A stretch of 64,000 nucleotides of DNA, from IMG/VR virus record IMGVR_UViG_3300019458_000027, positions 25,191 through 89,190 of that record; one strand, written 5' to 3'. A program made the translations under genes and the position numbers. The DNA comes from a virus. Shown in pieces: positions 1-64,000 of this stretch (position 1 is its first letter; each line of letters starts with the position of its first letter). The notes under the pieces were generated by a model. It was given only the letters and a program-made list of their open reading frames with translations, did not search any database and was not told where the DNA came from.

Positions 1-1029
1 TCGAGCAATAGTAGCCGCCGCTCCGAGGGCACCACCAGTACCAGCATACACTGAGCTATTAAACTTAGCCGTGGTAATACCGCCATCTTTAAGTCTAGCG
101 GTTCCGGGACCAGAACCCCCAACTTCGAGGGTCGAGTTATCTGGATTCCACTGGATATCGTCGGCGTTGACTACGATCGCTCCCGTTGTGTGTTGTCCAA
201 CGTCCAGCGTGTTCCCCGTCTTGGTCAAACCCGCACCAGCGGTGATCTGACCGGCCCCAGAGAACTGCGTAAAGGAGAGACTGTGAGTTCCCACAGTATC
301 ACTCCCTGAATTGCTAGTGCAAACCCATCCAGAATCAGCGTTTGCCGTGCCTTCCTCAACAAATGTAAACACACCAGCGGCAAAAGAACCAGCCGCCATG
401 TCGGTAGCACGGGTCGGTGCACCAGCGGCGTTTACGGTGTAAATGCCGTTCTCGATACCATCGGCCTGATTTTTGATCAGGATTCTGTTACCAGTAGCCA
501 GCACAACACCATCCACTGTATCGCCGTTCTCAAAGTCAGACGCTAAAGTTCCAGCAGCCGTAGTAGCTACTCGAACTGATTGTTTCACGTCTAACCCGCT
601 AGCAACACTGTCAACATACGACTTGTTAGCAGCATCGGTAACTGCGACAGGAGCAGACACTTTGATCGTACCACCCGCAGCAGCGAAGTCATATGTATCA
701 GACTTCAACAGTTTAGCAGCATTGACGTAACTATCTGCCATTTTTGCTCGACCAGTCGCATCAGCGGACAAATAACCATCCTGCATCTTCGAAAGGCCGG
801 TGGCATCAGCAGACAGTACGTTAGCAGCTAATTTTGCGGTAGTAACGTTCAGATTAGCGATTTTGACCGTTGTAACTGAATCCGTCGCCAGCAATGTGTC
901 GTTTACAAATCCCGCAGCAAATTTACCACGTCCAGTAACGTCAGCAGTAAATATCCCGTCCCCAACAATAGCTAGAGACAAAGAACCCGCTAACGCCTGT
1001 GTACTTAATCTAATTTTAGTTGCAGCCAT
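1..1029 (-). CDS. Virion fibre/decoration protein, partial (runs off window start)
   Basis: Not in ORF track; my translation is open from ATG 1029 to base 1 (343 codons). Contains DAANKSYVDSVASGLDVKQSVRVATT...DGVVLATGNRILIKNQ...ENGIY, a segment common in phage fibre proteins; stop of upstream gene overlaps its ATG. Confidence 0.75.
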   Translation of the reverse strand, partial: MAATKIRLSTQALAGSLSLAIVGDGIFTADVTGRGKFAAGFVNDTLLATDSVTTVKIANLNVTTAKLAANVLSADATGLSKMQDGYLSADATGRAKMADSYVNAAKLLKSDTYDFAAAGGTIKVSAPVAVTDAANKSYVDSVASGLDVKQSVRVATTAAGTLASDFENGDTVDGVVLATGNRILIKNQADGIENGIYTVNAAGAPTRATDMAAGSFAAGVFTFVEEGTANADSGWVCTSNSGSDTVGTHSLSFTQFSGAGQITAGAGLTKTGNTLDVGQHTTGAIVVNADDIQWNPDNSTLEVGGSGPGTARLKDGGITTAKFNSSVYAGTGGALGAAATIAR

Positions 1030-1367
1030 TAAATATCACCTCCGTAGGTATTACTTTTTATCATTTTCACCTTTTCGGAGTCGGGTTCAAGATTCACATA
1101 TCCAGCCCCATGGCAATGAGGGCATTTGGTATATCCTTGTCTCAAGTTTGCATTACAAGAGCATTTCACAATCAGTTTCTCGTCTGCCAATCCCTTGAGA
1201 AGCTCCTTTAACCGTACATAAAAGGTGTCCATAACTCGACGCTTGAAATAGGTGTACTCTTTAGAGTCTTTGCCCATTTTATACTCACCAAGGTCGAGGA
1301 CTTCTTTCATTACTTCAAGATTGCTTAGGAAGATCAATTCCGCTTGGTTTTTCACCCGTTCCCCCAT
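1029..1367 (-). CDS. Hypothetical protein with C-terminal CxC/CxxCxG Zn-binding motif
   Basis: 112 aa ORF, CSC...CPHCHG. Confidence 0.6.
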   Translation of the reverse strand: MGERVKNQAELIFLSNLEVMKEVLDLGEYKMGKDSKEYTYFKRRVMDTFYVRLKELLKGLADEKLIVKCSCNANLRQGYTKCPHCHGAGYVNLEPDSEKVKMIKSNTYGGDI

Positions 1368-1617
1368 TCAATAAGTCCTTAATGAGACCATTCATCTGCT
1401 CTTCGGTTAGGGCTTCCAACCGTTCCTCGTCCATGATTTTGTTCAAAACTGTTTGAAAGAATTGCGTTATAAAGGGTTTGATCAAATCGGGCTTAACGAC
1501 AATAGCCCTAGCTACCACCTCTTTATCACCTTCTTGCTGGTAGGTAATTCGGATTGCTTGGTCGCTAAATTCCACGAAGGTAACTTTACGCAACATTGAT
1601 GCGTTTCTTTCGCCCAA
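1315..1617 (-). CDS. Hypothetical protein (start uncertain, possibly 1596)
   Basis: Tiles between adaptor and next gene. Confidence 0.5.
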   Translation of the reverse strand: MGERNASMLRKVTFVEFSDQAIRITYQQEGDKEVVARAIVVKPDLIKPFITQFFQTVLNKIMDEERLEALTEEQMNGLIKDLLNGGTGEKPSGIDLPKQS

Positions 1618-2410
1618 GCAGATCGTATGCTTTCTTCTCCATCATCTCTATGACTTTACCGTAGGGCATGTCCCCAAAGCTTCGGCTAACACCCTCAAGG
1701 GTAATAGACTGAGCACCCGCTCCAGCCCACACCGCTTTGTCCTTCAAAACGTAAGAAGCGGCTAAAAGAGATGTAGCATCAACAAATTCTCTTGGAAGAC
1801 TGGGTTGGTCTTTATAGCCGTAGTCATAAGTAACAGAAATGTTCTTGTATCCACGCAACCAAGTATAATTCCAGAAAGGCACGGCTTGATTCTCAAGAAA
1901 CAAAATCCGTGGAGGAATAGAAAGAACTCCCTTTGCACAGTCTACATGGAGATCGCTCCTACCGTACTGCTCTTCTGAATCAGTAAAAGTAGCATTCGGT
2001 ACTCCTGGATCCCCTAAAGACGCCACAATATAAGGCGGTGTGGCGTTGCCAATAGGTTCAAATCCCCCCTGGGTGGCTATCTCGGTCCCAGTAATCTCCC
2101 TAACATTCATTTGGAACATTCGGCGAAATTCAAACCACTGAACACTAGGAATAACTCTAAGGATACAGGCCCTAATCCGATTAATGGGTCTGCGTCTCAA
2201 ATGCAGAGTGGCTGTACCAGAACCGTCATACCATTCTTGGTAATTGGTTACAAGATCAAGATTTTGGCCTAAAAAGGTATCAACGTCTCTTTTGGCCCAT
2301 GGAATATAGGTGTCGGTAATCCGATCAGTCAGAGACGACGGCAGATCAGAAACGTCGAGGCCCAAAAGCTGCCTCTTTACATCATCCGCTGTACAATAAT
2401 CAAATGGCAT
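1586..2410 (-). CDS. Head-tail connector/adaptor protein
   Basis: N-terminal YCTADDVK, YDGSG, VTYDYGY...LPREF, GAQSITLEGVSRSF pattern of gp6/gp15-like adaptors; downstream of capsid gene. Confidence 0.7.
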   Translation of the reverse strand: MPFDYCTADDVKRQLLGLDVSDLPSSLTDRITDTYIPWAKRDVDTFLGQNLDLVTNYQEWYDGSGTATLHLRRRPINRIRACILRVIPSVQWFEFRRMFQMNVREITGTEIATQGGFEPIGNATPPYIVASLGDPGVPNATFTDSEEQYGRSDLHVDCAKGVLSIPPRILFLENQAVPFWNYTWLRGYKNISVTYDYGYKDQPSLPREFVDATSLLAASYVLKDKAVWAGAGAQSITLEGVSRSFGDMPYGKVIEMMEKKAYDLLGRKKRINVA

Positions 2411-2441
2411 TGATTCCCACCTTTATAGGGTATTGCAAATA

Positions 2442-2636
2442 TTAAATCAAAGACTTCTTGAAAAGAACTACTAGATTCCTAACATCTGTAATGACCCCAT
2501 TGTCGTCGTAACTAACAGATGGATCAAACATGACCCCAACGGCCTCCCAACCGCTGGCTCCCTGAGTACTCATATCAGATTCTACTGCAGAACCAGTTCC
2601 ACTGAACACCATAATCTTATAATCCCAATTTGCCAT
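2442..2636 (-). CDS. DUF4177-like small protein
   Basis: WDYKI...E..MSTQGASGWEAVG pattern. Confidence 0.55.
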   Translation of the reverse strand: MANWDYKIMVFSGTGSAVESDMSTQGASGWEAVGVMFDPSVSYDDNGVITDVRNLVVLFKKSLI

Positions 2637-2637
2637 C

Positions 2638-4155
2638 TTATACCTCCACCCATTGAAATGTTACAGCCACCGTTCTGTTATTGGCATCAGGACTTCCAGT
2701 TATTAATATATCGTTCCCTGGTGTTAACTCAAGACCAAATTTAAAGTCAAGGGAGAGGCTACTGGCGTCTTTTCCTACTGAATAGGTTGCAACTCTAGTA
2801 CCATTTGCCGAAATAGTTGGGGCAGAATATAAAGTCATAACTGAAGCACCATTACCCCCCAAGCGGGAAGAAATCGGGGTAACCGCCGTTCCCACCGATG
2901 TTATAGTTGGATTTTTATACATTCTAATCGTAGCTTGTCCACCCTTAGTTAGCATATCCAGTATTGATATTCCGAGAAACAAATTTTTACCACTTCCTGA
3001 TGGATTTCTCAACAGAATGACTTTGTTTTCTGACCCGGCGGTGGCTAGGCTTAATTCTACAGATCCAAAAAAGGCTTTGTCTTCTCCGCACAAAGTTACT
3101 AAAAGATCGGAGATTACCGCCCTAACTAATTCTGCATCAGAATTTTCTTCTATTATATCATCTATACGATGGGACGATGGTTTGGTATGACGAGCTTTCA
3201 GAACTACCTGTAGTCTGAAAGTAGTTTGGGCAACAGAACCGTTTGTATAATAAATTCTAAAATACCGAGCTTCTGGGGAGAAAGTAAAGAACTTTCCATT
3301 ATTTGCCGGAATAGTGTAGGTGTCATCATCATCCCAGTTTGTGCCATCAATGGAATACTGAATTTTGAATCCATCTGTCGCCGAAGCTACATTTGAAAAT
3401 ATAAATACTGATATAGTTCCATATTTAGTTGCGTCTTCGGCTGTGCCTGTGAAAGTCCTGCCGATTCCCAATGGGGTAGTGGTAGAATTTGCCGTGGATA
3501 TAACATTATCCAAGTCGGCTTTAATTCCAGATAGGGTAGTCTCAGAAGCCCTCGTCGATAATGCTATATCTAGGTTGTCTGTTTTAGCTTTAATTAGGGC
3601 TAGTGTAGTTTGAGTTGCAAAGTCTTTGGAATTGAGGGAACTTAACGTAGACTCGGACGCTCTTGTACTTAAAGCCGCATCAAGATTATCAGTTTTCGCT
3701 TTTATCAGAGCTAGAGTAGCTTGTGTTGCAACGGTTGAAAGTAGAACATCTATATTATCCGTCTTAGCTTTAATAAGTGCAAGAGTGGCTTCCGAAGCTC
3801 TAGTCGAGGATAGAACATTGAGTTGGTCTCTAACTGATTGTACCTTAGATTCCAAGTCATCAGTGTTGACCTCTAAAGTATCCGTGTTGTCAATTAACGA
3901 TTGGAGTTTAGTCTCAACCGTGTCCAAGGAGTCCCGAACTTGCGCTAAAGTAGCTTCGGAGGCGTTTCCTGATATGATGGAGTCTAACTTCGTCTTTACA
4001 TCATCAAGGTTATTTTTTACGGAAAGTAGGTTTCCATCTTCTTTAGATGGGTTTATGATATTGCCCTGCGTATCTGCTACCTGTTGATTTGGGTCAGCAA
4101 TCGGCTCTGTTGGGATTACCGGATTTCCACTTCCGTCAACGATTATTGTCGGCAT
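2638..4155 (-). CDS. Head fibre/structural protein with STRASEATL helical repeats
   Basis: 505 aa; repeated (S/A)TRASE(A/T)TL and ATQTTLALIKAKTDN units, beta-rich C-terminal domains. Confidence 0.6.
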   Translation of the reverse strand: MPTIIVDGSGNPVIPTEPIADPNQQVADTQGNIINPSKEDGNLLSVKNNLDDVKTKLDSIISGNASEATLAQVRDSLDTVETKLQSLIDNTDTLEVNTDDLESKVQSVRDQLNVLSSTRASEATLALIKAKTDNIDVLLSTVATQATLALIKAKTDNLDAALSTRASESTLSSLNSKDFATQTTLALIKAKTDNLDIALSTRASETTLSGIKADLDNVISTANSTTTPLGIGRTFTGTAEDATKYGTISVFIFSNVASATDGFKIQYSIDGTNWDDDDTYTIPANNGKFFTFSPEARYFRIYYTNGSVAQTTFRLQVVLKARHTKPSSHRIDDIIEENSDAELVRAVISDLLVTLCGEDKAFFGSVELSLATAGSENKVILLRNPSGSGKNLFLGISILDMLTKGGQATIRMYKNPTITSVGTAVTPISSRLGGNGASVMTLYSAPTISANGTRVATYSVGKDASSLSLDFKFGLELTPGNDILITGSPDANNRTVAVTFQWVEV

Positions 4156-4156
4156 T

Positions 4157-5305
4157 TTATACTCCTAGTGCGTATGCTCTGGTTTCAACCGTGGTGGCCC
4201 CGCCAGGGATACGGGCTTCGATTCTTATATGAGTCAATGCTCTAGTTTCCTCTATTAACATTGTATTACCAGAGTTTACCGCAACATTATTTTGTATCAT
4301 TACATCAAAATTTACTCCGTCATCTACACTACCGTAAACACTCACCCTAGCATTGTTCGCTCCGGTGTTTACTATGGCTATTTGTTTTCTTGGGTAATTT
4401 TTTGTATTTAAGTTCCCATTGATTGGTCTAGCATTTGCAAATACAGCGGTTGGGCTATAGGATTCTGTAACGTATAGTTTTTCAGAAGCCAAAACTCTAC
4501 CAATCTCTCTAGTGGTATCATCCGATGGGTCGCTAGGAATTGCGGGTTGGTCAGAAGCCAAAACAACTGGAACTGATCCTACCGCCGTCTTCTGCCCTAA
4601 GCTATTAAGTTTAGAATCAATACTAGAGAGGGTAGCTTCGCTTGCTCTAGTGGACAAAAGAACATCTAGCTGATCACGAACGGACTGAATCTTGGCTTCT
4701 AGGTCATCTGTATTGACTTCAAGGGAATCTATATTATCAATAATTGATTGAAGTTTGACCTCAACGGTATCCACAAAGTCTCGAACCTGTTGAAGGGTTG
4801 CTTCGGTGGCATAATCTTTTGCTATCAAAGAGTCCAACTTTGTCTTAACATCATCCAGATTGGTCTTTACTGATACAAGAGTGGCCTCAGACGCTCTAGT
4901 GGATAGACCGACATCAAGGTTCTGAAATAAAGGAGTTAAATCGGCCCCAGTCTGGAGAGTCCCGCCCCATTTTTCTACGTTAACGTTCCCGCCACCTGTG
5001 GCTAAAGCTACCTGCACTACCCCGTCGGTGTCAGTCTTAATGTAACGAAGGGTACTTGGGGTTCCGCTCTGATCAATAGCTGCTACCTTGATATTGGTAA
5101 GGTTGAAAGTGGCCGAATCGACCTCAAGCTCACTATCTACCTTGATTCGCAGAGTGCCGTCTCCCTCTTCTGAACTGGCAATGGGGGCCCATCCAATAAT
5201 ATTTCCGGCCCCATCAACGATGGGCAAGCACAACCCTGCTAAAGGTCTGTTGTTCTCGTCGTAAGGAAGGGGCTTTACTTTTTTATTTCTTAGGTCATTC
5301 GCCAT
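4157..5305 (-). CDS. Head fibre/structural protein, paralogue of 5491..6228
   Basis: Shares PYDEN.RP N-terminus, NVEKWGGTLQ.GA.LTPLFQ and QSVRDQLDVLLSTRA module. Confidence 0.6.
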   Translation of the reverse strand: MANDLRNKKVKPLPYDENNRPLAGLCLPIVDGAGNIIGWAPIASSEEGDGTLRIKVDSELEVDSATFNLTNIKVAAIDQSGTPSTLRYIKTDTDGVVQVALATGGGNVNVEKWGGTLQTGADLTPLFQNLDVGLSTRASEATLVSVKTNLDDVKTKLDSLIAKDYATEATLQQVRDFVDTVEVKLQSIIDNIDSLEVNTDDLEAKIQSVRDQLDVLLSTRASEATLSSIDSKLNSLGQKTAVGSVPVVLASDQPAIPSDPSDDTTREIGRVLASEKLYVTESYSPTAVFANARPINGNLNTKNYPRKQIAIVNTGANNARVSVYGSVDDGVNFDVMIQNNVAVNSGNTMLIEETRALTHIRIEARIPGGATTVETRAYALGV

Positions 5306-5469
5306 TTAATAAGCTCTCCAATCCTATGAATCTCCCAACCAATTTTCTTCCAGAAAGACAAAGTAGGCCAAGTGCTAGGGATTACCCTATTCTTTTTAAT
5401 GACCAAAATAGCTTCCCCCGCACTTCCGATCATTTTTACTGTTTTTTTGGATACACTAGGAAGTCCCAC
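5290..5469 (-). CDS. Small hypothetical protein (59 aa)
   Basis: GTG start with AGGAG upstream; fills gap; not in ORF track. Confidence 0.35.
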   Translation of the reverse strand: MGLPSVSKKTVKMIGSAGEAILVIKKNRVIPSTWPTLSFWKKIGWEIHRIGELIKWRMT

Positions 5470-5490
5470 TTATGTAGACTCCTGCAAATA

Positions 5491-6228
5491 TTATAACTTA
5501 CGATAGTCAACCAAAAGCGTATCCCCAAGAATTGGGGCTACAGCTAAGGTTAGAGTAACGTTGTCAGCTTCTTCAACATAATCGAAACCAAGCCCCTCTT
5601 GAAGTCTAACTCCGTTCTTGAAAAGATGCGTGGTCGTTGGTTTCCAAGAATTGGCCGTGGTGAAGGTTACGTTAGACCCGTTAATAGTCCCTGATGGGGT
5701 TTCTCCATCCACGATAACATCAATCTTCGCTAGAATAGCAGCCAGAGTTGCCTCTGTAGCTCTAGTGGAAAGTAGAACATCTAGTTGGTCTCTAACCGAT
5801 TGAACTTTTGCTTCTAATTCGTCGGTATTGATATCTAGGTCAGCCGTGTTGTCTATGATAGATTGTAATTTGGCCTCTACCGTATCGAGGTGATCTCTTA
5901 CTTGAATTAAAGTGGCCTCGGTAGCTCTAGTGGACAAATCAACGTCAAGATGTTGAAATAGTGGAGTGAGGTTTGCCCCGCTTTGGAGAGTTCCTCCCCA
6001 TTTCTCAACATTCATATTGACGTTACTAATAACAACGTCTCCAATCTCTGTTTCAACCTTTAGTGTCGCTGTACCATCTCCGTTGTCAACGGCCGCTAAT
6101 GGAAGATAGCCATCAATTACTGTGGCACTAACAATCGGAGAAAACAACACACTGGCAGGCCGAGCATTTTCGTCGTAGGGAATCGCTTTAATCTTAGCTC
6201 CCTTGTAGTCTGCCGGATCTGTAGGCAT
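5491..6228 (-). CDS. Head fibre/decoration protein
   Basis: C-terminal ETPSGTINGSN...KNGVRLQEG..DY...APILGDTLLVDY module typical of virion decoration proteins; directly after capsid gene. Confidence 0.6.
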   Translation of the reverse strand: MPTDPADYKGAKIKAIPYDENARPASVLFSPIVSATVIDGYLPLAAVDNGDGTATLKVETEIGDVVISNVNMNVEKWGGTLQSGANLTPLFQHLDVDLSTRATEATLIQVRDHLDTVEAKLQSIIDNTADLDINTDELEAKVQSVRDQLDVLLSTRATEATLAAILAKIDVIVDGETPSGTINGSNVTFTTANSWKPTTTHLFKNGVRLQEGLGFDYVEEADNVTLTLAVAPILGDTLLVDYRKL

Positions 6229-6311
6229 TTTAAATTACACCCCCTTGTTATACTTCATATTGCAACTGTTTTATTTCATCTAACTTCGGTAATTTTAAAT
6301 CTAACTAGATC

Positions 6312-6350
6312 GTAGTGGGGATAGTGGACTGGCTACCACTATCCCCCTAC
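6312..6350 (-). terminator. Strong stem-loop after major capsid gene (terminator or mRNA stabiliser)
   Basis: GGGGATAGTGG (6317-6327)/CCACTATCCCC (6336-6346) perfect 11 bp plus GTAG/CTAC extension; no clear U-tract. Confidence 0.55.
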
Positions 6351-6378
6351 ATAAGATGATCGGTATTAACCCTAAGGA

Positions 6379-7398
6379 TTAAGGACCGACTTTCTTGATC
6401 TTGCCCTGGAACGCCTCCGACGTAAGCTGGAGAACGCTAAATTCCAAGACGATAGTTCTGTAAGCCGTCTGGAGCAACGCCAAATCAATGCTCGACAGAG
6501 GCATGAGATCCACCATCTGAATTGCGTTACCATCTTCCAACACCGTCTTGTCGTCCAAGACTAGCACGAAGTCTTCACTAGACCCGTCAGGAACGATGTA
6601 ACGTGAACCAACCACGTCCACAATCCCATAAGGGCTGACCCAACGAGTTACGCTGATACCCGACGGAATGTCGGCCAGCGTACCCGCTCCCGCCTGGAAC
6701 AGGCGATAGAACGAGGTGAAAATCAACTCGTTGAACTTCTGCAAGTCTCTATAGGACATGACCACTAGCTGCGGCTTACCACCCTTCGCAACGATTTCTC
6801 GTTCCGTAGTCGTGATATCCGACAAAGCCAAGGCCGCACCAGCGTTATCCTTAACGTTGGAAGTAACCTGAGCATTGAGACCATCAAACATCAGAGGATT
6901 AACAGCAGAATCCCCGTTGATGATCGCCCATTCCTCCATCAAAGCAACGTTGAGCATCTTCACCTTGATTTGGTGCTTTTTGATATCGGTGTAAGTACCA
7001 CCGGCCATCTGTTCGAAGAACGAGACGGTAACAACATCTCCAAGTGAAGTATACGGTGCGCTCTTAAACTTGTACGTCGGCTGAACCGCATCCGGCAACC
7101 CACCCTTCGGGAAGAACCCTTGATCCGGAGAAGTACCACCAAGAAACAAGTGGCCGCTGGACAGTGCTCCAGTAGAAGAAACTGGGGTCAACTGATACCA
7201 TGCGTGAGCTTTACCATTTCCAGGGATTCTGTTCAGGCGGTTGCGTAACGGAGTGTCCGTAGGAGCCATGATAGCCATCTCGGCCTGCAAGTCCTCACGG
7301 ACCAACAGTAACCCCGACACGTCAGTAGACGAAATCGCCTTCTGGATATCGTTGATAGCTTGCTCCACAACCTGCGCATTATACATTATAGAATACAC
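6379..7398 (-). CDS. Major capsid protein (HK97 fold)
   Basis: 339 aa after protease/scaffold; TPLRNRLNRIPG, EEWAIINGDS...FDGL, YGIVDVVGSRYI. Confidence 0.85.
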   Translation of the reverse strand: MYSIMYNAQVVEQAINDIQKAISSTDVSGLLLVREDLQAEMAIMAPTDTPLRNRLNRIPGNGKAHAWYQLTPVSSTGALSSGHLFLGGTSPDQGFFPKGGLPDAVQPTYKFKSAPYTSLGDVVTVSFFEQMAGGTYTDIKKHQIKVKMLNVALMEEWAIINGDSAVNPLMFDGLNAQVTSNVKDNAGAALALSDITTTEREIVAKGGKPQLVVMSYRDLQKFNELIFTSFYRLFQAGAGTLADIPSGISVTRWVSPYGIVDVVGSRYIVPDGSSEDFVLVLDDKTVLEDGNAIQMVDLMPLSSIDLALLQTAYRTIVLEFSVLQLTSEAFQGKIKKVGP

Positions 7399-7436
7399 CC
7401 CCTTGTTTTAGATCGTTCGAAACTAATTAGACGAGA

Positions 7437-9179
7437 TTAGGAAACCTTGCGAACGTCGTATTTTGAACTAAACATCTTGTTCAAAACGCCATCACGCTTA
7501 ATTTCCTGTTCTTTCGTGAGAGGTTTGCCAGTCGCTTTCGCAACTTCAACAAACGCACGAACTTCTTCGACTTCCTTTGCCAGTTCACTTTCGGGAGTCT
7601 CAGGTCCGCCAAAAGTCTTCTCGACCTTTGTAAACTTCCTTGGCAACGCCTTCTCATCAACTTCTTTCAGCCTCTTTTCGAGAGTCTGAATCCTCTCTTC
7701 TAACTTCCGAACGACCTTCTCGGTGCGGTTCGGCGATTCAGATTTCTGAGTCTCGTCTTTATCACCCTTATCATTGGTCTCGTCTTTCTTTTCCAATGTA
7801 TTGGATGCCTTACGAGTCCCATTATCATCGTCCTGTCCATCAACACTCTTTTTGGCTTTTTTCACAGGTGCGGCGGGATCTTCCTGAGTTTTCAGGTCCC
7901 CCTCGTCAGGGATGGCCTTCATTGTTTCCTCACTCTTATCCTCGTCGTCCTTTTCATCCCCATCGTGAGTTTTAGTAACTTTGACGGGGCCTTTTGCCGG
8001 GTATGCGCCCTTGGAGGGTTGAGTCTCTAGGTCTGACGTAGCGGGATCAGCCGCCTTCACAGGCCCCTTAGCGGGGTAAGCCCCTTCGGGCTTCTGTGTC
8101 TCAACGTCATCGGCCGCCCCCGGAGCGGATGGGGCTGATTCTCCAACCTTTGGGTTGGTATCAGCATCCGTCGGAGTCTCTTTTGCGCCGGGCTTAGGGG
8201 AGTGTGCTCCCTCGTAAGCCTTTTCAAGACCAACAACCTTCTCCACCAAAGCGGTTACCGTTCCAGCTAGCTCTTTGAGGAGCTTGATTGCTTCACCAGG
8301 CATTTCATTATCACCCCCATTTATACAGTATAAACACTTGTCGGCATTATGGGCCGATCCAAGTATTGCAGTTGCTTTCTCATGTACTTCCGATTTTTCT
8401 ATATCAGAAAGCCCTAAACCATCGATACTGTCCAGAGTGTTAAAAGCATGAACTTTATCGGGAAGGGGAACTCGTTTTTCAATGACTATGGTTCCATCCT
8501 CCTTGGTATACTTTCTTATAACACCCCAGGCACTTTCAGTAAGAGATTGTAGCTCGTCCTTATCCAAAACTTTCTTAGCTAAGGAATCCGCTTTTTCTCG
8601 GTGGATTTGTACTTCTTTGGCCAAAGGATCCTCTACCTCGACCATCAAAACTTTCTTTAAATCCTCTACTATTTGAGTTTGGTACAAGAGTCCATCAGAA
8701 GCTCTTTTTACTAACTCAAAAGCACAAGATGGATTAGCGGGGTTATCAACCAATGATAACTCATTCAGTCGATATTTTGTGATCTCCGTAACCTGCCTAT
8801 CTTGTTTAGTACCAGAATCCTTGACGATTTTAACGGTCTTGTTCATCGTCTGTCCACCGATGGAAAAACCAGTGAGGGTTCCGTCCAGAATCTTCTCCCA
8901 GGTATCTTTTGCGCCTTTGGAGACTTTTGCCGTAACCCAAACCTTACGAGAATCATCATCAGGGATAATCTCAATAGCTTTGCCAACGGCCTTGGGTTCG
9001 TGCATTTCACGGATATTCCCAGGCCAATCAGCGAAAGCTTCTTTGGAGGCCTCGTAGCCAACGATCTCGGACTGTTTGTCAATGTCCTCCGTCGTGGCCC
9101 ACCCTCCAACCGTCATTCGCTCTTTGTCTACCTTCTCGATAGGAGCGAATAATCGTATATCATTCTTAGCTTCACTCAT
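7437..9179 (-). CDS. Prohead protease (XkdF/HK97-like) fused to scaffold region
   Basis: GWATTEDIDKQSEIV, IREMH, TWEKILDGTLTGFSIGG, ELSLVDNPANP; low-complexity charged and coiled-coil C-terminal half. Confidence 0.85.
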   Translation of the reverse strand: MSEAKNDIRLFAPIEKVDKERMTVGGWATTEDIDKQSEIVGYEASKEAFADWPGNIREMHEPKAVGKAIEIIPDDDSRKVWVTAKVSKGAKDTWEKILDGTLTGFSIGGQTMNKTVKIVKDSGTKQDRQVTEITKYRLNELSLVDNPANPSCAFELVKRASDGLLYQTQIVEDLKKVLMVEVEDPLAKEVQIHREKADSLAKKVLDKDELQSLTESAWGVIRKYTKEDGTIVIEKRVPLPDKVHAFNTLDSIDGLGLSDIEKSEVHEKATAILGSAHNADKCLYCINGGDNEMPGEAIKLLKELAGTVTALVEKVVGLEKAYEGAHSPKPGAKETPTDADTNPKVGESAPSAPGAADDVETQKPEGAYPAKGPVKAADPATSDLETQPSKGAYPAKGPVKVTKTHDGDEKDDEDKSEETMKAIPDEGDLKTQEDPAAPVKKAKKSVDGQDDDNGTRKASNTLEKKDETNDKGDKDETQKSESPNRTEKVVRKLEERIQTLEKRLKEVDEKALPRKFTKVEKTFGGPETPESELAKEVEEVRAFVEVAKATGKPLTKEQEIKRDGVLNKMFSSKYDVRKVS

Positions 9180-9396
9180 CGACCATTACCTCCTCGGTTT
9201 TCCTAGTTATATACTCAACCAAACACTTATCGGAGCAGAAATGTTTATTCTCATCCAAACTGTCAAGCTTATGCCCGTATGGGAAGCTAACAGTAATAGC
9301 GTTCCCTATCTGTCCAATATTACAACGGGCATCGCAGTTATCGCAATGAATCCGATATTCAGTATGAAAGCCGTAAAATTTCATAGGTTTTATCAT
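9172..9396 (-). CDS. Small Zn-binding protein (CxxC...FCSxxC)
   Basis: HCDNC...HFCSDKC. Confidence 0.6.
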   Translation of the reverse strand: MIKPMKFYGFHTEYRIHCDNCDARCNIGQIGNAITVSFPYGHKLDSLDENKHFCSDKCLVEYITRKTEEVMVDE

Positions 9397-9494
9397 GGCA
9401 GAAAGATGGTTTTCAGAAAGGCACCGATAGCGATACCGACCGCAATTCCAATGACTGTGTACTTACTAAAGAATAACGCCCACATCTTGCTCAT
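9393..9494 (-). CDS. 33 aa single-TM peptide
   Basis: MSKMWALFFSKYTVIGIAVGIAIGAFLKTIFLP; stop overlaps next start; not in ORF track. Confidence 0.45.
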   Translation of the reverse strand: MSKMWALFFSKYTVIGIAVGIAIGAFLKTIFLP

Positions 9495-9496
9495 CC

Positions 9497-9802
9497 TTAC
9501 ATTACCTTAATCCACGTTCTTGTTTTAGAATCATAAATGGAGGTAGCTTTGTAGTTTGTTGGTCTTGTAACCCCGCCTCCACGTGCCTTCTCTTGAAACA
9601 TACCAAATTTCTTGGGGTCGTCAACCTTAAACTCCATATAGCCCCCATCCTCCATATGCACCCTGCCAGTATGGGTTCCAGTCCGCTCCATTCTAGTACC
9701 ACGAACGTCGGTCATTTGCTTCTTGGTCATTGTTTTGTTGTGCCGATATTGACCAGGTTTTGCCGACATGGATTGTGGTCTGTGAACTTCCCGCCGTGCC
9801 AT
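9497..9802 (-). CDS. Basic hypothetical protein
   Basis: 101 aa, TAATG coupling with MuF gene. Confidence 0.6.
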   Translation of the reverse strand: MARREVHRPQSMSAKPGQYRHNKTMTKKQMTDVRGTRMERTGTHTGRVHMEDGGYMEFKVDDPKKFGMFQEKARGGGVTRPTNYKATSIYDSKTRTWIKVM

Positions 9803-11679
9803 TACTTTTTCTCCCTGAAATTAAGATGATATTTTACATTACCAATCTGGGAATAATTGTCTTTCGCTTCGGGATCAACCTCAAGATTGTCTACACGACC
9901 CACTTGTTTGCTACCATCCTTGAATCTAAGTTCTGCGTTACCGTCATCCAGTCGGATTACAGCATCTTGATCTAAGACTCTGAAAGCTATGTTTTCCAAC
10001 CTGTCGGCATTTTCAGGACTAACACTTACAATAAAGCTAGTTTCTTCTTTCCCGCCCCAAACACCCTTTTGGCGAACTACATCATCAGAATATAATTTCA
10101 ATGATTGTTCCAGGTTGGCGGTTTTCCTAGCATTCTCTTCGGGAGTTAGATTTCCTCTCTCAGCCGACACTATAATCTTAGTTCCCGATCCCAAATGTTC
10201 TTTTACTCCACCAGATTCGGAGAACCGACCCGATTCATCCCTAGGATGAAGTTCCTCAATCCAACCTTTGGTCATTGACACCAATTTCTCGTACAATCCA
10301 CTAGTAGAAGGGAAGTAAACGGTAATAAGTTTTTCTTCAACCTTGGTTACTGGTTTAGTCTCATGGGTGTCAGGGTCGTAAATTCCAACTATCCATTCAG
10401 CTTTCACATGCGGGAGGGAGAAAGCCGAAGGTTCTCTCCCTGCTACGCTCAGAGCCAAATCCTCCTCAGCATTGGACTTGAAATAATCTTCGGGAATCTT
10501 GGCTACAACCGTAACTCCCTTTTCCCCTTCTGGAACGACCTCAGAATTGGTAGCATAAAAGGAAGCCCATACCTTGCTGGTAGTTACGAACACCTTATTG
10601 GCTCTATCTCCCGTATAAAAACTATCATCAAAATTTCTATACTTTCCTGAAACAATTCCCTCTTTTAAAATGGAGGCCGATCTTTCTAGGGTGGTGGAAT
10701 GATAAACTTCTACCTCACTGAATTTCCCCGTCTCGTCCCTTGGGTGCTGCGCTTCATCCCAAACTTTCATCATCTTTTCGGATTCATCATCTGGATGAGG
10801 GGCAGGTTCGAAAAGCTCACCACATCGGCAATTGGTAAGGCATTCGTTGGTTTGATACTCTGTAGCAAAGTGATCTAAAGTCATCCAAACGCCTTCGTTA
10901 CCTTCGCACCCATCACAAACCTTGTCGTCCTGGACCGTATGCCAATATCCACCCTCGTACTCGACTTCTCCCTCTTCGGTACTGGCGGCCTTGACCGATT
11001 CAGAAAACCCTAGGGAGAAAGCTCCCAATGCCGCCATAGCGTACATATCCAAACGGCTGAGCTTTTTGTCCATAACACCTTCAAGGGCTTCACTGTACGC
11101 TACTTCGTCGGGATATTCGCCGTCGATCACTCCGGCGAACTCAGCATAGAGATCGTTGTTAACAAAATTGTCGAATTTCTCTTGATGTTCCTCTATAAGA
11201 GATTCGATTTCTTCCTTATCTTCGGGGGAAAGCTCATCGTCGATCGGTTGCCCCGTCAATCCCTGTCCCCTCTCCTTACCAATTTGATAAAGACGGTCAA
11301 AAGAATTGGAGGCCGCTAAACTAAAAGCTAGAGCTAGCTCTGCTAAATGTTTCTGTACAATGCTTTTCTTCTCTGGTCGGTCGTCTGATTCAAATTCGGC
11401 CTTGGTAAACTTGCGAACTCCCTCTTCTGAGAGGATCGTTGCTTTAACTTTGTTCCATTCATCACGGAGCTTGTTATCAAGACCCTGCAAAGCACGATCA
11501 ATCTTTCTCTTTGCGTCTAGGGGAACGATTCGTCTCTTGAGGGCCTTTTGGATACCACCACTAAACTCGATGGCCTCTACCAACGGATATTGAGTAGTAG
11601 AGGTTATGTAGGTTACCGAGTCGTTAAACTCTTCCCTAAGTTTTTCAATCGGCGTTGGCTCATCAAGATAAATGCGCAT
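9802..11679 (-). CDS. MuF-like head morphogenesis protein with C-terminal ART-like and SAM-lyase-like domains
   Basis: WHTVQDDKVCDGC...NCRC MuF signature; two HPRD tags; YHSTT..SILKEGI/VFVTTS ART-like core; VSAERGNL...EET...DQDAV SAMase-like core. Confidence 0.8.
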   Translation of the reverse strand: MRIYLDEPTPIEKLREEFNDSVTYITSTTQYPLVEAIEFSGGIQKALKRRIVPLDAKRKIDRALQGLDNKLRDEWNKVKATILSEEGVRKFTKAEFESDDRPEKKSIVQKHLAELALAFSLAASNSFDRLYQIGKERGQGLTGQPIDDELSPEDKEEIESLIEEHQEKFDNFVNNDLYAEFAGVIDGEYPDEVAYSEALEGVMDKKLSRLDMYAMAALGAFSLGFSESVKAASTEEGEVEYEGGYWHTVQDDKVCDGCEGNEGVWMTLDHFATEYQTNECLTNCRCGELFEPAPHPDDESEKMMKVWDEAQHPRDETGKFSEVEVYHSTTLERSASILKEGIVSGKYRNFDDSFYTGDRANKVFVTTSKVWASFYATNSEVVPEGEKGVTVVAKIPEDYFKSNAEEDLALSVAGREPSAFSLPHVKAEWIVGIYDPDTHETKPVTKVEEKLITVYFPSTSGLYEKLVSMTKGWIEELHPRDESGRFSESGGVKEHLGSGTKIIVSAERGNLTPEENARKTANLEQSLKLYSDDVVRQKGVWGGKEETSFIVSVSPENADRLENIAFRVLDQDAVIRLDDGNAELRFKDGSKQVGRVDNLEVDPEAKDNYSQIGNVKYHLNFREKK

Positions 11680-12791
11680 TACTTTTTCTTTTCGGGTTTG
11701 TCTTCTATTCCTGATTGAACAATCATGTGCCGTCTAGCACCCTCATAATCACGCCCTTCAAACCCTGTCCTACGGGCTAGATCAACTACTTTCTTTTCGT
11801 AAACCTTCATGTGGCGATCCGTTTCCTGCTTTACCTTCTCATCGCCTTTTGGAAGACCAGCAATCGAGTCCGCTAAATAACGGCCATAATTAGACGCCAT
11901 AAACTCGGCTGCTTTGTCTTCGGCGGCTGTTCCCCTCCCTGCATAGCGTTCTCCTACAGCAGACTCTACAGCTTGGTCGTGTTGTTTATCTCGCTCAGTA
12001 GCCGTCCCATAATAACCCCACTTGGATGGTCCACCATCGGGTTCACGACTCTCGAATCGACCTCGACTAGGCTCTTCTTTTGAACCGCCTGATCCTTCAC
12101 CGAATTTTCCACTGGCATCCCGTGGGTGCTTACTTTCGTCCCACTCCTTACGAAGGTCGGCTAATTTCTTCATAGTGCTATCAATGAGACCCTTTTTCTC
12201 TTTCCGATCTTCTAGGTGTTGCTCGGCCATCATATAAAGAGCATCGGCCATATTCTCCCGCATTTCAGGATCATTTATGCTCATATCACGGATTTTGTCC
12301 ATAGCCAATTCAGCAACTTCTCTTAGAGACCACTCATCCCTTTCGGCTTCCTCCTGCTCTTCGTCGGATAAGTAAGGGAGAGCATTTTCTTTATCATCAT
12401 AGATTGAGTTCGCCAGGTTTTCCTGGGCTACTTCATATAATTCTTTGTCGCCAGGAATCTCGAATCCAGAAGCCACCGCTCTTTGAACGGCCTTTGCGGC
12501 GTCATCCTCAGGGGACCCAGGTTTCCCTTTAAAATAAGGTTGTTCTAGCCACTTTCTAGCTACCCTCATAGAGGTAGCCGCTCTCGCTCCCGTAGCTGCC
12601 CGTTCTTGACTTGGGGTTCTGCCTGACGGTTTCGCCCCACCCGTACCCTCACCAAATTTCCCACCCTCTCCACGGGGGTGCTTGGATTCGTCCCACTCGC
12701 CCTTATTAAGGTCTTGGTTGGGAATCTCGATTTCAGTTCTCTTTGCTACGGGACCAAAGGGATCTTTTAAAATTGCATATCTCTTTCCCAT
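11679..12791 (-). CDS. HPR-tag multi-module putative head cargo protein
   Basis: Start set at MGKRY (AAGGAGG RBS); two EWDESKHPR tags; WGYYGT...GRYLAD domain; lies between portal and MuF. Confidence 0.7.
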   Translation of the reverse strand: MGKRYAILKDPFGPVAKRTEIEIPNQDLNKGEWDESKHPRGEGGKFGEGTGGAKPSGRTPSQERAATGARAATSMRVARKWLEQPYFKGKPGSPEDDAAKAVQRAVASGFEIPGDKELYEVAQENLANSIYDDKENALPYLSDEEQEEAERDEWSLREVAELAMDKIRDMSINDPEMRENMADALYMMAEQHLEDRKEKKGLIDSTMKKLADLRKEWDESKHPRDASGKFGEGSGGSKEEPSRGRFESREPDGGPSKWGYYGTATERDKQHDQAVESAVGERYAGRGTAAEDKAAEFMASNYGRYLADSIAGLPKGDEKVKQETDRHMKVYEKKVVDLARRTGFEGRDYEGARRHMIVQSGIEDKPEKKK

Positions 12792-12801
12792 TATTCCTCC
12801 T

Positions 12802-14604
12802 TTACTTATCCTGAAATCCAATTAACAAGGTTGCTTGAACACCTTGATCTTGGAGGGACTTCACGGTGTTGTGTAGAAGTTGGTATTGTTTCAAGACAGG
12901 TTTCCTTCTGTTTACCACAATTTTTACCCTCTTCTCTTTCAAAACTTCCTCTTCCTCGGTTTCAGGAGGGACCTCTTCTTCCTCAACCACAGGTACTTCC
13001 TCTTCCCCAATAGGTTTACCATTAGGTCCCATTTTGGGTGGTTCTGGAGGAGCTTCTCCTACAGGTGCAGGAGGTTCAACAGGAAGCTTGCTCAAACCTT
13101 CAACAGGAATTAAACCACTAGCGGTTTCAATGACCGGAACGTCGCCGCCGTCAATCGGTTTCAGTCCCAATTTTTGCCTTCTATCGTTTCTAGAAATGAC
13201 ACCAGACTTAATATCCTGAATATCAATAGTTGATTCTCTCGATGGGTCTCCCAAGTCGATATCCAGCCACTCGAATTTCACATCTCGGTAAGAGAACTCA
13301 GACTTTACGATCTCTCTGTTGTAGTGTTCCTCTAATAGGGTTAAAAGAGATTGAACACCACGGGCCTTGGACAATTTCTCTTGGACCTGCGCTACCCCAC
13401 CCCCACCAAGACCCCTGGAGGAATCCATGAATCCTAAATCCTGCGGAGAAATACCGTATGCAGCGCATTTCACTCCCATTGTCCATTTCAGGTAATCGAT
13501 CAACTGCATCTCTTTGTTCGTTCTGGTTGACATTGGAATAAACTTTGGGTCCTCAGAACCAGAAATGAACATCATGCGGTGCTGGCCACCCCTACCCTGC
13601 ACTTCGTTCTCCCACATAGCACGGAAGGAATCCAACTGATCGGAGTCCACGCCCTTTCCAAGATCAAATACCCCAGGGGGAACGTTGGAGTGCTTAAAGT
13701 AGTCAATTTGGTATTCGTCGGCAAACAAGGAAGCCGTGATAATGTATGCCGCCACTTCCAATGGGGACATTCCGTAACCACTCTGTTGCGGATTCTCCAT
13801 AATGTAGATAAGTTCTTCGGAACTAAACTCGGCCCGATTTATTCCCATTTGCTCCCAAACAAAAGCGGGTTCAGGTGGGAGTGGGGCCGTCATGTCTTCG
13901 TTTCGATAAATCTTGACTTCATGCCCTGGAATGGTGTATAACTCAGCAAGTTTACCCGTAGCCGACCAGTTCTTTACGAGAACCCCCGAATCGTAAATTA
14001 AAAGATCATCTAGGATTTTCTCCTGCAAAGTCCTCCATGTCCTATCCGTACTGTTAGGGCATTCAAAGATTCTTTTGATATCGTGCCTGTGGGATTCAGC
14101 TTCTTGCTTAATTCTTCGTTTGAGGGATTGAATATACCACCTAATTATGGGCTTTTTATCGGCTTCTGGACCTTTCATAATTCTGACTAAGTTTTTACCC
14201 ATCTCGGTAACAAGAACCTGATCTAAAGCTTCGGAAATGAACTCTTCTTTCCCAGTGCTATACGGTTGCAAATTCGAGATGGCTAACTCTTCAAAACGGT
14301 CTAACTCCGCTTCCTGATTCTCGGTATCGGGAACAATATCCCACTTAATCTGACTGATATAAGACTTAATAGCTCTTCGAATTGCCCACGTGATAGGATC
14401 AGTATTTGCTAGTCTACCCAAAGTGGCGGTAGATAGCGTGAACATCTTTTGCTGTTTCTTGTTGATGGTGGTATTCACCAAACGGTACATACCCTTCCTG
14501 GGTTCAGGGTCAGGGAGATTCCCACGATCTCTTTTATAGATATCGTCCCGTTTGAAGTCCGTGGGGAGGGTTAAATCCTCCATCTTGAAGTCTTTAAATG
14601 GCAT
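12802..14604 (-). CDS. Portal protein
   Basis: 600 aa; DDLLIYDSG, YGMSPLEVAA, NVPPGVFDL, AYGISPQDLG, SRNDRRQKLGLKPIDGGD; Pro/Glu-rich tail. Confidence 0.85.
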   Translation of the reverse strand: MPFKDFKMEDLTLPTDFKRDDIYKRDRGNLPDPEPRKGMYRLVNTTINKKQQKMFTLSTATLGRLANTDPITWAIRRAIKSYISQIKWDIVPDTENQEAELDRFEELAISNLQPYSTGKEEFISEALDQVLVTEMGKNLVRIMKGPEADKKPIIRWYIQSLKRRIKQEAESHRHDIKRIFECPNSTDRTWRTLQEKILDDLLIYDSGVLVKNWSATGKLAELYTIPGHEVKIYRNEDMTAPLPPEPAFVWEQMGINRAEFSSEELIYIMENPQQSGYGMSPLEVAAYIITASLFADEYQIDYFKHSNVPPGVFDLGKGVDSDQLDSFRAMWENEVQGRGGQHRMMFISGSEDPKFIPMSTRTNKEMQLIDYLKWTMGVKCAAYGISPQDLGFMDSSRGLGGGGVAQVQEKLSKARGVQSLLTLLEEHYNREIVKSEFSYRDVKFEWLDIDLGDPSRESTIDIQDIKSGVISRNDRRQKLGLKPIDGGDVPVIETASGLIPVEGLSKLPVEPPAPVGEAPPEPPKMGPNGKPIGEEEVPVVEEEEVPPETEEEEVLKEKRVKIVVNRRKPVLKQYQLLHNTVKSLQDQGVQATLLIGFQDK

Positions 14605-14605
14605 A

Positions 14606-15019
14606 TTATTTTTCCTCTACTAAAGCTCTTGTAATCCCCACCACAACTTGGTGTTCTATTTTCCCCAACTGTTTGCAGAGAAACTCTTTACTATTTTTGT
14701 CCGAAACGTAAGAATTGATCGTGTCTGTTATAGATTCCATTAGAAGGTTAAGACGAGCATGAACTAATTCATGCACAACAGTATTCTCTGTCTCGTTTGG
14801 CTCTTCCTTCAAATACTTCTCATTAATGTAAATCTCGACTTCTTGTTTTTCTTCCGAGGTGATCACCTGGGCGTAGTCGTGGGTTGTGCCATCGTCGTGT
14901 TGCAAATCCTCCATATCCTCAGGTTTTACAATATGAACTATGTACTTATAATTGCCGATTCCCAGTCTGTTTGCCCACGTCTTTACTGATTCTGTCAACT
15001 TGGCTTCTCGCTTGGTCAT
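14606..15019 (-). CDS. Putative zincin-like metallopeptidase
   Basis: VVHELVH (HExxH) after short beta strands. Confidence 0.55.
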   Translation of the reverse strand: MTKREAKLTESVKTWANRLGIGNYKYIVHIVKPEDMEDLQHDDGTTHDYAQVITSEEKQEVEIYINEKYLKEEPNETENTVVHELVHARLNLLMESITDTINSYVSDKNSKEFLCKQLGKIEHQVVVGITRALVEEK

Positions 15020-15152
15020 CTCTGCGCCCTCTGTGATTGTCTGGTTTCTTAAGACACCATTGGCATACCATTAAAAAAATTTCCTTTCCGTGAGAACTGA
15101 CGGTCTTGGGAAAAAGAAGTGCTTTATTCATCTTGCACCGTGAGCACCTCAT
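14946..15152 (-). CDS. Small Zn-finger protein
   Basis: CSRC...CQWC; overlaps next gene by 74 nt. Confidence 0.45.
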   Translation of the reverse strand: MRCSRCKMNKALLFPKTVSSHGKEIFLMVCQWCLKKPDNHRGRRDDQARSQVDRISKDVGKQTGNRQL

Positions 15153-15355
15153 CCTAAGGTTACCTCTCCATCCACAAACTTCGGCGGTTTTATATTCTTG
15201 AACAAAGGCGGGGTTTCTTTAATTTTCTTAAATTTGCCCCCACACTTACAATCTACAATGGGTTCGGCAACTTTATATCTGCCTACAATTCCAAAGGCGG
15301 TCGTAACCTTCTTCTTACATTTAGTGCACTTAACCATATACACCATGTAAGACAT
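15149..15355 (-). CDS. Small Zn-ribbon protein
   Basis: CTKC...CKCGG. Confidence 0.6.
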   Translation of the reverse strand: MSYMVYMVKCTKCKKKVTTAFGIVGRYKVAEPIVDCKCGGKFKKIKETPPLFKNIKPPKFVDGEVTLG

Positions 15356-15489
15356 TATTTCTTCCTCTTATAGTAATTAGTCGCAACTCGCAAAAACTGA
15401 GCTAACAATATCATTAGAACCAACGCCATAACCTGCTTAGCAACGCTTACCATTTCCATCACAAGCATCAACAGCATCATAAGATCCAT
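15355..15489 (-). CDS. 44 aa hydrophobic Met-rich peptide
   Basis: MDLMMLLMLVMEMVSVAKQVMALVLMILLAQFLRVATNYYKRKK; fills gap exactly. Confidence 0.4.
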   Translation of the reverse strand: MDLMMLLMLVMEMVSVAKQVMALVLMILLAQFLRVATNYYKRKK

Positions 15490-15500
15490 TCTATCCCTCC

Positions 15501-16520
15501 TTAACGAAATGCGTCGGGTTCTGGAGTGGCCTGGTAATACGTGCCAACTCTGTAACTATCAGACACCATTCCCATACCAGCAGGAGGGGTCCTGTGCGGG
15601 TTCTTGGTGGGTTCTTGGTGCTTCTGACCAAAAGCAACGTCCCCCCGATGGGGTTCCTTGGTATCCTCTTTGACTTTTTTTGGTGTCGGGGGACCACCCT
15701 GAGTTTTGGGAGCTTTCGTCGCCTCTCGATTTCTCGGAAGGGCTTCTCCAAGAGTTTCCCTAGACGGTTCCCACACTAGAGAATCTGCTTTTTCGGTCTT
15801 CGGTTTATCTTTTGGTTCTCTTTGAGCGATCATACGTTGTACGGCGTCCGACTGACCCCCATGATATTTTCCATCGCCAAGAATGTAACCCCCGTCTACT
15901 ATATCGTCGGGGTCAAGATCGGCGTTATTGACCACATCTCCATGATGAAGGGCTTTGGGATCGGCGTAAATAGTTCCGTCTTTCATCTTTATAGCGTAAC
16001 TATGACGACCAATTCCACTCCACTTTGGGTCTTTGGGGTCAAAACGATATTGGGAAGCTCCACCACCTACCCCAGATTCCGTAAATTTCCCACTTTCGTC
16101 TCTTGGGTGTTGCTCCTCTTCGAAAGCTTTATTCATTCTTAATCTTCTATCTCTCCGAAGGATATACTTCAAATCCTCCAGAGGAATTATAGCTTCGCTT
16201 TGCTCTTCCCCTTCAATATCTATCGGAAGCACCATAAAGACCGCTCCCTCGTCATTCATTCGGGTGTAAACCAGTCTATTTTTGTAGCCCCGATCATACC
16301 CTCTTTTCCCTAAAAGTCCTTTATTCCTACCCACACTATCCCGCAAGTGATGAAGGGTGAAGATACCGGGACCCCCGATGGCCATATCCTCTTGGAGATC
16401 CTCTCTGACCAGTCCCAGACCGGATACCTCGGCCGTGAGGATACCTTTGCTGGTCGTAAGATTATCTCTTAGTTTTTCGACTTGTCTTTTTAGAGCTAAG
16501 TTTCTTGCCAGGGTGTCCAC
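15501..16520 (-). CDS. Putative head cargo protein with capsid-like N-arm and HPR tag
   Basis: Start reassigned to GTG 16520 (AAGGAG 7 nt upstream); KGILTAEVSGLGLVREDLQEDMAI; AFEEEQHPRDESGKF. Confidence 0.7.
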   Translation of the reverse strand: MDTLARNLALKRQVEKLRDNLTTSKGILTAEVSGLGLVREDLQEDMAIGGPGIFTLHHLRDSVGRNKGLLGKRGYDRGYKNRLVYTRMNDEGAVFMVLPIDIEGEEQSEAIIPLEDLKYILRRDRRLRMNKAFEEEQHPRDESGKFTESGVGGGASQYRFDPKDPKWSGIGRHSYAIKMKDGTIYADPKALHHGDVVNNADLDPDDIVDGGYILGDGKYHGGQSDAVQRMIAQREPKDKPKTEKADSLVWEPSRETLGEALPRNREATKAPKTQGGPPTPKKVKEDTKEPHRGDVAFGQKHQEPTKNPHRTPPAGMGMVSDSYRVGTYYQATPEPDAFR

Positions 16521-16614
16521 GCTTAATCTCCTTAAGGCAAACGCAGGAAAAAGTAATACTAGCATCGCTAGAGCCGGTAATGGTTGTCTGGGGTTTCATA
16601 ATATAGTGTTTCAT
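16462..16614 (-). CDS. 50 aa basic peptide
   Basis: TAATG-coupled to HAD gene; not in ORF track. Confidence 0.35.
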   Translation of the reverse strand: MKHYIMKPQTTITGSSDASITFSCVCLKEIKRGHPGKKLSSKKTSRKTKR

Positions 16615-16946
16615 TAAACCCTACCCCCATGCTTTTTGACCTGTTCCAAAGCTTCTTCTCTGGTGGTGTATTTAACCGAATTAGTTCCGAAATAAATATC
16701 CTTACGAGGCATGCCATAAAGGACATGATGGTATGGAATCTTGTGCTTACTAAGCCACTGCTCAGTCTCCATCATGAGACTGGGGTCTCTGCTGGTGTAA
16801 AGTTCGATCTGATAATTCTTTAAGTGGAGGAGCTTGAGGAACTCTACTACCTCTTCTTTTGGAACCCGATCTTTCACCTCATCAAAAGCTGTAGATTTGG
16901 AAATTGGATTACAAAGAACGCCATCAAGGTCGATTGCGATTATCAC
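16614..16946 (-). CDS. HAD-superfamily phosphatase-like protein
   Basis: IDLDGVL (motif I), YTSR (motif II); motif IV DD replaced by DIYFGTN. Confidence 0.65.
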   Translation of the reverse strand: MIIAIDLDGVLCNPISKSTAFDEVKDRVPKEEVVEFLKLLHLKNYQIELYTSRDPSLMMETEQWLSKHKIPYHHVLYGMPRKDIYFGTNSVKYTTREEALEQVKKHGGRV

Positions 16947-17203
16947 AGTCTATGCCCTCCACGACTTTTTACCCTTGGTTTTAGCTTGCCTTTTTCCCGA
17001 ATCTTCCATTTCTTCTTGATCACAGTAGGAATGGTATCATCCATACGAGGATCATAAGTTAACAACCCGATCTTCTTTTTGCTGATAATAAGTAGAACAT
17101 TCCCACATTTTGGGCAACCGTTCAATGTAGACGTAATCGCCTTAGTGCCTTCTCTGATCTGAAAAAGCTGACCACAATTCACACATTCTGCCCAAAGATA
17201 CAT
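16943..17203 (-). CDS. Zn-ribbon protein with KWKIREKGK motif
   Basis: CVNC...CPKC; C-terminal KKKWKIREKGKL. Confidence 0.65.
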   Translation of the reverse strand: MYLWAECVNCGQLFQIREGTKAITSTLNGCPKCGNVLLIISKKKIGLLTYDPRMDDTIPTVIKKKWKIREKGKLKPRVKSRGGHRL

Positions 17204-17337
17204 TAGACCTCAGTGGTTTCTCCGAGCTTGGTTACTCGAATCCGTGGGTCGCTTTTCACCGATTTCTTGGCGTTCCCGTTATCTTTCAGAGAACGAACTT
17301 TCTTTTTAAGACTTGCGTACTTACGAAATCTCACCAT
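17203..17337 (-). CDS. 44 aa basic peptide
   Basis: Fills gap, stop coupled to next ATG; not in ORF track. Confidence 0.35.
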   Translation of the reverse strand: MVRFRKYASLKKKVRSLKDNGNAKKSVKSDPRIRVTKLGETTEV

Positions 17338-17560
17338 TTTTACATACCTCACATTGTTCTGGTTTCACTAGATTGATCATAGCGGGTTGACCCGCAAATT
17401 TCTTAAACACCAAGGCCCGAACTTCCTTGTCCTCTTCGAAGTGCTGCTTACAAATGGGAAAGTATTTGAAATTTCCTACAGATTGTTTCATGATCGTACT
17501 ACCTTTAAAATTTGGATAATGGTCCATGTTAACCCTCCCGCACCCAGGGCAATTTTCCAT
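17321..17560 (-). CDS. Small Cys-containing protein (start possibly 17527)
   Basis: CPGC, CKQH, CEVC. Confidence 0.5.
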   Translation of the reverse strand: MENCPGCGRVNMDHYPNFKGSTIMKQSVGNFKYFPICKQHFEEDKEVRALVFKKFAGQPAMINLVKPEQCEVCKNGEIS

Positions 17561-17757
17561 AATAGTGCGGCAAACTCTTTCACAGCTTCGAAACCAATCT
17601 TTTGATTAAGCAGTGCATCCAATCCTTCTTCAATTTCCTCTAGGTCCTTCTTGTCCTGGAGCTTGTCCTCTGCATATTGCTTCTCAAAGTTTCTGACCTC
17701 GTTTTTGAGAACGGCCATTTCTTTCTCTACTTGGTTGCACTTTTCGCAATCGCTCAT
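17488..17757 (-). CDS. Coiled-coil plus C-terminal TM protein (XhlA/holin-like architecture)
   Basis: Charged helical N-terminus, hydrophobic ALLWKIALGAGGLTWTIIQIL end. Confidence 0.5.
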   Translation of the reverse strand: MSDCEKCNQVEKEMAVLKNEVRNFEKQYAEDKLQDKKDLEEIEEGLDALLNQKIGFEAVKEFAALLWKIALGAGGLTWTIIQILKVVRS

Positions 17758-17921
17758 TTAGCTTTCCTGTCTCCAAATCGGCTTTTAAATTCAACTATAA
17801 TTTCGTCTACAAATAAATTACAATCAAACAATCGGCAAACCCCGTACTGATTCAGTATATCGGTTACCCATTTTCTGACTTCGGAGAGGGAGAGTTCGTA
17901 TTTTTCGTCTTGATCGTCCAC
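17754..17921 (-). CDS. 55 aa hypothetical protein
   Basis: GTG start; ATGA overlap with next gene; not in ORF track. Confidence 0.4.
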   Translation of the reverse strand: MDDQDEKYELSLSEVRKWVTDILNQYGVCRLFDCNLFVDEIIVEFKSRFGDRKAK

Positions 17922-17939
17922 TTTTGTCTCATTGGAGGT

Positions 17940-18239
17940 TCAGACAAGCTTACCCTTTTCTCGAATTTTCCACTTGGTCTTGGAGGAGGTAGGAGGAGCG
18001 GGTACTTTGGTGCCATTGGGAGGTACTGTTCCCCATTTCCTAAGATATTCAATGAAGGCAAGTTCTTCGAGGTATCTCTGGAGTTCTTCTCTTGATGTGA
18101 TGAGGTACACGGTTTGCCCAGGGCCTTGGTTAGAAGAGGCTTGATTATCCGACTGAGTACGGTCAGAATTATAGCTAGTCCTTCGACGAAGCCCACCAGT
18201 GCCATTACTACTATAAAAATCGTAGCGAACAAATCGCAT
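17940..18239 (-). CDS. Hypothetical protein ending in KWKIREKGKLV
   Basis: GGAGG RBS; 99 aa. Confidence 0.6.
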   Translation of the reverse strand: MRFVRYDFYSSNGTGGLRRRTSYNSDRTQSDNQASSNQGPGQTVYLITSREELQRYLEELAFIEYLRKWGTVPPNGTKVPAPPTSSKTKWKIREKGKLV

Positions 18240-18255
18240 CCTCTCCTCCCAAACA

Positions 18256-19908
18256 TTATTTGGCTTTTGCCTTTACCGTTACATACCAATGCTGACTATT
18301 GGCAACACTGGCCCCACCTCTAAAAGGCGCATCGTGCGTTCCATAATTGACTACCTCATGATCAATTTTAGCGGATTTAAGCCCTGCAGTTACTTTATCT
18401 CTAAAGTCCTCGGCAGACTTCCCGTAACTATAGAAGAATTGCCGTCTAATTACAAGATTTCCAGATTTGTCCTTCCCCACCGAATCTGGGTGCACCCCCG
18501 CATTCTGTAGTGAAGTCTTCACGCTAGCTGGTGATAGGGTCTTTGGAGTCGGTGCTGGCCCTTCTTTTGGTTCCTTCTCGCCCCTAAAAGGCGGTTTATC
18601 GTAATGACCGGCGGTTGCCTGATCATAGGCTTCTTGAGCTTCTTGTCTTTCACTCTCGGTGTATCGATCCCTGCTCTCCCCTGCTCCTTCGCCAAATTTA
18701 CCATCGGGATCACGGGGATGCTTTGCCTCATCCCACTCTTTTTGAATTTTATCAAGCTCAAGATCGGACAATTCTTTGTTTCTACTAGCGAGACTAATAG
18801 CGTCCCGTGCTCTATCAAGAGCTTTAGTTACTTTCTCGTCCTTCACGCCCATATCATGAACATCTTCAGGCCGTGGATGAAGCTCTCTATCCGATTCTTT
18901 CTGATTCTCAGCATAGTCCTTATATACACGATCGATGACTTCTGACATTGATTGAGTATCCTGTTCGCTATACTCGGCGTCATCGTCCTGTTCGTAATCA
19001 CGAAGCTCATCGGCCAGATGCCTGCCATAACTAGATCCCAAGAAATCCTCCACCTCTTGATTGGTGAGGTCCATATACTCCAAAGAATCGGCCACAAACT
19101 CATCATGATCGGAGTTCCGATCTGTCGCCACACTAAAATAGCCCCAATCTTTCAGCGAAGCCCTTTCTGGAGTTGCCAAATCCCTCATATGCTCTCGAAG
19201 GGGCTTATCTTCTTTTCCTGCGCCCCCACCTGCTCCTTCACCGAATTTCCCACTCTCATCCCGTGGGTGTTTACTCTCATCCCACTCTCCTTTGAGAAGG
19301 GCCGACAAATCACGAAGTTGATCAATAAGTTTGGTGGTGTGCTTTCCTTTGTCCTCGCCGTGGGTCGTTCTCACGTTCTCGTTCTGGTATTCCTGCCCAT
19401 CTCTAGAACCAGCAGAACCCCCCGCACCAGGGTCATAATTGATCCCTGTTATTGGATTCGTACCAATAGCGTCGGGCTTAATACCAATGTCGGCTTTATT
19501 AAGATCATCGGCTAGTGGACCCAAAAACTTCTTTTGGTGGATAAGGGGATTTCCTCTCCAATCAAAGATCGGTCCGGATTCTCCTGTGAAGGAGTGCTCA
19601 GGATCGGTCGTTGCTCTTTCCTCTTCTTTAATAAGATCGGCATACTCGTTGACGCATTGCCCACCAACACCCTTGATCATGCCCCGATCTCCGATAAAAG
19701 CAGGATTACTAATGTCTCTACAAAGGGAAGCTAAATCATCAAAGAGTTTTCGTACCCACTTCCCCTTAGATTTCTTATATTTGGCTTTGGCAGCTGACCA
19801 AGCAATAGCGGAAGCTGTACCTTTGTCCTTCCCACTAGAAACAGCGGATCGGTAAGCTCCCTCTAAAATCCTATTAAGCCCCGAAGGGCCTCCTTCTACT
19901 TGAGGCAT
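18256..19908 (-). CDS. ChaB-domain protein with two HPR-tagged modules
   Basis: N-terminal RILEGAYRSA...ASAIAWSAAKAKYKKSKGKWVRK (ChaB pattern); EWDESKHPRD, EWDEAKHPRD. Confidence 0.7.
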   Translation of the reverse strand: MPQVEGGPSGLNRILEGAYRSAVSSGKDKGTASAIAWSAAKAKYKKSKGKWVRKLFDDLASLCRDISNPAFIGDRGMIKGVGGQCVNEYADLIKEEERATTDPEHSFTGESGPIFDWRGNPLIHQKKFLGPLADDLNKADIGIKPDAIGTNPITGINYDPGAGGSAGSRDGQEYQNENVRTTHGEDKGKHTTKLIDQLRDLSALLKGEWDESKHPRDESGKFGEGAGGGAGKEDKPLREHMRDLATPERASLKDWGYFSVATDRNSDHDEFVADSLEYMDLTNQEVEDFLGSSYGRHLADELRDYEQDDDAEYSEQDTQSMSEVIDRVYKDYAENQKESDRELHPRPEDVHDMGVKDEKVTKALDRARDAISLASRNKELSDLELDKIQKEWDEAKHPRDPDGKFGEGAGESRDRYTESERQEAQEAYDQATAGHYDKPPFRGEKEPKEGPAPTPKTLSPASVKTSLQNAGVHPDSVGKDKSGNLVIRRQFFYSYGKSAEDFRDKVTAGLKSAKIDHEVVNYGTHDAPFRGGASVANSQHWYVTVKAKAK

Positions 19909-19917
19909 TTATCCTCC

Positions 19918-22035
19918 TTAATCCAAAGCTAATTGCAGAACCCCGGCGAGGGGTTCAGTTATCGTATTCCCACGCCCTGCATTATAAAGAATAGACCGTT
20001 CATCCTCAGTTAACACCCGTTTCCAGAAACCGACCTCATCGATGCGACCATTCATAGCATTTGGGGTGGTGGGAAATGCCGGATTTATTCCTATGGCGAA
20101 CGCAGAGGCGGTAGAATTTATCGAATCGTCATGAAAAGCGGTCTCCACAGGTCCGTTATCAACCTGCATAGAAAGGAGATCGGCATCAGGATCATGCCAC
20201 GCTACTACAAAATACCATCTCCCTATCTGAATGGCTCCAGTAGAAACATAATTTAAATCAGAATCGTTGGTAGGAGCACCCCTAGTACCAAATTGGAATA
20301 AGATAGGTCCTAAGTCTGTAGCGGTTTGTAGAAAATATTCTACGGCGGAAGCCCCACCCGAACCAAACTTAGCAACCATAGTTTGCCCATTGCTGACGGA
20401 ATCGAAGTAGACCCAACAAGCGAGGGAAAATGGCACAGTCCCAGGTCTAAGTGGCGTAATATCCGCTCTACTGAGATACTCGGCGTTTGCCGCCGTAAAT
20501 TGCCCTGCTGATCCTACTTTTCCAGGGTTAAAAGTAACGGTATTATTGTCGGTTAAATCCTTCTTTCTGGTGTAGGAGTTTCCTAATCCAGAATTGTAAA
20601 GATCCTCTCTTTCTTTAGCCGTCAACAACCTCTTCCAAAAACCAACTTCATCAATTCGGCCATCCAAGGTCTGACTATCTTGGTTATTGGTACGACCCAG
20701 TTCAAATGGTGCTGTACCATCATTTGGTACAAGTCCAGCGGTTGCTGTTGACTCTATTATTCCGTTATTAATCTGTAGATTTATGGTATTAGCAACAGAA
20801 TCATGCCAAGCCACTACAAAATACCAGGTGGCATTTGCAAGAAGTACCGTCGAATTAACGGTTACAAAAGTACCGTCTGATGCAAATACACGCCATTTAA
20901 ATCTACGTTTTGTTTGATCCCCATCCAGATCGGTTTCGAAAAGATCGTATTCTCGATTGGGTGCTACGCCGGCCTTTGAAAGCATACCAGAAGTAACCGA
21001 TACATTATCGAAATAAATCCAACCGGCAAAAGTAAAATCAATGTCTCCCACAGAAAGATCGGCATTATCAGCAACCGAAAGGTATTCAATATTGGCCATA
21101 GTGAATTGCGCTGCTTTAACTTTTGTTCCTTGATTTTGAGTAACGGTATTATTGTCGGTAAGATTGCTTCCAGGAAGATAGGTGTTTCCTCTACTTGCTA
21201 AATAAAGGTCTTTACGCTCCCTCTCGGTAAGGACTCTTTTCCAAAAACCAACTTCGTCAATTCGGCCATCCCAAGGACCGGCAACTCCTAGTGAGCCGAT
21301 ATTAAAGGGGCCGGTCAAGTCGGAGATGGTTAGAGTCTTAGTTACACTATCTACCGCCCCGCCATTAACCTGAATATTAATAGTGTTTGCTGTCTCATCG
21401 TGCCAACCCACAACGAAGTACCAAACTCCAGTGGACAGAGTACCGAAAGAATCTGCTGTTACAAATTCGGAAGCATCTATTAAATCTTTTACTAGAAACT
21501 GAAATTTATTAAGACTTCCACTTACCCGAAGTTGCCATTCGTCTTTCCCACCAGTGTTATCCCCTTTGCTAGCTATGACTCTGGTGGTTCCGGTGCTATC
21601 GAGGTAAACCCATGCACAAATAGTAAAGTCAATCTCTCCAGTAGAGAGAGATGCATTGTCAGCTATCTGAAGATACTCGACGTTAGCAGCTACGAATTGC
21701 GCTGATTTTCCCCTTTTTCCATCAGCTTGTGTAACTGTGTTGTTGTCTGTAAGATGGTTAGAACCTTTTGAATCAAATCGGGTTCCGCTCGTCTCTTCTA
21801 GTTTCCAGTATGCTACCAAACTCTCTGACATTTTCTTGGTTCGGTCTACTGCAAATCGGTCTGTGGTTTCATCTTCTCTTGTTCCTGATGCTTCGTCTAA
21901 AGTCCAATAGCCAAACAACTCGTCGGTCAAGGTCCGGTTCGTATCAAGCTCGAAATGCCCTCCCCACCTATCTCTACGAATCCCACTAGTTTCTTCTAGC
22001 TTGTAATAGGCTTTAAGATCGGTAACTAAGGGCAT
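19918..22035 (-). CDS. LamG/concanavalin-A-like repeat protein (3 domains), putative adhesin/fibre
   Basis: Repeats of DFT.xxWVY, WYFVVAWHD, INIQ.N.G, DGRIDEVGFWKRVLT. Confidence 0.8.
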   Translation of the reverse strand: MPLVTDLKAYYKLEETSGIRRDRWGGHFELDTNRTLTDELFGYWTLDEASGTREDETTDRFAVDRTKKMSESLVAYWKLEETSGTRFDSKGSNHLTDNNTVTQADGKRGKSAQFVAANVEYLQIADNASLSTGEIDFTICAWVYLDSTGTTRVIASKGDNTGGKDEWQLRVSGSLNKFQFLVKDLIDASEFVTADSFGTLSTGVWYFVVGWHDETANTINIQVNGGAVDSVTKTLTISDLTGPFNIGSLGVAGPWDGRIDEVGFWKRVLTERERKDLYLASRGNTYLPGSNLTDNNTVTQNQGTKVKAAQFTMANIEYLSVADNADLSVGDIDFTFAGWIYFDNVSVTSGMLSKAGVAPNREYDLFETDLDGDQTKRRFKWRVFASDGTFVTVNSTVLLANATWYFVVAWHDSVANTINLQINNGIIESTATAGLVPNDGTAPFELGRTNNQDSQTLDGRIDEVGFWKRLLTAKEREDLYNSGLGNSYTRKKDLTDNNTVTFNPGKVGSAGQFTAANAEYLSRADITPLRPGTVPFSLACWVYFDSVSNGQTMVAKFGSGGASAVEYFLQTATDLGPILFQFGTRGAPTNDSDLNYVSTGAIQIGRWYFVVAWHDPDADLLSMQVDNGPVETAFHDDSINSTASAFAIGINPAFPTTPNAMNGRIDEVGFWKRVLTEDERSILYNAGRGNTITEPLAGVLQLALD

Positions 22036-23490
22036 TTAGACCTCCACCAACTCTTTCCCAAAGGCGGGAGACTTCGATTTCAAGATTGCTCTGACTGTGT
22101 TTCCCCTTCCGGCGTTGTAAAGATCAGAACGTTCTTGGGAAGTTAAAACCCGTTTCCAGAATACAGCTTCGTCTATCCTTCCATTCCAAAAATTGGATGG
22201 CGTGGTGTCAAGATTTATAGCTCCAATTCCTAAAGATGAAGTCCCAACAAAAACCCCTAGAGTGTGAGAGGAAGAATCTATGGTTCCATTATTAATTTGA
22301 ATGTTGATAGTATTAGCTTCGGGGTCATGCCATGCCACAATAAGATGCCATGAAGCGGTTGATGGGGAACCAAAGCTATTGGCAAGTAAGGAGACGATAC
22401 CGCCTGGTGATCCATCGTTGTCCACAAAGAACCTAAACCTGTCCTCTGAGTTTCGGTAGTCAATTCCAAACTCTCGTTGGTCAGTGGAATCGTTACTTTT
22501 AGTGTATATAGCCATGTTCCCTGGCTTGCTATCTAAATATACCCACGCCGACACCGTAAAACCTATATCGCCCGTTTTGATTGCGGAATTATTGGCTCGG
22601 TTAAGGTATTCACTGTTCGCCCGTACAAATTGCCCCGCTCGACTCCTGATCCCCGTGTTTACCCCAACTGTGTTATTATCGGTCAAACTTAACGACCTGG
22701 TATAAGAATTTCCTCTCCCTGAATTATAAAGAAGGGATCGTTCCTCTGCTGTCAAGACTCTTTTCCAAATTCCTACTTCGTCAATACGCCCATCGTGGAA
22801 ACCACCATGGGTAGTTGGTTCATTTCCCATAGTAAACTCATGAGTGCTATCAAAACTCCCGCCGCTTCTACTCGTAGAATCTATCGCACCACCATTAATT
22901 TGAACATTCATTGTATCATTAACCGAATCGTGCCAAACAACAACAAAGTACCAAGTATTAATAGATAAAATAACGGTGGATGACAAAGTGGTGGAATTGA
23001 TTCCATTGGCAACTACAAACTCAACAATAGGTCTTGTACCCCCCAACCCAGTGGCGTTATTGACTCTAACGAGATATTCATTTTGTGCGGCGACGTTGGA
23101 ACTTCCCTTTGCAACGAAATTGAACGCCGTATCTCCGGAGGACGGCGGCACTGAATCCATATAGAACCAGAACGCTATCGTAAAATCTATATCACCCATA
23201 CTAATATCAGAATTGTCTGCAACACTAAGATATTCACTATTGGCCCGTGTAAATTGCGCTCCCCTAACTTTCTTACCAAGTGCTTGAGTTACTGTATTAT
23301 TGTCGGTAAGATGGTTGGTTCCCTTTTCGTCCTCCCTGGTTCCGCTTAACTCATCCAAAGTCCAATAAGCCACCAGATTATTAGGAAGGGTGTTTCTAGC
23401 GTCCCGCTCGAATTTGTTGCCCCAGGCGTCAAATCTGGTCCCGCTCGTCTCATCCAATTGCCATAACGCTTTAAGATCGGAAGTTAGCAT
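22036..23490 (-). CDS. LamG-like repeat protein (2 domains)
   Basis: Same repeat motifs; own GGAG RBS. Confidence 0.8.
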   Translation of the reverse strand: MLTSDLKALWQLDETSGTRFDAWGNKFERDARNTLPNNLVAYWTLDELSGTREDEKGTNHLTDNNTVTQALGKKVRGAQFTRANSEYLSVADNSDISMGDIDFTIAFWFYMDSVPPSSGDTAFNFVAKGSSNVAAQNEYLVRVNNATGLGGTRPIVEFVVANGINSTTLSSTVILSINTWYFVVVWHDSVNDTMNVQINGGAIDSTSRSGGSFDSTHEFTMGNEPTTHGGFHDGRIDEVGIWKRVLTAEERSLLYNSGRGNSYTRSLSLTDNNTVGVNTGIRSRAGQFVRANSEYLNRANNSAIKTGDIGFTVSAWVYLDSKPGNMAIYTKSNDSTDQREFGIDYRNSEDRFRFFVDNDGSPGGIVSLLANSFGSPSTASWHLIVAWHDPEANTINIQINNGTIDSSSHTLGVFVGTSSLGIGAINLDTTPSNFWNGRIDEAVFWKRVLTSQERSDLYNAGRGNTVRAILKSKSPAFGKELVEV

Positions 23491-26441
23491 ATTAGAAGCT
23501 CCGTATCCTTCTCGAAGATTAAAGATCGGGTTCTTGGTTTCTTGGTTATAAGTGCATTACCACGCCCCTGCAAATATAAATCACGACGCTCCTGGGCTGT
23601 CAATATCCGCTTCCAGAACCCTAACTCATCAATAAAGCCATCCCATCTGCTAGCGTTTCCTGAAGTATCGGCACCCACAGTAAGAGGTTCTGAGGTAAAG
23701 TCTGGGACACCTATAGTCGCAACTGAATCTATAGCCCCGCCATCTATCTGAATGTTTACAGTGTTGGCAACGGAATCATGCCACCCAACTACATGAAGCC
23801 ATTGTCCTATCGGTGGAGACCCGAAAGAATTAGCAGGAACGGTTCCAACTATGGTGCCACTTCCTAGGCCAAAGATGGTAAATTCAAGTCGATCCAGAGA
23901 GCTATTATACCGCATTCGATATTCTCGACTTCCAGTGGTTGGATCGGACTTAGCAACGATCGTCATAAATGTGGCCTTTGACTCGAAGTAAATCCAAGCG
24001 GAGAAGGTGAAATCTATATCCCCAACGGAAACAGAAGTATTACTGGCTAAGGACAGGTATTCACTGTTGTCAACTTCAAAGTCCGCTGCATTCTCCCTAA
24101 CCCCTGCTATTGTGGAGCCAACGGTGTTGTTATCAGTCAACTCTAGCGATCTAGAGTAAGAATTGGCGTTTCCTGAATTATATAAGTCCGAACGCTCTTT
24201 CGCTGTAAGGGTACGCTTCCAAATACCGATCTCCTCTATTCTACCGTCCCAATGCTTGTCGATAGTCCCCAGCACGTTTCTTGCTCCAATGATGAGAGAA
24301 TTGCTGGTCCGCTGGGTGCCTTTTTCATGAGACGCCGACATTATCCCGTTATTGTTGACTTGAAAAAACAATCTGCCCTTAATCCCGTCGTACCAAGCTA
24401 CTAGGAATAACCAAGTACCTGTGGTTATCGTTACTCCAGCGTTGCCTTCTAGAGTAGTAAAATCTGCGCCATTCGATATGGTAAATTGCCAAATGTAGGT
24501 TGGCGTGTTTGGAGAGTTATTAGTGAGAGATATAGCATACTCTGAAGCCACGCTTCCGGCCTGAGCTTCGCCTTTATGAATCAGTTGGTGAACGTCTCCT
24601 GGAAGGGAATCGATATAGACCCAACAGGCAATAGTAAAATCTACCCGCCCTGAAGCCAGACCAACATCATCATTATCTGGGAGGGATAAATATTCCGAGT
24701 TAGCTTTGGTAAATTGCCCAGCTTTTACTTTCTTCCCTGCAGCTTGAGTTACTGTATTGTTATCAGTAAGATGATGGCCGCCGTGATATGGGTTGCCGAG
24801 GCCATCATTATAAAGGTCTTGACGTTCTTGGGCGGTAAGGACTTTCTTCCAAATTCCGACCTCATCGATTCGGCCATTATGACGGTTTTCTTGACCAGTG
24901 CTGGTGAACACCGCACCCATCTCGAAGGGATGAGAACTATCGTAGCTTCCGCCATTCCAAGATGTGCTTGCTATCGTCCCGTTGTCAATCTGTATGTTGA
25001 TGGTATCGGCTACAGAATCGTGCCAGGCAACGATAAAATACCACTGTCCTGTAACCTGAGTCCCATCGGCGTTTACGTTCGCAAAGGAGACATTGTTCCC
25101 AACATGAAGGACGAACCTAGTTCCATTCCAGTGGATATAATACTCAAGGGTCTTGGTAACGTTCCCATCGCCTTTGCCTAAGATTGTATTCCCCCCTGTA
25201 AAGGAATCGATAAATACCCAACAAGCGATGGAAAAGTCAATATCACCCATAGACAGGGCAGCGTTGTCGGTAATTGATAGGTACTCAGTGTTGGCTGCGA
25301 CAAATTGCGCTGCTTTGCTTACCTTCCCGTCATTTCGGGTTACGGTATTATTATCAGTAAGATGGCTAGAACCCTTGGAATCTATCCTGGTTCCACTCGG
25401 CTCCCCCAATTGCCAATACGCCACTAGACTTCGGGTGAGTGTTCCATCCGTGTCTTTTTCGAAATAGCTTACTTCGTCCTGTCTTGTGCCAGAAGCCTCA
25501 TCGAGGGTGTAATAGGCCGAAAGTCCGTCTCTAAGACTTCCAACTGGAATCCTCCTACCTGGAAAGAATGTGTTACCTCTTCCCCTCTGGTAAAGCTCTC
25601 GACGTTCGGAAGACGACAGCACTTTCTTCCAAAAACCTAACTCATCAATCCTACCGTTCATGAACTCCTTTACCCCGCCACCCCCACTTTCGGTTACAGC
25701 CCCTACCAAAAATTGCGTACTGCTGGAAAAAGCCGCCCCAGTGGTGGAAACAATTACTGGACTTCCTCCATTCACACTAATGGCTATCTGATTGTTCACT
25801 GCGTCATGCCAAGCCACTACAAAATACCAGGTTGCTGTGGTAAGTGCCGTTGGCCATTGTGCGTCGGCACCAGTTCCAGTGTGACCCAGGACTATCTTGT
25901 TGTCATTAGCATTTATCTGTAAGAGATACTCCTGATTGGGGGAACCAATTTCATACTTTGTTACTACGTTGAAAGAAGAACCAGCAATGGATGGAAGGGA
26001 ATCTAGGTAAATCCAGCAAGCGATGGTGTAGTCTATGTCGCCTGTCGTAAGATCACTGTTGCTGGCCCGGCTTAAGTATTCGCTGTTGGCTTTGGTAAAT
26101 TGGGCGGCCGGTCCTATAATCCCCGAACTTTGCGTTACGGTGTTGTTATCAGTAAGATGACTTGATCCTTTAGAATCTCGACGGGTTCCTGAGGTCTCGT
26201 CCAATTTCCAATAGGCCACCAATCTGTCGGCCAATGTAAGACTGGGGTCAACGTCGAATATACCAGGATCGCTACCCCCCATAATAGCCGTCCTGCCTTG
26301 ATTACAGTCGGTGTCTTTCTCGAATACTCCTCCCCAAGCCCCAAAACGGGTTCCGTCAGTTTCTTCAAGACGGAAATACGCTTTCAGATTTGTTCTTAGG
26401 GAATCGTTGGTATCGTATTCAAAGACAGGGGACTTAGGCAT
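23484..26441 (-). CDS. LamG-like repeat protein (4 domains)
   Basis: Same repeat motifs, four LTDNNTV bodies. Confidence 0.8.
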   Translation of the reverse strand: MPKSPVFEYDTNDSLRTNLKAYFRLEETDGTRFGAWGGVFEKDTDCNQGRTAIMGGSDPGIFDVDPSLTLADRLVAYWKLDETSGTRRDSKGSSHLTDNNTVTQSSGIIGPAAQFTKANSEYLSRASNSDLTTGDIDYTIACWIYLDSLPSIAGSSFNVVTKYEIGSPNQEYLLQINANDNKIVLGHTGTGADAQWPTALTTATWYFVVAWHDAVNNQIAISVNGGSPVIVSTTGAAFSSSTQFLVGAVTESGGGGVKEFMNGRIDELGFWKKVLSSSERRELYQRGRGNTFFPGRRIPVGSLRDGLSAYYTLDEASGTRQDEVSYFEKDTDGTLTRSLVAYWQLGEPSGTRIDSKGSSHLTDNNTVTRNDGKVSKAAQFVAANTEYLSITDNAALSMGDIDFSIACWVFIDSFTGGNTILGKGDGNVTKTLEYYIHWNGTRFVLHVGNNVSFANVNADGTQVTGQWYFIVAWHDSVADTINIQIDNGTIASTSWNGGSYDSSHPFEMGAVFTSTGQENRHNGRIDEVGIWKKVLTAQERQDLYNDGLGNPYHGGHHLTDNNTVTQAAGKKVKAGQFTKANSEYLSLPDNDDVGLASGRVDFTIACWVYIDSLPGDVHQLIHKGEAQAGSVASEYAISLTNNSPNTPTYIWQFTISNGADFTTLEGNAGVTITTGTWLFLVAWYDGIKGRLFFQVNNNGIMSASHEKGTQRTSNSLIIGARNVLGTIDKHWDGRIEEIGIWKRTLTAKERSDLYNSGNANSYSRSLELTDNNTVGSTIAGVRENAADFEVDNSEYLSLASNTSVSVGDIDFTFSAWIYFESKATFMTIVAKSDPTTGSREYRMRYNSSLDRLEFTIFGLGSGTIVGTVPANSFGSPPIGQWLHVVGWHDSVANTVNIQIDGGAIDSVATIGVPDFTSEPLTVGADTSGNASRWDGFIDELGFWKRILTAQERRDLYLQGRGNALITKKPRTRSLIFEKDTELLIC

Positions 26442-26483
26442 AATCCTTTTCTTCTACCTTTCCGAAACCACCTACTAGTGAGA

Positions 26484-26903
26484 TTAGATTTCTTCTATGA
26501 CTTCGGCCCAAGCAAAATCACGACTCTCAGGGCCAACTCCAACAGATCGGGAGTATTTCCTCACGACGTTCGGGGTAACGGAGGTGTCCGTTTCCTTAAC
26601 TGTCGCAACGATCACATATCCTTTTCCACTAGGCCCATTATAAGCGTGGACTTCCAAGCGTCCCTTGGCATTGGCCGGAACCGTAATTCCAGCATCGGTC
26701 CAGTCGGCGGTTTGATCGGTCGGACTGACTGTCGCATCGGTGGCAACGGTCGCCCCATCCTGTGGAATCGATGGCGTCCAAGCAATTCCCTGCCAGTATT
26801 TCCCATTGGCAGCCAAATAGTCGGCTTGCTTGGTGGTAAGTTGTGTTTGCAGATCGCTGATTTCTAAATCAACGGCATCTTTTAAAGCGGTTGAAAGTGG
26901 CAT
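26484..26903 (-). CDS. Hypothetical (probable virion) protein
   Basis: 139 aa, GGAGG RBS, within fibre cluster. Confidence 0.6.
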   Translation of the reverse strand: MPLSTALKDAVDLEISDLQTQLTTKQADYLAANGKYWQGIAWTPSIPQDGATVATDATVSPTDQTADWTDAGITVPANAKGRLEVHAYNGPSGKGYVIVATVKETDTSVTPNVVRKYSRSVGVGPESRDFAWAEVIEEI

Positions 26904-26921
26904 GTTCTAATCCTCCTCCTG

Positions 26922-27704
26922 TTAATATCCTTTAACGAAAGCTACAACGTCCCATTTATCATCAGTAGAATCATAAATGGCGGTCATATAATCGATGGCA
27001 CTTGGAGTGGTTGATAAAGTTACGTCAACAATATCAGTCCCCAAGCGAAACTTTGTATCAAGGGTGATTGTTCTCCCACCCGTAGAATCTTGTTTAAGAA
27101 TCCAGGTAACTTTCTGTCGATTTGACGGATTGGTCGGATTTCCCAGCGTTCTATTTCCCGCCAAAGTAACGGTAAATTGGTTCCCTAAAGCGGCGTTCGT
27201 AGCAATTGTGGCTGCATCGGTTAAAGCTGCCGTTCCTGATCTAAAGCTTTCACTAACGTCGAGCTTAGTAGATGGAGAAGAGGTTCCAATTCCAACCTTA
27301 TCGGTGGAGGTTTCTAGTCTAACAACCGTACCATCGTCAGTCCACCCATTAGCACCGCCACCACCACCACCTGCTCCCGAATTTACCCACGTCCTTTTGT
27401 CCGTGATAGTAGTAATTGCTCCACCTGCAGTTACTACTGTGGCAATGGGGATTCTACCAGTAGTGAATCCTACGGTGTTGGAAGTAGCTACTCCCGCCGT
27501 GTCAATCTCTACATAGTTAGTGGTAGCATTAGTAAGAGCAACAGTCTGCTCGTTTTTATCTGTAACCGTGTTATCGTTTCTAATTCGGCCCGCCCTGACT
27601 GTCAGATTTAGGCCCCCTCCATCTTCTGGAGAGAAATCACGGAGATCATCTATTAAGATGCTTTCGTCTCGTATTTGTCCTGATGGAACTGTAGTTCTAG
27701 GCAT
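26922..27704 (-). CDS. Fibre/structural protein
   Basis: Poly-Gly linker, DKVGIGTSSPSTKLDV repeat unit, TLAGNRTL.NPTN...LKQD.TGGRT C-terminal module. Confidence 0.6.
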   Translation of the reverse strand: MPRTTVPSGQIRDESILIDDLRDFSPEDGGGLNLTVRAGRIRNDNTVTDKNEQTVALTNATTNYVEIDTAGVATSNTVGFTTGRIPIATVVTAGGAITTITDKRTWVNSGAGGGGGGANGWTDDGTVVRLETSTDKVGIGTSSPSTKLDVSESFRSGTAALTDAATIATNAALGNQFTVTLAGNRTLGNPTNPSNRQKVTWILKQDSTGGRTITLDTKFRLGTDIVDVTLSTTPSAIDYMTAIYDSTDDKWDVVAFVKGY

Positions 27705-27928
27705 TACTTCTTCTCCTTCCTACACTTGGGGCAAACGTAATTATCGGATATCTCAAAGTGTGAGCGTTCTTCCCTAGGAAGATTCTTGAGTAATCCTGCT
27801 GGATATTCGACGATACACGCACACTTCACGCAGATTTGCTTTAGAAGTTTGTTATCTTTATCCATCGTTAACAATTGCAATCCCCACTTTGGTATTCTGC
27901 TTTTTTGATTTTGAAACAATCTCTGCAC
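27704..27928 (-). CDS. Zn-finger protein
   Basis: CVKC...CPKC. Confidence 0.55.
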   Translation of the reverse strand: MQRLFQNQKSRIPKWGLQLLTMDKDNKLLKQICVKCACIVEYPAGLLKNLPREERSHFEISDNYVCPKCRKEKK

Positions 27929-28056
27929 ATCAGTTTCTCAGGCGTTTCCACAATTTTTCTACCTGGGGGTAGTCCTTCTAATGCCCTCTTGGGGTAAATA
28001 ATTGGCTCTCCGCAATGTGAGCATTTATAAACTAACCTGGGGTCTATGTCTGCCAT
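27868..28056 (-). CDS. Zn-finger protein
   Basis: CSHC...CRDC; GAGGAG RBS. Confidence 0.6.
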   Translation of the reverse strand: MADIDPRLVYKCSHCGEPIIYPKRALEGLPPGRKIVETPEKLMCRDCFKIKKAEYQSGDCNC

Positions 28057-28061
28057 TTTTA

Positions 28062-28325
28062 CTCCTCAATAGGTGATGGGTTAACGTACCCATCGAACGA
28101 TCATAAGTCGCTTGACTTTATGACTGGTTGAAATTTTGCCTTTCTAGCCACTCGAAATTCGAGATGACTAGATCGGACTTTAATATTTTATGAGTGCAAG
28201 TGCCTCCTGTTCCCAAGAGGCACCGTCGAAATGTCTTAAGAATCATCCCTTTCGGGATTATCCCTTCACCAGGTTTTCACTGGCTGATTTCGAATCTACT
28301 TGTATTCGACACCCTACGGTGTCCT
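28062..28325 (-). ncRNA. Candidate structured RNA, about 8 consecutive hairpins, family unknown
   Basis: Non-coding gap; stems GACACC/GGUGUC, AUCCC-GAAA-GGGAU, CCAG/CUGG around GAAA, GUGCCUCUU/AGGAGGCAC, CUAGUCA+CUCGA/UCGAG+UGGCUAG, UCAUAA+GUC/GAC+UUAUGA, GAUGGGU/ACCCAUC; GNRA loops and G-U pairs favour minus strand. Confidence 0.6.
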
Positions 28326-28329
28326 CCTA

Positions 28330-28554
28330 TTAAACTGAGGTGATGGTTTTGACGCCAACGTTGTCCTTGTGCTTCAAGACATTAGCCGTGGTGTCATACC
28401 AGAGATCTCCCTCAACAGCATCGGTCGGGTTGCCGTCAACACCACGAAGGTGGACAGCGAGACAATCAACAACGTCTCCCCTCATCGTGCCTACCCACTC
28501 TCTCCTCGGAGATTCCAGAGAATCGTGGTCCCTAACTGAAGTCGGTACTGCCAT
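28330..28554 (-). CDS. Small structural-type protein
   Basis: NPTDAVEGDLWYDTTANVLK motif typical of fibre proteins. Confidence 0.55.
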   Translation of the reverse strand: MAVPTSVRDHDSLESPRREWVGTMRGDVVDCLAVHLRGVDGNPTDAVEGDLWYDTTANVLKHKDNVGVKTITSV

Positions 28555-28570
28555 TTAAATCACCATCCTT

Positions 28571-28846
28571 TCATAAAGAATTTGGTACATGATTAATCCC
28601 AGGTACATTAATCAAAACAAGAGTTCCTGCATCCACACCTAAAGTATAATTCGTAAGGTGCTTGCTGGTTTCTTCGTCCATCACTATCTGCACGTCTCCT
28701 ACCGTGGGGTGAACGACGATATCGCCTGGGTTGATTACTTTATCGAATCCAGCCGAAATAATTCCATCCCTGTAACGCAAACGGTAGAACGTACTTGGAC
28801 TTTCTTTGTTAAGTCTCTTTACTGCCACTTCCGTAAGTTCTAACAT
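28571..28846 (-). CDS. HesB/IscA-fold-like protein lacking Cys ligands
   Basis: MLELTEVAV..L....YRLRY...FD...GD......VQIVMD pattern; no cysteines. Confidence 0.35.
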   Translation of the reverse strand: MLELTEVAVKRLNKESPSTFYRLRYRDGIISAGFDKVINPGDIVVHPTVGDVQIVMDEETSKHLTNYTLGVDAGTLVLINVPGINHVPNSL

Positions 28847-29013
28847 TATCCTATTTTCCTCACTCTAACACCATTGTTTTCGAAATTAACCACTTCAAAG
28901 GTTCCAATCTTTATAGTGAACTGATCTCCTACTCTTGGTTTCCTTCCCAGGTAGTTCTCAACTATCCGCTCAGGGACTATCTGCGTCGAGTATTCCTTCC
29001 CAAAAGAAATCAG
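28846..29013 (-). CDS. 55 aa ORF with non-canonical (CTG or ATT) start
   Basis: AGGAGG directly upstream of CTG ATT; no in-frame ATG/GTG/TTG near the RBS; TAATG-coupled to next gene. Confidence 0.4.
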   Translation of the reverse strand: MISFGKEYSTQIVPERIVENYLGRKPRVGDQFTIKIGTFEVVNFENNGVRVRKIG

Positions 29014-29024
29014 TTACCCTCCTA

Positions 29025-29200
29025 ATAAACGACAGCAGGTAACGACGATCCGCCAGTACGTGGCAATTTTAATTCGTACACTCACGCCGTAAGGCTCCCG
29101 CTGTCAATTGGTTCGGGTGCTATAGTCTCTGACAGGCTGCATTAACCTAAGGCGATCTATTATCCATAGCTTCTACGCCCCATTACCAAACCAACCTGCT
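29025..29200 (-). ncRNA. Group I intron-like ribozyme core (P3-P4-P5-P6-R-P3'-P8)
   Basis: UCAGAGACUA R element at 29132-29123 with helices in canonical order; P7 3' strand not directly after P8. Confidence 0.45.
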
Positions 29201-29240
29201 TCTTAAAACACCTAATTATTAGTCCGTCCCCGACGATCTC

Positions 29241-30407
29241 TTACTTCTTTTTGTTCTTTTTCTCCCCACCAGCTTGCTCAACAATATGCTGAGCTAGAGC
29301 ATGCGGATCTTCCACCCCTGGTTGATCTACAACTCTCTCGTATGCCTCGGTGTGAGTTATTTCGCCCTTAGCAAGTTTACCAATTCTAGCCACTCGTTCT
29401 GCTAAGGAAATTACTTGCTCCGCTAATTCCATCGCTTGTGGAACAACATCGGCCCCTTCTTCCTCGGCATGTTCAGCACCCTCACGCCTGGCCTGATTCT
29501 CAAGGTAGGCAGCAGGTTCCTCTTCTTCATCCATCGAAGGTGCATCGCCTTCATCGATCGGTTCCCCGTTTTCGTCTACCTTCGGGGCCTCATCCGCTTT
29601 CTCTTCTCCAGGAACGACTTCCTCCTCACCCGCTTCTTCCTCCATACCCTCTTCTCCTGGTACTTCCTCCTCTTCCTCTTCCGTACCAACGTCATCCTTC
29701 GGAGGGAATCTAAAAGCACCAGCTTTCTTAACGGGGGGAGTGATTTCGTCCTCTTCCTCCTTGTAATTCTTGTCTACGAGCTTTCCCTTATAGACTTTCT
29801 TGACCGAATCGGGGGTTTCGAATGTCTGGGTCATGGTAGATTTCCAGAGAACGGTCAATCCGCCCTTTGAGGAGACACCAGCAACGACACCAACCTCTTT
29901 GCCCATCCTGGTCTCTCGAACGACAAGGTTCCCAACTTCGAACTTAATAACACCCGCTTTCTCACGGGTATACATCTCTCGGCGATCCGCCTCATTCTGC
30001 AGATCGTTCTTATCCTCGTCGGCGTCCTTATCAGAAGCTTTCGGCTTCCCTTTGGCGTCATCGTCTCCAATCTTGCCAGCTTGATCGGAATGTTTGTCGC
30101 TCTTGGTCGGGTCCTCCGCTTTCGGTGAGGTCTTAGCTTGTTCAAGCCCTCCCGCAGCTTCTGCCAGCCTATTGACGTGGGTCTCACTGGGAACCTGCCC
30201 AACAAAGGAAGCTGCTTTCTTCAACTCTTTGACTTGCTCTCCTGTAAGAGTATACCAATTCCTCTTCTGCATGGTGCTCTTAGCGGCGAGTAGCTTGTCG
30301 AAAGTCTCCGAGGCGAACTTATCTTCCTCTGGTGTTAATGGAATACAAGCCGATCTCTTTTCGAGAACAGACTTGAGCAATTCTTTTTCTTTCGGCGTTA
30401 AAGCCAT
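29241..30407 (-). CDS. Acidic low-complexity protein, possible scaffold/internal head protein
   Basis: 388 aa, Glu-rich, multiple K-A/K-G junctions, GVEDPHALAQHI end motif. Confidence 0.55.
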   Translation of the reverse strand: MALTPKEKELLKSVLEKRSACIPLTPEEDKFASETFDKLLAAKSTMQKRNWYTLTGEQVKELKKAASFVGQVPSETHVNRLAEAAGGLEQAKTSPKAEDPTKSDKHSDQAGKIGDDDAKGKPKASDKDADEDKNDLQNEADRREMYTREKAGVIKFEVGNLVVRETRMGKEVGVVAGVSSKGGLTVLWKSTMTQTFETPDSVKKVYKGKLVDKNYKEEEDEITPPVKKAGAFRFPPKDDVGTEEEEEEVPGEEGMEEEAGEEEVVPGEEKADEAPKVDENGEPIDEGDAPSMDEEEEPAAYLENQARREGAEHAEEEGADVVPQAMELAEQVISLAERVARIGKLAKGEITHTEAYERVVDQPGVEDPHALAQHIVEQAGGEKKNKKK

Positions 30408-30421
30408 CTTTCCTCCTTTTC

Positions 30422-30970
30422 CTAATATCCTCTTCGAAGAAGGTCTCGGCGTGTAATTACGTCAAGATCACTTTCTTCGTGTTCGTTTAAGTCCGTCTCC
30501 CTCTCGGCAAAAACTCTCCTAGCAAACTTTCTCAGAGTTCGAGGACTGTACTTGGCTAACAAGTACCTGATTAAAGTCTCCTCATCCACGTGGACGGGGA
30601 AATTTCCGCACATATTCGCTGTGTACATTCGGCTGAGCTTTTCGTGATCGGGAACAATACACAGACGTTCATAGGTTACTGGATTATGGCCACATTCAAC
30701 TGCATAAGGCCTCATCCACGTGTAATCGGAGGGATACCTTTTTCTAGCCGTGTTATACTTACGATAGTCGGCTCGGCTTCTAAAAACGTGAACCTCGGTT
30801 CTCTCCTTCGCCACCTCGTAAACCTGCTTGCCGTGGTACACTACAATAACCCTCTTTCGAAGGTATTTACTGTACTGCTTTTTGCCTAGAAGCCGTCTTA
30901 GGAGCTTCCTGGCCCTTCGTCCCGCCCGTTCCGACATGATCTGCTCATCGTCCATATAAGGAGCCATCAC
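30422..30970 (-). CDS. Hypothetical protein, partner of upstream GG-ending protein
   Basis: RARKLLRRLL...QY...RLCIVP pattern. Confidence 0.55.
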   Translation of the reverse strand: MMAPYMDDEQIMSERAGRRARKLLRRLLGKKQYSKYLRKRVIVVYHGKQVYEVAKERTEVHVFRSRADYRKYNTARKRYPSDYTWMRPYAVECGHNPVTYERLCIVPDHEKLSRMYTANMCGNFPVHVDEETLIRYLLAKYSPRTLRKFARRVFAERETDLNEHEESDLDVITRRDLLRRGY

Positions 30971-30988
30971 ACGCCACCCTTTAAGAGA

Positions 30989-31201
30989 TTAACCCCCAAC
31001 CATTGGCATTAGGAGAAACGTCTCTCGCTCGTTGATATCGAACGACTTGGAGACTTTCCCATCTTCGGTAATTCCTGTGTATCCCTGGCGAACACGGTTG
31101 CGAAACTCTTCTCTAGCTTTCGCAACGGAAGTCTCGTCTTTCACGTTAAACTCCAAAGTCGTGTCCCCAAAACGAGGATCAATAATAGTCAGTTTGTTCA
31201 C
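30989..31201 (-). CDS. Small protein ending in PMVGG
   Basis: GTG start at 31201 (AAGGGG RBS); GDTTLEF...AREEF...GY...FD..E...LMPMVGG. Confidence 0.6.
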   Translation of the reverse strand: MNKLTIIDPRFGDTTLEFNVKDETSVAKAREEFRNRVRQGYTGITEDGKVSKSFDINERETFLLMPMVGG

Positions 31202-31282
31202 TTGTTTCACCCCTTTAAAGGTAAATGATAAACAGAGCATGAGGTAAACTCAAGCTCTATGTGGCCACCCCATAAAACAAAA

Positions 31283-31930
31283 TTATTCCGCTACCTCGGC
31301 CTTCATCTTAGCTTGGGCTTCTTTAATCAACTTCAAAGCTAACTCCTTGGCTTCCCCCTTGCACACTTCTAGAGCGTTAGCTGCCTCGGAATCGCCAGAA
31401 TTATAAAGCATTCGAACATGATCGTCCATGCTCTTAGCAAGCCGAATCAGTTGCTCAGCGTAGTCAATGTAAACCTCTTCTGGTGTCTGCATGAGAGGAG
31501 TAGCAGGATAGGCCTGCGTCGAATCCATCTCCATGCCATTCTTTCTAATGTCGATTATTTTCTGAGTGAGATCAGCTAGTTTCTTAGCTTCCTCATCTAT
31601 GCCCTCTTCTTCTACGTGGCCGGCGATGGCTTCTCCAGTGGATTCTCCTGGTTCCTTACCAACGGGCTTACCGCCGATAGTAACCTCGGTTTCCTCTTCA
31701 CCCTCTTTAACTTTTACAACCACTCTCTTCTCCAGTCGGTCGAGGCGGGAGACTACTTTCTTAGTTTGGTCCGCTTCTTTCTCCACGGAACTCCCTTTTT
31801 CGATCTTGAGACCCTTACCGACGGCGGTCTTGATGGCTTCGGCTTCCTGGCGAGAGACTAATCTCTTAAAGCCGATCTTGGTCGCAAGGGATTTATCAAT
31901 CTCTTTGTTTTCAACTATATTTCTGTTCAT
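31283..31930 (-). CDS. Charged helical protein, possible internal head protein
   Basis: Start at MNRNI (GAAGGGGG RBS). Confidence 0.55.
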   Translation of the reverse strand: MNRNIVENKEIDKSLATKIGFKRLVSRQEAEAIKTAVGKGLKIEKGSSVEKEADQTKKVVSRLDRLEKRVVVKVKEGEEETEVTIGGKPVGKEPGESTGEAIAGHVEEEGIDEEAKKLADLTQKIIDIRKNGMEMDSTQAYPATPLMQTPEEVYIDYAEQLIRLAKSMDDHVRMLYNSGDSEAANALEVCKGEAKELALKLIKEAQAKMKAEVAE

Positions 31931-32040
31931 TACGCCCCCTTCCAGAGCTTTACTACAAGCTTCACAAACCAATATACAAAAACGATCAAGACCAGTCGGG
32001 TCACGATCATTTCATACATTGGAAGGCAACAGGGATTCAT
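31930..32040 (-). CDS. 36 aa single-TM peptide
   Basis: MNPCCLPMYEMIVTRLVLIVFVYWFVKLVVKLWKGA; coupled at both ends. Confidence 0.45.
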   Translation of the reverse strand: MNPCCLPMYEMIVTRLVLIVFVYWFVKLVVKLWKGA

Positions 32041-32115
32041 TTACTTGGCAATGTACTTTTTATAGAGCAGATACAACCCGTATGCCACACCCGCTAACAG
32101 TAATAGTTTCAGCAT
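32041..32115 (-). CDS. 24 aa single-TM peptide
   Basis: MLKLLLLAGVAYGLYLLYKKYIAK; AAAGGAG RBS. Confidence 0.5.
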   Translation of the reverse strand: MLKLLLLAGVAYGLYLLYKKYIAK

Positions 32116-32156
32116 TGAAATCATCTCCTTTAAATTAAGATTGCGAACTTCCCTCT

Positions 32157-32207
32157 TTACTGCGCCCGTCTTGCGTTGGGATCACACTCCTGGAAACATT
32201 GTTTCAT
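32157..32207 (-). CDS. 16 aa micro-ORF with CxxxC
   Basis: MKQCFQECDPNARRAQ behind AAGGAGGAG RBS. Confidence 0.3.
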   Translation of the reverse strand: MKQCFQECDPNARRAQ

Positions 32208-32216
32208 AGCTCCTCC

Positions 32217-33743
32217 TTAGGTTCGGTAAGCCCCGACCCCATCATTCGAGAAACTACCTCCTGCTTGTCCTTGTGCGCCTCTTGTTGGCCCGAAGCGGAA
32301 ATCCTGATTCTTAGGCCCCCTTTTACCCTCAGGATCGAGAGCGGTAATTGAGTAAGGTGGTTCTACCCCTTCATGAGCACCTGTAACCTTCTGAGTCTCT
32401 GCCTTTCTAGCTAGGTAATAGCTAGACTTCTTCTTATCAGCGTCGTATCGTTCTTCTACCCTCAATTGACCACGATCAACCAATGATAACAACGCTGCCC
32501 TTTCATTCTTATTCAGCCATTTCAACGGGTCAGAATACATTAAGGGATTAGAGACAAATCCAAGCTCTAAACCCCCAGATGGCACATATCTGTCTATCAC
32601 ACCTTGTTCTGTCCTAGTCAAAGGTGCATTGGGGTCTTTACTAGCAAATTCTACATATCTGGAGCTAAATCTAGGTACGGCCCTCGCCTCGTCTAAAACT
32701 CTGCCGGAAACGTCTTTATGTTCTTCAGTTGCAGAACCTTCTCCAAACTTCCCATCAGAACTACGTGGGTGCTTGCTCTCATCCCACTCAGCTTTTTCGA
32801 ATTTCTCGCACACTCCACCGATTCTCTCTTCGTCTCCGCATTGAAGACACCGTGGGTGTCCGTTTGGGTGGGTCCACTCAGCAGCTTTAAACTTGTGAGG
32901 AAACTTAGCTGTCTTCTTATTTTCATTAATTAGTTCGGTTTCTTTGTCAGCAGCAGGGTTGCTCTTCCTCTTTGCCACCCGATGTAAAACGCTTCCATCA
33001 GCGTCTAAATCATCACTTGCCCAAACTCCATAACGATCTCTGGTCTGATCCCTCGTAAGAAAGCGTCCTTTATCATCAACAAACCCATCAACGGCTGCGG
33101 AGGTATCATTCATCTGACTACGATGCCGAACGAATAACTGACCATGAGGGGCTATATCATTTGCTATAAAAATCCTGCCACTATCGTTTATTGCGGGTCG
33201 CAGACCCGTTTCAGGTATTGTCCCCACAACCACGTTGAGCTTAGGTGAACCCTCGCCTCCAGAGAACCGACCTTTTTCATCCCTAGAGTGCTTGGCTTCG
33301 TCAAAGGCAGCTTTATCTATTGACTTTGGCTCTCGCTCCTTTGCCGTTTCAGTCCCCCTATCGTCGGCCATTACAGCGGGGGCTGTCTTATACCCCATTT
33401 CTTTAAGAGCATGATATCTATGGTGACCGTCTGTAAGCATTAAGCTTTTCTTGCCGTCATTATCTACCTCGGTTACAACTAGAGGCTTGATCTCCCCCGA
33501 TTCCTTGATCTTGCCTTTGATTTCTTCGACCTTATCCTTGTCGATATCTTTATTGTAGGGATTTAGGAGAACTTCGTTTAGATTGATATCGAGGGATTTC
33601 TTATCTAAGGGCTTTGCTACCGGAGGAGACACGGCAAGGTTCTCCTCTTGCTTCATATAGACGATTCCCCGATTTTTCGAGGAGGCGTTCCGTGCCCTCT
33701 CAATACACGCTTTTACATTCTGATCATACTCAAATAGTGGCAT
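32217..33743 (-). CDS. ParB/Srx-domain protein with two HPR-tagged modules
   Basis: KVEEIK..IKESGEIKPLVV...LTDGHHRYHALKEMG; AFDEAKHSRDEKGRF and EWDESKHPRSSDGKF. Confidence 0.75.
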   Translation of the reverse strand: MPLFEYDQNVKACIERARNASSKNRGIVYMKQEENLAVSPPVAKPLDKKSLDINLNEVLLNPYNKDIDKDKVEEIKGKIKESGEIKPLVVTEVDNDGKKSLMLTDGHHRYHALKEMGYKTAPAVMADDRGTETAKEREPKSIDKAAFDEAKHSRDEKGRFSGGEGSPKLNVVVGTIPETGLRPAINDSGRIFIANDIAPHGQLFVRHRSQMNDTSAAVDGFVDDKGRFLTRDQTRDRYGVWASDDLDADGSVLHRVAKRKSNPAADKETELINENKKTAKFPHKFKAAEWTHPNGHPRCLQCGDEERIGGVCEKFEKAEWDESKHPRSSDGKFGEGSATEEHKDVSGRVLDEARAVPRFSSRYVEFASKDPNAPLTRTEQGVIDRYVPSGGLELGFVSNPLMYSDPLKWLNKNERAALLSLVDRGQLRVEERYDADKKKSSYYLARKAETQKVTGAHEGVEPPYSITALDPEGKRGPKNQDFRFGPTRGAQGQAGGSFSNDGVGAYRT

Positions 33744-33745
33744 CT

Positions 33746-34048
33746 TTACATCTGATAAGGTTCTGATGTTGCAGGAGTTACTGGCTCCGTTGCCTCTTTA
33801 GAGGGCTTAATTACCTTCACAACTTTGGCTTTGTAAGCACCAGAATCCTTGACGGATTTTTCGATAAATCCTAGTACACAGGGGTCTGAGCAAAAATGGA
33901 AGCTTGGGTCAGTCGCCAATGGATGACTTTCTGGGAAATAGACTATGATCGCTCCACCTTTGATCTCTTTAAGACAAGTATCACAAATGTATCCCTTGTT
34001 GTCTCCCGAACTCTCACCCCTTGGAGTTCTTTTGAACACCCTCATCAC
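33746..34048 (-). CDS. Zn-binding protein (CxxC...HFCSxxC)
   Basis: CDTC...HFCSDPC. Confidence 0.6.
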   Translation of the reverse strand: MMRVFKRTPRGESSGDNKGYICDTCLKEIKGGAIIVYFPESHPLATDPSFHFCSDPCVLGFIEKSVKDSGAYKAKVVKVIKPSKEATEPVTPATSEPYQM

Positions 34049-34144
34049 CTGTCCTATGCTATTAATAGTGGCTTACAGGGCCGATTATCTATGATTAGAT
34101 TTGCCCTGTTGTCCCTTTATGGTTGGAGGGGACGGATGGCTTCA

Positions 34145-34438
34145 TTAGGAAGCGAAACAAACACAAGGTTTTTGGTTGCAATCCTCACAAACTTCCACCT
34201 TCGTTGAACCACCATTATCCATCAAGATTTTCCGATTTAGTCTCGGCATATATTTCGATAAGAACGGATCGTCTAGGTCTATAGGAGTTGCAATTGTTCC
34301 AGTCTCTACTTGTTCAGGGTCATACCAAGTAACTTTCCCAAGATTGCCCTTATTGATTTCCATCCTCAATACTCCAGTGGGATTCTTGAAGAGGTGGGTT
34401 ATCAACCAATGGACAAAGGTACTGACCCGATCAGCCAT
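34145..34438 (-). CDS. Hypothetical protein
   Basis: 97 aa, C-terminal CEDC...CVC. Confidence 0.55.
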   Translation of the reverse strand: MADRVSTFVHWLITHLFKNPTGVLRMEINKGNLGKVTWYDPEQVETGTIATPIDLDDPFLSKYMPRLNRKILMDNGGSTKVEVCEDCNQKPCVCFAS

Positions 34439-34638
34439 TAAAAGTTCTTAACCTCTGTTTTGCCGTCATTATGATCGACGGACTGAATTTGGGTTACCCT
34501 GCCCTCCACCACCTGCAGAGTAATCCTCCCCGTCGGCTTCTTTTTGAACCAAGCGTTGACATAATCACCAGAGGGGTTTATCTTGAACTTTCGCTCTTTC
34601 GCCAGGTATGGTGGTTTGCCTCTCTCTCGAACTAGCAT
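34438..34638 (-). CDS. Hypothetical protein
   Basis: 66 aa; TGRITLQVVEGRVTQI resembles DUF2292/YezD-like motif. Confidence 0.5.
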   Translation of the reverse strand: MLVRERGKPPYLAKERKFKINPSGDYVNAWFKKKPTGRITLQVVEGRVTQIQSVDHNDGKTEVKNF

Positions 34639-34859
34639 GACTCCCCTCCGATCTCCTGAATCTTCTTACCCATGATCTTCAATGCTTCGGGTCCATACAA
34701 ATCTAAATTACAATCAGTGCAGTGTCCATACTCGATCTTTGGGGCTTCTATCTTCTTCTCCACAGGCCAAACCTGAATAGCAACGGTAGGATATGCCTCC
34801 ATTACCTCACAAGATTTCCCACAGTTAGGGCATTCGATCGTCTTGGGTTTGGCCATCAT
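34632..34859 (-). CDS. Zn-finger protein (YgiT-like spacing)
   Basis: CPNCG...CTDC. Confidence 0.55.
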   Translation of the reverse strand: MMAKPKTIECPNCGKSCEVMEAYPTVAIQVWPVEKKIEAPKIEYGHCTDCNLDLYGPEALKIMGKKIQEIGGESC

Positions 34860-35065
34860 TTTTGCACCTTCGCCTTCTTCTCCTCGTTGATCACTCTTGT
34901 AGTTCTCTGTTTGATAGTACGAGTAGCTATCGTTCTATTAGTCTCTAGCTCTTGAACCTCCCCACAGTCAGAGCAAATCTCAATGATTACTCTATGACCG
35001 TTGGCTAGAACTTTGTAGGTCGTTTTCGATGAACCCGTCGCTCGTTCGCAACTCGTACACCACAT
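34856..35065 (-). CDS. Zn-finger protein
   Basis: CTSC...CSDCG. Confidence 0.55.
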   Translation of the reverse strand: MWCTSCERATGSSKTTYKVLANGHRVIIEICSDCGEVQELETNRTIATRTIKQRTTRVINEEKKAKVQK

Positions 35066-35079
35066 GGTCCCGAACCCCC

Positions 35080-35229
35080 TTACTTTTCTAACCTGTCGCC
35101 ACCCAAAAGTTTGATCGCCTTGTCCAAACGCTTAATTATCCTCTGATCCTGCACCCAAATAAGTACCATGAGAGCCAAGGAACCCATCAACCCCAAAAAG
35201 ATAAATCGTAATATTGCAACTAGCTCCAT
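35080..35229 (-). CDS. 49 aa single-TM protein
   Basis: MELVAILRFIFLGLMGSLALMVLIWVQDQR...; GAGG RBS; not in ORF track. Confidence 0.45.
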   Translation of the reverse strand: MELVAILRFIFLGLMGSLALMVLIWVQDQRIIKRLDKAIKLLGGDRLEK

Positions 35230-35262
35230 CTGCCCTCGCTTTAATTGTAAAGGCTACCGCCG

Positions 35263-35454
35263 TTATTTAACTTTTTTCGGATAATCGTTGCAATGAAATC
35301 CAGGCCCTTTGAAGATGACCCCCAGTCCAGCCGAGATAAGCCTTTTCGAAGTGCCTCCACAGTCTGGACACTTAGCTGTTGGCTTTGAAGTAATTGGTTG
35401 AAGCTTATCAAACCGATAATAGCATTTATTACATTCGTACTCATAAGTTGGCAT
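35263..35454 (-). CDS. FmdB-family zinc-ribbon protein
   Basis: MPTYEYECNKC...CPDCGG...RLIS...FKGPGFH.NDY. Confidence 0.8.
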   Translation of the reverse strand: MPTYEYECNKCYYRFDKLQPITSKPTAKCPDCGGTSKRLISAGLGVIFKGPGFHCNDYPKKVK

Positions 35455-35583
35455 TTACCTCTTCCCCACCATCTTCCCAAAGACTACAATTGCGGTGATC
35501 AACACCATACCGATCACCGCCCAATTTCTCAGAATCAAAGCCCATTGAGGGCTTCCATTAGGAAACAGGAGACTTGCTAGCAT
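35455..35583 (-). CDS. 42 aa single-TM peptide
   Basis: TAATG-coupled to terL; hydrophobic C-half. Confidence 0.4.
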   Translation of the reverse strand: MLASLLFPNGSPQWALILRNWAVIGMVLITAIVVFGKMVGKR

Positions 35584-37376
35584 TACCAGTTCATCCTCCT
35601 GTGTGGCTTCTCCCCGTACCTCACCAATTTTTCCTGTTCTTCCCTCTGCGGGTCCACTGATTTCGGAGGTACGCCGGGAGTCCTATTTGCTGCCCACGAT
35701 CGGAACTCGTATTGACCCGCTTCCAAACAGAGGCGAACGACACCTGCGACAGCATCCGCAACGTCTTTGGATCCGCCCATTCTCCCTTCTTCAACCTGTC
35801 GTCTATAGGAGTTGTCAGGGTGATCTACCTTCTGTCCAACTTCCGTTAGTTGAAGTTCCTCCAGTTCTCTCTGGAGGATCGGCTGAGCGTAGAGGTCCAC
35901 CAAACCTTTGTATATTAGCTCCTTCAAAGAGTCGTAAGCAATCCTATCTCTATCGACTGACTGAACCTCTGACTGAATGCCAGCTTTGTTCAGCAGTTGA
36001 ATTTCACCTAGAGATTGCCAGCCGTCGTAAGTTACCTTGTGAATCGGAAACTTAGCACCATATTTCAACTTCTCAAGGAACAACCGAACTTCTTCTAATT
36101 GGATTTCTTGCCCTGGTCTCGCTCGAATTTGGATAGCCAGGTCTATTACCACCCCAACCTGGGGCTTACCCGCCACTCTTGAGAGGTCTATTCCCTCATT
36201 CTTTAGAACATTCTCGACATACTCTTGGCTGAGAGTCGTCGTCATACCTCTCACTAGGTGTCCAATTGAAATACCAGCACAGTCGCCACCTTCTTGCCCC
36301 TTCGCCAGGTCGACGTGGCAATAATAGCTGATACCAATCAAGGGGATGAAACTTTCTTTAAATCTAAGAGTTAAAAGGTCATCCGTCCATACCCTATCGC
36401 CAAAGACGGGGTTATCCCTACCTTTGTTAAAGCTTGCAGATATTCTCTCTCTATACCTGATATAGCCCCGTTCACCAGCTTCGATAATGCACTGATAGGT
36501 ACGTTTCGCTGCTATCGGGTCCTTGGCGAAATCGTCGGCGAAGTCCTCCATGGTAACCCTAGGATTCCACTCCCAGGTTGCCTTCCTATCTCGGAAGGTG
36601 GTAGGTTCGTTCTTCGCCTCATTGTACCGAATCATCATATAGTCGTTCTCATCCCGGGGATAGGATATCAAGAACGTCTTGTGGAGCTTTGGAAACCGGC
36701 TTCTTTGGGTAGTCTTGAGGGCAGAATAAAGCTTCTTGGCTTTCAGCGGGGGGAATCCTCCCACCTCATCGAAGATTACCACCAACAGGTTAAGTCCCTC
36801 CCCAGTATACTCCTCGGAATCTAGGGAATAGGCGGTAATATTCTTCGGGAACTTGACCTCCCTGATCTGGATGGCCTTCTGGAGGTCTACCCCGTGCTCC
36901 TCAAACCAATTCTTCCCAGTCTTGGGGTCTCTCGTCTCCCTTAGGAGGGTGGTAAAGTTTTTAAAGAAAACGTCTTTCGCCAGTCGGGAGTTAATCGACA
37001 CATTACCCAAGTCAATAGCTGATCCAACGCCAAGGGTAGCCCCCATCTCTCTAAGGTACTTTTGGGGATTCCTCATACAGAGGAGTTTGTAGACACAGTA
37101 CACCAGGATTTTGGAGATTGTCCTATCCTTCCCTCCACCCTTCCCAATTAGCCCTATTCCCTCCTGGAAGGTACTATCCCAGGTAGTAGGATTGGTTCCT
37201 AGAGTTTTATCGACAAATGATTGTTGTTCGGGATAAGCTGCTTCCCCTATGTACTTCTCAAAAAACTCTTGTGGGCTTACTGGAGGTTCCAACCATGCTT
37301 CCCCAGTCTCTTTTCCCTCGTTGACCACTCCTTGAAGGATCTCCTCAGTCTCCTTAGGGATATCATTAGCTTCCAT
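35583..37376 (-). CDS. terL: Terminase large subunit
   Basis: GKGGGKD Walker A, VIFDEVG Walker B, LISYP, HVDLA nuclease motif, VDHP...SKDVADA. Confidence 0.9.
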   Translation of the reverse strand: MEANDIPKETEEILQGVVNEGKETGEAWLEPPVSPQEFFEKYIGEAAYPEQQSFVDKTLGTNPTTWDSTFQEGIGLIGKGGGKDRTISKILVYCVYKLLCMRNPQKYLREMGATLGVGSAIDLGNVSINSRLAKDVFFKNFTTLLRETRDPKTGKNWFEEHGVDLQKAIQIREVKFPKNITAYSLDSEEYTGEGLNLLVVIFDEVGGFPPLKAKKLYSALKTTQRSRFPKLHKTFLISYPRDENDYMMIRYNEAKNEPTTFRDRKATWEWNPRVTMEDFADDFAKDPIAAKRTYQCIIEAGERGYIRYRERISASFNKGRDNPVFGDRVWTDDLLTLRFKESFIPLIGISYYCHVDLAKGQEGGDCAGISIGHLVRGMTTTLSQEYVENVLKNEGIDLSRVAGKPQVGVVIDLAIQIRARPGQEIQLEEVRLFLEKLKYGAKFPIHKVTYDGWQSLGEIQLLNKAGIQSEVQSVDRDRIAYDSLKELIYKGLVDLYAQPILQRELEELQLTEVGQKVDHPDNSYRRQVEEGRMGGSKDVADAVAGVVRLCLEAGQYEFRSWAANRTPGVPPKSVDPQREEQEKLVRYGEKPHRRMNW

Positions 37377-37538
37377 TTATACCCCTTCGGGTGTAGCTTC
37401 GGGTTCTTCAACTACCTTATTAACCCGCCTCCAACAACCCTTATGGCAGTAGTTTCTACCATCCCGAAAGTAATGCTTCTTCTTCTTAAAGATACTCTTT
37501 TTATCGGCGGGACAGATTCCCAACGGATCTTTCTTCAC
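37377..37538 (-). CDS. 53 aa TRASH-like Zn-binding protein
   Basis: CPADK...NYCHKGC; fills gap exactly; not in ORF track. Confidence 0.45.
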   Translation of the reverse strand: MKKDPLGICPADKKSIFKKKKHYFRDGRNYCHKGCWRRVNKVVEEPEATPEGV

Positions 37539-37802
37539 TTAACAATACCTTTCCCCGGGCGGTACATCTTCGTCGTCGGGTGTCATTCCTTGCGGATGCT
37601 CAGGAGGTATTTCTATGTTTTCCAGATACTCGATAGCTTCTAAGCACTCCTCCATAGTATTGCTAAGCTCAGCCAAGTCCTGAAGACTGTCCTCCCTGTC
37701 CTTCAGGTCGTGTCCTAACTTAATCTGAAGGTCTACCAGTCTCGCTCGAATTGCTTGCCTTCCCTCTGTGGTCATGGGGGATAGGGGATGAATTTCTCTC
37801 AT
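37539..37802 (-). CDS. Hypothetical coiled-coil protein
   Basis: 87 aa. Confidence 0.5.
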   Translation of the reverse strand: MREIHPLSPMTTEGRQAIRARLVDLQIKLGHDLKDREDSLQDLAELSNTMEECLEAIEYLENIEIPPEHPQGMTPDDEDVPPGERYC

Positions 37803-37837
37803 ATTGTCCGTTTCCGGGATTCCCCTCTGTGGGGTTC

Positions 37838-38380
37838 TTACCCTTCTTGAACCGGGGTCGAAGCGGTTTTGAGATATTCCTCGATCCTGGCGATTAGAGA
37901 TGCTTTCAAACTGGGTGAATCTCCCAGTACGTCTTCTATGGCTTTGCTAAGAATCTTGATCGTCTCTTCTACAGCTAAGTTTGGAACCCTCGACTTTAAC
38001 CCTTTTTCTATCTCAATTTTGGTCCTAACCAATTTCTCGATACTATTGACATACCCTTGAATTGCCAATGGTCCCAAGTTCTCTTGGGTTAGCATGGAAG
38101 CTCGAACGAAGTTAATCTCATCGTCCAACTTCTCTACCTCCTCCTTATCTAGTTCGGAAAGCTCCTCGTAGACTTGGCTTAAGGTGGTATTCTTCTTCAA
38201 AAGTTGTTCGGAATAGATAAGTCCTTTTTTCGGGGTAGAACCTGCTCCCCCATGGTAGAGGCACCTTCCGACACTTACATGGCCGGTCTTATAACCAGCG
38301 GGAAGAGAACAATACCCTGGACTATTCTTCTTCCTAGCATTGCACTTGGTGTCGGGTTCTTTTACGGGCAGATCGCTCAT
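37838..38380 (-). CDS. Terminase small subunit (putative)
   Basis: Start at MSDLP (GAGGAGG RBS); CNARK...CSLPAGYKTGH...GRCLYHGGA motif; upstream of terL. Confidence 0.7.
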   Translation of the reverse strand: MSDLPVKEPDTKCNARKKNSPGYCSLPAGYKTGHVSVGRCLYHGGAGSTPKKGLIYSEQLLKKNTTLSQVYEELSELDKEEVEKLDDEINFVRASMLTQENLGPLAIQGYVNSIEKLVRTKIEIEKGLKSRVPNLAVEETIKILSKAIEDVLGDSPSLKASLIARIEEYLKTASTPVQEG

Positions 38381-38394
38381 GGTCCTCCTCAGAA

Positions 38395-38585
38395 TAAGTT
38401 GGGCCTCCCCCATTAGAGGAGGAGGCCCTCTGGGCCCGCCTACGGGCATAACGGATACTTGAAAAAGGGAAGGTGGCCATCATCGGTCGCTAGAGAGCGG
38501 CCGATCCTTCCCGAAAACTATAAGTGCAGTGGTTTTTTAGTCCGCTTACCCTGTTGGGAAAATACCACTAAAAACCAACTTTTGT
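38395..38585 (-). ncRNA. Structured leader/ncRNA upstream of packaging genes
   Basis: Four stems: 38528-38580, 38467-38512 (followed by U5 on minus strand), 38434-38447, 38401-38428. Confidence 0.45.
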
Positions 38586-38595
38586 AAGGAGTCTT

Positions 38596-38623
38596 ATCAT
38601 AGTTTGTGCTCCTTTGTGGGCAA
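38596..38623 (-). promoter_or_regulatory. Possible sigma70-type promoter for late operon
   Basis: TTGCCC-16 nt-TATGAT on minus strand just upstream of the structured leader. Confidence 0.3.
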
Positions 38624-38672
38624 CTTTTAGGTTGCGGTTTCACAAATGCTGGGTCTTGCAGATATTTGGGGA

Positions 38673-39098
38673 TTATTCTTTGGTGGGTTTGACGAGCAGG
38701 ATTAGAGCGATTCTCTTACGAAGTTGGGTTAGCCCCCTTCTCATTATAATAGAGGCGGATTGGTGGGTTATTCCTAGTTCTTTACCAATCTCCTCCAGGG
38801 TCATTGGCTTCTGTCTACTCAATCCGAAATAAAGAGTTAAGATTTCTCTCTGTCTCTTGGGAAGCTGTTCGAAAACCTGGTACAAAGCCCTAAGTACCAT
38901 AGGGTCTACCCTCTTTATCATCTGTCCTTGCTTTCTCTGGATGATATTGCTGAGAACATCGGGGTCGAAGGAAAGCTCTTTGTAGGACTTATTCTTGGTA
39001 ACGTCCCGCAACTGGGATTCCCAAAATTCGGTTACCTCTTTAGGAAGCCGATTGTAAGCTTTAGTTGTACCCTGCTTATAGACTTTGCTCATAGCCAC
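38673..39098 (-). CDS. Sigma-70 region-4 HTH protein
   Basis: LPKRQREILTLYFGL...MTLEEIGKELGIT...RRGLTQLRK; no region 2 recognisable. Confidence 0.75.
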   Translation of the reverse strand: MAMSKVYKQGTTKAYNRLPKEVTEFWESQLRDVTKNKSYKELSFDPDVLSNIIQRKQGQMIKRVDPMVLRALYQVFEQLPKRQREILTLYFGLSRQKPMTLEEIGKELGITHQSASIIMRRGLTQLRKRIALILLVKPTKE

Positions 39099-39107
39099 CC
39101 TCTACTT

Positions 39108-39296
39108 TCACTTTTCCCACAATACACCACTCCAATCAGGCATTACAGCGTGTTCACCAGCTAAAACTTCATCGATCACTTTTATCTTGTCATAAAATCC
39201 GTTCCCGTCAACCTGTTCGGTTAGATGAATCCACCCTTTTCCCCGTTCAAAGATTGCCGCCCTATGACACGCTATGCACTTCGCCTCTCCTAACAT
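39108..39296 (-). CDS. Hypothetical protein
   Basis: CIAC...GWIH...HAVMP. Confidence 0.5.
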   Translation of the reverse strand: MLGEAKCIACHRAAIFERGKGWIHLTEQVDGNGFYDKIKVIDEVLAGEHAVMPDWSGVLWEK

Positions 39297-40047
39297 TCCC
39301 TTCCTCCTCTCGTTTTGGGAAGGGCTTTAGTAAGTGTTTGATCGCACCAAGGTTTTTCTTCGTTTCAGCTTTACTACCACGAAAGGCAAAGTATCGTGCT
39401 TTACTAAGCTGTTTTATGACCGTGGCGTCAGGCCACACCTTTCGTACCTCATCGATCCTTTGACACCCCACTCTAGCCCTAACCGTTCTACTCCCAATTA
39501 TTTTACCTCCCGATTTTATTGCCCAACGTGTTTTATTCTTTCTCATAACTCCAGTATAAACAAAGTTGCAAGCTTGATAAATCGTGCCAACTTCTCCAGC
39601 ATTCGCATCCACCGTTGCCGTTACTACTTTATATTTCGGCGGTAGAAGCCTCATAGATTCTCTAATAAGCTTGCTAGCCGTATTTTTCGGGGTCCAATGA
39701 GCACAAGCCCCCCTAGCTAACAAGATCATCTTTCCTGTATAACCGTACTTGTCCCAAACCCCACGATTCTCCACATAATCGTGGGCGTAAATAACCACAC
39801 CCCCACATTCGTAACCTAGTCCATTTTTCCAGGGAAAGAAGATTCCGTAAGATTGAAGCATGACAGACGGCATTGTGCCTAACCACTCGTATCTCAAGAT
39901 GATCTCTTTAGTAAGTTGATAGCTTGAAGGCTTGACCACGGCCACGGAAAGATCAACGTTCACGTGGGACCACGGTTCAAGCCCGAAGTTTTTTAATTCT
40001 CTTTCCCTAATTGTGGATTGATGTGCTTTCACGGCGAAGGGTTCCAC
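39262..40047 (-). CDS. Mom-like GNAT-fold DNA modification protein
   Basis: ILRYEWLG, LARGACAH..PKNTASKLI..S, TATVD..AGEVGTIYQACNFVYTG. Confidence 0.7.
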   Translation of the reverse strand: MEPFAVKAHQSTIRERELKNFGLEPWSHVNVDLSVAVVKPSSYQLTKEIILRYEWLGTMPSVMLQSYGIFFPWKNGLGYECGGVVIYAHDYVENRGVWDKYGYTGKMILLARGACAHWTPKNTASKLIRESMRLLPPKYKVVTATVDANAGEVGTIYQACNFVYTGVMRKNKTRWAIKSGGKIIGSRTVRARVGCQRIDEVRKVWPDATVIKQLSKARYFAFRGSKAETKKNLGAIKHLLKPFPKREEEGNVRRGEVHSVS

Positions 40048-40667
40048 TTTGGATAGGGTCTAATCTGATATCTTAACTTCTTTAGTAACACTTTCCTCCG
40101 AGCTTTGCTACAGTTAAAGTAGACGTACCGATGTTTCCTCGGCCTCTCTGTGGCCAACATTTGGTTTCCTAATGCTTCTTTAGTCCTGTTCACCCCACCG
40201 TATTTATCGTACTGATGCCGATCATGCCCGATTTCACCAGGCAATTTCCACAAAACATGACGAGTGCTAAGTCCAGTATAAACCCAATTAGAAGCTTGGT
40301 AAACGTAACCCACATGATTTACGGAAGGATCGGCAAAACTTACGACGATATCCTTCTTGACCTTCTTCAAAGATTGGCTAATGACAAAACTCTCTAAGTT
40401 TTTGGGAAGTCCGTCTTCGACCCATAACCTAGTCAGTTCTATAACATTATTCGCTTCGTCTGCGCCACAAATGCCCACCTGTAAGTTTCTACTGGCCGGA
40501 ACACCATAAAGTGCAATTCCCACCAATCGGCAAACAACCTCCCCGCAATCAAAAACCCCGAAAGCATAACTACAGGGAGCTTTTCGGTGTAAATAATGGT
40601 TTCTAATGCTCAAGTCTTGAGCTAACGATTTGGCAATTGTCGTTACAACGAATCGATCAGTAATCAT
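40029..40667 (-). CDS. Mom-family adenine-modification protein
   Basis: NHYLHR, YGVPAS, VIELTRLWV, ESFVISQSL, SFADPSVNHVGYVYQASNWVYTG. Confidence 0.8.
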   Translation of the reverse strand: MITDRFVVTTIAKSLAQDLSIRNHYLHRKAPCSYAFGVFDCGEVVCRLVGIALYGVPASRNLQVGICGADEANNVIELTRLWVEDGLPKNLESFVISQSLKKVKKDIVVSFADPSVNHVGYVYQASNWVYTGLSTRHVLWKLPGEIGHDRHQYDKYGGVNRTKEALGNQMLATERPRKHRYVYFNCSKARRKVLLKKLRYQIRPYPKWNPSP

Positions 40668-42048
40668 AATCGTCGTCCATCAACCTCTTCCATCGCAAAG
40701 ATTCCGATTCAACCGGGGAAAGGTCGGCGGGACTTTTGAAGCCAACGTCAGCGTTCTTCTTCTTTTTCACCCTCTTCACGGACTCTTCAAAATGCCTTCT
40801 GGTAAGGTGAATCTTCTCTTTCTTGTAGGACTTATCATCAATGGCCGAGATAATGGCGGTCGTTACAAGCTCCCTCACATGAGAACCAGTCATTCCATCC
40901 GTGGCATCCGCAAGGGCTTTATAATCTAGCTCGGTTAAATCGCAAACGCAATCCCCACGATTAATGTAGAGCTTAAGGAGAGCTTCCCTCTGCGTCGCCT
41001 CAGGTAACTTTATCTCATAAGATCGGTCGAAACGCCCAGGTCGGCTTCTTAGGGCTTCCTCAATTTGCTCGGCTCTATTGGTAGTAGCAATGGTAACGAC
41101 ATACTCATTTGTCGTCAGACCATCCAATTGATTCATAAGCTCCCCTAGTAACCCCATGTCGGTCGATTGTTCTCGGTGCTTGGTATAGAGGTCCATATCC
41201 TCAAGGAAAAGAATGGCGGGGGACAGGTCCCTTACCAATTCGTATATATCACTAACGTCTTTCGCCTCCCGAACAAACCTAGGAGTTACCCAAACAAAAG
41301 AGCACCCAACGGTGGAACACAAAATCTTGCCAATAAGGGTCTTCCCCGTTCCGGGCACACCCTTAAGCATGATTCCTCTTTTGAAAGGAAGCTCGGCTTT
41401 CTTGTATGCTTCAATATTGTTGAATAAGCTATCAATGTTTAGCTTAAGCTCTTTCTTCACTTTCTCAGGGAGAATCACATCATCCCAAGTATATTTTCTG
41501 TCTAGTTTAATGTGCTTGAAAGCGGGATTTATCTTTTTCCCTTTTAAGAAGTTGTGAGATTTCGCATAAGCCCTGGAATCATTGAGAAATTTTTGTGCTG
41601 CGTCGGCTCCCTCTTTTCTGCAAAGAACCTCGTAAGTATATAGTCTTGAACCAGAAGAAGCCATCTCCACAACAATAGATTCACCGTTAGGGGTTTTCAA
41701 GAAAATGTTGCCCTCGCCCCATCCCCTCTTGAAAACTTCCGGTTCTATTTCTATGTTGATGTACTCAGGGGCAGAAATATCGTCGTCCCAAACTTTGAAG
41801 GATTGACCCCTAATGTACCCCGCCTCCTTGCAGAAATCCTCAAAGGCGGCGGCAATGAGAATGTGTTCGTACTCGGATATTCTCTGCGTTATCGAAAGAA
41901 CGTTTTGAATTGGAATCCCAACATGATCGGAATATAATTTAGATCGTAATTTAGAGTACCAACCAGAATGCCGAAGGGCCTCAGCATACTCCTGTAGGTT
42001 GGCTTCCGTAAGCTTCTTTCCTTGCCAATCGGGTTTTTCGTCAGACAT
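40657..42048 (-). CDS. AAA+ ATPase (classical AAA clade, no TM or protease domain)
   Basis: GVPGTGKT, LFLEDMD, IATTNR, ALRSRPGRFDR. Confidence 0.9.
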   Translation of the reverse strand: MSDEKPDWQGKKLTEANLQEYAEALRHSGWYSKLRSKLYSDHVGIPIQNVLSITQRISEYEHILIAAAFEDFCKEAGYIRGQSFKVWDDDISAPEYINIEIEPEVFKRGWGEGNIFLKTPNGESIVVEMASSGSRLYTYEVLCRKEGADAAQKFLNDSRAYAKSHNFLKGKKINPAFKHIKLDRKYTWDDVILPEKVKKELKLNIDSLFNNIEAYKKAELPFKRGIMLKGVPGTGKTLIGKILCSTVGCSFVWVTPRFVREAKDVSDIYELVRDLSPAILFLEDMDLYTKHREQSTDMGLLGELMNQLDGLTTNEYVVTIATTNRAEQIEEALRSRPGRFDRSYEIKLPEATQREALLKLYINRGDCVCDLTELDYKALADATDGMTGSHVRELVTTAIISAIDDKSYKKEKIHLTRRHFEESVKRVKKKKNADVGFKSPADLSPVESESLRWKRLMDDDYDY

Positions 42049-42066
42049 TAAGGAGTCCCTCCTCTA

Positions 42067-42216
42067 TTACGTACTATGAGCGCACTGATCACAAAGATAA
42101 ATGATCACACCATAAAACGGGTCAATCTCATAGCCCCAGACAGCGGGACGTTTATCACAACGAGAGCACATATAGATTCGCTTGGGTTTATGAGACTTTC
42201 TGACGAAAACGTTCAC
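42067..42216 (-). CDS. 49 aa Zn-finger protein
   Basis: CSRC...LCDQC; GGAGGG RBS, GTG start; not in ORF track. Confidence 0.5.
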   Translation of the reverse strand: MNVFVRKSHKPKRIYMCSRCDKRPAVWGYEIDPFYGVIIYLCDQCAHST

Positions 42217-42437
42217 AATCCCTCCTCGTACTCCTCCAATCCTTCTTGAATCTGCTCTTGCTCAGGAGGCAATTCACGACTTTCGTCGTTGTGAACTTGA
42301 GTGCCTGGATTACGAGGCCAGGACTTTCGTATTTTTATCCTATCCCGCCTTCTCTGTTTCTCGTCTTTCTTATCAGAGAACTCTCTCGTGGGTCTCCTGA
42401 TGTTCTCAGGTATCCTACCCTTCCCGAATCGTCCCAT
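42213..42437 (-). CDS. Hypothetical protein
   Basis: 74 aa, WPRNPGTQVH. Confidence 0.5.
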   Translation of the reverse strand: MGRFGKGRIPENIRRPTREFSDKKDEKQRRRDRIKIRKSWPRNPGTQVHNDESRELPPEQEQIQEGLEEYEEGL

Positions 42438-42446
42438 CGATCTTAC

Positions 42447-42524
42447 CTAGACATAATGGCAATCACAGTAGCAATCTCTATCTTTACAGTTTTTGTGATT
42501 CCCGTCGGAACAGTCATCACTCAT
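42447..42524 (-). CDS. 25 aa Cys/His-rich micropeptide
   Basis: MSDDCSDGNHKNCKDRDCYCDCHYV; overlaps protease stop. Confidence 0.4.
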   Translation of the reverse strand: MSDDCSDGNHKNCKDRDCYCDCHYV

Positions 42525-43242
42525 TAACTTTTTGTACTAAACCTGCGTCTGTTAACAATCTTCTGGCGTCTTCGATTGGGTAAGCAAAGTACATCGTGTG
42601 CTGAGGTCCTCCCTCGCTCGAAAACTCCGTAGCCGTCATACAAGCGATACCTACCAGGTAACCATCTTCTGACATTAATGCTCCACCCGATGAACCCGGG
42701 GCAACAAACACATCTAACTGCAACAGATTAGGCGTTGCCCCATCTGGTACATTTAGGGTAACATGAGTATTAGCTATAATTCCACTGTAGATCGAGGGAC
42801 GAGAATGCCGTATCATCCCAATTAGCGGGTAGGCGATCACCGCCACGCTGTCCCCAGGGAGGACAGGTCGTGTCAGATCAATCTTTACTGGAATTAATCC
42901 TGTAGCGTCCACCTTAATTAAGGCCAGGTCCTCCTCAGGGTCTAATATAATTGTAGTTGCACGGTATATTGTTCTATCCGCCATCCTGACGACTACTCCA
43001 GCGATTCCTACCGTGGAGAAGTTATGCTTTGTGGTTAAGATGTAACCGCCTTCCCCAACGACAACTCCGCTTCCCACCGTGTGGATTTTCTGGAGATCGC
43101 TCTTATCAAAGGTTATGCCAACGGAAACTATAGAGGGAAGAGTATCCAAATATAGCTTATCCTTGCCAGAATCGGCAAGGGAGGAACCACCAAACAACAA
43201 GATCGAACTAAGTGCCAGAGATACCAGGACCCGTACCTTCAT
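42517..43242 (-). CDS. Secreted/periplasmic trypsin-like serine protease (S1C, no PDZ)
   Basis: Signal peptide, GSGVVV...ILTTKHN, DLALIKV, PGSSGGAL; start at MKVRV (GAGGAGG RBS). Confidence 0.85.
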   Translation of the reverse strand: MKVRVLVSLALSSILLFGGSSLADSGKDKLYLDTLPSIVSVGITFDKSDLQKIHTVGSGVVVGEGGYILTTKHNFSTVGIAGVVVRMADRTIYRATTIILDPEEDLALIKVDATGLIPVKIDLTRPVLPGDSVAVIAYPLIGMIRHSRPSIYSGIIANTHVTLNVPDGATPNLLQLDVFVAPGSSGGALMSEDGYLVGIACMTATEFSSEGGPQHTMYFAYPIEDARRLLTDAGLVQKVNE

Positions 43243-43579
43243 TGCCTTCCTCCTCAGGCCCCATATCAAACGGCAAGGGGCCAAGTCTATTCTCAAAATC
43301 GTATTGTTCAACTAACGCCCTCGCTTGGTCCAGTACCTCAGGCGGTACATTTTTCGATAAAAGGGAAAGTACCTTTATTAGGAAGGTCGTCTGAACGGTT
43401 ACTTTGTCGAAGTCCTGCAGAATCATAACCCTCTCACGGAGGAGAGCTTGGGTAAGCTCTTCATAGCGTTGAACTAACAGCGTGAGATTTCTGAAATTCG
43501 TATATAATTCTTCCAACTCGTCGTAAGTAACAAGTTGGGGTCCAGACACCCATTTACTTATCCAGTTTAGGAGTCCCAT
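43208..43579 (-). CDS. Hypothetical protein
   Basis: Start reassigned to MGLLNW (AGGAG RBS). Confidence 0.5.
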   Translation of the reverse strand: MGLLNWISKWVSGPQLVTYDELEELYTNFRNLTLLVQRYEELTQALLRERVMILQDFDKVTVQTTFLIKVLSLLSKNVPPEVLDQARALVEQYDFENRLGPLPFDMGPEEEGNEGTGPGISGT

Positions 43580-43826
43580 CCTTCTCCTTTTGCCACCTAA
43601 CGTAGGCGTAACTTCCAACCCCGCTACCAGCTGCATACGACACAGCCAACCAAAGATTGCTAATATTAGACACGATAGACACCAAAACAGCATACCAAAT
43701 GATAACGTAGGCAAAATCCAGCATACCCGATAGAAATGCATGACCTCTGCTAATAGCTTTTACGTGCCAAGAACTAACGAAATCCTCCAACACCCCGGCG
43801 AGGAATAATCCAACAAGAAGAAGCAT
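43554..43826 (-). CDS. DUF5698/DUF2179-like 3-TM protein
   Basis: Three hydrophobic helices, YAAGSGVGSY. Confidence 0.6.
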   Translation of the reverse strand: MLLLVGLFLAGVLEDFVSSWHVKAISRGHAFLSGMLDFAYVIIWYAVLVSIVSNISNLWLAVSYAAGSGVGSYAYVRWQKEKDGTPKLDK

Positions 43827-44335
43827 TACTTTTCCTCGTCTTTGATCTTCTTGGTATACTCTTCCTTGATATGATCAAGCATGGAATCCCAGGTGTCGAA
43901 TCTCCTGCCCGTTTCCAGTAAAAGGGACAGAATCCATGAATTGACCTTACTAACGCTACCCGAACACTTCCAAAGAACGGGGATTTTTTGCTCCCAAGCT
44001 TTCACGATTTCGTGCACTGTACCACCCATCTGTGCACCGTCGGAATCGGGAACCAAAGCGATTAGAAACAAGGATTTACTAACGGCCGTGATATCCTGAT
44101 CTCTAATGGGAGCCATATCCTTAAGGAACAACTCCCACTGACCTTGTTCCTTAATCTTGGTCATTTTCGTCTTGTGTTCTACTACGGGGAGACCCGATAC
44201 GTCGGCCTCCCGAATACATGGGTCGAATACATGGAGGCCCAATTTCTCAAGATCGGGAGTCAGTCGTTCTCTCCACTTACTCCCTCCATCCTTAGCGTCC
44301 TCGATAGGTCCGCAGAGATAAACCATATATTTCAC
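43826..44335 (-). CDS. Nucleoside 2-deoxyribosyltransferase / deoxynucleotide N-hydrolase family
   Basis: VYLCGPI, FDP, DITAV, GTVHEI (catalytic Glu position), KIPV. Confidence 0.75.
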   Translation of the reverse strand: MKYMVYLCGPIEDAKDGGSKWRERLTPDLEKLGLHVFDPCIREADVSGLPVVEHKTKMTKIKEQGQWELFLKDMAPIRDQDITAVSKSLFLIALVPDSDGAQMGGTVHEIVKAWEQKIPVLWKCSGSVSKVNSWILSLLLETGRRFDTWDSMLDHIKEEYTKKIKDEEK

Positions 44336-44610
44336 GATTCCTCCTTCTCTGAACTTCCATCCTTTGGAAACTCCAACGTAACACTAACCATATTGAACTT
44401 AGCTCGGATGGTATTCAGTATCATCAGTTTGTCGGTAATCTTGTCGGCGGCGGCGTCCTCCGCTTCTGGAACAGCGATCACTGCATGGGCATTACGCAAC
44501 TCAGCATCGAGAAAGTCGCCGTAGGTCCTTAGTGCATCGAGAACCATTCGGTATTCATCAAAAGGGAACACTACTTCTGTTTTGTCGGTTTTTATCGTAA
44601 CGTCTGTCAT
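44332..44610 (-). CDS. Hypothetical protein
   Basis: 92 aa, coupled both sides. Confidence 0.55.
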   Translation of the reverse strand: MTDVTIKTDKTEVVFPFDEYRMVLDALRTYGDFLDAELRNAHAVIAVPEAEDAAADKITDKLMILNTIRAKFNMVSVTLEFPKDGSSEKEES

Positions 44611-45293
44611 TTTTCCCCTTCCTGCGTCGGAGATTTTGGATTATCTCGGTCGGTAAGTTGCTTCATAATATCCACACCGGAAGATGTTCCAATTCTCTCG
44701 GCACCATGGTTTATAAGCTCTTCCACTACATCAATTTGACGAATCCCACCAGAAGCTTTCACCTTAAGGTCATCCCTCTTGTAGTGGTTTATGATAAATA
44801 GATCGTGCGGGGTTACACCCCTAGTCTCCCATCCCGTACAAGTTTTAATCCACTCCGCTTTTGTCTCAGACACCAACCTCGCAGCGTCGGCGATCTGCCT
44901 ATCCGTCAGATGCGGAGTGCTGATAATTATCTTTAGTACCTTTTCAGGATAAGCCTCCTTAACAAGGTTAATTTCGTCCTCAACTTTATGATACGACCCG
45001 TCGAGAAAGGCAGAAATGTTCATAACCATGTCAATTTCGTCTACCCTCTTTTGAACCTCAGCAAGCTTAGCTTCCGGAGAGTTGTATCCTAAGGGAAATC
45101 CAACAACCTGTCCCACCTTAACGGGAGCATGAAGAAGTCTAGTATAAACATAGTCTACCCAATAAGGAGGAACCATTACGCTATAGAATCTATAATCCTC
45201 TGCTTCCTCAACCAGTTTGTCGTAGTCCTTTCTGGTCTTGTTCGGATTCAACATCGTGTGATCTATAAGAAGAGCCAACTCTTGCTTAATCAT
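44607..45293 (-). CDS. deoC: 2-deoxyribose-5-phosphate aldolase
   Basis: IDHTML, VVGFPLG, DEIDMV, IKTCTG (Schiff-base Lys), VKASGGIR, RIGTSSG. Confidence 0.92.
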   Translation of the reverse strand: MIKQELALLIDHTMLNPNKTRKDYDKLVEEAEDYRFYSVMVPPYWVDYVYTRLLHAPVKVGQVVGFPLGYNSPEAKLAEVQKRVDEIDMVMNISAFLDGSYHKVEDEINLVKEAYPEKVLKIIISTPHLTDRQIADAARLVSETKAEWIKTCTGWETRGVTPHDLFIINHYKRDDLKVKASGGIRQIDVVEELINHGAERIGTSSGVDIMKQLTDRDNPKSPTQEGEK

Positions 45294-45684
45294 CGACTTC
45301 TACCATCCTTTTCAACCTTCTATCGCTATAAAATCCATGCTGAGCTTTTTTCTCTTTGGTTAAGAGATCGAAGGAGTCCATCACGAATAACCACGGATTC
45401 CAGGGTCTCGTCTTAGCCCTCTTCGGGTAGAGATTGTAGGACACCCAAAGTAAGTATCCAGTCGTGAGCACCCCCACACCATAAACTGCATCCAGAATAA
45501 AGTCCCCCTTCGGGAGGACGTATATAGTTCCAATTAGGTGGGAGAGAAACGACACAATTACGAACTTTCTCGAAATAAGAATCGAGGTTGAATATTTCTT
45601 GACTTTTTTTGCTTGCCAAATGTACTTCAAGTTGTCTATCGTTCCCACAAGCAAGAGGAACGTTCCAATCAACCAAGGGATCAT
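45286..45684 (-). CDS. PQ-loop/SemiSWEET-like 3-TM protein
   Basis: TM1-YIWQAKKV...S..IS-TM2-TM3 layout. Confidence 0.45.
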   Translation of the reverse strand: MIPWLIGTFLLLVGTIDNLKYIWQAKKVKKYSTSILISRKFVIVSFLSHLIGTIYVLPKGDFILDAVYGVGVLTTGYLLWVSYNLYPKRAKTRPWNPWLFVMDSFDLLTKEKKAQHGFYSDRRLKRMVEVDD

Positions 45685-45908
45685 TTGTCCTCCTTAGTGA
45701 ATCTAACGAATTGTAGAACGTTTATCATGGCCAGTAATCCGTTTAGAATCACAAAAACCATGTCCCCCTTAAAATGGGAGTAGAAGAGCAATACAAAACA
45801 AGCTACGGCTAAAACCCCATGAAGCTTGTATCGCTTTTTCTGGAAGTAGGACACCAGTATCAGCACCATCCCAAGGTATCCGATACCATCAACAATAAGG
45901 GGGTTCAC
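45681..45908 (-). CDS. YgjV/CBU_0592-like 3-TM protein (SemiSWEET-like)
   Basis: IGYLGMVLILVSY...LLFYS...D.VFVILN. Confidence 0.55.
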   Translation of the reverse strand: MNPLIVDGIGYLGMVLILVSYFQKKRYKLHGVLAVACFVLLFYSHFKGDMVFVILNGLLAMINVLQFVRFTKEDK

Positions 45909-46396
45909 GTTTTCTGCCCTGTCTCATCAATTAACTTAATGGAAACCAACCAATCGAAGAAGTCATTATCTTCCATAGTTGCTGGCGTCGTGGTAATGTC
46001 CTTCCTAGATTTCTGAACGAACGCCACAGCTTCCTTTTTCCAATCGGCAACCGTTCTGACATTAGGAAGAATGTAAGTGTCTTTCAGTCTCGCCAATACT
46101 CTGGCCTTGAAATCGGGTGCTTTGGGGTCAATATCGTCTAATCGGACTTCTGGAGTGGTTTCTGTCGGAGTGGCCCTCTTAACCACCGTAGTGGCCTGTT
46201 TCGGGTTGTCCAATGCATCCTTTAGTCCTGTAAGAAGGGCAGTAGACTTGGGATTAAGCAATTTCAGCATCGGGCTACCCTCTACCAGAAGCTCCCCAAT
46301 CAAGTCGGATAGGGCTTGAGCTTCTGGTGCTTCGAACCCGACCACCACCTTCTCAAATGTTACGGGCTTTACTTCTTTTTCGACTACTGAATCCAT
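45905..46396 (-). CDS. Hypothetical protein
   Basis: 163 aa, GGAG RBS. Confidence 0.55.
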   Translation of the reverse strand: MDSVVEKEVKPVTFEKVVVGFEAPEAQALSDLIGELLVEGSPMLKLLNPKSTALLTGLKDALDNPKQATTVVKRATPTETTPEVRLDDIDPKAPDFKARVLARLKDTYILPNVRTVADWKKEAVAFVQKSRKDITTTPATMEDNDFFDWLVSIKLIDETGQKT

Positions 46397-46404
46397 TTTG
46401 TCTC

Positions 46405-47616
46405 CTATTCATGCGGTACTACATTGAGATTGGCTTTCTCCTGCAGTACCTTGTATTTCCTAGTCTGACCGACTGGAAGGTTAGTATCCGCTAGATCGAT
46501 CGTGTAAATCCAAGTCATGCCCCTCTTCTTGTTGACCCCGAAGAATTGCTGAGCAGGGTTAGATTCGATCTTCAACACTCTCATAGCAAAGTCGTCGGAA
46601 CTAGTGAAGGTTCCGTTGGTAATAAGAGTAAGGTCTTTAGTCCAGTGAATAATGTTTGCCGTGTGGAAATGCCCCACCACCAAGTATCTAAACTTCTCTG
46701 GAATCGTGGTGGCCCATCGCATGAGGGCGGCGATAAGTCCAACCAAAGGAAGGCCCGTGCTACCACCACTAACAGCGTCTCCGTGTGTCAGCAAGAAGTT
46801 ATGCCCTTGAACTGGCACAACCGCTTTCCAGTCGTCATAGACATTGAACTTGATCTGCTTATAATTTCTGAAATGGGCTTCCAGGTGTTTGTATAGCACG
46901 TAGTCGAAGTTAGTTTTCCTGGAAGCGTACTTGTTTACCCGTCCGTGGTTCCCGTAAATACAATGTACTTCCACCTTCTTAAATAGCTTCATCATCGTCA
47001 GGAGGAAATCCCGCAGCATCGGAATCCCAAGTTGGTAAATCTGGTCAATGACCGGCATCTCAATCCCGTGGGCTTGGCCTGGATATATCATATCTCCATC
47101 AACCACGTCCCCAATGAGGAAGATGTTCAGCTTGTTAATCTTGTACCCTCTTCGGAGAAGGTTAACAATACGATGGACAGAGTAATTTAGCTTAGTGAAT
47201 CTTTCCCCCATGACGTGATAATTGAAAGTTTCCGTCCGCTTCCCGAAGTGGATATCGGACAGAACCAACACCGCCTCTTCCACAGAACGATCATCGACGG
47301 GGCCCATGATTGGCTTTTCTATGACGGGCTTGGGGTCGAAATAATTCAAGTCCTTAACCAGGGGGGTAAGGGCCTCAACCACCTGTTGTGTCTGTGTTTT
47401 CTGTTCCTCAATCTGGTCCTGAGCGGCCATAGACATGGCTCTCTTCACAATCTTTCCCTTACTTCTCAGAAGAGTTAAACGGGCAGAAACCTTCCCATAC
47501 TCAGTTTCAAGATTCTGAGCGATAGCAACCAGGGAAAGCCGACGATTGTATAGGTCAATCAACTTATCGTCGTCTGCCTGTTCCCAATATGTCCGGCCTG
47601 CTGGCGATGTTCTCAT
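46405..47616 (-). CDS. Calcineurin-like metallophosphoesterase with N-terminal HTH
   Basis: SDIHFG, GDVVDG, GNHGR, THGD, GHFH. Confidence 0.85.
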   Translation of the reverse strand: MRTSPAGRTYWEQADDDKLIDLYNRRLSLVAIAQNLETEYGKVSARLTLLRSKGKIVKRAMSMAAQDQIEEQKTQTQQVVEALTPLVKDLNYFDPKPVIEKPIMGPVDDRSVEEAVLVLSDIHFGKRTETFNYHVMGERFTKLNYSVHRIVNLLRRGYKINKLNIFLIGDVVDGDMIYPGQAHGIEMPVIDQIYQLGIPMLRDFLLTMMKLFKKVEVHCIYGNHGRVNKYASRKTNFDYVLYKHLEAHFRNYKQIKFNVYDDWKAVVPVQGHNFLLTHGDAVSGGSTGLPLVGLIAALMRWATTIPEKFRYLVVGHFHTANIIHWTKDLTLITNGTFTSSDDFAMRVLKIESNPAQQFFGVNKKRGMTWIYTIDLADTNLPVGQTRKYKVLQEKANLNVVPHE

Positions 47617-47635
47617 TACTTACCCTCCATTTCCA

Positions 47636-47800
47636 TTATACTTCGTGTGTATCCCAATGTGATTTTGAGAGTTTCTTTGATTTCTTTTTACCGCCCCCTG
47701 TTAACCGTAGCATCTCGTCTGCATAGGTCCCACGGGGTCCTAATTCATCCCTTCTACCCTGCAAAGCACTAATCCGCCTTTTCTTCATAAATGGCGTCAT
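47636..47800 (-). CDS. 54 aa basic peptide
   Basis: Fills gap after purZ homologue; not in ORF track. Confidence 0.35.
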   Translation of the reverse strand: MTPFMKKRRISALQGRRDELGPRGTYADEMLRLTGGGKKKSKKLSKSHWDTHEV

Positions 47801-47801
47801 A

Positions 47802-48869
47802 TTAGTGAAGTATCGGTCCTTCTGCTAAGCGATCAACCATATGTGTAATATCTGGCCCCGTTCCAACCAAGGTCACAGGAACACCTGTCAACTCCTGTAT
47901 TTTATCAATAAATCTCTTGGCCGATGAGGTCAGATTCTCATATTTATTGACCCCGTGATTTTTCCAGTCTATATAATCCGCAAACATCAGGGCAATTGCA
48001 CTGGGGCGGTTCGCTTTCACGGCTCGAACAACCATTTCCTCATTGAACTCGCTCACCCTCCGAACTCTTTTAGTAACCGTGGTTAGCTCTGTGATAATCC
48101 CCTCAGGAGCACCACACCGCTTAGGAACCGTTGGCCAATCAATCTCATCCGCTCCCATCGGCCCTGAGTTACCCGCCACCCTGATTGGATAGGTTCTAAC
48201 TACCATGTAGACATTATTAACCACCGTCGGAGCTAACCCACTATCAGATAGTAAACTAGCGGAGATCACATCACGTGAAGTAACAAATGGCCACTCCCCA
48301 TGATTTAAACTGATACCGTAGCCCTGTGTACCCTCAATCATAATCTTAAGGCCCCGATCTACGGCCTCATTAAGGTAGTCGGACACATTGGTTACGAACG
48401 GCTTTAACCAACCAACGTCTTTGGCTCGAAGGAAACCATCCGTACGGAGAACTTTCTCAGCTTGAGCTTCTCCAATTCCTTCGCAAGTGGAACCCAGTTT
48501 CTCGAACATTCTCCTTTGCTGTTCGTTTAACCGATGTTTCTCGGTAACTATGCCGGCATTCCGGTCGATCTTTAGGCGAGTTGTGGAGTGGGGAACCAAG
48601 TCCATTTCGGCTTTGAGGACTGTTTCCTCCAACAATCCATTCGCACCAACACACAACACCGTGGTGTCGTCAACCAAACCCGCACACGGAAGCTGTCTCA
48701 TCTTCCACTTCTGGTCACCAACCTGAACGGTATGCCCTGCATTGGGGGCACCAACCCGTACGGCAACATCATAATGACTTTTCTTGGCAAGATAGGCAAC
48801 CACGGCTCCCTTACCCTCCGAGCCATATTGCCCCCCAACAATTAGATCGACCGATTTAGTCTTTTCCAT
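47802..48869 (-). CDS. purZ: Adenylosuccinate synthetase homologue of PurZ/PurZ0 type
   Basis: GGQYGSEGKG (Ser where PurA has Asp), PNAGHT, IEGTQG, PFVTSRD, PIRVAGNSG, TTVTKRVRRV, MFADY; start at MEKTK (GAGGAG RBS). Confidence 0.8.
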   Translation of the reverse strand: MEKTKSVDLIVGGQYGSEGKGAVVAYLAKKSHYDVAVRVGAPNAGHTVQVGDQKWKMRQLPCAGLVDDTTVLCVGANGLLEETVLKAEMDLVPHSTTRLKIDRNAGIVTEKHRLNEQQRRMFEKLGSTCEGIGEAQAEKVLRTDGFLRAKDVGWLKPFVTNVSDYLNEAVDRGLKIMIEGTQGYGISLNHGEWPFVTSRDVISASLLSDSGLAPTVVNNVYMVVRTYPIRVAGNSGPMGADEIDWPTVPKRCGAPEGIITELTTVTKRVRRVSEFNEEMVVRAVKANRPSAIALMFADYIDWKNHGVNKYENLTSSAKRFIDKIQELTGVPVTLVGTGPDITHMVDRLAEGPILH

Positions 48870-48888
48870 TGATTTCTCCTCACCGTTA

Positions 48889-50550
48889 TTATACCCTCTC
48901 CAACACCTTAGATACTCCGTTCTCTTTAACGACCTCAGACACATTGATGGTTCTATCCCGAACGTCAGTATGACTAATCACCAATACCTTCTTGAATTGT
49001 TCTGTTAATCGGGACACAAGGGAAATGAATCGATCTCTTCCTTCCTCGTCCAATGATTCCGAAGCTTCATCAATAATGAGGGTCTTGAGACGATAGCTAT
49101 TCCTACGGGCCAAGACCACAGCAATTCCTAACCGAACAGCCAAATCTATTCGGGCCTTCTCTCCCCCGCTGAAATTGCTATAAATTCGGTCGTGTAACCC
49201 ATCGTAGATGAAAAGCTGTAGAGTGTCAGCTATTCCTCCACCCTTTAATTCCTTCTCCAAACGCAATTCTACCCTGAACCGTCCGTTTGTTAACTGATCA
49301 AGAAAGGTATTGGCCGCCAGTTGGACTTCCTCCAATGCGGAGGACATGATAATGGTGGGGATACCGTTACTGCCAAAAGCGTCCAACAGATACCGATAAA
49401 TGGCAAATTCCTCCTTCTTTGTTGTTATCTTACTCTGTAATTCGCTAAGTTGGGCTTTCAAACGGGTCTGGTTGTCATACATGGAAACAATATAACCACG
49501 CTTTTCGCTAAGCTCCTGCAAAGTTTTCTCATATCCATTCACTAATATAGCGTTCTCACTGATCTCGAAAGTTAGATTCCCGAAATCCTTCTTAGAAAAG
49601 GTCTCAATCTCGGCATAAATAGCTTCCAGCTTGTCTTTATATGAGGCCATATGCTCTTGGAGTCTCTGGATGGCCACACTACGGGATTTATCGCTCCATC
49701 CCCCTCCACAAAAGGGACAACTATCGGAGCTTATCCCATTTAGAGACGACTCCAACAATTGAAGCTCCTCTACTTTATTTTGTAAGAACTCTCTCTTTCC
49801 ATTTAGCTTGTCGAGGAGGTCTTGATTTTCTTTTTTAGCCGCCTCCAATATGTGTGTCAAGTAACGTTGTTTGCTATTAACTTCTATCCTAGCATCGTTG
49901 ACAACGTTAATTCGAAGGTCGAGAGATTGAAGTTTCTCTTCCGAACCCTCTAGTGGGATAGCTTCTTGTTCTAAAGTTTTGGCCCTAGTTTCATATTCAA
50001 TGAGGTCGTTTTGGATTATTCTCACGTTTTCTCGTACTTTGGTTTCGTAAGTTTGATACTCCGACAATCCTAGGATATCATAAAAGACCCTCTTAGCTTC
50101 CTTGGGGGTTAGGGAAGAGAAGGAACTTAGTTTTCCTTGTTCAATACAAGCGGAATTGGAAAAAGTTTCATATGTAAATCCTAAAACCCGTTCAATCTTT
50201 TGCTGTGTGTCTGCCAGAGTGTCCCCCGTTATTTCCTCGTCGTTCTTAAAAAAGGAAAGGTAAGACTTTTCGTTACGATTCCTACCCCGAATTACAGTAT
50301 AAGAATCCCCGTTCAAACCAAATCCTACCGTAACCTCGGCGTAATCTTCGCCCTCGGTTATAAGCTGGTCCCCCGCCCTATCTTTGTTCCGGGCCACCCC
50401 AAACAAACCCCAAGTTATGGAATCTTTAACTAACGAGGACTTCCCCGCTCCATTTTTTCCGACAAAAACCTTAACCGATGTGTTGGAGAAATCCAACACC
50501 GTGTCCTTATGACTAAGGAAATTAGTCAGTTTCAGACTTAGGATATTCAT
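48889..50550 (-). CDS. sbcC: Rad50/SbcC/gp46-like ATPase
   Basis: GKNGAGKS, CPFC hook, FSGGE, LIIDE, VISH. Confidence 0.92.
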   Translation of the reverse strand: MNILSLKLTNFLSHKDTVLDFSNTSVKVFVGKNGAGKSSLVKDSITWGLFGVARNKDRAGDQLITEGEDYAEVTVGFGLNGDSYTVIRGRNRNEKSYLSFFKNDEEITGDTLADTQQKIERVLGFTYETFSNSACIEQGKLSSFSSLTPKEAKRVFYDILGLSEYQTYETKVRENVRIIQNDLIEYETRAKTLEQEAIPLEGSEEKLQSLDLRINVVNDARIEVNSKQRYLTHILEAAKKENQDLLDKLNGKREFLQNKVEELQLLESSLNGISSDSCPFCGGGWSDKSRSVAIQRLQEHMASYKDKLEAIYAEIETFSKKDFGNLTFEISENAILVNGYEKTLQELSEKRGYIVSMYDNQTRLKAQLSELQSKITTKKEEFAIYRYLLDAFGSNGIPTIIMSSALEEVQLAANTFLDQLTNGRFRVELRLEKELKGGGIADTLQLFIYDGLHDRIYSNFSGGEKARIDLAVRLGIAVVLARRNSYRLKTLIIDEASESLDEEGRDRFISLVSRLTEQFKKVLVISHTDVRDRTINVSEVVKENGVSKVLERV

Positions 50551-50812
50551 CGCCCATCCTCATGTCCAAAGTTTTTCCTAATTTACCAAGCTCGATCTCA
50601 ATATCAAGGTAGATCATCCGTTCACAAGTAGCGCACCAATCATACACGGTGATATGCCCCTGCAAGACCCTAAGAGACGGCGTTGAAAGCTGGTCTCCAG
50701 GTTTATACTCATACATTTCGCATCCAAGGGCCTTGCTCTGAAAATTGTCAAGGATACCCCCACACCCAGGGCATTGAACGGCGTAAGCGAAACTATCGTA
50801 TAGGCCCATCAT
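50522..50812 (-). CDS. Zn-binding hypothetical protein
   Basis: CPGCG...FQSK...C..Y..GD...CATC. Confidence 0.6.
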   Translation of the reverse strand: MMGLYDSFAYAVQCPGCGGILDNFQSKALGCEMYEYKPGDQLSTPSLRVLQGHITVYDWCATCERMIYLDIEIELGKLGKTLDMRMGDEYPKSETD

Positions 50813-51300
50813 CCACCAAGCATAATTCTCTGAATCAAATCCAGCAGAATAGCATACAAAACTAGAGACCCCTCGGCACTTCCTACAGCGTTTTCAACGG
50901 AAGGCCATGAATAGTCGTTATTGTTTCTGGACACAGCGTACAACGGAACAAAGGCCACCACCGTAATCAAAGCTGGAAAAATTGTATGGTAGAGCGGATA
51001 AAACGCCAATCCGTAGCTCAGGCCAACTAGAGATCGAATGAACCATGCCATCGGCTTCCCCAGTTTGTCGAACTTCTCTCCATACGGCAAAGAGTGAGCC
51101 GCACCCAGCAGAACCGCAACAAGAACGGCGGTCCCTAAGTGGGCTACGCCCGACAGCCACAGAACAATACCAACCAAGGCCGGCCACACCACAACCTTTA
51201 CTAAACGTTTGTACGTCCCTCCGATAAAGTGAAGCTGTCCCCCGATGGTAGGGAGCAAAACCGTGAACATTGAAACCAACCAAGCCAATAGAATAGCCAT
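50809..51300 (-). CDS. Multi-pass membrane protein
   Basis: Several hydrophobic helices, SLPYG. Confidence 0.6.
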   Translation of the reverse strand: MAILLAWLVSMFTVLLPTIGGQLHFIGGTYKRLVKVVVWPALVGIVLWLSGVAHLGTAVLVAVLLGAAHSLPYGEKFDKLGKPMAWFIRSLVGLSYGLAFYPLYHTIFPALITVVAFVPLYAVSRNNNDYSWPSVENAVGSAEGSLVLYAILLDLIQRIMLGG

Positions 51301-51301
51301 A

Positions 51302-51520
51302 TTATTTCCTCCTTATAATACCAAAAAGTCCCCTTGAGGGTTCCTCTTTTTTACTCTTCATGTGGTCTTCATGTTTCTTTTGGGCTATTTCCAATTGGCT
51401 GGCCCAAAAGTCGTCCACCCTTAAACAAATTTTGCATTGAGCAAGGATATGGCCACCAGTTAGGTGAATTGTAATTACTCGATAGTCGTGAACTCCCAAC
51501 TCACAGGGTGCGCTCATCAA
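51302..51520 (-). CDS. Small protein with C..H..H...CxxC
   Basis: CELGVHDY...CKIC. Confidence 0.55.
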   Translation of the reverse strand: MMSAPCELGVHDYRVITIHLTGGHILAQCKICLRVDDFWASQLEIAQKKHEDHMKSKKEEPSRGLFGIIRRK

Positions 51521-51639
51521 TCCTCCAGTTTATAACCGCAATCAGGACATTCAAAATCATCGATATCCACCGCACATGAGCATATTGGGCAATACCAAAA
51601 CTCTCCGTCGGGGTCGTACTCAATATCCATGTCAGCCAC
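51517..51639 (-). CDS. 40 aa double Zn-ribbon peptide
   Basis: YCPIC...ECPDCG; AAGGGG RBS; not in ORF track. Confidence 0.55.
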   Translation of the reverse strand: MADMDIEYDPDGEFWYCPICSCAVDIDDFECPDCGYKLED

Positions 51640-52180
51640 AGATTGTCCCCTTTTCCTTAATGACCCACTTCTTCTTTAAAATCTCTGGTTTAGTATATTC
51701 GTACAATTTTTTAACTTCCTGAGAGCTTAGCTTCTTAATGGTTCCGGTGGAAATTCCCACGGGTTCCTCTTTCAAATCCCAATATGTGGCTATACTAGAT
51801 GCCACGTAAACTGCTGTCTTTGGGGCTTTAACAATGCCGTTGTAAAATCGAGGCATCTGGCTAACCAAACTGTACGTAATAGAGTTACTAAAGTAGTTAA
51901 TAAGGGCGTTAGAATCCCGAAATATGATTCTAGGGTCCGTTAATCTAAATTCTTCGATTGGAAGCGTCTTAATCTCTAACCTTATCAAAACCCCGCTCAA
52001 TCTTTCCTCTTCTCTCATCTCAACGATAGTAACTTGGGTTGGGAATTTCATCCCTCTATAACAACCGTCAGCAATCTGGAGGCCAATGTTTTGGCACCAA
52101 TAAGACAGGACGGTAGTTATATCCTTTCCTATGAAAAGAACGTTTGATAACACCGTATCCAAAATAACTGTATCACCCAC
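51632..52180 (-). CDS. Hypothetical protein ending in KKKWVIKEKGTI
   Basis: 182 aa. Confidence 0.6.
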   Translation of the reverse strand: MGDTVILDTVLSNVLFIGKDITTVLSYWCQNIGLQIADGCYRGMKFPTQVTIVEMREEERLSGVLIRLEIKTLPIEEFRLTDPRIIFRDSNALINYFSNSITYSLVSQMPRFYNGIVKAPKTAVYVASSIATYWDLKEEPVGISTGTIKKLSSQEVKKLYEYTKPEILKKKWVIKEKGTICG

Positions 52181-53126
52181 CGATTACCTCAATTCCCTTT
52201 TCCAAGACTTTCTTCTCCAACTCGTCCCCAATTTTAAGGGTCTTCACATACTCTTCAAGGGCCTTTTGCGCTGTAACTCCCTCTTTTATGACTTCTCGAT
52301 CTTCACGTACCGTCTTTGGTCTTTCTATGTCGTAACTAACGGAAAGGGAATACGCATTGACAAGCTGACCCCTTATAGAGGCCTCGTCGAAATTTTTCAA
52401 CTCATTCCTTGTTCCACTAACGATGACTTTTACTATAGAATCTTTGTAGTCCCCGACGGGAAAGGAAGCCGTCGCTTTCATGTTTATCTGAATCATGGGT
52501 CTTAGAGGAAGCTTTATGCTGTCCAATGTGTGTACTTGTCCATCACCACCAGTTTCCGCAAAATAAACGAACTTATCCTCCCCCAACTCCCCAAAATCTG
52601 TTCTGTCAATGCTACCCGTATGAAATACCGTGGGGTTTTGGTGCATAAATTGTGGCTTATGAATATGCCCTAAGGCATAAAGAGAGCAACCAGGGTATGA
52701 AACCAAAAAGTCCCGCAGGAGCATCTGATTTGGAATATGAAAATCAAGGGGTCCCATTGAGGATTCCGCTAGGCCAAAATGCCCCATAAAAATGTCGTCC
52801 TCAATATGGGGAGAACCATATACGTGAATGCCAGGAATATTCAAAATTTTGAACTCTCCCAACGCCGATGTGCCACCCGTCAGATCGTGATTCCCCTCAA
52901 TAAACACCACATCAATCCCTCTATCAGCAATCCTCTTAGCCCAGGTTTCTAAGGCCCTCATTTCCTGTTGATAAGGGCGGCGGGATTCATAAGCGTCCCC
53001 TAACTGCAGGACTTTATCTACCTTATAATCAAAAGCAAGGTCGGCAATGTAATGCAAGAGACTGACGGTATCCTCAAATCGGCGGTGCAAATCTAGGTGT
53101 AAGTCTCCCACTAAAAGGTATCTCAT
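52173..53126 (-). CDS. sbcD: Mre11/SbcD/gp47-like nuclease
   Basis: GDLHL, LGDAYE, GNHD, MGH, LGHIH, GSIDRTDFGE. Confidence 0.9.
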   Translation of the reverse strand: MRYLLVGDLHLDLHRRFEDTVSLLHYIADLAFDYKVDKVLQLGDAYESRRPYQQEMRALETWAKRIADRGIDVVFIEGNHDLTGGTSALGEFKILNIPGIHVYGSPHIEDDIFMGHFGLAESSMGPLDFHIPNQMLLRDFLVSYPGCSLYALGHIHKPQFMHQNPTVFHTGSIDRTDFGELGEDKFVYFAETGGDGQVHTLDSIKLPLRPMIQINMKATASFPVGDYKDSIVKVIVSGTRNELKNFDEASIRGQLVNAYSLSVSYDIERPKTVREDREVIKEGVTAQKALEEYVKTLKIGDELEKKVLEKGIEVIGG

Positions 53127-53899
53127 TTCTTCTCTTTCTTACCTTTAGCTTCATCCATCTTTTGTTCAACCTTTTGTTCTTCCTCGGTCTGCCTCAAGAC
53201 TTGGTTGATCTCAGAATCGGGCACAGGAGGTTCCTCCACCATCTTTTTGCAGTAAACCGCTACTCTGCGTCTTAAAGCGAAGTCATCCTCGTCGGCCCGC
53301 CTTTTTAGTCCTATTAGCCCAACAAGATCATCCAACTTAGCGGGGGATTCGTTCTTGAAAAACTCATCGCTCCTGCCGATAACGTAAACTTCGTAAAATT
53401 GATCAACGCTTATCTGTGCCTTGAGCAATTCTTCAATGGGCTTTAGCTCTCTAACCCGCAATTCAACCAAGATTTTCCCGCTCGTATCCCGTTCGCATTT
53501 CCTGTCGAAGAGAACACGGAAATTTTGTATCTTAGAATAACTTGGACGATTCTTTGCTCTCATTAGAACCAATAAACTCTCAGCACCCGTTATTGTCTCT
53601 ACCATATCGGGCGATAACACCCCAATAAGAAAAATAACCTGAGAACTAGTCCTGCCTTCAATTCTGTACTCATCAGGGTATTCGAAGGGAACATTGCTCC
53701 GTCGCTCTTCCTCGGATTCAACGTCCACCAGTTGAACTTGAAACTTCTTGCTCCCAACAATGACCAAAATCGGGGATACAATCTCCCCCGACGAACCATA
53801 ACGTCCAGGAGACTTTTCCATCTTGATAAGACGAACAACCTCCTCAGCGTCTAGGTCTAGGGTATGCTTTATTTCTTTATCTACTATCGAGAGCTTCAT
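53123..53899 (-). CDS. Hypothetical protein
   Basis: 258 aa; LDDLVGLIGLKRRADEDDFALRRRV motif. Confidence 0.6.
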   Translation of the reverse strand: MKLSIVDKEIKHTLDLDAEEVVRLIKMEKSPGRYGSSGEIVSPILVIVGSKKFQVQLVDVESEEERRSNVPFEYPDEYRIEGRTSSQVIFLIGVLSPDMVETITGAESLLVLMRAKNRPSYSKIQNFRVLFDRKCERDTSGKILVELRVRELKPIEELLKAQISVDQFYEVYVIGRSDEFFKNESPAKLDDLVGLIGLKRRADEDDFALRRRVAVYCKKMVEEPPVPDSEINQVLRQTEEEQKVEQKMDEAKGKKEKK

Positions 53900-54255
53900 T
53901 CTTTGGTTGTTGCTTTCTTGTGAATTGGAATTGTTCTACGCTCAATGTCGGCCAAGAACTCTCTCATTTCCTCCAGAATGTCTTCCAACTTCTCCAAATC
54001 CTCCTCCACCTCTTCGATTTCCTTCTCAAGCTGTCGCTTTTCAAGCTCGGAGGTAGCTTCTCTAAGCCGTTTTCGTAGCTTCTCCAATTCCTTCTTGTGA
54101 TCTTCGATTAATGAGGCCACCTTACCAGCAAAACTTTCTAGAGCTTTTTTGCCTTTTTCACGGATTTCGTCTTTCGAGAGGTCTTGCTTTTCATAATTCC
54201 GGACTTCTTCTTTCTTGATTTCCCATTCACGCCTCATCTTAACATCACACGGCAT
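53896..54255 (-). CDS. Coiled-coil hypothetical protein
   Basis: 119 aa, E/K-rich. Confidence 0.55.
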   Translation of the reverse strand: MPCDVKMRREWEIKKEEVRNYEKQDLSKDEIREKGKKALESFAGKVASLIEDHKKELEKLRKRLREATSELEKRQLEKEIEEVEEDLEKLEDILEEMREFLADIERRTIPIHKKATTKE

Positions 54256-55201
54256 TGTCGCTCACCCCCTTAGATTCTGTTGCCCTCTCCGTTAGAAACG
54301 CCTTTAATACGTTCAAGCATAGTTTAGGAGCGTTCTTTTTAATAACATCGAACCGAACGGTGTTGAACTCTTTGACCACTCCCCATGTTTCTTCCTTAAA
54401 GATATCCTCAATCACATCTTTGGGCAACGAGTGCATCATAGGAAGTCCGAAGGGCTGACCTCCCTCCTCATGTAACCTGTGAATTGCCTTTTTAATCCGT
54501 GCCTCGGTATAGTACATCTCGATGAACTTACTAGTATCGTCCGTCAATGGCTTTAGATTGGCCCCACCACCGAACGTTACTTGATTCAACTCCTTGAACT
54601 CCTGTCGAACCAACTTTCCAAACAACTGCCTACCATAAACATTTCGACGGAAGTAATTCTTTATTACAATCCCCTCCATCTGACACTCACCATAGGCCGT
54701 TTTTCCGATGAAATTCTCCAGTCTGGTAATGTCAACCTCGGAAACCTTGCCCTTAAAAAGCAGAGGAATGGTGGGTATCCCCAACCGTTCAAATTCCTCC
54801 CTTAAGGGGGCGTCTGGAATATAGTTATGGGCCGATAGGCAGTAGATATCAAGCCCAACGAATTTAGGGGTGGCGGCCCAATCGTATACTAGAGTGTGTT
54901 TCTTCATCCACTCCCCGTAATAGATGTAGTCTGGATTTAACTCTACGTCCTGCAACTGTTCAAGCACCCATTGGGCGTTATCCCCAAACTGCTTTTTCTG
55001 AGCACTCTCCACATTCAACGTGAACATATTGTTCCTACTCCCGAAGATAACCTGTCCATCCCAAAGACGAAAATGCCCATTACCACCATCAACTTTTTCG
55101 GTAATGGTGATTACGTCCTCAGGAACGTCCAGAAGCCCATAATTCTCCTCAGAACCGAGGCGATCTATGTCTATGTATTTGTGGAAAGTCGGGTTATCCA
55201 C
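54245..55201 (-). CDS. RNA ligase, Rnl2 family
   Basis: TEKVDG (motif I), YYGEW, EGIVIK, GKLVRQEF; C-terminal helical domain. Confidence 0.85.
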   Translation of the reverse strand: MDNPTFHKYIDIDRLGSEENYGLLDVPEDVITITEKVDGGNGHFRLWDGQVIFGSRNNMFTLNVESAQKKQFGDNAQWVLEQLQDVELNPDYIYYGEWMKKHTLVYDWAATPKFVGLDIYCLSAHNYIPDAPLREEFERLGIPTIPLLFKGKVSEVDITRLENFIGKTAYGECQMEGIVIKNYFRRNVYGRQLFGKLVRQEFKELNQVTFGGGANLKPLTDDTSKFIEMYYTEARIKKAIHRLHEEGGQPFGLPMMHSLPKDVIEDIFKEETWGVVKEFNTVRFDVIKKNAPKLCLNVLKAFLTERATESKGVSDNAV

Positions 55202-55210
55202 CTGTCCTCC

Positions 55211-55540
55211 TTACGGACTAACTATTGCACCCGTTCTTTTGTTGACTTTCATATTGCCCATCACATTAGCCACGAGGCCAACCAGCTTTCTAAGGTCGTA
55301 TTCCTCGATAGCTTCACGGCACAATTGCTTAGCATCCGTGGAATGGGGGCAATTCTGAACGTTAACAACCTCGACAATTCTACCCACTGCCGGATCACGA
55401 ACGATGAGGAGCTTCTGATATCGGGCCTCGGCTGCCTCAAGGGCCTTCTTAGCCTCTTCGTTCTCTTTCTCCACACCCTCGGCAAACTCGTTCGATTTCT
55501 TAACCACTTCTTCTCCCTCTTTCTTGTTTTCCTCTACCAT
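55211..55540 (-). CDS. Hypothetical protein
   Basis: 109 aa. Confidence 0.55.
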   Translation of the reverse strand: MVEENKKEGEEVVKKSNEFAEGVEKENEEAKKALEAAEARYQKLLIVRDPAVGRIVEVVNVQNCPHSTDAKQLCREAIEEYDLRKLVGLVANVMGNMKVNKRTGAIVSP

Positions 55541-55541
55541 T

Positions 55542-55778
55542 TTACCTTTCCTCCTTGTTTGGATACGACAAGCGGTAGAAATACGTCATCGCCGCCTGTT
55601 CATCGATTGCCAACTGTAACCCTCTGAAATTACTCCGAAACGCTTTAACGCCCTTCTCCGTCAAGGCGTATTTCTGATTAAAGTCGCCATCTAGATAGTT
55701 GTAAATAAGCCCTTTATTTATCAACCCATTTATCACGGCATCCCATGAATTATATTTGTCTTTAGACGATCTTTCCAT
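55542..55778 (-). CDS. Winged-helix-like small protein
   Basis: Start reassigned to MERSS; LINKGLI...YALTEKG. Confidence 0.45.
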   Translation of the reverse strand: MERSSKDKYNSWDAVINGLINKGLIYNYLDGDFNQKYALTEKGVKAFRSNFRGLQLAIDEQAAMTYFYRLSYPNKEER

Positions 55779-56085
55779 TTCTGGTAACTTTCCCTCTAAG
55801 AGTGATTGAGCCAAAATCGATGATGAATATGGCTTCTTTGCCCACTCTTGTAGCTTCTGAATAAATCTTCTCCAATAACAGCTTATGTAGTACGAAGCTT
55901 TTATTTGCAGTAGATTTAACTTCAACCAAAGTGTCATTGGTCTTTATGTCTCCTTTGGTACTCCAATTGGCCCCGCTATTTTTAGTCAGTCGGCCACTCG
56001 TCTCTTTGGCTATCTTTTTCTCTCTTTTCGTTGCCCACTTCCTGGTCGGGAGGGGCCCCTTCTCCAACCATTTCGATTTTGCCAC
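55762..56085 (-). CDS. PD-(D/E)xK nuclease / archaeal-type Holliday junction resolvase
   Basis: E...A...G...NSGA...KGDI....LVEVKST; GTG start behind GGAGG, overlapping upstream gene by about 100 nt. Confidence 0.7.
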   Translation of the reverse strand: MAKSKWLEKGPLPTRKWATKREKKIAKETSGRLTKNSGANWSTKGDIKTNDTLVEVKSTANKSFVLHKLLLEKIYSEATRVGKEAIFIIDFGSITLRGKVTRNGKIV

Positions 56086-56431
56086 GGTCATCCTCCAGAG
56101 CATGGTTGTGCTGAATCAGTTTTTCTATTAGTTCATTCCCGAAAATATACCGTAAATCCTTGTCGTTTTCCGTCAACACGTAGCCAGAACCGAAACCAAT
56201 CACCCTCGTCGTTGGTTTCTTGAATCCGTGCTTCAACTCCAGAATCGTTCCCACGGTCCTTAGAATGTCGTGGAGGCCAACAGATAAATCCGAACTCAGC
56301 CATTCTTCGGCGGCCTCTATCATTAGGTCGTGTACAAATTTCCTCCATTCTTCCTCCCCCATCTCCAAGTCGTGTTCCAATAGAGTAGACCACCGATCAT
56401 TACGACTTCTCCACTCTATCTTGTATAACAT
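55982..56431 (-). CDS. Hypothetical protein
   Basis: 149 aa. Confidence 0.55.
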   Translation of the reverse strand: MLYKIEWRSRNDRWSTLLEHDLEMGEEEWRKFVHDLMIEAAEEWLSSDLSVGLHDILRTVGTILELKHGFKKPTTRVIGFGSGYVLTENDKDLRYIFGNELIEKLIQHNHALEDDRGKIEMVGEGAPPDQEVGNEKREKDSQRDEWPTD

Positions 56432-56688
56432 CAGAGCTTCTCCCGAATAGCGTTAACACCACTAACGAATCCCATCGTCCAGTCAAACTCTCTTTGTCCA
56501 AAATGTTTGGCTTCCTGGGTCTGTTTCATAGCAACCTTTAGATCATCCATGGTGTTAACAAAAGCTCTATGTACTTTTACTTCATGAACTACGGCCCCAC
56601 CCAAGTACCCTAGAGCTAGACCTGTAACTAACGCCAAGGCAACGGCAACCAAATCCACCTTCGACTTAAGAAATTGTGGGCTTTTCAT
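56431..56688 (-). CDS. Single-TM protein
   Basis: N-terminal hydrophobic helix. Confidence 0.55.
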   Translation of the reverse strand: MKSPQFLKSKVDLVAVALALVTGLALGYLGGAVVHEVKVHRAFVNTMDDLKVAMKQTQEAKHFGQREFDWTMGFVSGVNAIREKL

Positions 56689-57127
56689 TAGTCAGAAGCT
56701 CCGCATAGTCGGCTCCCGCTACAATATACCTCCAATAACGGGGGTACTTAGCTTTGTACTTCATATGGACTTGGCGATAGACCTTCACTTGCTTTTCGTC
56801 GGCCAACCCATTGGTATAAACCCTCACCTGTCCAAATTTCTCCTTCCAATCAGCGACGGAGATTCCTCTCTTTTTTAAGTCTTTGGCGATCTCGCTGGCG
56901 ATCTTCCCAATAACTCGGAAGAAGTTAGTAGAGATTGGTCGTCCTCTCCAGTCCTTCTTAGCTCCCCAGTACGCTCCCTCGCCTTTACCAGCAAAGGTTA
57001 CGATAACCCCCACTTTAGTTCCTCCTACATCAATCTCCCCACGCAACCTCCCGGTATTGGGGTCTACTTTCAGTTTTTTATTCATCTTATCCTCCGCAAC
57101 ATTTCTTCCACTTTTTAGTGCTTCCAC
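56666..57127 (-). CDS. Hypothetical protein
   Basis: 153 aa. Confidence 0.5.
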   Translation of the reverse strand: MEALKSGRNVAEDKMNKKLKVDPNTGRLRGEIDVGGTKVGVIVTFAGKGEGAYWGAKKDWRGRPISTNFFRVIGKIASEIAKDLKKRGISVADWKEKFGQVRVYTNGLADEKQVKVYRQVHMKYKAKYPRYWRYIVAGADYAELLTNEKPTIS

Positions 57128-57569
57128 AAAGACATGGCTCGTTACGCCCAGGTTCCTTGGCCCTACGATCTTCGATAGTTAGTCCTTGTAGGTGGTCGAT
57201 CTCATGCTGAATGCATTGCGCCGTCAGTCCGTACACAGCGAAACGTCTACCGTCCCCATTCTCAAAGACAACATCAGAAGCCCGTTTAACCGTGAAGATT
57301 TGGCCGGGATAACTCAAACAACCCTCATGGTAAAACTTTAGTCCCGTCATTTCAATGATCTTAGGATTCCACAAATCTACCTTTTCTTCGCCAATCCTAA
57401 CAATAGCAATCTGCATAGGAAGTCCGATTTGAACTCCAGCAAGTCCGATTCCGGGAACCTTTGACGCCTTTAGCTCAAGCTCCAACTGAGCAAATAGACT
57501 GGGGAGATTTACCTCCTCATTCCTTTCAACTTTTCTGCTTACCCGTCCTCGAATCCCACCGTAGATCAT
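57087..57569 (-). CDS. def: Peptide deformylase with C-terminal SEC-C motif
   Basis: GIGLAGVQ, EGCLS, QHEIDH; GRNEPCLCGSTKKWKKCCG. Confidence 0.9.
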   Translation of the reverse strand: MIYGGIRGRVSRKVERNEEVNLPSLFAQLELELKASKVPGIGLAGVQIGLPMQIAIVRIGEEKVDLWNPKIIEMTGLKFYHEGCLSYPGQIFTVKRASDVVFENGDGRRFAVYGLTAQCIQHEIDHLQGLTIEDRRAKEPGRNEPCLCGSTKKWKKCCGG

Positions 57570-58321
57570 TTTTCCTCCACCATATCTCCAAAGTTGTTGA
57601 GGATTGCCATAATCAGTCGGGCCCCACCACGAAGCTGATCGGCTTCTTTTGCTTTTCCAGGAATTTCAACCGTAATGGAGAAAGTAGCACCTTTGTCAAA
57701 CATTAACTCTTCCATGGTCTTTTCTCCATCGGCACTAGAAACTACCCCATCCTTGCAAGGTTCCTCATAAACGGTGGAATTGGGTGCTATATCGAAGTAA
57801 TCTTCCGTATCCTGTAAAGCTACCCTCGCCAACGATTTCTTTTTGGGGTCTCTGCGCTCGTAGGCGTAAACATACGGCTTATCCACGTCGCTGTGGATAT
57901 CAATAAAAAGATCGAACTTAGACGGTATGTTTTTTAGAACTAAATCAATTTCGGGTAAGTCTCGTTCTCCAACTCTACGATTAATGCCTTTCCCGTCCCC
58001 CGTCTTTCTAGATATGTGCCTGAACCCAAACGGGTTTACTGCTGGAAAAACGTAGAAATTCCACTCGTCAACGTCGAACTTTTCCAACGCCTCTATCAAA
58101 GCCCTAATTCCTATACTTTCGTCTCCATGAGCACCCGCTGTTATAACGGCCGTTCTCTTAGCCCTCTTTTGATAGGACTTAAGCATCAAAAACGGATAAT
58201 CTTCATCCCCATAGCGAAGGTTTTTTAGGTACAGAACGTCAAGATCGATCTTAGAACCCTTCGCTAAGATATCATTGACAAGACGTTGGTAATCACGCTT
58301 TAGCTTCAATCCATCCTCCAT
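57566..58321 (-). CDS. M14-family Zn carboxypeptidase/desuccinylase-like protein
   Basis: AGAHGDE, NPFG, INR, IDIHSD, TVEIP. Confidence 0.8.
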   Translation of the reverse strand: MEDGLKLKRDYQRLVNDILAKGSKIDLDVLYLKNLRYGDEDYPFLMLKSYQKRAKRTAVITAGAHGDESIGIRALIEALEKFDVDEWNFYVFPAVNPFGFRHISRKTGDGKGINRRVGERDLPEIDLVLKNIPSKFDLFIDIHSDVDKPYVYAYERRDPKKKSLARVALQDTEDYFDIAPNSTVYEEPCKDGVVSSADGEKTMEELMFDKGATFSITVEIPGKAKEADQLRGGARLIMAILNNFGDMVEEK

Positions 58322-58454
58322 ATTCGACTATGGTGATCGGCCATTTTCCATAGTTAGCGAAAGAAAAGTGGCAGGAGCAAGATGTTAAGAAATATCCTCT
58401 CCATTGTGTCGTCGGTGCTGAGGGGCAACCTTCTCCACATTTCGGACATTTCAA
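58293..58454 (-). CDS. Small Zn-finger protein
   Basis: CPKCG...CSC; start uncertain. Confidence 0.4.
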   Translation of the reverse strand: MKCPKCGEGCPSAPTTQWRGYFLTSCSCHFSFANYGKWPITIVEYGGWIEAKA

Positions 58455-58606
58455 CGTCCTGGAAATTTCGGGTCCTGACAACAGCCGTCGCATCCGTGTA
58501 CGTCTCCGTGTCCAATTTCGTGGGGACAATCATATTCTACCTTGTCCCGTCTAAAATTACGGGGCCATTTCCAATGCTTAAGGTCGGCTTTTTGCCGTTT
58601 GTTCAT
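58451..58606 (-). CDS. 51 aa Cys/His-rich protein
   Basis: CPHEIGH...HGCDGCC; not in ORF track. Confidence 0.45.
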   Translation of the reverse strand: MNKRQKADLKHWKWPRNFRRDKVEYDCPHEIGHGDVHGCDGCCQDPKFPGR

Positions 58607-58877
58607 TGGTAGCTTCATCTAGGATTTCCTTGAATCGTTTATGTAGTTCCCCTTTTAACTGCCCGTAGGAGTCGTCGTCAACCCTACTAAGTTTCAATAT
58701 ATTGGTCTCTATCAACCATAAGGTGAATGATTCGGCCTCTCGACTGGCTCTCTCATTATTCTCCTCAATCCTAGCTCTTTGGGATTCAGCACTAGCAGCT
58801 ATTGACACAACAGTGGCTACCGTGATGAAAGAGAATATAAATAATGCTAGGATAATGGTGAACGTTTTTAAGGTCAT
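58578..58877 (-). CDS. Single-TM protein
   Basis: N-terminal hydrophobic helix. Confidence 0.55.
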   Translation of the reverse strand: MTLKTFTIILALFIFSFITVATVVSIAASAESQRARIEENNERASREAESFTLWLIETNILKLSRVDDDSYGQLKGELHKRFKEILDEATNEQTAKSRP

Positions 58878-59902
58878 TTTTTCAGGTATAACTCCTTTAT
58901 TTCCTTCTCGTACTTTTTATAATTCTTCCCGTCCCGAAAAAACTCTGCCAATCCTGCCTTCCCTTGAAGTTTTTCTTCTCCGGCCTGGAAGAATGACCCT
59001 TTTTGTGTAACTAGCCCTAACATAAGAGCGTATCTGGCCATGGACTCGGCGTTATCAATCTGCCCCTGATTTTCTCCTGAGAAGTAGAAAGGAATCTCTG
59101 CCGTTCTGTATGGAGGAAAAGTCTTGTTCTTATCGGTTCTGCCCTTGAAATGCCTACCGATCTTGACCTTTTCCCCATCTTTATCGTCCTCTATCCATTC
59201 CCCCGTCCGCATTTCTACCGTAATGGAGGAAGCAAACTTAATGCCCATGCCTCCTGGGGTGGTCGTATTCGGGCCGTACATCACTCCAACTTTATATCGT
59301 AGCTGGTTTATGAGGAATACCAAGCATTGGTTGAGAGTGCCATCATCGGCCCGTACATTGATGGCTGAATGAAGCTTCCTAATTAAACGATTCATCATTA
59401 ACGCTCGGTCTCCGATCTTTTCTACCTCTGTCATTGGGGTCTCGTTGTCCATAGAGGGGAGCATAGCAGCCACGGAATCTAAGACTACCAATCCACAATC
59501 ACCGGATCGGGTAACGGCGTCAACAAAGTCGGCGGCCTCTTCTCCTGTGTTGGGTTGAACCACAGTAATCTTATCAATATCCACCCCTAGAATCTTAGAC
59601 CATTCGGGGTCGAATGCCCTTTCTTGGTCTATCCACACTACAGGCCTTCCAAGCTTCTGAACCTCAGAGGCGGCCTTCAAGGCCAGCATGGTCTTTCCGC
59701 AGCTTTCCCACCCATGAACCTCCACCACCCTGCCGAGGGGCCAACCCCCGCCGATCTCCAGGTCAAGAGCTAGGGAGCCGGTGGATACTCGTTCCAGTTT
59801 AGTCCTTTTCAGAACTTCTGGGTCAATGATCGTATGGCTACCGTACTTCTTGGCTAACTCTTTCAGGGTTTCCTGTAGCTCTCCCAACGACGTTCCTCCC
59901 AC
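58874..59902 (-). CDS. recA: RecA/UvsX recombinase
   Basis: STGSLALD, GWESCGKT, WIDQE, VVLDSVAA, INQLR, TPGG.GIKF. Confidence 0.92.
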   Translation of the reverse strand: MGGTSLGELQETLKELAKKYGSHTIIDPEVLKRTKLERVSTGSLALDLEIGGGWPLGRVVEVHGWESCGKTMLALKAASEVQKLGRPVVWIDQERAFDPEWSKILGVDIDKITVVQPNTGEEAADFVDAVTRSGDCGLVVLDSVAAMLPSMDNETPMTEVEKIGDRALMMNRLIRKLHSAINVRADDGTLNQCLVFLINQLRYKVGVMYGPNTTTPGGMGIKFASSITVEMRTGEWIEDDKDGEKVKIGRHFKGRTDKNKTFPPYRTAEIPFYFSGENQGQIDNAESMARYALMLGLVTQKGSFFQAGEEKLQGKAGLAEFFRDGKNYKKYEKEIKELYLKK

Positions 59903-60554
59903 TTGTATGATACCTTACGCCTAACTCATGGGCCCTCTTCTTCTGTAATTCCTTAGCCAGTCTCTTCTCTTCTGGAGTTTCATTGGCCCACGATGAAACG
60001 TGCATTCCAGTTGGGGCTACTGGGTGTAAATCTGCCCAACGGCAATAAATTAGTTTCGGTGCTGTCGTAGCTCTCTTATGGGGATTGGAGATGTTGCGAC
60101 TGACCTTAGTGCTTCCCGCCGTCTGGCCCAGGAAAGTCCAATTGTCGGCCTTGTACAACGCCCCCACCCTAGTAGGAGTCTCAACTACGAATGTCTCGAA
60201 TCCAATAACCGAAGTCCCATAAAATTTCTCCCACAAGAGGGTAACTACCTTCCTCCAAGTAGATAACACCATCGTTGCTAGGTTTTTCTCATGAGATTCT
60301 AACCTGAACACCGTGTTATTAACTAGGTGAGGAAGCAAGGAATCTCTATTCTGCTGGTTAATTTCGAAGAATATATCTCTCGCCTTTACTGAGTAAACCG
60401 ATGAGGCCCCCGAAATGATACCAACTATCGTCTCGTCCTTCCAGATTAAGAAATGAATCTGCCTTCCAATGGCCCCATGATTTTCTACATAATGCCTATC
60501 CCGAAACGTTTGGTATCGAGGGTCAGAAATCTTGCACACTTCCAACTCTATCAT
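59838..60554 (-). CDS. DUF4338/DruA-like (Mom-related GNAT) protein
   Basis: RHY...GRQIHFLI, NNTVFRL, ETFV...GALYKADNWTFLGQTAG. Confidence 0.65.
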   Translation of the reverse strand: MIELEVCKISDPRYQTFRDRHYVENHGAIGRQIHFLIWKDETIVGIISGASSVYSVKARDIFFEINQQNRDSLLPHLVNNTVFRLESHEKNLATMVLSTWRKVVTLLWEKFYGTSVIGFETFVVETPTRVGALYKADNWTFLGQTAGSTKVSRNISNPHKRATTAPKLIYCRWADLHPVAPTGMHVSSWANETPEEKRLAKELQKKRAHELGVRYHTSGRNVVGRATGNPERVSQEVR

Positions 60555-60928
60555 ATCCTACCCTTCTCTTTAATTTTCCACCTTTTCTTTGGTTTCTTAT
60601 TGGTCGGTTTCGGGTTCTTCTTCACCACTATTCGGTCATATGGGTCAAGGCCAACAAGTGATTTCTTAGTGAGATTCCTCTTTCCTAACTCCTGTAACAT
60701 GCTGTCATAAAGAGGAGACAATTTGGAGGCCACTCTCTCCAAACTAACATCGTTCATCCCGTCCTCAATATCGAACGGAACCATATTTCTCAATACCAGT
60801 AGATACTTAATAGAAGCTCTCTCGATATAACGGACAACGTTCCTAAGATGATCGTCCGTCATATCTTTGATCTTTACTTTGGTGCCATCGGCTGTCGTCC
60901 AGATTTGGTTTCTGCTGGTATTAGCCAT
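60551..60928 (-). CDS. Hypothetical phage protein ending in KKRWKIKEKGRI
   Basis: WTTADG..VKIKDMTDDHLRNV family pattern. Confidence 0.65.
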   Translation of the reverse strand: MANTSRNQIWTTADGTKVKIKDMTDDHLRNVVRYIERASIKYLLVLRNMVPFDIEDGMNDVSLERVASKLSPLYDSMLQELGKRNLTKKSLVGLDPYDRIVVKKNPKPTNKKPKKRWKIKEKGRI

Positions 60929-60931
60929 GAC

Positions 60932-61513
60932 TTACCGTATTCTCCTCTTAGTGATACCGAGATCACCTTCTTTTTCACCACCAAAAGACCCTTCTGGAGC
61001 TTCTTCCTCCACTCTCCCCGCCACCTTCCAGGCGTGATAAGCCACCGCCACCGCATCGGCTTCGTTGTTATCTTCAATAGCTGGACGGAACTTAAATTTC
61101 TCATTCACCGCTTTGATCACGTCCTCTTTTTGGCAATTCCCCTTCACTCCAATGGACGGACGAACACTTGTAGCATAATAGTAAGTAACGCTTTTGCCCT
61201 TCATGTTGTACCACATAGACTGAACGGCTCCCGCCAATCGATCAAGAACCTTAGCCGTCATGAAATTTTTCCCTAAAAAGACATTTTCAATGGCGCATTC
61301 TTCTGGATTATAGAGCTTAATCAGCCCCACAATTTGATGAACCAACCAGTACATCTTCTGACTATCATTCAAATTCTTCCCAAACTTGATTACTCCTTTA
61401 GCTGTGACCTCAGCAATTTCCACCTTCGACAGAACAGGGTCTAAGCTATCCTCGGCCTCCACAATGGCCCATCCTGTACAGACACTACTTATATCGAGGC
61501 CCAATACTCTCAT
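60932..61513 (-). CDS. ruvC: RuvC-like Holliday junction resolvase
   Basis: VLGLDISS..TGWA, AIENVF, GNCQKEDV, NEADAVAVA; start reassigned to MRVLG. Confidence 0.85.
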   Translation of the reverse strand: MRVLGLDISSVCTGWAIVEAEDSLDPVLSKVEIAEVTAKGVIKFGKNLNDSQKMYWLVHQIVGLIKLYNPEECAIENVFLGKNFMTAKVLDRLAGAVQSMWYNMKGKSVTYYYATSVRPSIGVKGNCQKEDVIKAVNEKFKFRPAIEDNNEADAVAVAYHAWKVAGRVEEEAPEGSFGGEKEGDLGITKRRIR

Positions 61514-61636
61514 TTCTTTAAATCCCCATAGAATAATTGACAGATTGCCAACGTCCACACGAACACAAATACTGGCATAGGGGCCACCCAAAAGCCAGCC
61601 CACTTAAAAATATGAAGCAATATCAACCAATCCAAA

Positions 61637-61828
61637 CTATCCATCTAAGCATTCCTCTGAATCATAGATACAATCCTTACAGTATCCACCGATAGTTTCC
61701 TCGACCAACTTATCGCAACCCCTACATCGCTTCATGTGTACCCTCAAAGTGGAGCGGGTTGAAGGAACCACCCCTTCCCTTCCCGTTGGAACAGGCGTAT
61801 CTTTCTTGATACCTAACCCGCAATACAA
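61637..61828 (-). CDS. Small Cys-rich protein
   Basis: CRGC...YCKDC; start uncertain. Confidence 0.4.
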   Translation of the reverse strand: MYCGLGIKKDTPVPTGREGVVPSTRSTLRVHMKRCRGCDKLVEETIGGYCKDCIYDSEECLDG

Positions 61829-62332
61829 CTATCTCTTAACTAGAGTTTCCGCTTTAGCAAATAAAGCGTCTACCTTAGCATAGAGATCATCGAATCCTGT
61901 ATTGTTGTCAAGTACCGCAGATACGGGGTACTCGTCCATCTCGGTTTCAGAGGCATGGTTGTCAACGATTCCAGTATCCCGTTGGACACGGACGACAATG
62001 CCGCCCAATTCCTTAATGGCCTCGGCCTCATTTGGGAAACGAACATCTGGAATGACGAAGCATACACTATCGTCTTTCTTCCACACCTTCTCAATGAACT
62101 TTGTTACAACCCGAATCCAGAAACCTTGGTCGTAGTTTCTGACCACCATACCCAACTCCTGGAGAAGCTTCCGTCCTTGCTGATCTTTCTTTCCGCTCCA
62201 ACCGACAAGCCCCGCTACCTTTTTCAAGTAGTCGGCGTTGCCGATTCTTTCATACCCATAGCGGAGAACAAGATACGATGCTACTGTATCCTTGCCCACC
62301 CGTTGCTTTCCGGTAAGTCCAATTACAACCAT
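61829..62332 (-). CDS. Deoxynucleoside monophosphate kinase
   Basis: GLTGKQRVGKDT, RKLLQELG, PDVRFPNEA, HASE. Confidence 0.9.
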   Translation of the reverse strand: MVVIGLTGKQRVGKDTVASYLVLRYGYERIGNADYLKKVAGLVGWSGKKDQQGRKLLQELGMVVRNYDQGFWIRVVTKFIEKVWKKDDSVCFVIPDVRFPNEAEAIKELGGIVVRVQRDTGIVDNHASETEMDEYPVSAVLDNNTGFDDLYAKVDALFAKAETLVKR

Positions 62333-62351
62333 TGGCGATCTCCTTTATTGG

Positions 62352-63017
62352 TTAAAACGGCTGGTCGTCTGACGATATCTCTGGAACCGGAGCGGGGGTG
62401 GGTTCGGACTTAGCCAAAACCTGCCTGGGCGGTGCACTACCCTGGGTTTTTTGGTTCTCAGGGGGAAGCTCACCACGAAGGTAGTAAGCGACCTTCGCCA
62501 TGTCCGTAACCTTGTAAATCCGATCAAGGTCAGGAGCACCAGAAACCGCCGTCTTTTCTTCCTCCGTAAGCTCCGTAACCGCACCCTTGTTCGCAGGAGT
62601 GGTGAACCACTTAGTGTCCTTCTTTGTTCCCTGCCGAGTGAGAGTTACGTCATAATCCTTGGGGTCTCCGAATGCCTCGGCCATAGAAGCGATTTGCTCC
62701 TTGACCGTTCGGCTGAACTCCCAAAGCTCGATCTTGCCCGTAGCCCGATTGATAATGTAGGCAAAGTACCTAAGCTGAGGGCTAAGGCCTTTGTCGCAGG
62801 TGAGGCACTGAACGGTTTCTCCCTCTTGTGCCGTAGTCTTTGGGCAAACGGCTCTCCGCTTTACGGAATCGAACCAATGCACCAATGCAAACTTCGGCTC
62901 AGAGACGATCTTGATTAGGTGCTTCCCCGGTGTGAAATTTGCCTTGTCGGGCAAATCTCCCTTCTGTCTTTCTCGAACCACACGTCCTTCTGTATCGGTA
63001 TCGGCGTTCCAAGGCAT
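62352..63017 (-). CDS. Single-stranded DNA-binding protein (gp32-like)
   Basis: HWF...VC...C..C, YIINR...ELWEFS, GDPKDYDVTLTRQG; acidic DDQPF tail. Confidence 0.7.
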   Translation of the reverse strand: MPWNADTDTEGRVVRERQKGDLPDKANFTPGKHLIKIVSEPKFALVHWFDSVKRRAVCPKTTAQEGETVQCLTCDKGLSPQLRYFAYIINRATGKIELWEFSRTVKEQIASMAEAFGDPKDYDVTLTRQGTKKDTKWFTTPANKGAVTELTEEEKTAVSGAPDLDRIYKVTDMAKVAYYLRGELPPENQKTQGSAPPRQVLAKSEPTPAPVPEISSDDQPF

Positions 63018-63021
63018 CGAA

Positions 63022-64000: not shown

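Follow-up and report, generated by a model that had tools for sequence, protein, structure and literature searches.

An NDT-fold protein, predicted to be a nucleotide N-glycosidase, is encoded with a deoxyribose-phosphate aldolase in an uncultured phage that carries a PurZ-like gene

The DNA analyzed here belongs to an uncultured phage represented by an IMG/VR record of 104,918 bp (about 105 kb) with a completeness rating of 100%. Coordinates are positions in the window, the 64,000-nt stretch of this record that was analyzed, and all the window genes described are on the minus strand (-). A deoC gene (44607..45293) encoding a deoxyribose-phosphate aldolase of 228 residues (P0002) is followed by orf92 (P0003, 44332..44610), and this by the gene of a 169-residue NDT-fold protein, a predicted dNMP N-glycosidase (P0001, 43826..44335), whose GTG start overlaps the stop of the gene upstream. 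The only ORF between the pair, orf92 (92 residues), overlaps each of its neighbors by 4 nt; it has no assigned function, no match in Pfam, PHROG or NCBIfam, and no homologue in any of the fetched loci. Upstream of deoC, and overlapping it by 8 nt, lies the gene of a 132-residue hydrophobic protein (P0004, 45286..45684) for which no family match was obtained in Pfam, PHROG or NCBIfam. It is preceded by a gene for a 75-residue YgjV-like membrane protein with two hydrophobic segments (45681..45908; PF10688, 23.2 bits against a cut-off of 23.5), and by orf163 (P0167, 45905..46396), also without assigned function or match in these three collections. At the other end, the gene of a 90-residue membrane protein of the DUF5698 family (43554..43826; PF18955, 33.4 bits, cut-off 27.5) overlaps the NDT-like gene by 1 nt and closes the chain, so that the seven genes from orf163 onwards overlap consecutively by 1 to 8 nt. 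A megablast search of the region against GenBank phages gave no match.

This chain is part of a longer array that includes the genes of an SbcD/Mre11-like exonuclease (46405..47616; Metallophos, 31.4 bits; phrog_284 exonuclease, 1.8e-49), a PurZ-like homologue of adenylosuccinate synthetase (47802..48869; PF00709, 180 bits) and, directly upstream of the latter, an SbcC/Rad50-like ATPase (48889..50550; matches to AAA_23, SMC_N and SbcC_Walker_B). From the SbcC-like gene down to that of the 90-residue membrane protein, all the genes point the same way and are separated by no more than 19 nt. The first-pass annotation placed the pair in an operon headed by purZ0; the PurZ-like gene is indeed upstream on the same strand, but the array does not begin with it, as the SbcC-like gene and others come before it, again no more than 19 nt apart. 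The DeoC/NDT-like pair is located 2.5–3.5 kb downstream of it, with at least four genes in between.

The start of the PurZ-like protein was set at Met26 of the long ORF 47802-48944, and in its motif GGQYGSEGKG a Ser occupies the position of Asp13 of PurA. It scored 322 bits on the NCBIfam adenylosuccinate synthetase model PRK04293 (cut-off 368) and 228.5 bits on the PurZ model NF038379 (cut-off 300), and its best phage matches, with 32–36% identity, are from Bacillus phage vB_BpsS-140, Ghobes and Arthrobacter phages. In addition, the PolA of the window phage is homologous to the polymerases that adjoin PurZ in 47 of 80 loci, which supports a Z lifestyle. Judging from its genes, the phage is probably one with 2-aminoadenine (Z) DNA. 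Phages of this kind are known to exclude adenine by means of the dATP hydrolases DatZ, DutZ and DUF5664 and, as found in 2026, of the dAMP hydrolase DmtZ. The absence of an HD dATPase, remarked on earlier for the window, extends to the whole 104,918-bp record, where no match was obtained with HD, YfbR-like, HD_3, MazG, dUTPase, DUF5664, DUF550 or NUDIX profiles; the suggested search for datZ and mazZ in the rest of the genome, carried out with the HD, YfbR-like, HD_3 and MazG profiles, found neither, and no recognizable DatZ, MazZ or DutZ is present genome-wide. Since several ORFs, orf163 and orf92 among them, are without any match, a novel dNTPase may be encoded in spite of these negative searches.

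By its score and residues P0002 is a true, catalytically complete DeoC. It reaches 186.7 bits on the NCBIfam model TIGR00126 (deoC), above the equivalog cut-off of 117.3, and 22 bits on Pfam PF01791, under the cut-off of 23.8; it matches solved DERAs of the PDB with E values from 1e-41 to 1e-35, and has 7480 relatives at E<=0.001, with 40–45% identity to the cellular DERAs. The residues Asp88, Lys121, the Schiff-base Lys150 (IKTCTG, of the motif KTxTG) and Lys179 (VKASGG) align with those of the solved enzymes 5dbu and 1j2w, are invariant in the alignment (A3) and in 82 viral DeoCs, and are identical to the catalytic residues of the bacterial DeoC of the deo regulon. P0002 forms a three-member clade with P0011 and P0012 (support 98), distinguished by the motif IISTPH or IIGLPY in place of the IIET of other DERAs. 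The DeoC P0011 (55% identity) and the NDT-like protein P0007 (63% identity), relatives of the two window proteins, seem to be encoded on one ENA contig of 9,127 bp. In the deo pathway deoxyribose 5-phosphate (dR5P), the only known substrate of DeoC, is supplied by a nucleoside phosphorylase and phosphopentomutase, whereas in the window it would come from a one-step nucleotide N-glycosidase. No fusion of DeoC with an NDT-like domain was found among the 150 best DeoC representatives.

The assignment of P0001 depends on its predicted structure and on family profiles. It scored 27.1 bits on PF15891 (Nuc_deoxyri_tr2), below the gathering threshold of 30, did not match PF05014 (Nuc_deoxyrib_tr) at E<=0.01, and as a single sequence had no phmmer match among the PDB sequences even at E<=10. 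The AlphaFold2 model (pLDDT 84, pTM 0.80) retrieved with Foldseek 6evs, 8pqs, 2a0k and DNPH1 among its best matches, the first 17 being all NDT, DNPH1 or YtoQ proteins. The VIA-align scores were Z 15.6 (7m5h), 14.5 (6evs) and 13.4 (human DNPH1), with another match at 14.7, over 130–136 residues. In both searches the leading matches belong to the NDT superfamily, including DNPH1 and MilB, and from the model we conclude that P0001 is a protein with the flavodoxin-like NDT fold. DNPH1/Rcl and the CMP N-glycosidases MilB and BcmB share this fold (VIA Z 12–13.4), and the type of reaction proposed for P0001 is the same, nucleotide N-glycosidase activity with a Glu nucleophile, although the single sequence showed no detectable similarity to any PDB chain; in addition, they are not known to be encoded beside an aldolase.

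The key residues of P0001 are Tyr6, the acidic Glu12, Arg22, Pro39, Asp81, Glu109 (in GGTVHE) and Trp134. Three elements mark the NDT superfamily, namely the Glu of GTxxE, a strand-1 Tyr and, on the central helix, either Asp or Asn; P0001 has all of them, and the triad Tyr6/Asp81/Glu109 is invariant in 102–103 family members. Arg22, in the loop that follows the catalytic Tyr, is also invariant in the family. With these results the earlier description of a catalytically complete deoC with an NDT-fold gene close by is confirmed, and both genes lie at the stated coordinates, on the minus strand.

The structure searches do not tell a hydrolase from a transferase, and the best structural matches of P0001 are nucleoside transferases, as would be expected if it were a deoxynucleoside transferase exchanging adenine for Z or a different base; DeoC would then be an unrelated salvage enzyme. 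The family profile does align with the transferase TbPDT (2a0k, E 0.0024), including the triad; nevertheless, in the same alignment TbPDT has an Asp six residues before the catalytic Glu (..PDCGTAFE), which we take to be the binder of the 5'-OH in nucleoside transferases, and this position is occupied by Ala, Ser or Thr in the 103 family members, Met103 in P0001, and never by Asp. P0001 also retains Pro39, the Pro that according to the authors of the DmtZ study is conserved in all known transferases and shields the site from water (PMC12884076). A dA-preferring NDT, NDT-M2, has been described from dZ phage metagenome contigs (Yang et al., bioRxiv 10.1101/2025.10.22.683976), and both this enzyme and P0001 are members of the NDT superfamily tied to Z-type phages. 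In contrast to P0001, the NDTs of this type, which are enriched in dZ phage metagenomes, are nucleoside transferases that match PF05014 and co-occur with DatZ (bioRxiv 10.1101/2025.10.22.683976), whereas P0001 has neither the PF05014 match nor the Asp, and its genome lacks DatZ. A transferase would moreover release no sugar, leaving the recurrent, translationally coupled DeoC without explanation, and we regard this alternative as improbable.

The closest functional precedent is DmtZ, an enzyme of the NDT family that hydrolyzes dAMP in PurZ0 phages, as has been established experimentally (NAR 2026, PMC12884076). It is specific for dAMP, which it converts to adenine and dR5P, and it also transfers dR5P to the Z base; Asp12 is its proposed reader of adenine N6, and its pocket is lined, as in dNMP hydrolases, by uncharged, space-saving residues (PMC12884076). 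Because this enzyme has been published, NDT-family hydrolysis of dAMP is not the new route that the first-pass annotation proposed. The family of P0001 and that of DmtZ were aligned by hhalign with a probability of 97.3% (E 2.4e-11), and the alignment places Pro39 on Pro57, Asp81 on Asn77, Glu109 on Glu103 and Trp134 on Trp124. In DmtZ these four residues, together with Tyr6 and Asp12, have a demonstrated or proposed importance. The two proteins, both encoded near a PurZ-type gene, have in common Tyr6, the nucleophilic Glu, the lid Trp and this Pro, and the differences are conservative: Asn77 against Asp81, and Asp12 against Glu12, an acidic residue six positions after the Tyr in both cases. 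At the position six residues before the Glu, DmtZ of phage Ghobes has Thr97, and Met103 of P0001 is uncharged as well. From these shared residues P0001 plausibly prefers dA.

Membership of P0001 in the monophyletic DmtZ clade was considered and is ruled out by three results: BLASTP against Ghobes DmtZ (gp53) was not significant, the score on the DmtZ profile was 22.1 bits, the second lowest of its family (Ghobes DmtZ itself scores 99), and the two proteins fall in separate families. Ghobes DmtZ ranked 13th in a BFVD structure search with P0001. By sequence, P0001 is a distant relative of DmtZ in a separate family outside the DmtZ clade. As to genomic context, DmtZ is encoded together with PurZ0 and DutZ; the window genome has its PurZ-like gene about 3.5 kb upstream on the same strand, and no gene of the dUTPase family.

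The fold of P0001 is also shared by TIR domains, and TIR chains (SARM1, and the TIR-APAZ proteins of SPARTA and short pAgo systems) appear lower in its structure lists, which could suggest a role in counter-defence, with P0001 degrading either an immune signal derived from a nucleotide or an NAD-like molecule. This we consider very improbable, since P0001 carries the NDT-specific triad and the GTxxE motif, its profile matches are NDT and DmtZ and not TIR, and its partner DeoC handles only a deoxy-sugar phosphate.

Homologues of the NDT-like and PurZ-like proteins were collected from IMG/VR with profiles, given that single-sequence scans gave nothing. The NDT-like family has at least 242 members on viral contigs. 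Within it, P0001 belongs to a clade of nine (SH-aLRT 99) placed among members unpaired with DeoC; the clade has lost the C-terminal RW-FF motif and has Met instead of a small residue six positions before the Glu. DeoC is absent from the vicinity of all 81 of the nearest family members, and in 54 of them a GT4 glycosyltransferase gene adjoins the NDT-like gene; a metagenome scan yielded a single distant locus. Two loci (L107, L136) have long NDT-like ORFs, whose tail corresponds to an HNH/AP2 homing endonuclease and not to an informative enzyme domain.

It had been remarked that deoC is not a gene associated with phages; it is in fact rare, but is present in about 90 IMG/VR contigs. An NDT-like gene of the P0001 family is found downstream on the same strand in 43 of the 82 IMG/VR viral loci with an intact DeoC, at a distance of about 1.3 kb or less in 34 of them, mostly overlapping or adjacent, and the catalytic Asp and the three Lys are kept in 40 of 40 DeoCs whose NDT-like partner scores above 30 bits. 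Neither P0001 nor P0002 belongs to a clade where pairing is fixed, and a tree that unites all the paired DeoCs with the clade of the window in a single clade was rejected (p-AU 0.010), therefore the association probably arose more than once. None of the 43 paired records has a PurA/PurZ gene. A co-occurrence of deoC with purZ, proposed earlier as a check, was contradicted in three directions: none of 79 other DeoC-bearing viral records has a PurZ-type gene, the sole PF00709 match in them (450 bits, provirus G002) being presumably the purA of the host, and DeoC was not found, even at E<=10, within 10 kb of PurZ in the 80 nearest loci, which are the best 80 of 370 PurZ-bearing IMG/VR contigs. 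The latter result also sets the phages with DmtZ, devoid of DeoC, apart from the window phage. In the third direction, the closest phage relatives of P0001 carry neither PurZ nor DeoC. A gene of the thymidylate synthase family is present in one of the 34 tightly paired records and a TGT/DpdA-family gene in none; in other phages the pair is flanked by genes of ligases, of a DNA methylase or of an AAA ATPase, and not by base-replacement genes. Given that the pair occurs in about 40 phages without PurZ, it is probably a portable module for deoxynucleotide breakdown and not an invention specific to Z phages; and since the paired records lack PurZ and carry few known base-replacement genes, the usual role of the NDT-like family is not adenine exclusion, and its usual substrate need not be dAMP.

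We propose that P0001 would act as a 2'-deoxynucleoside 5'-monophosphate N-glycosidase, that is, on the nucleotide and not on the nucleoside, and would convert a dNMP into the free base and dR5P through a glycosyl-enzyme at Glu109, in the manner of DNPH1 and DmtZ. DeoC, encoded two genes upstream in the translationally coupled chain, would split dR5P into glyceraldehyde-3-phosphate and acetaldehyde, making the loss of the nucleotide irreversible and preventing the build-up of dR5P. This chemistry, already suggested in the first-pass annotation, remains the most economical interpretation of this recurrent phage gene pair. As the pair follows two nuclease genes and a PurZ-like gene, in a genome with no recognizable dATPase, dAMP is the most plausible target in the window phage; it would be derived from the breakdown of host DNA or the turnover of dATP, and its removal would keep adenine out of the Z-substituted DNA. 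That the two genes form a portable dNMP-destroying module which here most plausibly removes dAMP seems to us evenly poised between right and wrong. A stronger version, in which a module assembled more than once is here the sole means of adenine exclusion of a Z genome, receives its monophosphates from the nucleases encoded next to it and wholly takes the place of DatZ, DutZ and MazZ, is tentative and on balance doubtful.

The same reactions could have no relation to Z, and serve to scavenge deoxynucleotides of the host DNA into bases and glycolytic carbon, or act on another dNMP, the proximity of the PurZ-like gene being incidental. The records in which the pair occurs without PurA or PurZ, the 80 nearest PurZ loci without DeoC, the kind of neighbors that the pair has elsewhere and the 2.5–3.5 kb with at least four genes that separate it from the PurZ-like gene are all in agreement with this possibility. 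Against it, the window genome offers no other candidate for adenine exclusion, the nearest characterized relatives, DmtZ, are dAMP-specific and have in common with P0001 the acidic residue after the Tyr, and the array is co-directional and closely spaced from the SbcC-like gene to its last gene; we consider scavenging unlikely, though to be taken seriously.

The flux could also be reversed, since the DERA reaction is reversible: DeoC would form dR5P from glyceraldehyde-3-phosphate and acetaldehyde, and the NDT-like enzyme would add a base, e.g. Z, yielding a dNMP without ribonucleotide reductase. Nevertheless, joining a base to a free sugar phosphate is unfavorable in energetic terms, and the Glu-linked intermediate of NDTs requires a glycosidic donor. 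Transfer of dR5P by DmtZ was shown only from dAMP and not from free dR5P (PMC12884076). Synthesis by this route is very improbable.

Regarding the predicted breakdown of dAMP, this phage has no known triphosphatase, yet in it an NDT-fold enzyme is coupled with a true aldolase, which is predicted to destroy the sugar product. If the assignment is true, an irreversible step would be added to the published DmtZ pathway, the presence in phages of the catabolic housekeeping gene deoC would be explained, and a first functional lead would be available for a large uncharacterized phage family (at least 242 IMG/VR contigs). In our search for literature on phage-encoded DeoC, alone or with NDT, only the DmtZ paper was found, in which DeoC serves only as a reagent, in a DeoC/TPI/GPDH-coupled NADH assay (PMC12884076), hence the link to DeoC is new within the literature searched. 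Given that the pair is independent of PurZ, an NDT-like gene beside purZ should not be taken without further evidence for that of a Z-pathway enzyme. The window also encodes a phage dNMP kinase (61829..62332; PF21448 DNMK, 65.3 bits), which could phosphorylate dZMP or dGMP to the diphosphate.

The source IMG/VR record (104,918 bp), of which the window covers bases 25191-89190, is rated 100% complete by CheckV, and all the genes surrounding the pair formed by the DeoC and NDT-like genes lie on the minus strand. In the order of transcription, the array includes the genes encoding an SbcC-like ATPase (48889-50550), a PurZ-like synthetase (47802-48869), a 54-aa ORF, an SbcD/Mre11-like exonuclease (46405-47616), orf163 (45905-46396), a 75-aa membrane protein whose match to YgjV falls just below the cut-off (45681-45908), a 132-aa hydrophobic protein (45286-45684), DeoC (44607-45293), orf92 (44332-44610), the NDT-like protein P0001 (43826-44335), and a 90-aa DUF5698 membrane protein (43554-43826). 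From orf163 to the DUF5698 gene all the junctions overlap by 1-8 nt, and the gaps located 5' of orf163 are of 1-19 nt; these overlaps and short gaps indicate that DeoC and the NDT-like enzyme are translationally coupled within the same co-directional array. The presence of deoC and an NDT-fold gene in this region, reported in the first-pass annotation, is thus confirmed; the operon was also described there as headed by purZ0, but the PurZ-like gene, which does belong to the array, is preceded by the SbcC-like gene. Promoter-like and terminator-like matches occur in the array no more often than in shuffled sequence. The sequence GTATAAT was found within 48870-48895 and 47617-47642, 18-25 nt 5' of the start codons of the PurZ-like and SbcD-like genes, respectively, and these sites are possible internal promoters. 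The DUF5698, 132-aa and YgjV-like proteins are small, hydrophobic and translationally coupled with the pair; together they might make up a small transporter that handles a nucleoside or the base released by the pathway, and no equivalents were recognised beside the pair in other phages.

DeoC scores 22 bits against the Pfam model (cut-off 23.8), a marginal value that reflects the weakness of this broad model; against the NCBIfam deoC equivalog it reaches 186.7 bits (cut-off 117.3), and it gives full-length matches to solved DERAs (E 7e-41 to 1e-34). Its relatives, typically of ~220 aa and ~40% identity, number 7,480 among 1.84 billion representative proteins. Asp88, Lys121, the Schiff-base Lys150 (IKTCTG) and Lys179 (VKASGG) are all kept, in agreement with the earlier proposal that deoC is catalytically complete.

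P0001 scores 27.1 bits against PF15891, under the cut-off of 30, and has no match to PF05014 or to the sequences in the PDB. Its AlphaFold2 model, obtained from an eight-sequence input, has a pLDDT of 84 and a pTM of 0.80, and the top PDB matches retrieved with Foldseek all belong to the NDT superfamily: the NDTs of Bacillus psychrosaccharolyticus and Chroococcidiopsis, T. brucei PDT, human DNPH1, YtoQ and MilB. VIA-align Z scores over 130-136 residues were 15.6 for 7m5h, 14.7 for 7o62, 14.5 for 6evs and 13.4 for DNPH1. A profile of 28 sequences of the P0001 family matched T. brucei PDT (E 0.0024); in the alignments Tyr6 corresponds to the catalytic Tyr, Asp81 to the Asp/Asn site, and Glu109 (GGTVHE) to the nucleophilic Glu. 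The structure matches and the profile alignment together establish the NDT fold and the catalytic triad of P0001. Given that the Z scores of hydrolase and transferase templates lie within ~2 units of one another, the structure search does not separate these two activities.

P0001 has very few near relatives (five among 5.8 billion proteins, at 58-68% identity), but a profile scan of IMG/VR detected more distant ones, at 28-39% identity, in 242 contigs. Across 103 family members Tyr6, Gly9, Gly18, Trp21, Arg22, Pro39, Asp81, Gly105, Glu109, Pro119 and Trp134 are near-invariant, and an acidic residue, Asp or Glu, occupies position 12 in all except six. Six positions before the catalytic Glu the family has Ala, Ser or Thr, the clade of the window has Met, and none of the 103 members has Asp; in the same alignment T. 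brucei PDT has Asp at this position. In nucleoside transferases this Asp binds the 5'-OH.

Poubanne et al. (NAR 2026, PMC12884076) described an NDT-family enzyme from Ghobes and Wayne, two phages with PurZ0. This enzyme, DmtZ, converts dAMP to adenine and dR5P, can transfer dR5P to the Z base, and acts downstream of the dATP/dGTP diphosphatase DutZ; mutagenesis showed that Tyr6, Asp12, Asn77 and Glu103 matter, and modelling highlighted Pro57 and Trp124 (PMC12884076). In addition, PF05014 NDTs are enriched on dZ contigs, and one of them prefers dA as nucleoside donor (Yang et al., bioRxiv 10.1101/2025.10.22.683976). We identified DmtZ as Ghobes gp53, whose residues 6, 11, 12, 13, 57, 77, 98, 99, 103 and 124 exactly match those of the paper. 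The BLASTP comparison of P0001 with gp53 was not significant, and the predicted structure of Ghobes DmtZ ranked 13th among the viral models matched to P0001. With a DmtZ profile built from 26 PurZ-adjacent proteins, P0001 scored 22 bits, other members of its family up to 42, and Ghobes 99, whereas the profile-profile comparison of the two families gave a probability of 97.3% (E 2.4e-11). Tyr6 is common to both proteins, Glu12 of P0001 occupies the position of Asp12, and Pro39, Asp81, Glu109 and Trp134 align with Pro57, Asn77, Glu103 and Trp124 of DmtZ; nonetheless, P0001 falls in a separate lineage. From the homologous profiles and the weak direct scores, P0001 is a homologue of DmtZ that has DmtZ-like active-site residues and lies outside the DmtZ clade. 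The NDT step, the first half of what had been put forward as a possible new route to drain dA, would therefore be of a known, DmtZ-like kind, dAMP hydrolysis by DmtZ being already published.

The DeoC profile detected about 90 IMG/VR contigs, and in 43 of 82 DeoC loci DeoC is followed, on the same strand, by an NDT-like gene of the family. In 34 of these 43 the two genes are within ~1.3 kb, mostly with an overlap of a few bases or within a few hundred bases of each other, and the catalytic Asp and the three Lys are intact in all 40 DeoCs whose NDT-like partner scores >30 bits. Since dR5P is the sole known substrate of DeoC, this conserved coupling argues, more strongly than any other evidence at hand, that the NDT-like family would free dR5P through dNMP hydrolysis and not carry out nucleoside base exchange. 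The coupling is conserved across phages and undescribed in the literature searched, where nothing was found on a phage DeoC paired with an NDT-like gene; DeoC appears in PMC12884076 as an assay coupling enzyme only, and as a phage gene neither there nor in bioRxiv 10.1101/2025.10.22.683976. In two of the DeoC-paired loci the NDT-like ORF runs into an HNH_3/AP2 homing-endonuclease domain detected with Pfam (L107:10656-11660, L136:10648-11691), and a third such locus has an ORF of similar length (L161:10651-11676); the proteins are of 335-348 aa. The nearest viral DeoC (43% identity; L004:10001-14537), in an 82-kb contig, has neither PurZ nor an NDT-like neighbour; an HD_5 phosphohydrolase and an NT5C-type 5'-deoxynucleotidase are encoded nearby, and this context may represent a different route into DeoC.

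The association of the pair with purZ, which the first-pass annotation proposed to check, was not found. PF00709 was absent from all 43 records with the pair, nine of them at least 90% complete, and from the other 36 DeoC records; the one match among DeoC records, of 450 bits, is in a provirus and presumably represents the host purA. Conversely, among the nearest 80 of 370 PurZ-like IMG/VR contigs, a gene of DmtZ type is present in ~26 and one of DutZ type in 46, and none has DeoC within 10 kb of PurZ, even at E<=10. These reciprocal absences show that, as a rule, deoC and purZ do not occur together, and that the pair is an independent module which is not confined to Z genomes. The earlier interpretation is partly supported: both enzymes and their coupling stand, and the novelty of the NDT step and the Z-specific link of the pair do not. 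In the 34 tightly paired records the neighbours of the pair include ligases, a DNA methylase and an AAA ATPase; a thymidylate-synthase-family gene is present in one, and a TGT-family gene in none. PurZ and DeoC are both missing from the phages whose NDT-like proteins are nearest to P0001 (L014-L016, including one contig of 84 kb), and neither was present within 10 kb in the 81 loci examined, the nearest of the 242 family contigs. In the DeoC-less loci (L014-L093) a GT4 glycosyltransferase gene is directly 3' of the NDT-like gene in 54 of 81 (e.g. L090:11636-12706, L037:5615-6739), and an IMPDH/GMP-reductase-family gene is ~3.6 kb upstream in 36 of 81; these surroundings are a second conserved context of the family.

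In the NDT-like tree P0001 belongs to a 9-row clade (SH-aLRT 99) with its closest homologues P0006-P0010 and L014-L016, nested among unpaired members, and the paired members fall into separate clades. In the tree of DeoC proteins, the enzyme of the window groups with P0011 and P0012 in a 3-row clade (98), whose next neighbours are ordinary representative DeoCs of unstated origin and not the paired phage DeoCs. Forcing all the paired DeoCs and the window clade into one clade, a group chosen after seeing the tree, costs 137 log-likelihood units (p-AU 0.010). DeoC and the NDT-like gene have thus probably been brought together on more than one occasion. P0011 (at 55% identity the closest DeoC) and P0007 (an NDT-like homologue of 63% identity) are ENA metagenome proteins, and the longest contig of each is exactly 9,127 bp; most simply, both are probably on one contig, so that the window-type pair is probably present in at least one further phage.

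In the PurZ-like protein, Ser takes the place of Asp13. Its best matches among phages (32-36% identity) are from Bacillus phage vB_BpsS-140 and PurZ0 actinophages, and it scores below the NCBIfam cut-offs for both PurZ and the PRK04293 adenylosuccinate synthetase. The genome also encodes a phage dNMP kinase and, on the minus strand, an 844-aa fusion of a UDG domain, a 3'-5' exonuclease and PolA (genome 89029-91563, window 63839 onward; L010:30-2564), which may be a DpoZ-type polymerase and whose homologues directly adjoin PurZ in 47 of the 80 nearest PurZ loci. An association of the UDG domain with dZ was flagged by Yang et al. (bioRxiv 10.1101/2025.10.22.683976). The features of the PurZ-like protein, the PurZ-associated polymerase and the dNMP kinase make a Z genome plausible in this phage. 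The absence of an HD dATPase, previously noted for the window, extends to the whole genome: no HD, YfbR-like, HD_3, MazG, dUTPase, DUF5664, DUF550 or NUDIX domain was found in six frames, and accordingly no datZ or mazZ was recognised. Given that the PurZ-like gene lies between the SbcC-like and SbcD-like nuclease genes, we propose a sequence in which the nucleases would furnish dNMPs, dGMP would be taken by PurZ, dAMP would be removed by the NDT-like enzyme ahead of its re-phosphorylation, and DeoC would dispose of the resulting dR5P; we infer substrates and flux from the observed gene content. Two tandem Mom-like genes are also present; a homologue of one of them (40029-40667, minus strand), scoring 129 bits, directly precedes PurZ in a different viral contig (L223:9294-9959), and Mom-like genes may move together with PurZ. 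A 311-aa ORF of a 190-kb phage, located ~2.5 kb upstream of PurZ (L230:6517-7452) scores 26 bits with the NDT-like profile and 53 bits with the dNMP kinase of the phage studied here; it may be an NDT-kinase fusion, which, if true, would argue for nucleotide substrates.
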